From assembly GCA_963693365.1 (NCBI GenBank), contig CAVNZM010000013.1, positions 7,549,482 through 7,613,481 of the forward strand: a stretch of DNA of 64,000 nucleotides, given 5' to 3'. A model generated the notes under the pieces. That model made no database searches. It was not told the DNA's origin and saw only the letters and a program-made list of their open reading frames with translations. The position numbers and the translations under genes were made by a program. Of the stretch, positions 1 through 64,000 are shown piece by piece. Origin of the DNA: Amoebidium appalachense. Its lineage: Eukaryota > Protista > Ichthyosporea. Positions within the stretch are counted from its first letter, which is position 1. Every line of letters begins with the position of its first letter.

Positions 1-195
1 ATTGTATTCGCCTGTCTGTAGCAATCCTCTCTTTGTAGACATTTGCCATATCAAGCGTCTCTTCGACCGGAAAAGGCCGACTTAGCCAAAAATTTATCAA
101 AACTCATCCACAGATACACGCCGCTACGCCACAATTCAATCATCTTAAATTTATTGATTTTTAACAATAATTTTTAACAACCCAATCACCTGCAG

Positions 196-7430
<7,235 letters not shown>

Positions 7431-7630
7431 TTTAACCCGTTATGGTCATTGTAACTTTAATTAATTCACGCCATCGTCGTAGGCAGAGCTGTTGCATTTA
7501 TAAAGAGTTATTGCTGCACGTTAAAGTGTTTTTTTTGAAGGGTAGTGTCTTGTCTCTGTGCTTTTTATTTTTCTCGTTTGCTCCAGGAGGTGAGGAGAAC
7601 TGGCATGCAAGCCTAGGTTTTTTTTTTTTT

Positions 7631-7681
<51 letters not shown>

Positions 7682-8416
7682 GTGCAGTTGTGATAAAGTA
7701 TGCGTGAGAAAACATGTTGCTTGTCCTGTTAGTCTAATGCCAAATGAAGTGACATGTGTGCACACACCTTACGCACTTGCCTGCACAAGCTCGCGCGCAC
7801 ACATACACATACACACACATGGATATACGCACACATGCACACACACTGCAGGGGGTGCTGCCATCTGCCTACACATGACTGCATTCCAAACACTTGCACA
7901 CATGCTTAGTCACACACACACACACACACACATGTACATGGGGCCACACAGAAAAACACAATTTACTGTTAACGAAGAGAAGATTAAGTTATGTTGTGCT
8001 ATACCAGTCGTATTGTTTGGGCTACAATTTACCTTGTCGAGACTTTTCGTTTGGTGGCACCTAATGACCACACATGGCAAATTTCCTGTTGATTGAAAGT
8101 CACGACTGCAAACACCACATTTGCAAAGAGACTGTCGCCTATTTGGCTAATAAAGTCCTACCAGAGTATTAATGTTTATGTTTCTAAATTGGGATGATCC
8201 CCCCCCCCCTCCCCCCTAGGCCTCTCCCTCTCTTGCCCCCTCTTTCCCATGCTTACACTGTTTAAATATGTCTGCACATGAACACAAATAGTATACGCAC
8301 AATTGCAAGCACGCGCGCAATATGTACAAGATGTACATGTGTATATCTCCCCCACTCACCTCAATCCCCGTTATCCCGTCCTCCGAAATTTGCGCCGGGT
8401 GGGTGGGTGGGGGAAA

Positions 8417-8464
<48 letters not shown>

Positions 8465-9502
8465 TTCTTGTGTGTCCACTTCATTTGCACATCGTTTTAT
8501 CCTGCAAAAGTTTATCTTTGTCATTGGAACTGTGCACATGCTTTGTGATTTCCGTTTTGATTGCATTGTATTAAGGTGGGCCTATGCCGTGTTTGACACG
8601 GAATCTGTATGTTACATGAATTCATACAGCTAATCTCAAATTTAGGTGAGACGATCGCTCGATGACCTTGTAATCTATATTCGATAAAATGTACGTGTAG
8701 AGCCTAAAAGAGCCATTTTCTGTGTCGCGTGTGACATTCCGATGAGGTGCTTTTGTGAACAGACCAGAACGTAAGTCCAGCGCAGCAGAACACCGAGACA
8801 ACACAAAGCCTTCCGCTTAGGACTCTGATGATGATGTTTTAAATTTGGAGTGTCTGTACACACGGTTGTGCATTACCTGTTTAGTAGCTTGTTGCACGCA
8901 CATATGCGGACATCCAACTCTGGCTGCCATGTTTTTTTTTTTTTTTTTTGGGTCATACGCGAAGCTCTATGGTCAGAACTCACCCTGGGCGGGGCAAGTG
9001 TTCATCTGTGACTGTCTGATAGACACAAGAGCTTTATAGGGACTGATACTTTAGTTTGTGTGTGTGCTTCTGAACATACTTCATCTCATAACGTTTCAAA
9101 AGCCTTTTTTTTTAACCTTTTTTTTTCAACAGCAACTATCTACCTGTTTGAAGTGGGTAACAGTGAAGACTTTATACATAATGACCTTGATGGTGGTGTT
9201 TATTTCTAATGAGCCTGCTTCACATCTTTATGAACGACACACTCGGCCGTGACCCTCGACTCCTTCTTCTGAGGGAAAAACATCATCTTCTTTCGCTGAG
9301 CCATGATTTCTGGCCTTTTCACACAACACAATAAAAACTCGATCGCTACCTTTCGGCTGTAGCCTATCCAGTCATCTTTTCACCGTTCCTCCAAAAAACA
9401 CAGCACCATCTGTTAATCTCCCGCCCACCACGTAACCCATTGCTTTACAACAAGAATATTTTATTTATCCCCGTGTATAGCATCAATTTTTCTTCCGCAA
9501 AC

Positions 9503-14471
<4,969 letters not shown>

Positions 14472-14607
14472 TTAACTATATATGGTAGTTGCCAAAATGG
14501 GCAAGAATTAGCACCGCTCGCCAAACGGAAGGTGTGCGAGAGAGGAGGGGGATGAGGGAATTGGTAGAACTTGCCGTGAAATCGGTAATGTTGACTTTTT
14601 TTGCCGC

Positions 14608-14647
<40 letters not shown>

Positions 14648-14804
14648 TATGCAGATTGCCTCCATGCTGGGGGCTTCCTAGGGGTTTGTGGAGGAAGCAA
14701 ACACGTGTATGATACTGGAATACGATGGAATACGATGGAATGAGTTTGAATATAATTGAAGATGTACATTTCTTGCTAGATTCAGTTGCTTTTCCTTTCC
14801 CAAA

Positions 14805-14841
<37 letters not shown>

Positions 14842-14967
14842 TCCTCCTCCCCCCCAAGTGAGCCTTCGAATTCTCATTTTCTGGGTTCCTTTTTCGTGTC
14901 CTGTGTCTTTGAGTTTTCTCGTCTGCAGATCTTGTGTGCATGCCGTCCGTGTGCGTTTGGGGCGCTA

Positions 14968-15000
<33 letters not shown>

Positions 15001-15448
15001 AAGAAGTGGAATGTTGCAGGATAGTAAAAGTGGCTGGATGACATTTTTTGCCGGTGATCATGGTATGACAAGTGCTTCGTGGTAGGTTTTATTCGTAAAA
15101 GATAGATTATCATACTGAGTAACACGCGCTTTCAGCGCATGTAGTGGCGAACGGCCCAGAAGGTTCTAGAATACTGCGTAGGACACCTCGATCTTTCTTT
15201 CGCAGCCTGGAAGTATTTCTGGATGTAGTAGTGGTCGTCTACTGCAAGGATGCAGCGGCAGTATGCGCGCTGCCAGCTGAGCACAGTTTCAAACTTTGCT
15301 GGGGGTATGTAGATGTACATGGGGTTTACACACTTTTTATTGCGTGGACACTGCCGGAGGCCCAGCCACATTCGACGGCCCACTGCGTTTTCCAGCGCAG
15401 CCAATCAAATGCAGCCAGTGCCAACCCCACAGGTGTCGGACCAAACCG

Positions 15449-18400
15449 ATGCCTAATTTATCCTTCTTCTTCTGGAATGCTCGGACACTGGGCCCCCAAA
15501 AGAGCCTCCCCCCCCGGGACACTCGATGATAAAATCAGCTACATACAACAACAGACAAACAACCACACGTTTACAGTGATTTGCGAAACACAGTTTAAAA
15601 ACCACCACAAATTCAACTCTACATTGGTCGACACATCCACACACCCCGGTTACGCGAAAAACCGAGGCATTATTGTACTTGCCGCACCACACGTGAGAGT
15701 GAAGTGCAAACCGGTAGCAAAAACGGAATTCTCGGTTTCTATAGAGTTTCTTTCTAATGTTTTTACTTTTGTATATTACCCACCATCTATGTCGGTTGTC
15801 GAATTGACTCACGAGTTGTCACAGTTACCAATGTCCACTGTTATTTTAGGTGATTTTAACACGCGACTCCACCACACAGACACACTGCAAGTGAGTGTCG
15901 GGTACCCATCTAAGCCCCCGGAGCGTGCTATCCCTTTAGCAAGGTATGTCCAAAGTCACACTTTGCGGTTCCCTCAAATATCCCATGCCCACAACACCGA
16001 CTGGGGAGTGGCCTTTTGGCCATCAACCATGTCAAAACTCTCTCTCCCTCCTAACCTCTCTAGGTCATCTGACCACTCTCCTATCCTTTTCCTACCTAAG
16101 ATCTCCCTTGATCTGCTCCCCCCTCCCCCTCCCACCTTTCGCCTCCGTCTATCCCAGCTTAAGTCACAGTGGGGTAGAGTTGATGTATGTGTATGCTATG
16201 CTACGAAACACCCTATATATATGCGCCTATTAGAATCTGCACAAGCCAGGCCAGATTCACATCTCGTACTAGATACATGCACTAACTTTATTGTTGATGA
16301 TTTGATAGATCTCGGTGATTATGCTGGCGGTGGTAGGAAGGAATATCCCGATGCTCTCTTGTTACCAAACACCACTCCCGCTAGACTAGGTGAACCCCTG
16401 TCTCAAAAGGAAAGCTTGCGCCGGCTTGCTAGTATGAATCGATTTGGCCCCCCTGCTCGTATTATTGGTGATACCACTGGAGACCCCCTCATAGACTCTG
16501 ATAAGTATTTCTCGGAACTGTTTAAAGATAGGACCCCCGCTCAGAAACCTATTGTGTGGCCTGTAGACCCATCTATCCCCATAGAATCGATCCTCCCCTT
16601 TTTCAGTCCCGATGCCATATGGTCTGTGATATCTAGTTATAGCTCTAGTAAGTCTTGTGGACCTGATGGACTCCCTGCTGGGTTTCTTAAAATCCTTGTT
16701 CCCTCCTACCCACAAAAGGAAAGTGATCGTGCTATTAAACCTGATCTTACTATCATGTTAAGCTCTCTCTTTTCTTGGTGTGTTAAATGTGGACATGTCC
16801 CGTCATCTTGGTTAGATACCTTAGTGATCCCCATAGTTAAGAAGGACTCTGAGGGCCCCATATCATCCTTTCGCCCCATTACACTAACCCAGGTTGTTCG
16901 TAGATTCTTTGAAGCTTGCTTACTTAGGTTATTTGCACATCACCCTAGGTTTCAATCTATTCTTCACATACACCCATGCCAATCCGCTTTTCGTAAAAAC
17001 AATTCATGTTATGTTCAAATAATGGCACTGCACGATTCTATGCAAGTTGGTGCACAATATGTTGGCTTTATTGATTGGAAAACTGCTTACGATTCTGTCT
17101 CCCCTGGTCTCCTATGGGAAAAGCTTGCTGCACGGGGTGTACCACACTGCATTGGTGTTCTGTTAGAAGCACTCTTGTCTCAAACCTATGGTAGAGCTGT
17201 GGTTAATGGGCATCTTTCATATGGTTTTGCTCGTACTAGAGGTCTCTTGCAGGGTTCATTGCTTAGCCCCTTTTTGTTTAACCTATTTATAGATGATTTG
17301 GCTGTCAAGATTTACGCCGAAAACGATGACCCTATTAATAACTTTCCGCCTGCACTTCTCTATGCTGATGATCTGTCCCTCCTTGCCCGTACCCCTAGAC
17401 GCCTGCAAAGATTGTTCGATGTAGTGTCAGAGTGGTGCAAGGCAAACCTTATGATCCTTAACATAGACAAATGTGGTGTTCTTGTACCTGATATAGCTAA
17501 CAATTTACACACATTTACATTATCATCTAAACCTGTACCTATAGTTCCAGAATACAAATATCTTGGTGTTCCGGTTGATTCTGGTGGTGTTATGTTTCCC
17601 CATATGGTCGAAAAGAGGGTAGAGTTGGCTCGTAAGCGGTTAGCTTTCTTCTCGGCTAATATTTTTAAAGACACACCCCTCCATCCTTCTATTAGACTTA
17701 CATTTATTCGCACTTTTGTCTTCCCGGCATGTGAATATGGTTTACCCCTTCTCGCCGCTTGGATCAAGAAAGAGAGAACTAGAGCGCTTAAACCCTTGGC
17801 AAATTTCCTTGAAGCAGAAGTTGCCTCCTTTCTATCTAACAACTGTTGTAAACCTGGGCCTGTAACGCTCTCGATATATGGTCTGGTCCCAATAGCTGCT
17901 AGAGTATCCTATCTCGCGCTGAAATTCAATAAGCACATAAGCCGCTTAAAGAAGTATTTGCCCTCCCACCCTCTCTTCTCTATCCGACCTGTCCCCTCCT
18001 CACCTCTCCCCTCTTTCCTCCCCTCTCTCTCCCCTTCTCCCCTGGGCACAAATACAAATAAACCCCGCAATAGTGTGTGTGTGACTTTGGACTGCCACTT
18101 ACTTATTAAACATGTACACAATCACAAGATAATCACGCAATATAACAAATGGAAAAAGATACCACACGACACTAGACCCGATGAAAGCATACACCTTGAA
18201 AAACTAAGCCTTATGTCTCGTTTTATATATACTGACCGCCTCAACCATATTGCCAAATATGGCACTCGCAAGTGTATAACACCTAAATACATATTACCTT
18301 CCTGTAGAACTGGTCTTTCTCTAGCTGATGGTATTATTGATCAATTACCACGCTTTTACTGTACACGTGCTATACAGTGGAGATCTAATAAGTATAAGGT

Positions 18401-18644
18401 GGCATCATTTGCATGCCCAAACAACACACACACACACCAGTTTAACCGGTCATGTATCGCCAAATGTAGTTTGATAGACCACATAATACCGCAACACACA
18501 CACATCACATTCACAACAGACACCCAGAAAGATAGCCTACCTGTAAATTACAACATCCTTGATTTTATACTAAACACGCGTAACTACGACCTGTTTATTA
18601 GATGTATTGATTGGCTTGAGAAACACATCACTACAAAATTATAG
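15449..18644 (+). CDS. APE-RT polyprotein with one +1 frameshift in the C8 run at 15508-15515
   Basis: MPNLSFFFWNARTLGPQKSLP joins the long open frame (PGTLDDKISYIQ...) if one C is removed. Confidence 0.85.
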
Positions 18645-18665
18645 CGCACGCGCACACACACACAC

Positions 18666-18720
<55 letters not shown>
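15449..18720 (+). mobile_element. Non-LTR retrotransposon with APE endonuclease + reverse transcriptase ORF and 3' (CA)n tract
   Basis: APE motifs WNAR (from ATG 15449, other frame), ICET, ILGDFN, SDHSPI. RT motifs GPDGLP, FRPITL, QSAFR, FIDWKTAYDSV, GLLQGSLLSPFLFNLFIDDL, YADD, YKYLG. Stop at 18642-18644 followed directly by (CA)n. No LTR, RNase H or integrase motif seen. Confidence 0.92.
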
Positions 18721-18752
18721 CCAGCTGATACCGAGTGTCCCGAGGGGAGCCC

Positions 18753-18797
<45 letters not shown>

Positions 18798-20144
18798 GGG
18801 GAACCCCAACTAATTGATTTCTCCTTGTAGTCTTTATGGTGTCTCGTAGAGAAAGTAAACCCTGATATATAGTCACCACCCGACATCTATGTACGTGATC
18901 ATGATATACCGCTGAGGGGATATTCCGAGCAACCCCCCCCCCCCCATACCTGAGACTGGTTCTCTTTGCCTCGAGTAAACAGCGTAAACCCCCCTGGCAT
19001 ATGTACATGCTAGGCAACAATGACACCCCTTTTACATATATTATGGTGATCTTTCAATGCCGGGGCATTCCAAAGCCATAATCCGCACGGCCGAAGGACA
19101 CATGCCTTCCAGGCGCATGTAGGGGCTGATCTAGAAAGGAATGTCATGTATTGCTTTTGCACGGACATCCTCCGTCTGGATTCTCTGGAAGCCGGCCAGT
19201 GCGTGGGCCAGCGAACGAATCAATCTCATAGTCGTAGCTAGCTGCAGCATACGATAGCCAAATTCCGCACAGCACTAAATGTCAGCTGCAGGCCCCCAGA
19301 GATTACCTTCAAAAATGGATGACGCCAAAAGGGTGGGATTAAGCTGTTGTTATGCAGTTCTGCTGTTTTTTTTTTCGGCATATGCATACTCCACCAGTGC
19401 GAGAATAGGCATATTTTGTTCTGTAAACAGCTCGCTGCTGAACGGTTCACAGTTCACTTACAGCTTCGCGGCGGCGAGTCAATCACGCGTCGGATCGGAA
19501 GCGCGAGCCTCTTTAGTGGATTTCCTATTGGATAATGCAATTCTTCCATCATTCCGTGAGAGCAAATCAAATTGAATCAACCAATCGTCGTAGAGCGCCA
19601 AGTGATAGCTGATCATCAATAACTAACTGCTCCTGCGCATTTCCGATTCCGTGGCTACTGTTGCGATGCCATATAACAGCATCTTGCGGTGGCAATCAAA
19701 GGACCTCCCAAATTTTCCAAGCTAAATAAATAAAAAAATATAATAAAATGTTAGCCTTCCCCCGAGCTGTCATCAATCGACGAGCAACTAAACTTTCCTA
19801 AGCTTGCGATGACCCCACCCCCCCTCCTCCCCCCCCCCCCCCCCCCCCTGCACCCCCGCATGCACCATCAACACCACTACTACGCATCCCACCCCCCTGT
19901 TCCGCTCCTTCGAATTCTCCCCTCCCCCCCCCCCCCCCCCCCTCCCCCCGCCCCCTCTTCCCCCCCTCACTTCCTTCCTTCCCCCCCTCACTCCCTCCCT
20001 CCCCCAAATCGATCACGGTGAAGAGAAAAAAAATATATTTGTCATATTGCATTCAATTTGCGCGTCTGTACTGGCACTGCCAAGGTCGTTTCAATATTTA
20101 CAATGATAGCACATGCTTTGACTACATATGGGGGCGCGGCACCC

Positions 20145-20182
20145 TGTGGATGTGACGTCACAGGTGTGACGTCACATCCACA
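20145..20182. promoter_or_regulatory. Perfect 18-bp inverted repeat carrying two CRE palindromes (TGACGTCA)
   Basis: TGTGGATGTGACGTCACA-GG-TGTGACGTCACATCCACA; function inferred only. Confidence 0.45.
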
Positions 20183-20297
20183 CGGTCCCGAAACCCCCAA
20201 AGATATGGGATATGTGGATATGAGATATGTGATATCTGTGTACACATAGGTTACCCACTCTCCTTTTCTCTTGGTTGCATTACACCAACCATTAGTA

Positions 20298-21096
20298 TTA
20301 CGTCAGCGCCGGTACTGACGTGGGACACTGCACAGTCGTTGCAGCCAATCCATCAGAGGCAAAATCCTGCGTCCAATACGATGCACCGCTCTTGCTATAT
20401 GCGATTCCCGCCCCAAAATGCACATACGTTGTGCTCAGAATATTTGCCCTGTGGCCAGGCGAATTCATCCACCCTTTCATCACCTCGTCGACAGTGCGAT
20501 ACCCCATAGCTATGTTTTCACCCGCCGCCCTCCATGTGTACTTCTGTGCGGTGATTCTCTGATCAAAGGTGCGCCCGTTGCGGCTATTGTGGCTGAGGAA
20601 GTTATAGGTGGCCATTTCGGTGGTGTGTAGTTGTGCTGCTTTTGCAAGTTTCCTGCATGTTTGTAAGTGACGTTTGGTTAGCAGTGAGGCATTTTCATTA
20701 GTCAGTGATTGTGTTTCGGCTACAAGTTGTTTGCATGTGCATACGATAGTTGTGAGCAGGCGCTGGTGTGTGTGTGTTGGCGTACGCGAGCGCGCGCGCC
20801 TTGTGTGTCCGCACAAATGTGTCACCATGCACACGTGTGGTGTAACGGTTTGTGCCTCTGCCTGGAGTGTAATGGTGTGTTTAGTTGCAGGCATGTTGGT
20901 ATACGCACTGACATGTGCGAGTGCCTATGCAGTTGTTTCCGCATGCATATCTGTTTATCAAGCCTGGAAGTGAGCACTAGAGGGCGGTACAGTGTGTTTG
21001 CACGTTTTCTTTTGTGTCTGTGTGCCTTGCGTGCGTGAGTGTGTGCATGCGTGTGTGTATGTGCTTTTCTTGTGTGCGTCTGTGTCTGTGTGTGTG

Positions 21097-21136
<40 letters not shown>

Positions 21137-21642
21137 GGTGGGTGGGTGGGTGTGCGCGCGCGCGCGTCTAACGACATTAAACCTTACTGCCTGAGGCTGT
21201 TGGTCAAATAATACTGCTTACTTATGCACAACACAAACGGGTAAAAAGGCCGTGCACACAGATGTATCTGTCTGAGTCGGGGGAGAAAGAGGGGAATGGG
21301 GTATAGGGAATGTGTGTGTGCGTGTGCGTGTGCATGCGGGTGTGTGTGTGCGTGTGTGTTTGGGGGGAGGGGGAGAGGGGTTACTTACGCATTCCAAGCA
21401 AGGGGTTTCAGACCCCGCAATTTCCTCTCGCTGTTAACCTTACACAGGAGAGACCTCATTGTTGCTTGCCATGTGGCCGTGCTGATTGCAGCAATCTGCA
21501 GTGCAGAGGCAATGTTCATGCTGGGTGCAGGTGGTGCGGTGCTGATGCCCTCACTCCCTGCGGGCCACGGTTGCAAATAAGTGTCTTGCTGTATGGTTTG
21601 AGGAAAGAAACCTGCAACAAGCTGCAACAAGCTGCCGAGCAT
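20298..21642 (-). CDS. CAP/SCP (PR-1-like) domain protein
   Basis: Exons 21642-21389 (start uncertain; alternative ATG at 21519) and 20652-20298. Motifs VNSERKLRGLKPLAWN-AKLAKAAQLH..M...NFLSH, AGENIAMG, WMNSPGHRANIL, YWTQDF. Confidence 0.88.
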
Positions 21643-21716
21643 AAAGTTTTCAACGAGTGAGGACAACTTGTTAAATCACAAATTACCACTTGATTGGGCG
21701 GGTGGTGGTGTGCTGG

Positions 21717-22577
<861 letters not shown>

Positions 22578-23065
22578 TTTCGTGTGGGAGCTGTGGGGCA
22601 GATAATTGTTGCTCAAATTGTTGCTATGAGCTTTGCAGGGACGCTGACAGGGGGAAGTTTGTGTTGGTTCGTGCAGAGCTCGTGCTGCATGTAAACTTGA
22701 AACACGCGGGCCAGTTGTCCAAATCGAAAGTAAAGCAGTGACAGAAATACTGTTTAAAGCATTGCTTTTGAGGCTGGACTGGTAACAGGCTTCAACTTGG
22801 GCTGTTTGGGCAAGATGACTTTGCCAACCGACGCGATGACAGCATGATCTGGTATGCACTTGTCACAAAAACAAGACGATGATTGGCTGGCCGGTCAAGG
22901 CAAATTTTTTGAGACGAGTTCGCGGACATGCATATGATGACTCGGGCAAATGCATAGGCCAGTATCTTTATTGTAATCAAGGGAAAATTTTGTCTGTTTA
23001 TATCATTCGCGTACCCATAATCTTCCAAACGTTTCAATACACTGTAAGCCGAACACATCTTGTTG

Positions 23066-23106
<41 letters not shown>

Positions 23107-23539
23107 TTCAGTTTTATCAGGCCCACGCTGAACACTCCGCATTCCATTGATAAAACTGGCGTCCGCCGTCCAATCCATCCGGTGGCAGCGATTGCACCAG
23201 ATCTCGAGGCTCCGAAGTCCGAAGTTGAACTGTTGCAACAGACACTTAACGCCATGAGTTCCAAAGTATCCCATGTTACTACCTAATATTAAGTGACAGC
23301 AAAGTTTGACGGGAAATAAGAGGTTGCTCCTTGTACCCACAGACGTTGTAAATGGGTGGCCTACTAGTAGTCGTAGTCTCGTTATGCCGCTCGATGACGT
23401 CATCACATATGGAATGCATATTGGAATTCGTCGTTAGCTGCTTTTCTTTTTCTTATTTACATCTGATTTCACGTCAGTATACACTGTACAGGCCTGCCTG
23501 CCACCTGGCCATCGGTCAGCAGCCCGACCTCCCCCCGGG

Positions 23540-23587
<48 letters not shown>

Positions 23588-23842
23588 AGAGAGAGAGAGA
23601 GAGTGGGGATGGTTGAGCGGGCGGGCCGAGGGGGGGGGGGGGAAGGGGAGGGGGGGGGGAGAGAGGGGGGGGGGGGGGGGGGGGGGGGGGTATCGAGAGC
23701 AAGATCTTGGATTCCGGGAGACTGGGAGATCTATAATTAGAGGGGTGACCGTGCAGAGCAGGCCTAGGGCCGAGAGACAGGAGATATTTACAGGTGCACA
23801 TATCACACATGTGCACATCCACAGACACGCACGTGCAGAGAG

Positions 23843-23964
<122 letters not shown>

Positions 23965-24188
23965 GAGAGAGAGAGAGAGAGAGAGAGATACGGAGGGGGG
24001 GGGAGGGGGGGAGCGAAGAGGGAAGGGGGAGAGAGAGTCTCATCAGAAAGAGACTCGGGAAAGAGAGAGGGGGGGAGGGGGGGGGGGAAAGAGAGAGAGA
24101 TCTGAGAGAGAGAGATGGGGGGGGGGGGGGGGAGGGGGAGGGGGGAAAGGGGGAGAGAAAGAGGAGTGCATTGTCAAGGCCCGGGGGC

Positions 24189-24219
<31 letters not shown>

Positions 24220-25649
24220 AGAAAGAGCCTCGAGCCAGAAAGAGAAGGAGGGGGAGAGAGCTTATTTAAGCCAAAAACCCTTCTCACGTATCAGTCACGT
24301 AGTGCTACTGCGATATCTATGTAGTAGGGAGCCCACCAGTGGATTAAAATTATTAGAATTGGGTTTCAACCCCTCTCCCGGTGTCATTACATTTATGCCA
24401 GTAGCAAAATATTGTTCCGAATCAGGTTATAAGTAAAAAGAATTCATCAATTTGTAGGAGGAAAACCACACTATCGGGCCTTTGTAAGGCCATATTCGAT
24501 AGTTTTTGAAGCGGTTTGGCCTTGCCGAGTCCTTTCAAGAAAACAGATTTTGATCCGAGATGAATAGCGGGTTTAGTGAATGAGTTTGTGTATCATGGGA
24601 TCCGCCTTTCTTGTCTTAGTAACTGTTCCATTCACCAACGAAGCTTTTACCAGAGAAATGCCTAAGTGGTCGTATACGTTTTGGCATTTGTTTTTCAGTT
24701 TGCGTGTTAAGTACTCCCCCCCCCCCCCCCCCAACCCCAACCCCCCTTCCCCCCCCTCCGTTTACCCCCCTACCCCCCTACCCCCCCCTCCCCCCCCCCC
24801 CCCCCACACACGCTTTGAAGCACAAATCACACGCCGTCGGTACTGGTGACCCTGGTGGTACCTCGGGCCTAGCTAAGACTCTGCTTATGTTGCATCATCA
24901 TGCCTCAATGACTTTATGTTGTCGTTTTTGCATGTCTCCATTGATATTTCATGTACTTGACTATCCCCAATTGAAGGATTGAATCCTCGCTGCACAGCCT
25001 GGGTGCACGCCATTTTTTTAACAACCCCCCCCCCCCCCCCCCCCCCCATCCCCTTAGCCCTCCCGGCCCGGGGTAGCGTTGTCATAATAATGTGTAGGTA
25101 CCCAAAGTAACACCTGGTGTACTGGTCCTCTCCTCTTCCCTTCCCCCCCCCTCCCCCTCCCCCTCCTACCCCCTCTTCCCCACCCTCTCCATCTCGGAGT
25201 CCCCCCTTTTTTCCTTCCGGTTTGCCCAAAAAAAAAAGGGGGGGGGGGGGGGGGGAGGGGAGGGGGGGGGGGAGGGGAGGAGGAGAGAGAGGGGGGGGGG
25301 GGGGGGGGGGGGGGATTTGGACTCTGGTGTCCCGTTCGACTAGAATAATAAGACTGGTAGGTCACAGCGTGTCGTGGTTGAGAATGGCATCATGGGCCAG
25401 GAAGAGCCTGGCTCGAAGAAATGCAAGCTGACTTGATCAGATGTTGTCTAGTGTGTAAGGCCTTGACAACGTGTGTGTTCACGGTGCTTGTGTTGTGTGT
25501 GTTGTGTGTGTGTATCCTGTGTGTTTATGTTATACGACAGGATATATGTTCCTTCTCTGCTGTTATGGCATCGTCACTTCAATTTCAGCCAAGTCGCCCG
25601 TTAGGATACATGTACGCCATAACGGTGTGTGTTTGTGTGTGTGTACTGT

Positions 25650-25686
<37 letters not shown>

Positions 25687-25749
25687 GTGTTTTCTTTCTT
25701 TCTTTCAATCTTTCTTTCAATCTTTCTTTCTTTCTTTTTTTTTTTTTTT

Positions 25750-25795
<46 letters not shown>

Positions 25796-26208
25796 CTGGA
25801 GAGAGAGAGCCGGAGAGCGAGAGCTGAGAGACGAACCAGAAGTCTCATTCAAAGGCATCTAGGGCATTAAAACCTACTAGCTTCATGGTCGAAGTTCCGT
25901 TCGACAGTCGGGTGGGGGCGGAGGGGGGGGGGGGGGGGGGGGGGGGGGAGGGAGTACGCACGGTCTGCATGTGGAGGGTGGGAAAGAATTTAGAGGCGAG
26001 TGCAAACTTTAAAAAAATTTGAGAGGACACAGCTAGCATTTGAAGTGCAAAGGCAAAACAAAAAACAAAAACAAAAATAAGAACAAAAACACTGAAATAA
26101 CTTTAAAAAATACATTGTGTCATCAAGGTGAACTTCAACCAGAGACCAGTCCTGGGAAGGTGACCCGGAACCGTAAAAAATGGCCTCCGTGTCACGGTGT
26201 GTGTGTGT

Positions 26209-26294
<86 letters not shown>

Positions 26295-26399
26295 ATGTGT
26301 GCGTGTGTCACAGTGCGTGATGTGTCACGGTGGCAGGGACCATAGAGGGGAGGGGAGGGGTGGAGTTTGAAGGGTGGTTGGTTCGTTGGTTGGGTTGGG

Positions 26400-26451
<52 letters not shown>

Positions 26452-27056
26452 GGGGGAGGGAGGAGGGGGAGGGGGATGTTTTCGGACACTTTTCGACACA
26501 TAGCTGTTCGGCAATATTTTGCGGCAGGTAGCTGATCAACCCAAATGCCCAACCGTTACTGAACTGAACTCAAGGAGTTTCTTTTATTACTGAGACTACT
26601 CTCAGACTGGATACAACCATGTTGTGGGTGCTATGTTAAACACACACACGAATAATGTTCAAGTAATATGTACATTTGGAGGTTCTTCAAGTCTTTCAGT
26701 GACTGCATGAATCCAAAGAAAGAAAGAATTAAAGTTGCAGCCCTGCTTACATATGTGCATGATGATACGTCTTTTGTGAAAGCCGCTGAAAGTTTTTGAG
26801 TTGAAAAGTGAACTCAGATCAATACAACGGCTACTGTACGCGCTCTCTTTCTCCCGACAATGTTTGTTTCCAAAAGAGAGAAAAAGGTTTTACATATTCC
26901 ACTAATGACTACTCACTCCGCACCCCACTACAGTAACTTACAAATTTCACTTGCAACACCAGGCCGGAGTCCAGTCAAATTGCATGCCTTTCCTTCTTTT
27001 CTGTGCATGTCTGCTAATATGAACAGGTGCGTGTGCCTTAATAACGCCCCCCTCTC

Positions 27057-27441
27057 TCAACCTCTCTTCTCTGGTTTCTCACTTTTCTCAGGCTTGTTGG
27101 TAGGCTTCGATGTTTTCGTGGGCTTGACGGTCTTTGTCGGCTTCACCGTTTTGCTCTTGCTTCCGTTTGGCTTAACAGTTGCTGTAGGTTTAACAGACTT
27201 GGTTTTTGTCACCGTTACCCCATGCTCCACCTCAGTTTCTGTTTTGCCAGTAGTCCCATCATCAGCCCCATTCTTGCGACGAATTCGAAGATGAACGGAG
27301 TCCTCGGGGAGAGAGGCGGGGGAGGGGCGCCAACAGGTTTGGCGTCGGAATGGCTTGCAGGGCTGGGGCAACCGCGGCAGAAGTGAACACGGATTGAGAG
27401 GCGAAGAGAGAGACGAGGAGAAGGCGGGCGAAAGTTGCCAT
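27057..27441 (-). CDS. Secreted Lys/Thr/Pro-rich protein with (TVKP/TSKP/SEKP) repeats; one +1 frameshift in a C-run near 27320
   Basis: Signal peptide MATFARLLLVSLFASQSVFTSA. Removing one C joins ..LLAPLP to ASLPEDSVHLRIRRKNGADD..KPTKTVKPTKTSKPTNKPEKSEKPEKRG*. Confidence 0.6.
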
Positions 27442-27995
27442 TTTTAGCTGCGTGTTTTGGACGTATATCACACCGTTTTGCCAAAACATGAAAGAGCAAG
27501 AACCTCAGCTGCAGGGTGAGGGTAAGGCATTTGAGGCGTGGGACGCTCTACCTGCACATGCCATACAGTCATAGCTATGATCAGATAGCAGTGACCTCAC
27601 TCAGCTCTGACTCCGAGGCTGAGAGAGTATCTGCAAGATTTTATCCTCAGGAATGAAGGTTTGACCACCTTGGCCAATATTGGCTTTTTGTTCATACATA
27701 TATCATCCGAACTGTTTCCTATTGGCAGTTTGGCAGAGGGCGGTCCGCCGGGCGACTGACACGTGACATGCGTGTGACTCGCTGCCAATTATTTCCTTTC
27801 AAACCATCTTTCTCCCACCCCGCCCCCTTCCCCCCCCTTCCCCACACATTACACACACACACGCATTTTTTTTATTTTATACAAATGCTGCAAACACGAC
27901 ACACACACACTGTCACACACACATGCGTACTCCGCAGTGTCACACACATGCACCACATGTGCACACACGCGGCAAACACATGCATGCACACAGTG

Positions 27996-28045
<50 letters not shown>

Positions 28046-28885
28046 ACAACACGCGTTGACGGGGCGATCAATGCGTCAGGTAGGTGGCACGTGTGTAAAA
28101 CACGCACACCGATAGGCTATAAAGAGGCCGTGATGCACAAACACAGTACACGCCGATATGGAGTGAGGGCCCTGGGGCACACACAAATTCACACCTGTCA
28201 CGGTTGTGCACACAATCGGGGTGCGTGCGTGCGTCCACATGAGCCTCGGGACACTACAACGGCTTTGTGGCTTACAAGTCTCGAGTGATGTACTTAGTGT
28301 ATATGTACATGTACAAAAAACAATGATGTTTCTTTTTATTGATGTGCAGCTGATTGAATAGGCCGCCCGCCACTACCCTCAGCTGCCTGAGTCTGTCTCT
28401 GCATGTATGCGTGTCTGTGTGTGCATGTACGTGTGTGTGAGTGTGCGCACGTTTGATAATAAGCAATAATCGTGCATGCCCCGTTTCGTATTGTTGTCTG
28501 GCTGCCGAAACAATTTGAATATAGAGATTTGTGACCATACAAGGTGAGCTTGCATACAGTTCGTTTCAAACTTCAAATGTAGGTCACAAAACACAGCACA
28601 GAGCATGCCTTCTTCCCAAATCCACGTGTTGGTTTGATGTGTGTGCATGCAGGTTTCACACCTAAATCCCAATCTACGGATAAAAGTAACAGAGAATGGT
28701 GAAACAAAATACGAAAAACTACATTGCAACTACACCCGCCTTGATATGCTAACCATGCAACATTGCACATTGCTAGCCGTCTATACTACACACGCCATAC
28801 TAAACACACGTGTGATTGTTGCGGGCAGTACATTCCTTCAAGTAAAGACGAAGACATGATTTCTAGCCAACCACACAGTGGCAGC

Positions 28886-29402
28886 TTAGTCGACCTGAAT
28901 ACCAACGCCCTTTCGGATCGTGCCCCAGCCGATGAGTCTGTGGGAGAGGGGGAAGGGAAGGAGTGGGATCACGGGTGTGTGTGTTGTGTTAGCATGTGTG
29001 TGATTGTGAGAGGTGAGAGTATCACAGAGCTATACGGCACACATTTACGAGGTACATGCGACACAAAGCAGAAAATCCAGAAAAAGAGCACAAAGAGCAT
29101 GCACCATATGTTTGAGCCCATCCTTGACCGGGAAGGGGGGGGAGGGAGGGAGGGGGGGGGGGGGGGGGGGGGGGGGGATTTAAATACAATTCGAGTATGA
29201 AGTTCCCGTTCAAAACAGACAACACAGTGCAGATCGCAAAGCACACAAACAGATCAGGCATCATATGCAGAGCTCATATTAGGGGGGGGGGGGGGGGGGG
29301 GGAATGCATACCGCCAATGCTTCTCGACACGACGACTGAGGGCAATCTTCTCACCGACCTCAGTGCATACGGGGGAGGCAAGGGTGATCTTGGCCAAATC
29401 GG

Positions 29403-29440
<38 letters not shown>

Positions 29441-29464
29441 GGCGTTGAGGTGTGGGGAGGGTGT

Positions 29465-29502
<38 letters not shown>

Positions 29503-30338
29503 GAAAGCGGTAAACCAAAAGACAAGAGAACGCTTCCCCGCAAAACACAATGACCAACACACACATCTTGAACACATAGGCCCACCCATATCCCATCCTC
29601 CCAGCCATCATGTGTCCTCCAGCAGTGGACCGAGGCTCACATCCCACCCTTCTTTCGGAACAAACATATGACCCCCACCGGGGGGGGGGGCAGCTCACAC
29701 ACATCGAAACGACAGTAAGACAGGCATGGGAGGGGGGAGGGGGGGGGGAGATCTAGAGAGATAGATCTAGAGAGGGAGAGGGGGAGGGAGGAAGGTTTTG
29801 TGTGTATGTAATGCCTGCATGTCTCTAACCGAAGCCAGACTTTGCATATACATCTACCCACACACACACCTTTACAGCGACCACACGGCCACCAGTAGAC
29901 AGGGAGCCAATGTTCACCATCAACACCTCGTTCTTGGTCAGCTTCACCACCTTGGCCTGCTTCTTCTCTCCCTCCGTGCGCACACCCAGCAACCTGCGCA
30001 GCAGGAAATACGAAATTTCCAGCTCCGTGAAAATTTGCGGCAGGTTTCCGACGGTTCCGAGCACCTGCCCCACCATGCGGTCGGCACGGCAGAGTGTGGG
30101 GTCAATCTTGGTGCCCACACCTGCAAAGTAGGGGTTAGGTCTTGGTGGGTGGGGTCGATAAAACTTCATTTCTAGATTGGAAACAGGTGTGTGTGGTGGC
30201 CAAGCGCCGTTGCAAGGCAGGTTGATTTTGGGGAGCCACAGAAGACCCATTAAAGAATCGTTCAGAGCCCCCCTCCCCTCCAAAAACAACACCACAAAGT
30301 GCACCTGTACACTCTCCCTCCATCTCAACACCCAGCCG

Positions 30339-30374
<36 letters not shown>

Positions 30375-32765
30375 ACACACACACCCTTCCAAGCATACAC
30401 AGATACAACCTCCCAACCTCCCAACCCCCCCCCCTCTCCCCCACAGCCGTCTTATCCTCCGTGCAAGGCACACCTACCCACCACTCACACACACCCACAC
30501 GCGCGCAAATGCATGATAACGCACCAATCAGACCACCAGGCACGGCATACTGCAGAGCATTTTGCTCCGTGTTGAGGGTCTCGATGCGCGACAGAATCGA
30601 CCTGCAACCCACAAATCAGAACCAGGTTATAAGTTGCAAACACGCAACCGATTAACCCATTTTGCATACAGTGTGCAATCCTTGTCTCCCTCCCTTACGA
30701 TTGCAACACACTAAACACTGTTGATGCTACATCACCATGTGTGCATGTGGTCTTCATATTACAGACACGCCTTACTCGTCCATCGTAGATAGAATTATGT
30801 TTGTCTTTGTCTTGTGTGTACCTTCCCCCTCTCCCCCCCCCCCCCCCCAATCTGTCCTAACACAAACAATATTGATCACAACTGCTCCCCCCCCTCCCCC
30901 CCCCTCCCTCCCCTTCCCCCAAGTACCCCAACCACACGCGCATGCACACACACATTTACCCACCACTACAGCTAACCATTCCTCTGAAATCTCATCCCTT
31001 CATGCACGCACATACACATGCACGAACACACACGCACACGCACACGCCCACACCCACACCCATCCACCCACACACACCTGCATCGGATTCTGTTGTTTGC
31101 GTCCTTGGACACGATACCGGGGCGCACCTCAATCTCCATCCCCAACTGAAACCCACATTGCCAACCGTCAGACATCCAATCAAAATCCATGTTTCTACGA
31201 TTATGCAGATCTTGCTATCCATCGTACTTCGGGCAAGGAATTCACACAACATATCCACGATCACAGCCTTGATAATCCGCTCACACAGACCAAAAGGCAC
31301 AAAAACAACGAAGGTGTCCCAGAAACAAACAAGCATACAAAAAAGCCAGAATGAAACTGTAAGCAGACATCTCAAACACCAAATCCACATAGCAACACCA
31401 AATCCGCATAGCAATACCAAATCCACATAGCACAGAACAAATGGTATACGGTGGGGTGGCGGCCGCAAAGAACACAGACGTGGCTCTGGCACCGTTGCAA
31501 CGTCCGAAATTAAGGCCCCAGAACAAAAGAAATGCAATGGGCACCCGGACATGTGCCAAACAGGATATAGAAAGAAAACGGGAAGAAACGATCTCCAAAG
31601 AATAGAAAGTGAGAGGAAGAGAGCGAGGAATAGGCAGGAGGAAGGGAGCTGGGGTAGAAAGTACAGCACAGTGTGAAGTACAAAGATTAAACAAGTAAAA
31701 TCAGAAATCGGCAGCACATATGCATGCATGCATGCACACCCACACCCACACAAATGAAATGGTAAACATAGCAAAACACAAGATATAACTGTAGTCTGTG
31801 CGAGTGCGGCCCTCTACCCATGCGGTGGGGTGGCGGCCGCAAAGAACACGGACGTGGCTCTGGCACCGTTGCAGCGTCCGAAATTAAGGCCCCAGAACAA
31901 AAACATGCAATGGGTACCCGGACATGTGCCAACAGAATGTGCAAGGAAAAAGCGAAGAAAGGAGTTTTCGTGGAATAGGGGGCGGAAGGACAGAAGCTGC
32001 CGTAGAAAATGCCATGCGGTGTAAGGTACAAACAGTCAACGTGGGACCTAACGAACTGGCAAAGAAAAAAAAATGGATGCACACACACACACACACACAC
32101 ACATGCGCACACACACACACATGCATGAACACATGCTCAAACACACACCACACACAAATGAATCACAAGAGCAGAGCAAAATACAAGATACGACTGTAGT
32201 CTGTGCGAGTGCGGCCCTCTACCCATGCGGTGGGGTGGCGGCCGCAAAGAACACGGACGTGGCTCTGGCACCGTTGCAGCGTCCGAAATTAGGGCCCCAG
32301 AACAAAAGAAATCCAATGGGCACCCGGATATGTGCCAACAGAATGTGCAAGGAAAACGAGTACACACGGCATCCTTATCCTCCGGCACGTGAAGAATGCA
32401 AACGTGACAGTCACCGAGGAGAGCATGCAGGGTTGGAAACACACATGCCCTGGGTCGCACACACAGAGAGAGAACCAGCATTCCCCCCTTCCCTCTACCT
32501 CTCTCCCCACCCCCCCTACCCACCGCCACCACCTCCCCCTCTAAACACCATCACCCAGCCAACCACCATCACAACCAAATCTTTCCTTTCCCAATACAAA
32601 CAACACGTACCCTGAGCACACCGTGCAGAATGGAGCCACCAGCCACACCACCCTTCAAGTCATCAACCTCACAGCCGGGCTTGTTGACGTCGAACGAACG
32701 AATCACAATCAGGCGGGGGGGTGACGTGAAGTCCCGCATCGGGATGGGGATACGCTTAACCTGAA

Positions 32766-32796
<31 letters not shown>

Positions 32797-32823
32797 TGCG
32801 GTGGTGGTTGGGGGAGAAGGGGG

Positions 32824-32864
<41 letters not shown>

Positions 32865-32985
32865 TGAATGCGTCAAAAAGTACGAAGTACACAAGAACAA
32901 ACGGATAACACGATGCAGAATGCAAGCCATACATAAAGAGTATGCATAATAAGCAGAGCCCATCCTCAGGGGGGGCCCACGTCAT

Positions 32986-33022
<37 letters not shown>

Positions 33023-33195
33023 ATAAGAAGATTGGCACATGGTACACGTCAAATCTTGCAATGGGTAGGGTCGGGGACTCGGGGAGATCAGGCAAAAAGT
33101 TAGACATGTACTAGATAATACGAAGTAGAAATCCACATAAGCTGACGCTGATTTTGTGGGTGAGAAAAAGAGAACCTGTGTTTCCGAGGGAGAAA

Positions 33196-33233
<38 letters not shown>

Positions 33234-33356
33234 AAATGCGTCAAAAAGTACGAAGTATACAAGAACAAACGGATAACACGATGCAGAATGCAAGCCATAC
33301 ATAAAGAGTATGCATAATAAGCAGAGCCCATCCTCAGGGGGGGCCCACGTCATCCA

Positions 33357-33406
<50 letters not shown>

Positions 33407-33705
33407 TGAATGTGTCATAAAGTAGGTAAGTACACATTCATACGGACAACACGATGCAGAGTGCAAACCACACATGAGGAATATGCGTAATAAGTAGAGC
33501 CCATCCTCAGGGGGGCCCCTTGTCATCCGGCGAAGGGGGGGAGGGGGGAGGGGGGGGGGGGGGGGGGGTTTGGATGCGTCAAAAAGTACGAAGTACACAA
33601 GAACAAACGGATAACACGATGCAGAATGCAAGCCATACATAAAGAGTATGCATAATAAGCAGAGCCCATCCTCAGGGGGGGCCCACGTCATCCACAGTAC
33701 CGAGT

Positions 33706-33745
<40 letters not shown>

Positions 33746-34473
33746 ACATACGATGTACTCGCACACACACTCGATGTTGTACTTGAGCTGGGCAGAGATG
33801 GGAACCACAGGGGCACCCTCGGCAACGGTACCTGCAAGCACACCACATGGTCAGCATGCAGGACAGGGAACAGGTTTGCTTGGGCGGCAGATGTCCTGGA
33901 AAGAAGGGTGTTGGTCAAAGAGGATATGCCCCTGTTATCCTGCTGGCTTGCATTGTTGCTCGAACACTTGCACAAATACAGAGAGTGTGTGTGCGAAAAA
34001 GATTCCGAACGTGGAGTGTGAGAGAACGAGGGATTGAGAGACAGGGAGAAGGAAGGGTGGGGGTTAAAGAGGAGGAAGAGATGGGAAGTGAGACGGAGCC
34101 AGATAGGAGGGGGTTCGGGAGGGGAGGGGGTGTGTGAGAGGGGAGAGAGAGAGAGAAGGGGAGGGAGAGAGTGAGGGAGTGAGGCAGACAGAGCCATAGG
34201 CATACCCTGTACGAACTTGAGGATCTGCTGGTACTGGTCCTTGGCCTGGCTCTCCTTGACCAGGTCGATCTTGTTCTGCAGGATGATGATGTGCTTGAGC
34301 TTCATGATCTCGATTGCTGCAAGATGCTCAGACGTCTGCGGCTGCGGACACGACTGTGCGCCGTGAAAGTGCAGGGGTGGAAAGGGGTGGACGGGGGTGG
34401 AAGGTGTGTGTGAAGTGTGGGGGGAGTGGTGTGGGTGAGGGTTGGGAGCAATGGGGCCACAGGGCAGAGAAAA

Positions 34474-34506
<33 letters not shown>

Positions 34507-35705
34507 TGTAAAGGCTGAAGCACGGTGTGTGTGTGTGTGTGTGCGTGTGTGTGTGTGTTTGTGTGTGTGCGCGCGCGCGCGAGCAAGAGAGCGTCAATGT
34601 GTGTATGTGTGTGCGCGCACTGGCGTATTTATCATGGGGGAGGAGGGGAGGGAGGGGGGTGGGGGGGGGGGGTAACACGGCGTGCCCAGGGAAAAGGGGA
34701 GAAATGATGTCAGTATACAGTGATAACCATTTCTCGGCGATAAAACTCGCTTCACACAGACAGGTGGTATTTCACAGCAATGCCGCTGGGTAAATATAAA
34801 ACTAGACTTCCAAGATCGTCCGAGAAGTTAAGGCACACATACAAACTGCATTAAACCACTCACAGTATTATCCATGCAGACAAACACATGCGCACACGTG
34901 TGCGGACACGGACATGCACACACGCAAGAATGCACACACATGCACAGGCATATCCTCACACAGACGAGCCCTAAGAGAAAGACAAAATGGCTAAAAGGGT
35001 TTTTTAATAAAAGCCCCCTCCCTCACCATTTCCCTCCTGCCCGCTCATAAACCTATTCCCTCATACACTCAACCAAAACCCACAACCACGACAAGAAAAC
35101 ACCTAATATAGATGTACACACATCCATGCACACGCACACACATTCATGTACACGCACAACCTCACGTACCAACCCTTCTATGTACAAACGGGTACGCAAG
35201 CACACACTAACATACCATACAGTGTGTGCATGCACACACGTCCGCCCACACCTCCACACATCCACACGTACACACACACACAAACACACACAGACACACA
35301 CGCACGCACACACACGTCTACACGTTCACACATTCACAAGTACACACAAGTACACACACCCACACACAGTTTCACAAACACAGGATCACGAACACACACG
35401 TCCACACGACACGTACACACGCACACCCACCTCGTTTCCAGCAATGAGCAGCAGTGCAGCATCCATCACAGCCGCACCGTTCAACATGGTGGCCATGAGA
35501 ATGTCGTGCCCTGGGCAGTCCACAAACGACACATGTCTGAGTCCCACGTGTCAGCACACAGGCCAAATCAGATCTTGCAGAGCAGACATAAGGAGTATGC
35601 ATAGTAAGCAGAGCCCATCCTCCAAGTCATCCACAGTACCCGGATTTCAACCCATTCACCTCGATTTCGAAGCCCAACTCAGACATTGCTTCACTCGAAC
35701 ATGGA

Positions 35706-35740
<35 letters not shown>

Positions 35741-36231
35741 AGGGGCGGGAGGGAGGGTCGAGGGGGGCAAGTAATGATGTGCGATGGACTATGTAAAGAT
35801 AGACACACCACGAAGGAAATGAAATTTGGGGGGGGGGGGGGGGGGGGGGGGGTTTGAATGCGGAACACAGTACGAAGTACGCATACACGATGAGAAGCAT
35901 GGTGCAGGACACATGCAAAGGCAAACATTCAAGTATGCAGCATCAGCCATGCGCACAGTATGCGTCATAAGCAGAGCCCATCCTCAGGGAGGGCCCAAGT
36001 CATCAATTGCGTCTGAGTTTCGACCCCTTAGCCCGCGTATATACGACGCTCCAACTCAGACAGCAGCAGGGGGGGGGGGGGGGGGGGGGGGGGGGGAGGG
36101 CAACAGGTACCTCATGACCTGGAAGTTTCCGGAGCAGCCTGGGCGGTCGCAGGGGAAGGTGTCCTCCTTGTTGCTGGGCGCTGACCGGTAGCAGCCGGGC
36201 CGGGGGCAGTTGTCATTGTCGCACTTGTACA

Positions 36232-36305
<74 letters not shown>

Positions 36306-36311
36306 GCGCAT

Positions 36312-36396
<85 letters not shown>

Positions 36397-36915
36397 TGAG
36401 CAGTCCACAACAAGGTATACAGAAAACAGGAAGCACAGGGCACACTTCGCATACAGAGGTACAGGTGGACGATGCTTTTGGTGGCTGCAATATTGGAGGT
36501 AGACACAGAGACCTGGTGGCAAACCCCCAACTAGAGTGAAAAACATGGTGCATAGGCACTCCTTGGTAACTCAACTAAACAACGTGAATGCGAAATATGA
36601 AAGTGTCGCACAACCGCAATGGTGGCAAACTAATTTTGAAAATTCGTTGGTTGTGCCGCTTAAGCTTCTCTTATTCAAAGCGTAATGGTATTCCTGGGTA
36701 CTCAACATTTAGTGTTGCACAAAGGGGGGGGGACATACCTTTGCGTTGGCATAACCGAGCTTAATGGTGATGTTTCTCTCCAACTCACTTTTGAAGCGCA
36801 CAGTCTGAAAGGCGCAGTTCGTCAGCACACAGTGACCACACACACACACACATGCACACATGCACACACATACATGCACATCCACACACACACAGAAGGA
36901 GTGAGCAAGAGAAAG

Positions 36916-36957
<42 letters not shown>

Positions 36958-37126
36958 CACGCAAGCAGCCCACCATCCCATATATTCAGGTACCACAATC
37001 TAGCCCCTCCCAACCCCCTCCCCCCATCCCCCCCACAGCCGTATTTCCATATTGCCCTCTTCAAGACCACCAGACTGTCCACACGCATAACGTTTTACAC
37101 TCAAGCAACCCACTCCGACCTCCCAG

Positions 37127-37160
<34 letters not shown>

Positions 37161-38251
37161 ACACACACACACACACACACTCCCCTTTCCTCCTCATTCA
37201 TCATGTATGTTTCAGCACACATCACTTCATCAAATTCTTTCCCAATCGACCGTCATGTGCCGCTTCAATCCCCCACTGATCTCGACCCCCCCCCCCCCCC
37301 CCCCCCTCCGGGGGTCCCCGTGAACCCCTCCCCAACACCCCTAGGCAATACCCTCGTCCCCCCTTCCCCCCGCCCCCACTCTTTAACGACCCAATGCGAC
37401 AGAAATCATAAATGGGACAAAAACTATAGCCCGGTTCGATCAAATATCACCCAAAATCACCAAAAAATGCTACAGAGAATATCCTTTGCATTGGGAAGCT
37501 CCTGCCGCCCAGCTGGCCTCTCCGATAAACCAGATATCATCTGTTAGCATAACTACTCAATTAATAAGAACTACTAATGACAGGCTTGCACCAACACCAG
37601 ACCCGGACTTTCAAGATCGTGTTTGCATAAATAGTCCGAAATGACGCACCTGAACACCCGAGATAGACTTGACCAGGGTGGACTTGCCGTGGGCTACATG
37701 GCCGATGGTGCCTGGAAATGACGTCATGCTGTTAGTCCGCTACCAAGAAGGAACTCTTTCATTTAACGCTCATTACTTATTTTCCAAACCAGATTCATCT
37801 AAAAATCCCTTTGCACAAAAAACAGACTACATAGGGATTGGGTTCTTGCATCAACGTAGCCAATCGCCTTTCCCTGTTTAATGGACAACACCAAACACAA
37901 CGAACTTGGGTGAACTTCAAAGCAAACAAACACACGAAAGGACCATAATGCAGAGCCTAAAATGGGGAAAACAGCAACTAGCCTCTAAAAACCCTACTCC
38001 CCAACCTAACCTGCAAACAAGCGCCCCCTCTACCCACTACCCCCCCCCCCCCCCCCCAAAAAAAAAAAAAACCCCCACCCACCACACACACAGAGAGAGA
38101 CATACACACGCTCCTCCCAAACATTATCTTCCCCTGCCTCTTCTCATTTTCTCAATGCCTTTCTCTAGCCATCTAATCCCCGTCCCCGTCCCCCCTCCCC
38201 ATCCCTCAACCCTCTCCAGCTCCCTCTGAATTAGCAACACCCGTTCCTTTT

Positions 38252-38335
<84 letters not shown>

Positions 38336-38823
38336 AGGCAAGAGCTTGACAAGTGCACACACAAAAAGTGCCCCAACAGCCTAAACATATACGGAACATG
38401 AACAGTGCAAAGTATAGGTACGGAGATGAAAGAGTAATGTCCGTAAGGAGGGTGAAAGATATGGAGAGGATCACGAAAAAAGAAAGTGTATGGTTAGTGT
38501 ACAAATGAAGAATAGAGTAGCAAGAAGAAAAACCAATATAAAGAATGAAACCGGAAGACGAATGCGAATAAAGAAGACGGATCGATAAGAACTATGGAGA
38601 GGTAGAAGGATGGAAGATGGGTATGAACAAGCAAGACGGAAACCCACGTGAAGAAAATGGAAAAAATGAAAACATGAGAGATGGGGTGCCGCATACCGAT
38701 GTTAATTGTTGCTTGGCGACTGATGACCTCTGGAGTGAGGGGGCTGAGGTCTTCGATGCGCAGAGCCTCGAAGTTCTGTGTCTTCAGCTGCGGCTGGGCA
38801 AAGGGATCCTCGGACTTCGACAT
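28886..38823 (-). CDS. EIF2S3: Translation initiation factor eIF2 gamma subunit
   Basis: 13 exons: 38823-38697, 37711-37650, 36804-36739, 36232-36111, 35536-35431, 34353-34206, 33831-33752, 32760-32611, 31145-31078, 30601-30525, 30120-29870, 29403-29312, 28937-28886. Motifs [71 protein letters not shown]. Confidence 0.97.
31450..31560 (-). ncRNA. Family A H/ACA-like element, partial copy (3' end lost)
   Basis: Matches the first ~110 nt of the other family A copies; lacks the ACA end. Confidence 0.45.
31787..31932 (-). ncRNA. Family A H/ACA snoRNA-like element in eIF2-gamma intron
   Basis: Hairpin-hinge-hairpin-ACA layout; sense to host gene. Confidence 0.55.
32192..32338 (-). ncRNA. Family A H/ACA snoRNA-like element in eIF2-gamma intron
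   Basis: Near-identical to 31787-31932. Confidence 0.55.
32863..33706 (-). mobile_element. Cluster of four family B 3' fragments separated by poly(G/C)
   Basis: Copies at about 32863-32986, 33233-33358, 33405-33530 and 33569-33706, with a common 3' end and different 5' ends. Confidence 0.85.
35582..35690 (-). mobile_element. Family B diverged internal fragment
   Basis: Contains AAGCAGAGCCCATCCTC..GTCATCCACAGTACC..CCAACTCAGACA on the + strand. Confidence 0.7.
35853..36068 (-). mobile_element. Family B young 5'-truncated copy
   Basis: Reverse complement is near-identical to 4047-4263; flanked by long G-runs on both sides. Confidence 0.85.
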
Positions 38824-38888
38824 GGTCCCTGTCTGTGCATAAAAAAGAGTAAGAAGCGCAAGGGGAGGGGGGGGGGGGGGGGGGAGGT

Positions 38889-38995
38889 GTGAAGGTGTTA
38901 CAGATTACGCAGTACACATTCATGCCAGACAACACAAAGGAGATTGCAAAACAAGCATCAACAGTGTGCAGCGTAAGCAAAGCCCATCCACAGGG
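38889..38995 (-). mobile_element. Family B old diverged copy in probable 5'UTR intron of eIF2-gamma
   Basis: TAAGCAAAGCCCATCCACAGGG and TACGCAGTACACA resemble the family consensus; next to a G-run. Confidence 0.5.
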
Positions 38996-39410
38996 ATGGA
39001 AAGAGATGTCGGCAAGGCATCTGAAGTCTTCAGGTATAGTTTGAAAACCTTTGGCGCAAGCTTGTGCTCTGTGTGTGTGTGTGTGTGTGTGTGTGTTGTG
39101 TGCACGCGCCCGCACTCATTCGCACCGGTGCGGATGCTGTATGCGTCTGTATGTGCGCTCGCACATTCATGTGCGCACTTGTGTAAATGCAGCACTTGTC
39201 TGCAGTGTGTGTGTGGGTGCATATGTCTTGCTTTCGTGTTACAGAACGTGTAATGCATGAGCATATGTAAATGGGTGTCGGTGTGGATGATGGTGTGTAT
39301 GTGTGTGTGTGTGTGTGTGTATATGTGTTGTGAGTGTGTGTGCGTGTGTGTGTGTGTTGCGTGTATGCATGTGTTTGTTGTGTGTGTGTGTGCACACGTA
39401 TGTCTGCATG

Positions 39411-39504
<94 letters not shown>

Positions 39505-40189
39505 ACGTGCAGACATTTTGGAAAAAGGAGGAAAGTAAACGTGTATTTCTATGCCTGTGCCTGTGCCTGTCGGTGTGCGTGTGTGCACACAAGCGTGTGC
39601 CTGGGTGCGTGCCTGTGGCTTGAGTGTAGGCGAGGATGGTATATGAATTCACGTCCACCTGCCCGCAAAATGTGTGTGTGTAAATGGAAAGTGTACTGCA
39701 TCTGCATGTATGTGGGTGCTCACAAGCCATCGGCTGTTCTAGCGCTTGTACTAGTTGTGCGTGCCTGTATGTATGCAAGGGTATGTAAGCCACAGCTGTG
39801 CGTCTGCATGTGTGCGTGCAAGGGTTCCTGGTGTGCTATTTTGTGCGTGTGCGTGCCAGCGAGAGTGTACATCTAGCTGCTTGCACGTTACACGAAGCCC
39901 CCCAATAAACCCCCAATAAACAGGTGACTGGAGGGAGGGGGGAACGTGATGCCACTGTGCTGGTTTCACCCTCAGCACTTTTATCTCCGAGGTTGTGTTT
40001 CAAGAGTGTACTTCAAAACCATGTCAAAAGACTCCCATTATGACATTCACCATAATCTATCTACTCCCTCGAGAATCATAGAGCCACAAACCCAAGAACT
40101 AACTGCTGACCACCCCTTTCTTCCAGCCCCCCCCCTGCCAGCCCACCTCCCTAATTCCCCTTAGCCCTTATCAGGATGCCTGTTGAGCT

Positions 40190-40958
40190 ACCTGAAAGGA
40201 ACGATAACCCAGCAATTTCTAGCTAAGTCGAAGCTCCCTATAGGTTTTCTTTTGTTCTAGCCTGCGTTTTCCGACCTTTTTTGAGTTCCGGAGGAGAGAA
40301 AAACGCGGCGAAAAAACGTGTGGGGAGAAAACGAAAAACGGAGCCCGCCTGTGTGACACACGGAACTCAACGGGGCGGTATCACGCACACGTGGATTTGG
40401 TGACTTTTGTGCACTTGACAGGGTTTAACAAATGTATTTATTGGTTTATTGTGCTATTTTAAATGTACAACTTAGTTTCATTGGATGTCAAATTTGATTA
40501 TATCAGGGTGACTCTGCCGCGATGATTCCAGCCCCGTGCCACCTGACATCGTGACGTCACCCTCAGTACGTCATCTTAGTCTTCGGCACTTCAGACGACC
40601 CAACCGCATCATCACATCCATAATAAGAGCTATAGGGAGATATTACACAAATATATGTACCATTCATGTTATCCTGTCGGCTGTCACTAAAAAAAAAACA
40701 TTTTTTAATAATAGATGAGAGCAAGCTGGGGCTTTTTGTATTGCAAAAACGACAGTCGCATGCGCAGTAAAACAGTGCAGATCAGAGGAGGTGACGTCAT
40801 TCTGACTATTAGTCTTCTTTGTTTGCGCCATCACACACACCAATCTTTCAGTGTACACAACCTCGAGGCCATAACAGTCAGACAGTGTGACAGACTGTGA
40901 CGCGAGTTGTTCAATTCCAAAGCCTTATAGCAATCAGAAAAAAAACTAAGAGTCGAAG
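40190..40958. promoter_or_regulatory. Probable bidirectional promoter between eIF2-gamma and the POLG2-like gene
   Basis: Microsatellite-free island between divergent genes; TGACGTCA at about 40552 and 40792; candidate non-coding exon donor (CAG|GTAGCT, - strand) near 40190. Confidence 0.5.
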
Positions 40959-41599
40959 ATGGCTGCCAAGTTTTCTCTTCTTCCCTCGTTAGGCAAGTTC
41001 GTGGAAAAGGGAGGCTTCTTTTTTCGTTCCTCTTCCATTTACGGGGGCCTGACTGGGTTTCACGACTACGGCCCTGTAGGTGTGGAATTGAAACGGAACA
41101 TCACACAGGCATGGTGGAAGGATGAGGTACAAGCGGAGGAGAATGTGTGGGGTTTAGATACGAGCTTGCTAACACATGCAGATGCGATAGAAACGGGCAC
41201 ACACAGGCAAGGAGGGGCGGACAAGCAAAACATGAACATGAGAACGAGTATAGGCTCTGTCGATCCTTTAGACCAACTGATTGAATCAGTTTTGGAGGGA
41301 AAGAACAGTGGGAAACCAGCAGAAACTATCAAAATAAACGTTAAAGATGCAATCAGAGGTACCACTGCATTCCTCCGACCAAGTGCTCTGCCAGGAACTT
41401 TTTCCGAAGCATCGAACGTCGTGAAAACCTTTGGGTTGAAGCCGCCTTTTGGCTTCGCCCAAGTCGCTAGATCTTTCAGGAACGTTCCAGAAGTGGACAC
41501 AAAGAGCACGTGGCCTACGTGGAGGGAGTTTGATGTTTTGGAGCTGGAGTATTTTAGTGATAAGATACCTGAAGGTATGGAGTCCACACCCCCCCCTCG

Positions 41600-41655
<56 letters not shown>

Positions 41656-41749
41656 CCTCTCTCTCCCTCTCTCTTTCTCCCCCCCCCTCTCTCTCCCTCT
41701 CTCTTTCTCCCTCCCCACCTCTCTCTCCCTCTCTCTCTCCCTCCTTCCC

Positions 41750-41837
<88 letters not shown>

Positions 41838-41990
41838 GTTCTCTCGTTCTCTCGTTCCCTATGCCTTCCTCTCTGCCTCTCCCTTCCTCCCTCCCCCCTC
41901 TCTCCCTCCCGCCGTCCCTCCCTCCCTCCCTCCCTCCCTTGCTCCCCCCTCCCCCCGTTCTGCACGTCCTCTCTCTCTCCCTCCCTCCCT

Positions 41991-42063
<73 letters not shown>

Positions 42064-43698
42064 CCCCCCCCCCTCCCCCGCTCCCTCTCTTCTCTCTCTC
42101 CCCCCCCCCTCTCTCTCTCTCCTCTCCCCTCTCTCCCTTCCTCCCTCTCTTCTCTCTCCCCCCCCCTCTCTCTCTCCCTCTCCCCTCTCTCCCTTCCTCC
42201 CTCCCTTCCTCCCTCCCTCCCTCTCTTTCTTGCTCGCTCTCTCGTTCCTCCTCTCTCCCTCCCTCCCCCCTCCCCCCCGTCGTTCTCTCCCTGTCTCTCT
42301 CCCTGCCCTCGTCCCCGCTCCCTCGCCCTGTCTGTCTCCCGCTCTATCTTTCCTCCCACTGTCTCTCGCGCTCCCCCTTATCTCCTCCTCCTTCAATAAA
42401 TAATTATAATATCGTCCTGGTTAGAAACTGGTTTACCTTAGTGTATGTATGTTCTGTTTGCACATGTCCGGGTACCCAGTGCATTTCTTTTGTTCTGGGG
42501 CCTTAATTTTGGACGCTGCAACGGTGCCAGAGCCACGTCTGTGTTCTTTGCGGCCGCCACCCCACCGCATGGGTAGAGGGCCGCACTCGCACAGACTACA
42601 GTTACTCTCCTTTCCTGCTATGTTTGTGCGCGCACAATCCTCTTGCATTTCATTTGGAATGGTTGTACTCTACGCTGCGTAGCGCTTTTTATTTCCTCCT
42701 CCCCCCTCCCCCCCCCCTCCAAACACCTCCCCGGACTTAGTAGAAGCCTGACGTATCTTGTGTTTGTTTGCTTGGGTTTCTTGTTTTGTATATTGTCAGA
42801 TATGGTTTTAATGTTTTTGTTTTTGTTTTTTGTTTTTGTTTTTTTTGTTTTTTTTTGTTTGTTTGTTTTTTTTGGGGGGGGGGGGTTGCTGTTCCGTGAA
42901 CAATTATGTTGCATTTGGCCAAGACAGGCTGACTCACCTACTGGTGTTGAAACAAAGTGTGGGTTGGGAAAAACGAACGACAGGTTGAAGAGCTGAATCC
43001 CTCCTTTTCGGAGGCCTAGGAACCCCTTTGATGATGGGCTTTGTTCAAGTTTCTTCTGCCTGCACACTTCCGTTTCATCTTTTGTGATTATATCATCGCG
43101 GTTATAAAATGGCGATGCTTCCATGGTTGCCACCCTCTGATGCATACCCCACCACCCCCACCCTCCCCCAGTTGCCCTTCTTCCCTCGCTTTCTTCTTGG
43201 AAAATCGTGTTTCCCCCTTTTTTTGCACATTCTGTTGGCACATGTCCGGGTACCCATTGCATTTCTTTTGTTCTGGGGCCTTAATTTCGGACGCTGCAAC
43301 AGTGCCAGAGCCACGTCCGTGTTCTTTGCGGCCGCCACCCCACCGCATGGGTAGAGGGCCGCACTCGCACAAGCTACAGTCGTATTGTGTCCTGCCCTTT
43401 TGATGAGTGTAATTACTGTTGTTGTGTGGACTTGGTGTTTGAAGTGTCTGTCAAGAGTTTATTATTTGAAGTTCATCCTCTTCAACTGTTGTTTGTGGTC
43501 TGTTTACTTAAAGCCCCCCCCCTCCCCCCCCTCCCCCCGGCCTATTTCCTTTCTATTTCCTGCTGGGGGGAGGTTGAATGTGAGGGGTGGGGCAGAGAGG
43601 GTTGTTTAAGAACTTTCAATGTGGTGTTGAGTCTTGCTTTTCGGAAGGGTTTGGTAAGATTGCTGATGCCTGCGTGCTACAATCTGCACAGATACACA

Positions 43699-43760
<62 letters not shown>

Positions 43761-44614
43761 CCATGCAAGAGCTCGTCTCTCGCCGCCTACGGTGGTGGCA
43801 CAAGTACACCAACACGCCCTCAAATTTCACTGTCGATCTCGCGCAATCAGCGGGAAATTCGTCATCACACGATTCGTCAAGAATCATCTACGCGCTTCCA
43901 TGGGGAGGGAGTGGGGGAGGTGGAAACCTTCTCGATTGTTCCGCCGCCTTCCGACGTTGGTGGGGTGGAGGTGAAATGTGTGGTGAGGGCAGCGGTTGGA
44001 CTGCCCCGGGCCACATATGCATTCCTATTGGATGGACTGCAGCCATTAGAAAACGAGGGTGCCCTGAATGCAGAAACCGTCCGGTACGAGCCACCCCCCC
44101 CCCCCCCCCCCCCCCCTCCCCACCGGCTTATCTTGCATACTGCGCGTGTTGCTGATGTTGCATACTTGAATGATTACTTTTGCCTGTGTCCTGCACCGTG
44201 TTTCTCATCTTGTTCTTGTACTTCGTACCGTGTTCCACATTCCCCCCCCCCTGCTGGACCCGTTAGGCACCAACCCTTGCTTTGCTCTTGGCCTTGGTTG
44301 GTTTTTCTGGGGGGTTGCCGTCCTTCCCATTATGATATTTTTATGTTTGTCTTCGTCTTTGTGTGTTCAGGTCTGATTTGTTATCCTAGAGTACGTAGAC
44401 GTGCCCGGGGATAGGGGGGGGGGGGGGGGGAGTTAAAAATGTTTTTTTGGAAAGGATGTGTGGTTGGTTTCAACGTGTGGGCTGTCGTGGCAGACATGCT
44501 TGCTACAATTTGTGTGCTGTTGGAGGGAAGGCAGGGGGATGGAGAGCTGCAATTCATGAACACTTTTTACTTAACTCTACGACCCCCCTCCCCCCTCCTC
44601 CCCCCTTCCCCCCA

Positions 44615-44680
<66 letters not shown>

Positions 44681-44739
44681 CACACGCACACTGCAGGTTC
44701 CATGCGGCACTTAAGCCCAAGAAGAAGGTTGCCGAGTGA
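40959..44739 (+). CDS. POLG2: Degenerate class II GlyRS paralogue, most similar to mitochondrial DNA polymerase gamma accessory subunit (POLG2-like)
   Basis: Exons 40959-41574, 43758-44083 (+1 frameshift in G-runs at about 43902-43917), 44697-44739 (TGA). GlyRS-like IYGG..DYGPVGVELKRNI..AWW and PFGFAQV..SFRN, but LRPSALPG replaces LRPETAQG. RRLRWWHKYTNTPSNF, IYALPWG..VET and VKCVV..LPRATYAFLLD resemble remembered POLG2 segments (HRLQWWRKFAMSPSNF, YYNFPWG..IET, PCVL..LDRGMLAYLYD). Confidence 0.75.
41590..42395 (+). repeat. ~800-bp CT/pyrimidine low-complexity tract at the start of POLG2-like intron 1
   Basis: Direct reading: (CT)n and C-runs. Confidence 0.9.
42458..42603 (+). ncRNA. Family A H/ACA snoRNA-like element in POLG2-like intron 1
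   Basis: 3' hairpin GTCTGTG/CACAGAC and TGCGGCC/GGCCGCA, followed by T-ACA-GTT. Confidence 0.55.
43236..43381 (+). ncRNA. Family A H/ACA snoRNA-like element in POLG2-like intron 1
   Basis: TGGCAC..GTGCCA hairpin, AGAGCCA hinge, second hairpin, ACA-GTC. Confidence 0.55.
44125..44241 (+). mobile_element. Family B 3' fragment within poly(C)
   Basis: GCTGATGTTGCATACTTGAATG..TGTCCTGCACC..CGTACCGTGTTCCACATT+poly(C). Confidence 0.8.
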
Positions 44740-45184
44740 ATTCTCGGCTTGGAAAGAAGACCCTATTTGTGTGCACCCATATTCCTGCTTTTTTTAGTTA
44801 TAAACTTTTTTTTGCACCAAACCTTCCCGTCCAAATTTCCATATTTGGCTAGTCGATGCGATCGCTGCGCGAATAATTGGTCCATACGAAATCAATGTGA
44901 TATTTCGATATTACTTCCTTTTTTTTTGTGCAAGCCATTATGGCATGCTTATCTAACCTGGCCAAGGTCATGTTTCCAGTTGGCAGTTGTAGCTTTTTTA
45001 TTATATTTTTTTTTTTGTTACGTGGAAGATTTGTTTGGATAAAACCTATGTAATTCTTATTATAATTTTTTTTTGGTTACGTGGAAGATTTGTTTGGATA
45101 AAACCTATGTAATTTTTTTCCTTTTAAACATAGAAGGTTTGTTGGCTGCTCTTTTTTATTTTGTTGTTGTTGGTTGGTTTGTTT

Positions 45185-45215
<31 letters not shown>

Positions 45216-46962
45216 GGGGGGGAGAGAGAGGAGGGGGGAGGGGGGGCATTCTGAACAAGAAGTGTTGGCAAACTCAAAGCCGGCTCCTGACAGCATTCAG
45301 TACGTTTTATTCTGTATGAGCACGATTTACCTGAAATGAACTATGATTACAAGGCCATATCTGTGCGATATATATAGTAGCGTGTGCACATACTCGCAAA
45401 CACAAGCATGCTTATAAGCTCAACCGTTATGACTCATACTTAACGAAATGGAGAGTGGAGGCCCTTAAATTGTGAGCAATCGATGTCACGTCTGCAGCAT
45501 GAATTCGTGTGTTAATACATAACACCTCTTCATTGGTCAGGCTATTGCCATATAGGGGCAATACACAAAACACGGTGCACGTGTTTACTTGGTCTGATGA
45601 GCCGCTATTCTAGGAGATTGAAATAAATATGTCGCATATTTGCATATGGTTCAGTGTTATCCCCCCCTCCCCCCCCCCCCCCCCCCCCCCCCCCCTCCCC
45701 CCTCCCCCCCTCCCTCCACACACACACACACACACACCGTGTGTGTGCCGCCCTAACACCGCACACACCGAGTAGCCACAACCATCATGACCATCCGCCC
45801 CTCCCCCTCCCCCTTCCCTCGCGAGAATCCGGGGTCTCGAAAAAAATGCACACGTGTGCACAAAGTGTCACCCCAGGAAACACACAAAAAAGGGGGGCAA
45901 AAACACACTCCTGCATGCATGCTCACACGGCTGTCAATGGTTGTGTTGTGCGCATGCACACGCAGCTACTATAGGCCTAGGCCGGCCCTGTGAGCCCAAT
46001 AACAATACAGACAACGGGATAATGATACTATTAATCCCCCCCCCCCACACACGGCCACCCACCTTACCCCACTCAGGCCACCCCCACCCTCCTCCTCCTC
46101 CGCCTCGGCGGCCATTCATGATCACCCCTGGGTAGAGCCTACGTATTTATAGATGTCTTTTTTTAATTTGTTCTTCCCAAACAACAGCCATCGACCTGAT
46201 TTAAACCCGGCTTGCACTATCCAGCTGCTCGTACCATTGTTTGTTAGCAATTAGCAGCATCTATGGGGTTTACACACTTTTATTTGCTTGGTAGAGGGCC
46301 CAGCGTCGCCATGTCTGATCACCCTGCTGCGTTTTCCAGCTTAGTCCTACTGGCTAAGCGGGCTACAAAGAGAAAAGTACAACCCCAAGGTAATGTGTGA
46401 CTACTAATATAGAGAGAAAACGTACATATATATGCGTTATCGATCACGAACAGAAAAGATTTTCGCCGATGTAGAGGTTTATTTTCCCCATGGAAGCATG
46501 CTTTCAGACAGATGGCTACCACCCCACCCTTCAATGTCACAAATATCACACCTTGAGCATACCACAGAAAACTCGAGAAACATACGGTGATTCGACCTCT
46601 AGACATCTAGCCTAACGTTTAGAGTGCCAACCTCTTTGTATTTCTTCAACCTGGTAAATATCAGCTTTATCCTATAATAATGTAAAACCATGCAATGTAT
46701 GCGTACGAACCACAAGGCTGTGAAAAATTAGGTCTAATACGTGCATACGTTTTAGCTTAAGCCTATATTGGCATTTCGCGACATATAACTTCAACACGGT
46801 TATTAGTAACGTTTGTCGCCAACTCAAAATCATGCAACGATTGGTTTTTGCTTTCGTAAGACGCAATCTTCCAAGGCATGCGGGCGACAGTCCCAGACAA
46901 AGGAATCGCGTACGTTACGTATAGCAACACAGTCGCTAACACAGAGTGTACACCACTCAATC

Positions 46963-47506
46963 TTACAGCGTGACAATACGCACCCCGCCCAGGGAAGCAA
47001 TATCAGCAGGGAACGTCTTTCCGGGGCATGCAATAAACATGAAATGCCTCGGTACGCCCAGGACCTCCGACAGAACATCCACCACTGCACGCCCAAACAC
47101 CCCCTTGACTGCAACCACATCGAGACGCATTTCAGGATATATCCTGTCCAGAACGTGACATTCCTCCTCCAATCGTCCAATCATACTGTCTGCATCCTGA
47201 TCTTCATCGTATACGTGCACGATCTGGAGCCAGGATGTCTTTTCGTTTTCTCGCACGTATTGCACCGCCTTGTTGAGCGAGTAGATGGACTCGTTCTTGA
47301 TGAAGAACACCATGCGCCTCTGCTTGAACACTTCGGTCTGACGGATGATACGGTTGCGGAACCACCTGCATGAAAAACATAAATTTAGCTGGGTCGACTT
47401 GCAAAGACCGTATTTGCTGAATTTCAGTCAGATGCAAGGTCTCTGTCCCTCTCTCTCTTTGTGTCTGTGTGTGCATGTTGCGCTTACGCGCGCACGCACG
47501 TGTTTC

Positions 47507-47548
<42 letters not shown>

Positions 47549-48903
47549 GTGTGTGTGTGTGTGTTTACGGAGGATGCATATGTGCACATGTGTGTGTGTG
47601 GGGGGGGGGGGGGGGGGGGGGGGGAGGGGGGGGGGGGGGGGAGAGGGGGTGGGGTGGGTGGGTGGTGGTGGTGGAGGGGGGTGGTGGAGGGGGGGGGGGG
47701 GGGGGGGGATAATACCTCGTGGGGCAACGGCCAAAGATGGTCCACTTGTCATCATCGACGTTTGCGAGCAACCTATCGAGTGCCTTGAAGAGTGGTGCAC
47801 GCTGAAACATGCAAAACACCGCAAAGCCAGCCAATGAGAAATAGAGAATAAACCATGGCACCGCATCCTGATTGGACAGCACGTTCCCGATAAGGCCTGC
47901 AATGAGGCATCCAATGGCCGTGAGAACCAATGGGACGGGGGCATAGTCCGGGCGCTTGATCCGAGATCGCCGAATTTTCAAAAGTAGATTGGACACCCCG
48001 AACAGAGTCATGACGCAAAGGAAAGCAATAGTATAAACCCCGCCCAGAATAAGGATATTTCCGTTCATAATGAAATACAGCGACGCACACAGAAGGAAAT
48101 ACGTCAGAATGATCCAATGGTTGGTTCCTCGAAGCCGATTGGTCGACAGGAAAACCGAGGGAAGGCACCGATCCAAAGCCATACGCCTGATCAAGCCAAT
48201 CACACCGACGTATCCGGTTAGGACGGCGCCCGAAAGCACGATTACAGCATCTACATTGACCAAAGTCTTAAGCCAGTGCGAACTTGCCATCTCACTCAGC
48301 ATACTGCTGTTATCGGGCGCCCCGTCGACCAAAGGAAGACCCATGAACCGTGCCAAAGGGAGGGTGGCCAGACCGCACAGGGAGATCAGGGGGTTGGCTA
48401 TGCTCACGATTGCCCACATGTTCCGTAGGGTTTTAGGAAACACCCCTGGTTTTTGGTCCTCGACAAAATTCGCTGACGTTTCGAACCCCGAGACGCCCAA
48501 AAGGCCGGCGCACGCGCCGAAGAAGATCGCCGCGGGGACATTGTAATCGTTTGCACCCGGGATCGTGGAGAGATCGGTGTTCCAATTGGTCACCAGCAGC
48601 GCAAATTTGTCCTTTGACGCGGTAATTATGCTGTCCACGATCACCATGGTGAGGGTGAGGAGGTGGAACAGGAAGATGACAAGGGCCACCGGTGCAGAAT
48701 CACCAATCCCGAGCAGCACAAGGAGACCAAATATGGCTATGATGGCCACAAATACCGCAGACAGTGGGGCCTGCACGTGGTGTGTGTGTGGGTGCACGTG
48801 ATGGTGGGTGTGGATGAAGGGGGGGGGGGGGGGGGGGGGGGGGGGGGAGGGGGGAGGGGGGGGGGGGGGGGAGGGGTGGGGGGGGAGAGTTGCTGGAAGG
48901 GAG

Positions 48904-48940
<37 letters not shown>

Positions 48941-49676
48941 AATGGGGAGGGGGGGGGGGGGGGGGGGGGGGGGTCTTAGGGTTACGTCTTTAGCTCACAC
49001 GTACAGTCTTCAACCCTTCCCCCTCCGCCCCCTCCCCCCTTCCACCCAGGATTGGAGGAGAAATAAAAATCAAAGGAGAAGAAATACGTATCGTTTCAAC
49101 TTCAACACCCAATCTTCCTCCATGCCCATGTTTGTGTTCACTTTAACCTCCCCACCGATTTGATCGAAAAATCTCAACGACAAATGTGCGCGCACACACA
49201 CACTACACATAAACACAACCACACCTCTGCAACCTCCCCCGTCGTAACAATCTTGCCTTCTGCATCTCATGCGCTCCACGCTCCCAGTTGCTTTTCATCC
49301 CCCCCCCCCCCCCCCCCCCCCCCCCCTTCTACACACACACACACACACACACATCTCCTTCCCAATCGGGTCCCAACACCACACTAAAAACACACACCGC
49401 AAGCGCACACAGACACACACAGGGAAAGACGGATGCTGGTCATTCTTTCAGAACACGAAGCAGGCGCAGGGCAGGTATGCCTCCCCTCCCCCCTCCCCCC
49501 CCCCCCCCCCCTCACCCTCCCGCTCCCTTCCCCCCCTCACTCCACCCCCCCCCAACCGGGGCCGGGGGGTTAAAATGTGCCACAGAATTCGAGAGTATAC
49601 ATCCATGGCAGACACCACAATGCAAATTACACAAAGCACACACAAAGTGTATGCATCTAAGCAGAGTCCATGCTTC

Positions 49677-49709
<33 letters not shown>

Positions 49710-49866
49710 AACAAGTTAAACACAGTACACGAGGTTCGAACCATTCACCTCGGTCAACGAGACCTAACTCGCTTACACTTTGTTCAAGGCGGGTGACCCA
49801 CCCATGTACGAGACGAGCAGGATCACAAGCAAGAGCAGTAGGGCGGCGGCGGCGGCGCGGGGGGCT

Positions 49867-49898
<32 letters not shown>

Positions 49899-51690
49899 GG
49901 GGGCAACATACAGCAGGGACGAGAGATACAAAGTAGGCGCTGGCAGATGCACCGCTCACTACGGCCGTAGCCACATAGCTCACTATGGTGAGGCAGCCTG
50001 CCACGGCCGCCATGGGCTTGCTGGTGGTGTTGAGAAGCGCTGTGTACGTGCCCCCGTTGATGGGGAGTGCTCCTACTACCTGTATGCGTGGAAGAAAGGG
50101 AACATGAGTTGGAGAGTGGGGGTTAAGTGTGTGGGCGGTGTGTGTGTATCTGTACACAGACACGCACACACGCACACACATTGCAATGTATATGCAAACG
50201 AAGACACAAACACGGTGTTGATGCTGTGCGGCACATACATACATGCACACAGACAGCTAAGCAGGCAGGTAGACGGAAAGATAACCATATTGTTATATAC
50301 ACCTTCTGTGTGACTTACAGACACACACACACACACACACACACACACATTCTCCTTACCACCCACCCATCCACCTACACGTACCCCCCCCCCCCCCCCC
50401 GGCCCCCCGACACACACACCCACCTATCCACACCCACCCCACCTCCACCCACACCCACCCCCAACCACACAGTGCACACACCTCTGCGTAGATGCGCCTG
50501 TACATGTAGAGGATACCGGCCACAATGACGAGGGAGATGGGGGCCAGGGGCCCCGCATAGTAGGCACATATGCCGGCAACATAGAGGCAGGACGAGGTGA
50601 TGTCATTGCCGCTAAGCGCCGTCGACACAAACTGCCCAAGGAGCCGGTGTTCCCGGGGCTGTTTAAATATTTAAAAGATTAGTTAGGATTTGTTTGCGTC
50701 GATAGATTGTGGTAGCATATTTGTGTGCCTAGCCTTATTTTAGGGGTGGGTGGGTGGTGGAAGGGTGCCTGTCGAGGGAGACGAGGGGGATAGGTACAAG
50801 AATGGCAAGGGAGGCTCAAAGAGGTGTGCTGGCATGTACATAAAGGGCACAGAGATGTTGGTACATAAAAACGGTAGAGAAAGCCAATGCGAACCATGAG
50901 AAGTTGAGGCCGAGCAAACAGGGGGACTATTGGCGGATGTGTAGGTGAGCGGGTGTGTGTATGTATAAAGGGGTGTGATGGTGGTGGTGGTGATGGCGCG
51001 GGGGAGGGGGGGGGGGGGGGGAGGGGGGGGGGGGGGGGGGGGGAGGGGGGGGGGGGGCAAGGAACGGGGAGAACGAGGAGAGGACCAATTCGTTTCAGGT
51101 TGCAACCCCCCCCCCCCCCCCCCCCCCGAGGGCGCGCACGCGCGCAAACCACCACCACCACCAGATAATAATACTAAAGATTAGCAATAAACACAGACAC
51201 ACACACACTAAACACAGCCCTAATGCAGGAACAGCATTTCCCCGTTGCCCTGGACCGACTATTTTCAAGGGATTGAAAGCAAGCTTTAAGCCCCCCCCCC
51301 CCCCCCCCCCCCCCCCCCGCGGAGGGCGAAGGCAAGTATAAAGGGAGGGAACCAGGGACACGAGCCTGCGAGGGGAAACAAGCCACGAGAACAACCAAGC
51401 GGAATTCAGAAGGCCGCCAAGCAAACACCACACACACTGGTAGCTATACCCCACATCCACCCCTGAGCATCCGATCAACACACTTAATCCTGCACGGCTC
51501 AACATACCTGCTCCCTGTATGGCGGCAGCTCTGGAATGCGCACAGTGGTGCCTTTCTCCCCAAACTCCCAGTTCTCCTCCGGTGCAGGAAGTATAACTGT
51601 TCCTAATTGGCTGGCACGCGCGACTGGATCAGACACGACTGATCTTCGCCCCATCACGGAAGCGCGCGCAACAGGATCTAGCTCTAACAT
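46963..51690 (-). CDS. APC-superfamily amino acid permease with C-terminal cytoplasmic domain
   Basis: Exons 51690-51508, 50658-50482, 50079-49912, 48770-47716, 47365-46963. Motifs ALSGNDITSSCLYV, ALPINGGTY, GVSGFETSANFVE, VLSGAVLT..G..RMALDRCLP; many TM helices. Confidence 0.9.
49571..49830 (-). mobile_element. Family B old, long diverged copy with expanded internal C-run
   Basis: On +: TAAGCAGAGTCCAT, CACAGTAC, CCATTCACCTC, GGCGGGTGACCC and GAGACGAGCAGG in family order. Confidence 0.65.
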
Positions 51691-51871
51691 AGCTGCATTT
51701 GTTAAAATGTTAGTAAAATTTATAAAATTTAATGTGATGTGTGTGATTGTCAGCGACAAATTGTTCGGTTTCGTAGGGCTTTTCAAGATATGTGTCTGTT
51801 GCTTGGCTGAAACCCCCTTTCCCTCCCACTCCCCATTCACTTTCTCTATCAGATCCCCCATCACTCTGCCA

Positions 51872-51906
<35 letters not shown>

Positions 51907-52196
51907 ATTTTCCCACCACCACCACCACCACCAACACTAGCAAAAGTAAAAAAGTCCGCTTTACCCCCTCCCCCCCGCCGCACACAAAAGAAATGGCATT
52001 GAACATGATGAGTGAAAAGGGTAATGAAGCCACGAAGAGAGGAACGTACCAGAAGGGCGAGGCTGAAAGTAGGCACTGGTGGATGCACGTGGGCCGTCCA
52101 GGTAGCTGACTGTGGATGCACGTGGGCCATAGGTGGGCACTGGCCGGCCCTCCATGATGGCACCCAGCCGCAGCTGCCGGAGTGACTTGACCGTCG

Positions 52197-52237
<41 letters not shown>

Positions 52238-52547
52238 CCGCCCGTGCATGTGTGTCGTCTCCTGTCCTTTTTGTTTGGGAAGAAGGAGAGGGGAGGGGGG
52301 TGGGCGAGGGGGGAGAGGGGAGAGGAGAAAAAGAGGAAACGGGCTACGGGGAAATGGAAGAGAGAAGAGGGGGAAAAGGGCGGAGGGGAGGGGGCACCGT
52401 GGGGGGGGGAGGGGGGGGGGGGGGGGAGGGTTATGTGGGGGGTCACGAGCACAGGAACGGGGTGGGGGGAAGGCAAGAAAGGTGAGGGGACAGAGGGAGG
52501 GGGAGGGGGAGGGGGGGGAGGGGGGGCGGAGGGGAGGGGAGGGGAGG

Positions 52548-52616
<69 letters not shown>

Positions 52617-55511
52617 GTCAGACAGGCTACAAGCTGACATATGCATTCACGCGCGCGGCCGCGTACGTGTGTACACACACACACACACATGCACACACAC
52701 AAATGCGCACACACTCTCGCGCGCGCCCACACTCACCTGCACGCACGCACGCACGCACGCACACAAACGCACACACGGACATACATGCCCATACACGTGC
52801 GCGCGGTTCTAAAATTATTAGTTCCTTCCCTACGACCTCAGCTCACTCTCGTCCCATTCACGCGCACTGGCTACTTTCTAGATGATTTCTTTCCTTTGTT
52901 GCTTTTAGCCTACCCCTTTGCATCTAGATCTGTCACATTTTCTACGTGCCTTGCAGCGCGACCTCCTATGAAAAAAAAAAGAGCATTTTTCCGCGCAGAA
53001 TTTAACTATTAAAGTATGTCCTTTTAAAGACAGAAGCAGCAGCGAATTTGAACGCATTTCCATTTTACCAAAACTAACAACTGCCTAATCCCAATCCCCC
53101 CCCCCCCCCCCCCCCCCTCCCCCTCCCTCCCCGGGGAAAAAGCAGAACATATATACCACGAAGAAATGGTATTTGATGGAATTCCATTCAAATTTCTTTC
53201 CCCATGACGATACTATAAGAAAAAACAAAACCCACCTGATTTGTAGCCTCATAGTTCGTTGTGCTACCCCTGGGCATTCCCTCTTCATTGTGCAAGCGCG
53301 TTGTAAACCGACTGTTTCCGGTCATGTTTGTCGTTGTTGCATCCTCACTCGCAAGTTCGGCGTCTGAAAACGTGTTGTTGGGAATGGCTGTCGACAAGTC
53401 GATGCTAACTGACTTTTTCCCTTCCATTTTCGAATCATAGATAAGTTTTCTCTGCGCGTGCTTTTGTAGATATAAATAGAGATACGTTTACTGAAATAAA
53501 TAGGCTAGTTGTTACACGACAGAGAAGAAGGACTCTCCTTTTCGGAATTTTAAAAGAAGTGAAACTCAGTGGCGAATATGCAGTAAATCCGTCAATGTGC
53601 TAGGGAAAAAATTGGAAAGAAGTTGCCAGGCAACATTGTATGTTTGTTTCCACTTTTCCGGGCTACTCGAAAGTGTGGGTTGTTAAACAAAAGAAGCACA
53701 CAACGTTGGCTGTTACAATACGAAGCTCTTTGAAGGGGTTACGTGTGGATATAACATGTACGTTTACTTCAGAAATCTAGGATAAACGGAAAGGCAAACT
53801 GAATTCGCCGTTGATCCAGAAATTGCGTCGATTTTTCGCTGACAAGGAGAACAGACATGTGCTGTCTGTGTGTGCGCGCTCGTCTGAATTTCTTTGCCCT
53901 GCTAATAAACAGTGAAAATAAGGGCAGTTTACAGAGAAAAATGCTTGCAAATCACTTCTAGGTTTACTCGCAAATTTTCGTTTTCTTCGCTAAAACGAAG
54001 TTCATGTCAAAACTTTCAGTTAGGCTTGCGCACATGCGAAATGGAGCTGAAAAGCGACGCATGCAAAGAATAGCTCTTTATATACCCCAGTTGTCGTTAG
54101 CTTGAATGATTTGCAACAAATGATATTAAACCTATTTTCCGATTGGTAGTTATAAGTCCTGAGGCTTGGTGACTCGAGGACTTTCGCTTGACCAACTGTA
54201 CGTACATACTGGCCCAACTGAACTCTCTGTTCTAAGCTTATTAAGTTTTATTAATGTTATATGAATGTGTATCTATATTTGTATGGCAGAAACCATTTCC
54301 TTGTCTGTATACCGAATGTTGAGTTCTGCCAGATTCTGGAATGTGAGATTAAGGAGTAATTGGATACGCGAACGCGTGATTGGCTGACCAGCTAATTATA
54401 CTAACCAATCCCTGGGCGCAAAGGCATTCATCATGTGAGTCCCCCAAACTTTCAAAGACCTGTGGGGCTCGTTGCGAAAGTAGTACAATTGTTTTTCTTT
54501 GGACTGGATTTATTCGACGGAAAGATATGCAAGTATGCACGGCATACTGAGAAGACAATAAAAACTTCACGAGTTATCCAGTAACAAGTGCATTCTGAGA
54601 TACCTGAACACTGTGTGAAAATCATATAAATACTCAATGTGACGACCAACAGAATTCAACAAAAAGTCTAAAGTGTTCACATTGCCAGCTAGTGTATGTA
54701 GCAGACACCCGTAGGGAAAGAGGTAAAACGCGACATAAAAACTCACACAAAATACTCCAGTAAGGACTGCCACGCGGAACTGTTTTAGTTTGTTTGTCGA
54801 CGTATTTTTCAGATAAAAAATATAGTTGTCAGATTATGATAACTAATTCTTAGAAGGGCGTAATAGTTCGTAACTTCAAGGACATGAACTGGGGCGGCGG
54901 CCTATATATATAGGTACTTGTTCTGGCTGATTCACGCGAGTCGAAAATCGAAATTTTTTAATGAACCCCCACACTCCCCGGACTCGTGCACGTGCACATG
55001 CGCACACGCTCACTTTAAACGTGATTACGTAGGGGCTCCCTTTCACGTAGGGGCGTAGGGGCTCCCTTTCGTAGCACTAATAGCCTGCGCCAAGCTCGGG
55101 CTAGGGCGTGCGCATAACCATGCGTGTGTTGGGTGGGCGGCTAAATTTCCCACCTGCCGTCCTGCACGGCTTGCATTCAGGTACAAAAACGTCTTTTTTT
55201 CGAACGTCATCACGTTGGCTGAACCAGACCCACATGTGCATGCGCAGTGCACCACGTTGCGTGCACTGCACACAAAAAGTTTCTCACTCACGTGAGCAAT
55301 TTCAGACGAATAATGTTCAATCTTTCCAAAATTGTGGCGAGTTGCAAGAGGAGGTGGCCGTGGTGGTTGTGGTGGTTGTGGGGTGGGGAGCTGGGGGGGG
55401 GGGGGGGGGGGGGTGAGGGGGCAGGGGGGAGTGGGAGGGGGGATACTCTAAAAATGGTGTCACACGTGGCCACTGGGCGTCCACGCTCACGGACCGGTCG
55501 GGCAATATCGA

Positions 55512-55652
55512 TGGTGGCCATGGACAGTTACAGTTACAATTGCAAGCTGGTTGCACATGACATTGTGTGTGCGTGCGCACACGGTGGCCATGGACAGTTA
55601 CAGTTACAATTGCAAGCTGGTTGCACATGACTTTGTGTGTGCGTGCGCACAC
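55512..55652 (+). repeat. 71-bp direct tandem repeat, 2 copies
   Basis: GGTGGCCATGGACAGTTACAGTTACAATTGCAAGCTGGTTGCACATGAC..GTGCGCACAC occurs twice. Confidence 0.9.
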
Positions 55653-55680
55653 GCGCAGGCCGTGTGTGTGTACATGTGTG

Positions 55681-55723
<43 letters not shown>

Positions 55724-55761
55724 GTGTGTGTGCGTCTGTGTGTGTGTGTGTACACGTGTGC

Positions 55762-55811
<50 letters not shown>

Positions 55812-55927
55812 GTGTGTGTGCGTGTGTGTGTCACTGTGTGTATGTATGTCTGTATGTATGTATATGTATGTATGTGTGCGCGTGTGTGTGCGCGTTTGGA
55901 GGGGGCCCCCCGGGGGTGGGGTGGGGT

Positions 55928-55970
<43 letters not shown>

Positions 55971-56428
55971 GAGGTGTTGGCGACCGAATACAGCTCTATC
56001 CGGTAACCCACTTCAAATTGAGTGGCATTCTTCTTTGGGGTACATGCCAAGAATCGCCAACACATATTTAATTCGGTGTAATTACAGTTTGAGAAAGCAT
56101 ATTTTACATCATTCTGATTCATCACAATTATAAATTTAAAGCACTACTTGTAATGACCTTTAATTCAATTGCAACGAAGTGTCAATTGCAGATTACATCA
56201 GGGAACTTAGAAGGAGAAGCTGAAAACTATACCATCAGTGAACAAAAATGGCCATTCAAAATCGAGAACGTCATTCTCCCCTCCCCCCCTTTTCATTTCA
56301 CAAAGACCTAACAGATTGTACTCGTATAATTGCTGACGAAAGCACAAGGAATTTCAAACAGATTCAGATACTTTCCAGTCATACAGGGGGGAGACAACAG
56401 ACAACACTCAAGGACTCTGTGTGTGTGT

Positions 56429-56486
<58 letters not shown>

Positions 56487-56908
56487 GTGCGTGCGTGCGT
56501 GTACATGTGGTGGTGGGGGTGGTGATGGTAGTGTGTGTGTGTGTGAGGGGGGGGGGGAGGGGGGGGGGGCACTAGCTAAACTCGGTGTGTTCGTGTTCTC
56601 AAACGGTCAGGCTAAGCATTGTATTCGGAATCGCACCCTCTTGTGTGTGTGCGTGTGTGTGTTCATAGCATGTGTCCATGCAGGAGATGGGTGGCTTTCA
56701 CAGAGAGATGGGGGTGGTGATGAAGGGGAGGTCGGTGTGTGTGTGAATGTGTGCATGGCGGGGGGGCCGGGGGAGGGGGGGGGGGGGGGGGGGGGGGGGG
56801 AGGGGGGGGGGGGGATAGAGAGGAGGGAGAAAGGGAGAAAGAGACAAGGAGAAGAAGAGAAAGGAGCGAGCAAGAGAATTACGAGGTAGCTTACCACAAG
56901 GACCCTAC

Positions 56909-56952
<44 letters not shown>

Positions 56953-57512
56953 AAAAAAAAAAAATCACACCTACCGGGGGTTCCTTCTACCTCAAAGCAA
57001 TCATCAGCAATCCTCGGATTACGATATTCTTGATGAAATTTCATCCATTGAACATCCCTTGGCATATTTGTGAAGACCCCCCCCCCCCCCCCCCCCCCCA
57101 TTGATGAAAGATCCGCACTTTGACGTGGAGGACGGCTGCACCCAGTTAGATTCCCATCACCCAATCGCATGGCAATGTGAAAACACAATTGATGGACTGT
57201 GTGGCAGAAACCTTCTTGTTAGTGTTAACACATAATGGGAGTGGTGCTAGCGAGGAACGGGGGGTGGGGGTTGGCGGGGGGGGGGGGGGGGGGGGGGGGG
57301 GGGAAGAGAAGAAGGGTGGGGAGGGTGGGGACGGAGCCGGGGAGGGGGGGGGGGGGGAGGGGCATTGAAGACGAGTACAACAGGCTATGGAGAAGACAAG
57401 TACACTGGATAAGAATAGCAGCGAGCACAATAGAAATGGTCGAGTGAAGTAACCAACAAGAGTGTGTCGCATGGGTGAAAGCCACAATACAGGTGTGTCT
57501 GTGTGCGTACGT

Positions 57513-57543
<31 letters not shown>

Positions 57544-57839
57544 GGGGGGAGGGGGGCGGGGGGGAGGGCGGGGGATTTATGAAGGTTATTTCATAGTGAG
57601 AAAAAGAATCTCGAAGGAGGGAGAAAATGTCTCCTATCAAGTATTGCTGGCAATCTAGCCAGGTAATATGGCACATAGATCCAAAAAGACGTGGGTGGAA
57701 GGATAGGTGGCGGGTGGGTGGGTTGGGAGTGTGTTGGTGGTGGTTTTGTAATGTGTGCGCGCGTAGGTGGGGGGGGGGGGGGGGGGGGGGGGGGCGAGGG
57801 GGCATGTTCTCCGGTGAGGGGCTGTTGTGTATGTCTACT

Positions 57840-57870
<31 letters not shown>

Positions 57871-58391
57871 CGCGCGCGCGCGCGTGCGTGTGTGTGTCGC
57901 GCTTGTGTGCATTAGACGTGGAGGGAGTAGGAGGGAGGGGGGGGGGGGGGGGGGGGGGGGGTCCCGTCTGTGGTGTGACGTTGGCATTGGGGTGATTGCA
58001 TGAATAATACAAAAAAAGTTACACAGGTGAGGCGAGGAGATACGGGGAGAGGGGAAGGGAAGGGGCGGGGGGAGGGGGGAACACTTGCCTCCCTGACCAA
58101 AGATGCTAATAGCATCTGGGGACCATCGACAAAGCCTCAACACTCCCTCTTCAACATTCACGAATGCTGCCCTTCTCCTCCTTCCCCCTCTCCCCCTCCC
58201 CTCCTCCTCCTCCCTCTCCCTCCATTCCTCCCTTGCGCCCACCCAAATTATTTTTTGACATTTACAGTCTCCAGCCTTCCATTTGCTCTTTCAAAGGCGT
58301 TTTCTGAATTTGAAGGGTGAAGGGTGCCCGGGGATACAATAGACGGAGGAGATGCGAACGGAAGCAACAACACCGTTGCTTCAGTTTGCCT

Positions 58392-58514
<123 letters not shown>

Positions 58515-59007
58515 TGTGCGCGCGCGCGCGTGCGCGTGCGTGTGCTGGGTGTGTGTATGTGTTTGGCATGGGGGTAGGTGCAGGGGGAGAGGGGAGGGGG
58601 TGTGGGGGTGGGGGTGGAGGGGGGTTTGCGTGGTTGTGAATAGATGTCATGGGGGTTACTTAACGTGTCTGTGGCTTTGTGGGTGAAACGGGGGAGCGAA
58701 CGGGGGCTGTCTGTGTGTCTGTGTGTTAAGGCGTGTGTGTGTGTGTCCTTCTGTGAGTGTGTGTGCCTGTGTGCCTATGTAAAGCGTACCAGTGTGTGTG
58801 TGCATGGAAAAGAATGGTATCCGTGTGTCCGTGTGAGTGGGTGAACAGGACATGATGTTTGTGTCGAGGCGAAAATGTATTAGACATGTGTGTGTGTAAC
58901 AAACATGTGTGCATGCATGTGTGTGTGTGTAGCACCACAGTTTTATTGTGTATGCGTGTAGCCTAGCGCAATAATCAAACATGCTGTAGGATCTGTTGAG
59001 ATGGGGA

Positions 59008-59041
<34 letters not shown>

Positions 59042-59042
59042 C

Positions 59043-59114
<72 letters not shown>

Positions 59115-59568
59115 AGGGGAGGGAGGGAGAGAAGAGGGGGGGGGGGAAGAGAGAGGGGGGGGGGAAGGAGGGGAGAGGGAGGGAGAGAGAGAGGGGGGAA
59201 GGGGGGGGGGAAGGAGAGGGGGATATAGAGGGAGAGCGAGGGGGGGGGGGGGGGGGGGAGAAAGAGAGGGAGGGAGAGAGAGAGGGGGGAGCAAGAGAGG
59301 GAGGGAAGGAGAGAAGTTAGGAATTAGAGAAGCCTCTGTGCAGCGCCCTCCCCCCCCCTCCCCCCCCCCCCCCCCCCCCCCCGGGGGGGAAAAAAAAAGA
59401 CAATGGTGAATTCTTCCGCCTTCGAAGTCAACACATCAACATCCCTGTTTCTCCGCTTTCATATCCTCAGAATGTAAAAAGACAAATAGGACTCAAATTC
59501 ACAAACAATACACCTGGCTAGTTAAAACTTGCACATCCGATGGAACCCATCCAATTAAATTTTATATT

Positions 59569-59883
59569 TTAATTTAGTTTTGGTTCCCAGTGCACCCACC
59601 TCCCCTTCCTCTGTGCCAGCTCCGTCTCCAGCAGCCTCTGGCCCATGGTGTCGATCACGTCACCATAGTGGCTCCAGCTGAGACAGATGGCCGCAGACAG
59701 AAAACACAGCACAAAGACGCCAAGCGACAGCAGCTGTGCGTGCGTGTGCGTGTGTGTGCGTGTGCGTGTGCGTGTGCGTGTGCGTGTGCGTGTGCGTGTG
59801 CGTGTGCGTGTGCGTGTGCGTGTGCGTGTGCGTGTGCGTGTGCGTGTGCGTGTGCGTGTGCGTGTGCGTGTGCGTGTGCGTGC

Positions 59884-59937
<54 letters not shown>

Positions 59938-61020
59938 CACAGAGTGTGTGTGGGTGGCTGGGTGGGTGGGGCGGGGGGAGGGAGGGTTGGAGAGGGGGAG
60001 GGGGCCGAGGAGGGGGGGGGGGGGGGGGGGGGGGGGAGGAGGTCAGAAGGTGTTACAGAGTACGAAGGTACGCATTCAAGATGGGCAACACCAATGCAGA
60101 TTTCGTGGAAAAGAGCAAACACCCAAAAAATTTCATCATCAGTAGAGCCCATCCACAAGGGCGGCCCAGCCTATTCAGGAGGGGAGGGGGGGGGGGGGGG
60201 GGGGGGGTAGGAAGACGATTCGTGGGGAGGGGGGGGGATGGGAAAGGGTGAAAAGGGGGGGGGGGGGGGGGGGGGGGAGAGGATTGATTGAGGATGATCA
60301 ATGTTGATTTAGGAATGAGCTTATTGGTTTGGGTATCGAAGGGTTGGGGGCGGAGGGGGGGGAGGGGGAGGGGTTTGTGCGTGTGTATCCCACCCGCGAC
60401 ACGGTGAGAGGGGGAGAGGGGGTTGCACAAAGAGACAAAGAAGAAGACAGTAAGTTTGCGCATGTGCAAAGGTGCCGAGAAGGAGATGCTAAAAATAGAC
60501 ACATGGATGGAGTCTACATGCAGAGTTGAAGACGTTTGGAAGGGGAGGGGGGACGGGAGTACGAGGGGAGACCGGGGGGGGGGGGGGGGGGGAGGTTTGG
60601 AAGTTTGCGAAATTTTGGACGGAGACAACTAGCAGGCAGACTAGTTTGAAAACCGAACGAGGGAGGAGGGGGAGGGGGGGAAAGGTTGTTGTTAGACGGG
60701 AGAGGGGGGGGGGGAGGGGGTAGAATGTATGATGTGGTGTGTGTGTGCGTGTGTGTGTGACTAGAATCGATATTCAACGACTGTTATCTCTTATTTGAAC
60801 TTTTTTGGGGGGGAGGGGGGGGGTGGGAGGCGGGGGAAAGGGGGGGGGGGGGAGGGGGGGGGGGGAAGAAGGGGGGGAGAGGGGGAAATGGCAAGAGCGG
60901 GGCAGTGAGAGGGGGGGGGGGGGGGGGGGGGGGGGGGGAGGGGGGGGGGGGGGAAAGGGGGGGGGGGAGGGGGGGGAAGAAGGGGGGAGAGGGGGGAAGA
61001 TGGCAAGAGCGGGGCAGTGA

Positions 61021-61078
<58 letters not shown>

Positions 61079-61368
61079 GAGGGGGTAGAGAGAGACAGAG
61101 AGAGCGATAGAGACAGAGACAGAGAGCCATACACACAGAGAGACAGGAAGAGAGAGAAAGAGGGAGGGAGGGGAGAGAGAGAGGGGGGGGGGGGGGGAGG
61201 GGGGGAGAGAGAAGGGGGAGAGAGGGGGGGAGGGGGGAGGTAAAAGAAGAGAGAGGAGGGGGGAGAGAGAGATAGGGGGAGAAAGAGTGATGCAGATAGT
61301 GAAAGAGCGGAGGGGGGGGGGGGGGGTGAGGGGAGACAGAGGAGGAGAGAGTTTTGGATGGAGGACGG

Positions 61369-61402
<34 letters not shown>

Positions 61403-61670
61403 GAGAGGGAGAGGGAGGAAGGAGGGACGAGGTGGTGGTTAAGAGAATAGGGAGTTGTGGGATGATAAGTGAAGTCAGAAGGGTGAGTGTGTGTGTCTGT
61501 GTGTGTGCAAGGCTTGGGGGGGGAAACGCAGAAGCCAAAAGCAGTCCAAAGAGAAAATGAGAGGGACAGGGCCGGGGGTGGGGGGGTGGAGAAAAGGCGG
61601 GGGGGGGGGGGGGGGGGGGGGTGGATACCTTGAGCTGTGTTTCCTCGTCCAGATACTTCGTCACACCCAT
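59569..61670 (-). CDS. Small single-pass membrane protein of unknown family
   Basis: Exon 61670-61629 (MGVTKYLDEETQLK|GT) joins in phase to 59733 (CAG|LLSLGVFVLCFLSAAICLSWSHYGDVIDTM..). It ends at TAA 59569, or splices at 59600 to a candidate exon 58394-58291. Confidence 0.6.
60043..60170 (-). mobile_element. Family B old diverged copy
   Basis: AGTACGAAG..AGTAGAGCCCATCCACAAGGG between G-runs. Confidence 0.55.
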
Positions 61671-62490
61671 AGTGGTGGTTATAAAGGATAAAAAACGAAA
61701 AGGGAGGAGGGGCAGGGGGGGGGGGGGGGGGGGGAGGGGGGAGGGGGGGGGGGGAGGGGGGGGGGGGGGAGCAAACTATAGAGTATGAAAGAAAACTATC
61801 CGAATGGCGATGCCTTGTGGGCTTAATCATGAAAAGTGAAAAAAAAATACAGAATAGAAGTAGGCTCCTCAGTGAAGCTCAGAGAGCTGCCCGCGTGTGA
61901 CTTTGTCGGTACAAGCACAGGTCCGCTGCCCAAAGACGTATATGCGTCACTAGGCCAATGCTACTGTTTCAATAGTGTACGGAACAACAATGACTGAGAT
62001 TTGCACCGATTTTATGGCTGTATGAACCCTTTCTCTCTCTCTCTCTATCTTCCGTTCTCAGCATTGACTCCGTTTTCGTGTTGCGATGAACAACCGCCGC
62101 AACTGCTCATAATTTGGTCTATGACATTAACGCATAACTACTCTATTGTTGTTACTTATATTTCTTAACTTTTTAATTCACTTAAAACACCAATTACATG
62201 GCGCTTTTACAGTTACGTATTAAGTGTATAGTGCCGCTTTTTGTGCTGACAAAGCAGCTTTGAGCGGCTCCCGCAAGACTGCTTTCAGTTAGAAAAGTTG
62301 CAGTGTTTTCGTTCAAAGTTCCTTTGAATGCTTTGAAAGTCCAACGTAGTAATACAGTGCGCTACAAACCAACACGTTCGCAACGCAAAACAGAACAACG
62401 ACCAAAATTCTCGCAGTTATAGAGGGTGGAGCAGGGAAAGAAAGGAAAAACAGAAAAGGAAAAATCCCCGCCACGCTCAACAACGCCAAC

Positions 62491-62748
62491 ATGGCTTCAA
62501 CAGAACCCGAGAACGCAATTTGCTGCGTGATAGACGAAAAGGGACGATGTGAAACGCCCGCTGGCATAACATCATTCACAAAGAGAATGCAGAGGGGAGC
62601 GAAGCAGAAAAAGATCGACCTGCGTGCAGACGAAACAGTGGGCCACAGTCGTGTGTGTGCACAACACAGGCAGATGTTGCTGACGTTGAGACAGCAGATA
62701 GAGCCAAAGAAGAGGAAGGCGGAGGAGGGCGGCGACGAGGAGATACAG
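62491..62748 (+). CDS. SAP30: Sin3-associated protein SAP30/SAP30L, exon 1 (zinc finger); the rest is not identified in the window
   Basis: CCVIDEKGRC..AG..SFTKRMQ..QKKIDL..D...GH..VC..HR..KKRK matches the SAP30 C3H zinc finger and basic NLS; donor CAG|GTACGT at 62749. Confidence 0.85.
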
Positions 62749-63307
62749 GTACGTGCGGGATAACATGGTTGTGTTAGTTTCGAAGACGGCGGGGAGGCAG
62801 GGAGAGGGGGGGGTGGGGGGTAAGGGAGGGGAAGGGTTCGGGGTTGATAGGATTTTGGGTGGGTGTAAAGTTCTGAGCGAAACGCGCGAGAAGAAGATCG
62901 CGAGATGATCAATGCAGGGGTTTTCTGTAAAACTAGTAGAATATTTCCAACACACGGTTTTTGGAAGAGGCATGATAAATGAGGGTATAGGGGAGATTGT
63001 TGGGGATGTGTAGATGCAGTACGGTTGCATTCTTCTTTTTTTTTGGTTTATTTCTCTCTTTGTGTGATCTTAATAGCCCGCCCCCTCACTTACAGGGCTT
63101 CTCCCTTCCCCCCACCTTCCTTTCTTTCCCTTACTTGTATGTAAATGTGTAGGACACCTTTGGACACAGTTTTAATGATCCCCACACGGAGCTCTTCTCC
63201 CCCTCTTACCTTCCTTTTCCCCCCCCTCCCCCCTACTTCCTCCTCCGGGCTCACCCCCAAACACCTTTGCTGTCCCCCCCCCCCCCCTTTCTCCCCCCCC
63301 CTTTTGC

Positions 63308-63362
<55 letters not shown>

Positions 63363-63371
63363 CCCACACCC

Positions 63372-63443
<72 letters not shown>

Positions 63444-63451
63444 ATCTCTCT

Positions 63452-63489
<38 letters not shown>

Positions 63490-63642
63490 CCCCCCCCCCC
63501 CCCCCCTCTCCCCCTCCCCCCCCCCCCCCCCCTCCCTGTTCTTTCTCTGCCACCATCCGCCCCTCCTGCACCCTCTCGTGTCATTCTTCCTTGCCCCACC
63601 CTGCCTCTCTACTCTCCTTATTTCTCCGTCGCTCTCTTTCCT

Positions 63643-63693
<51 letters not shown>

Positions 63694-63855
63694 TGTGTGT
63701 GCGTGCGTGTGTGTGTGTATGCGTGTGGGCTGTGTCTGCGCCTATGTTTTCGTGCGCGCATGTGTCCTCTCTCTCTCACCTTCTCCGCCCTTTTCCCTAC
63801 CTGGGCCCCACCCCTCAACACCTTAACACAAACATGACGTTGATTCCTTACTCCC

Positions 63856-63966
63856 CTTGGCCCCCTGAGGATGGGCTCTATTTCTCATGCATACGTTGTG
63901 CTCTAAATTGTCTGCTTTGTGTTGTCCAACGGGCATATGTACTTGTGCTCTGTAATGGATTCTAAC
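63856..63966 (+). mobile_element. Family B diverged copy in SAP30 intron
   Basis: GGCCCCCTGAGGATGGGCTCT..ATGCATAC..TGTACTT..ATTCTAACC followed by a C-rich tract. Confidence 0.7.
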
Positions 63967-64000
63967 CTTCCCCCCTCCGCCCCTTCTCTCCCCATCCATC

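What the first reader, a model, noticed from the sequence alone, without database searches (positions are those of the whole stretch)
32863..36068. Family B: candidate poly(C)-targeting non-autonomous retroposon, found only in introns and only sense to the host
Seen: about 14 copies (3982, 13459, 13977, 32863, 33233, 33405, 33569, 35582, 35853, 38889, 44125, 49571, 60043, 63856) in introns of 6 different genes, none intergenic. Copies that retain the 3' end finish at ..CATTCAAA (or a variant) directly followed by poly(C). The 5' ends stop at different points and often abut another poly(C) run. Two young subfamilies (3982/13977/35853 and 32863/33233/33569) coexist with old ones. Established: a fixed 3' end with variable 5' truncation is the signature of target-primed reverse transcription. 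Inference: a SINE-like element that inserts into, or primes on, C/G homopolymers rather than A/T-rich sites. I know of no described element with this specificity.
Basis: partly seen in the sequence, partly recalled or inferred. Interest (0 to 1): 0.85.

Follow-up and report, generated by a model that had tools for sequence, protein, structure and literature searches.

The report
Poly-C-seeking Penelope-like parasite in holozoan introns
A short repeat that sits in runs of C inside the introns of a single-celled relative of animals is likely a non-coding passenger of a Penelope-like retroelement, a behaviour already described in the green alga Chlamydomonas but not found in print for this lineage.

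Summary
The family is real. All 14 listed copies are present, plus 5 more: 19 copies in 12 introns of 7 genes, all sense to the inferred host. The 3' end is fixed, 5' ends are variable (median length 130 nt), and 13 of 19 copies have poly(C) at each end against a 9% background. The host is an ichthyosporean by its eIF2-gamma match. Sequencing-run contigs show a very large family and head-to-tail multimers of a ~450-nt unit: a 393-nt body, about six C and a 53-nt linker. One weak window copy keeps 7 nt of that linker as a 3' tail, and one copy has a 21-nt target-site duplication. The claim that no such element is described is wrong. Chlamys Penelope-like elements target (C)n, and non-autonomous Chlamys-N4 with its autonomous partner makes 5'-truncated insertions of median 128 bp, all intronic. 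Intron and sense bias mostly follow where poly(C) lies. No partner reverse transcriptase was found, so Penelope-like membership is inferred (about 0.6), and no empty site was shown. New member of a known kind, in a new lineage.

The parts
3871..4263 (+). Longest copy (393-nt body), young subfamily 1, just after the 5' splice site of an intron
3845..3865 (+). Left copy of a 21-nt interrupted-C target-site duplication (5 further C lie between it and the element)
4268..4288 (+). Right copy of the 21-nt target-site duplication (4 further C lie between the element and it)
6397..6454 (+). Weak 3'-end fragment followed by the first 7 nt of the multimer linker (tail) and then poly(C)
   Evidence: (E 2.7), 37 table 7, 44
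13400..13706 (+). Old, near full-length copy of another subfamily
13751..13838 (+). 88-nt 3' fragment between poly(C) tracts
13977..14220 (+). Young copy, 244 of 244 identical to the 3871 copy; 15-nt C-rich string shared by both flanks
29030..29136 (-). Old copy, tandem partner of 29178, last eIF2-gamma intron
29178..29281 (-). Old copy, 5' end at the internal C run
32863..32987 (-). Young subfamily 2 copy, eIF2-gamma intron cluster
33233..33358 (-). Young subfamily 2 copy
33405..33534 (-). Older subfamily 2-like copy (104 of 122 to 32863), head-to-tail between 33569 and 33233
33569..33708 (-). Young subfamily 2 copy, after the poly(C) that follows the 5' splice site
35560..35707 (-). Old copy lacking the 3' end
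35853..36068 (-). Young subfamily 1 copy between pure poly(C) tracts
38886..38999 (-). Old copy in a probable 5' UTR intron of eIF2-gamma (acceptor seen, donor not located)
42905..43150 (+). Very old copy
   Evidence: (E 8e-4)
44123..44241 (+). Middle-aged subfamily 1 copy after the 5' splice-site poly(C)
49570..49840 (-). Old long copy whose internal C run has expanded to about 30
60040..60176 (-). Old copy between poly(C) tracts
63850..63967 (+). Old copy in the intron after the SAP30 zinc-finger exon
24836..24983 (+). Possible 20th, highly decayed copy; host orientation unknown; not counted
   Evidence: z 6.2 against copy 33569, 0 of 200 shuffles; missed by the second profile

Best explanation
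Family B is a high-copy, non-coding repeat of about 450 nt per unit that sits in poly(C) tracts and is likely a non-autonomous Penelope-like retroelement, copied by a reverse transcriptase-endonuclease supplied in trans that was not found. Shown: fixed 3' end, nested 5' ends, poly(C) on both sides, head-to-tail multimers joined by about six C and a 53-nt linker, one copy with 7 nt of that linker as a 3' tail, one target-site duplication. Inferred steps: (1) tandem units are transcribed, partly as host intron RNA; (2) the partner protein nicks the G strand of a C/G tract; (3) reverse transcription starts inside the multimeric RNA at the unit boundary, sometimes a few bases further on, which leaves the tail; (4) synthesis usually stops early, and the cDNA's G run, copied from the internal C run near position 255, would anneal to the target's C run, giving the ~130-nt truncation hot spot; (5) repair duplicates part of the tract, so new copies land beside old ones. 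Copies are intronic and sense mainly because this genome puts poly(C) on the sense strand of introns, often right after the 5' splice site.
For: Ends, lengths and flanks. 21-nt duplication with three interruptions at copy 3871, matched by 32 of 13,695 random tract pairs (about 0.04 after 19 copies were looked at). Family size: 14,598, 9,641, 142 and 35 contigs laid from runs X1, X9, X13 and X17; summed depth falls sharply at the 3' end and rises in steps towards it (X9: 152k at 3870-3892, 925k at 4123-4145) (X1 may be the source of the window; depth is no copy number). Multimer: X17 record 17 reads 4197-4269, then 53 letters, then 3871-4030 in sense order (order confirmed by the same record). 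The 30-nt loose ends behind 4269 (22 contigs, X1) and before 3871 (21 contigs in X1, 1 in X13 with 52 letters) overlap by 7 (6 of 7 alike), which gives 53. Other joints run from a 3' end through C's into a truncated copy (4255 to 3908, 4275 to 4123), and 32 X9 contigs have poly(C) directly before 4126. Copy 6397 is followed by the first 7 letters of the linker. Literature: (C)n targeting, multicopy head-to-tail non-autonomous families, no canonical hammerhead; median 128 bp, all intronic; tail signature described as unique to PLEs.
Against: No Penelope-type RT or GIY-YIG ORF among 215 window ORFs scanned, and no genome is held to search. No inverted 5'-truncated partner copy was seen in the window or in the 15 of 65 joints shown. 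The 53-nt piece could be the true 5' head of a monomer, not a PLE tail, and the tail rests on one weak copy. The duplication is not flush with the element, and other flanks are pure C, so a C tail made by the element is not excluded. The purified anole PLE starts reverse transcription at a site without homology to the cut DNA, unlike inferred step 4 and a C-primed start. Chlamys is listed only from green lineages, Physarum and Ectocarpus. Sense bias slightly exceeds target bias (p about 0.02-0.06 for 12 introns, computed).
Confidence: 0.6

Rival explanations
1. A SINE-like or LINE-derived short element mobilised by a LINE with a C/G-tract-nicking endonuclease.
For: Fixed 3' end, 5' truncation and a 15-21-nt duplication fit LINE-type insertion. 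An RT-encoding LINE lies in the window at 15123-18644, with a 97% identical EukProt protein. A B-box-like string is present in 6 of 19 copies.
Against: That LINE shares no sequence with family B (best blastn E 2.1) and ends in (CA)n and poly(A). No tRNA or Rfam head. The B-box-like string lies 220 nt inside the unit, a strict A box was found in 1 of 19 copies, and T4-T5 runs precede it. Stereotyped multimers with a short fixed junction are not typical of SINEs (own knowledge).
Confidence: 0.22
2. A rolling-circle DNA element (Replitron- or Helitron-like) with one fixed end and read-through that makes multimers.
For: Replitron-1 inserts in an orientation-specific way, carries downstream sequence of its parent and makes variable duplications; multimers and a tail fit read-through.
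Against: No terminal direct repeats and no terminal inverted repeats in the 393-nt body. The 3' end is not CTRR and has no strong hairpin (z 0.07; the Helitron end rule is recalled). Pervasive one-sided truncation is not among the Replitron features in the passages read.
Confidence: 0.08
3. A dispersed satellite-like unit spread by slippage and recombination between poly(C) tracts, without a retro step.
For: Three near-identical copies within 850 bp of one intron; C runs expand in place (copy 49570); head-to-tail arrays exist.
Against: The three neighbours have different 5' ends and different last bases; identical copies lie 10 kb apart in different genes; one end is fixed while the other is nested; one copy has a duplicated target.
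Confidence: 0.06
4. A family of intron-encoded functional RNAs (snoRNA-like or ribozyme-released retrozyme), which would explain intron-only, sense-only placement.
For: 19 of 19 sense; a CUGAGGA-type string resembling half a hammerhead core in 9 of 19 copies; one contig holding part of the element has depth 1380 against 11 for the intron in a run guessed to be RNA.
Against: No Rfam match; folding no better than shuffles (z -0.6 whole, -1.5 to +0.1 in parts); covariation term -0.06 on 4 sequences; no second hammerhead core in a workable position (judged by eye); most copies are truncated and decaying.
Confidence: 0.04

Closest known systems
Chlamys-N4_cRei with Chlamys-9_cRei, Chlamydomonas reinhardtii (PMC9977147)
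   Same: Non-autonomous element, (C)n target, 5' truncation to a median of 128 bp (here 130 nt), all insertions intronic in line with where the target lies.
   Different: There the autonomous partner is known and new insertions were observed. Here the host is an ichthyosporean, no partner was found, and sequence similarity to Chlamys was not tested.
MRC1 and other non-autonomous Chlamys (PMC8557442)
   Same: Multicopy head-to-tail insertions, microsatellite targeting that hides duplications, no canonical hammerhead ribozyme.
   Different: They share 3' ends with autonomous families, which is not shown here. The listed hosts are green lineage and Physarum, later Ectocarpus.
Penelope/Poseidon PAc of Anolis (PMC11167929)
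   Same: Tandem loci, internal start of reverse transcription, optional tail taken from the next unit.
   Different: AT-rich target, a hammerhead ribozyme, a 30-40-nt tail and a coding ORF; the start site is not homologous to the cut DNA.
Non-LTR retrozymes (bioRxiv 10.64898/2026.07.22.740005, abstract only)
   Same: Short non-autonomous tandem units proposed to derive from PLEs.
   Different: They carry hammerheads and are reported as excluded from introns; family B has no full hammerhead and is intronic.

Membership tests
Non-autonomous Penelope-like element (Chlamys-type) | Fixed 3' end with frequent 5' truncation | tested here: met
   15 of 19 end at reference 388-393; 5' ends 1-346; depth steps
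Non-autonomous Penelope-like element (Chlamys-type) | Insertion in (C)n | tested here: met
   13 of 19 at each end against 9.4%; one 21-nt duplication; empty site not shown
Non-autonomous Penelope-like element (Chlamys-type) | Head-to-tail tandems / pseudo-LTR arrangement | tested here: met
   X17 record 17 and loose ends in X1 and X13; window arrays 33233-33708 and 29030-29281
Non-autonomous Penelope-like element (Chlamys-type) | Optional tail taken from the next unit | tested here: inconclusive
   53-nt linker seen at both ends in contigs; only one weak window copy has 7 nt of it before poly(C)
Non-autonomous Penelope-like element (Chlamys-type) | Inverted 5'-truncated partner copies | tested here: inconclusive
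   None in the window; 15 of 65 joints shown, none changes strand
Non-autonomous Penelope-like element (Chlamys-type) | 3' end shared with an autonomous element encoding GIY-YIG plus telomerase-like RT | not testable with these tools
   No genome held; none among 215 window ORFs; metagenome and viral scans empty
SINE (Pol III head, LINE tail) | tRNA-, 7SL- or 5S-derived 5' head with A and B boxes | tested here: not met
   the 53-nt linker itself could not be scanned
SINE (Pol III head, LINE tail) | 3' end shared with a LINE | tested here: inconclusive
   Not shared with the one LINE in the window; other LINEs of the genome were not available
Retrozyme | Complete hammerhead ribozyme | tested here: not met
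   Only a half-core string; Rfam negative; linker not scanned
Replitron / Helitron / MITE | Terminal direct repeats, CTRR plus hairpin end, or terminal inverted repeats | tested here: not met
   on the 393-nt body

The most novel reading that the evidence does not exclude
Family B is driven by a poly(C)-targeting retroelement outside the known Chlamys range: either the first such Penelope-like clade in unicellular holozoans, bridging Chlamys and the animal Naiads, or a LINE-type enzyme that nicks C/G tracts. It propagates as a ribozyme-less multimeric or circular ~450-nt RNA and has made the poly(C) tract behind the 5' splice site its safe harbour, with a strand bias beyond target supply that would point to co-transcriptional insertion.
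Probability: 0.25. Interest if true: 0.6.

Novelty: new member of a known kind. Interest (0 to 1): 0.38.

Why it matters
It would extend (C)n-targeting Penelope-like behaviour to a unicellular relative of animals, between the green-lineage Chlamys and the animal Naiads, and point to an unfound partner enzyme with C/G-homopolymer specificity. Craig et al. name the mechanism of microsatellite targeting as open. A young, high-copy family with a stereotyped multimer junction and a truncation hot spot at an internal C run would be a good substrate for testing it. It also shows how a mobile element can live on an intron feature and enlarge introns. The targeting principle itself is already in print.

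Tried and rejected
No whole genome is held, so genome-wide end plots and a partner search could not be run. Exact-motif scans found nothing in metagenome contigs or viral contigs. Two motifs of the linker are absent from the window at up to 3 mismatches.

Empty site: 17 contigs of run X9 join 3869-3871 to 4264-4265, but with only 21-26 C-rich letters a side and unknown letters between. They may come from any poly(C) locus, so I did not count them.

Partner: loose ends before 13550 in X12 and X13 are open in the frame ending at the stop at 13554, which suggested the end of a partner ORF. Only 10 codons are visible, chance is high (about 0.24 for three), and none of the 241 stored proteins ends that way: rejected as evidence. 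The window LINE shares no sequence with the element, and its 120 relatives hit nowhere else in the window.

RNA: no RNA holder is listed on record; X12 is only guessed to be RNA. Structured-RNA readings (snoRNA boxes, hammerhead, tRNA) found no support.

'None intergenic' is not significant: 13 tracts in 7.6 kb called intergenic against 94 in 33.5 kb of genes gives p about 0.2 for 12 introns (computed), and about 19 kb of the window was left unassigned. Three look-ups of earlier findings returned nothing. Known Chlamys proteins could not be used as queries, so whether ichthyosporeans hold a Chlamys-like protein stays open.

Full report
Setting. The window is eukaryotic and rich in microsatellites: 67 C runs and 91 G runs of 10 or more. 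No whole genome is held. An eIF2-gamma exon (29870-30121, minus) has its highest identity, 96%, to a EukProt protein labelled Ihof, against 80-90% for the other 119 listed hits. I read Ihof as Ichthyophonus hoferi (recalled), so the host is an ichthyosporean by inference; the genus is not established. tblastn with that protein maps the eIF2-gamma exons from 38808 to 29314. Pfam gives the orientation of an amino-acid permease (minus), a SAP30 gene (plus) and, weakly, a ZIP-like gene (plus). The attractin-like, GlyRS-like and 59.6-61.7 kb genes were oriented by reading ORFs and splice signals, and their names are recalled.

Observation. A profile from 13 seed copies recovered all 14 listed copies and 5 more: 19 copies in 12 introns of 7 genes, all sense to the inferred host. 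Against the 393-nt copy at 3871-4263, 15 of 19 reach positions 388-393, while 5' ends range from 1 to 346, with 10 of 19 at 225-271 around an internal C run. Median length is 130 nt (borders were set from profile hits). The two young subfamilies are as stated (244 of 244; 120-123 of 122-124) and are 97 of 123 alike. 13 of 19 3' flanks and 13 of 19 5' flanks hold 17 or more C in 25 nt, against 9.4% of sense-strand gene positions. The six without a C-rich 3' flank are 13400, 29030, 35582, 42905, 44123 (10 C only) and 49570. A possible 20th decayed copy at 24836-24983 scored z 6.2 against one copy but was missed by a second profile; its host strand is unknown and it is not counted.

Target or tail. 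Copy 3871 has the same 21-nt C pattern with three interruptions on both sides (3845-3865, 4268-4288). Of 13,695 random pairs of C tracts, 32 share as much. It is not flush with the element, and most other flanks are pure C and uninformative. This favours insertion into an existing tract but does not prove it. An empty site was not shown (see Tried and rejected).

Intron and strand bias. Within the seven genes there are 74 sense and 20 antisense poly(C) tracts; leaving out tracts beside copies, 52 and 19. All-sense in 12 independent introns then has p about 0.02-0.06, against 2e-4 with no bias (computed). Several copies (3871, 29178, 33569, 35853, 44123, 49570) follow the poly(C) that comes just after the 5' splice site. 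Absence from intergenic DNA is not significant (p about 0.2). Target supply explains most of the title claim, and a small excess remains.

Beyond the window. Twenty of 24 listed runs hold the element, under four organism codes; 5 are marked as a possible source. I laid 4 of the 24 on 3640-4300 and 4 (3 of them the same) on 13275-13735; only the top rows are shown (15 of 65 joints, 24 of 727 loose ends, 32 of 24,761 pieces). 14,598, 9,641, 142 and 35 contigs were laid. The flanking exon has depth 22 and 12 in X1 and X9, and the element 1e5 to 2e6 summed, which is no copy number but shows a very large family. Depth collapses at the 3' end and climbs in steps towards it; 32 X9 contigs have poly(C) directly before 4126, the internal C run. 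X17 record 17 reads, in sense order, 4197-4269, 53 other letters, then 3871-4030; the record positions confirm that order. Loose ends behind 4269 (22 contigs, X1) and before 3871 (21 in X1; 1 in X13, 52 letters) overlap to give the same 53. So the unit is about 450 nt and forms head-to-tail multimers with about six C at the junction. The weak copy at 6397 ends with the family's 3' end, then the first 7 letters of this linker, then poly(C).

What it is not. No tRNA or Rfam family matches. Folding is no better than shuffles and covariation is nil on 4 sequences. There is a half hammerhead core in 9 of 19 copies, without a workable second half. There are no terminal direct or inverted repeats. 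The linker could not be put through these scans. The only RT among 215 ORFs is a LINE at 15123-18644, which shares nothing with the element.

What is known. Craig et al. 2021 (PMC8557442; abstract, sections 6, 9, 10, 15, supplement term searches and parts 1-2 of 59) report (C)n and (CA)n targeting for many Chlamys PLEs (13 of 49 families list (C)n), frequent 5' truncation, tails, no canonical hammerhead in most, and non-autonomous families such as MRC1 with multicopy head-to-tail insertions. PMC9977147 (passages and section 7) reports the Chlamys-9/Chlamys-N4 pair making insertions of median 128 bp, all intronic, in line with the (C)n target. PMC11167929 (parts 1-2 of 4) shows internal initiation and calls the tail unique to PLEs, but finds the start site not homologous to the cut DNA, which differs from my inferred C-run annealing. 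PMC10288648 (passages) gave the Replitron features, and PMC12477816 (passages) adds Ectocarpus to the Chlamys range. The retrozyme preprint was seen as an abstract only.

Searches for a report in this lineage. Eight searches listed no paper on a PLE or poly(C) element in ichthyosporeans. The Amoebidium genome paper (PMC11244446; passages, section 6, supplement term search) does not use the words Penelope or SINE, and bioRxiv 10.64898/2026.05.21.726589 (passages) does not use Penelope or Chlamys. Figures, repeat libraries, closed preprint supplements and subscription papers were not seen and may hold this family as 'unknown'.

Mechanism and verdict. It works like Chlamys-N4 and MRC1; membership is unproven because the partner enzyme is missing. 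I put a non-autonomous PLE at 0.6, a LINE-driven element at 0.22, a rolling-circle DNA element at 0.08, recombinational spread at 0.06 and a functional intron RNA at 0.04. What is new is the lineage, the ~450-nt multimer anatomy and the use of the splice-site poly(C). Interest 0.38.

Noticed in passing
window 15123-18797 (+): LINE with one 1173-codon open frame (RT by Pfam, endonuclease-like N-terminus by eye), followed by about 35 CA repeats, 40 nt and a poly(A). A 97% identical EukProt protein starts in another frame at 15449, so this copy likely has a frameshift near its start.
   Followed up: partly
window 31446-31620, 31764-31963, 32183-32368, 42448-42625, 43179-43390: A second repeat family (87-95% alike, about 175 nt), locally clustered, 5 of 5 in the same orientation relative to the host gene and without poly(C) flanks. 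No Rfam hit of note for the first three. It hints at a general strand filter on intronic insertions.
   Followed up: partly
whole window, e.g. introns at 3833, 29311, 33744, 36100, 44085, 61618: Recurring intron layout: GT donor followed at once by a poly(C) tract, and a (CA)n tract running into the CAG acceptor. It may be a lineage-specific splicing code.
   Followed up: partly
window 13550-13588, run X12 record 15: A 224-nt contig holding part of family B with other sequence on its 5' side has depth 1380, against 11 for the intron, in a run only guessed to be RNA. It could be an abundant transcript carrying the element's 3' part.
   Followed up: partly
window 24836-24983 (+): Possible decayed family B copy between poly(C) tracts in a region whose gene strand is unclear; it could break the all-sense rule.
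   Followed up: partly
window 15315-15410 and 46255-46345: Two intergenic stretches share a short motif series by eye; not tested.
   Followed up: no
window 12420-12700 and 12730-12960: Local duplication of about 280 nt inside an intron, bounded by C and CA runs, seen by eye.
   Followed up: no
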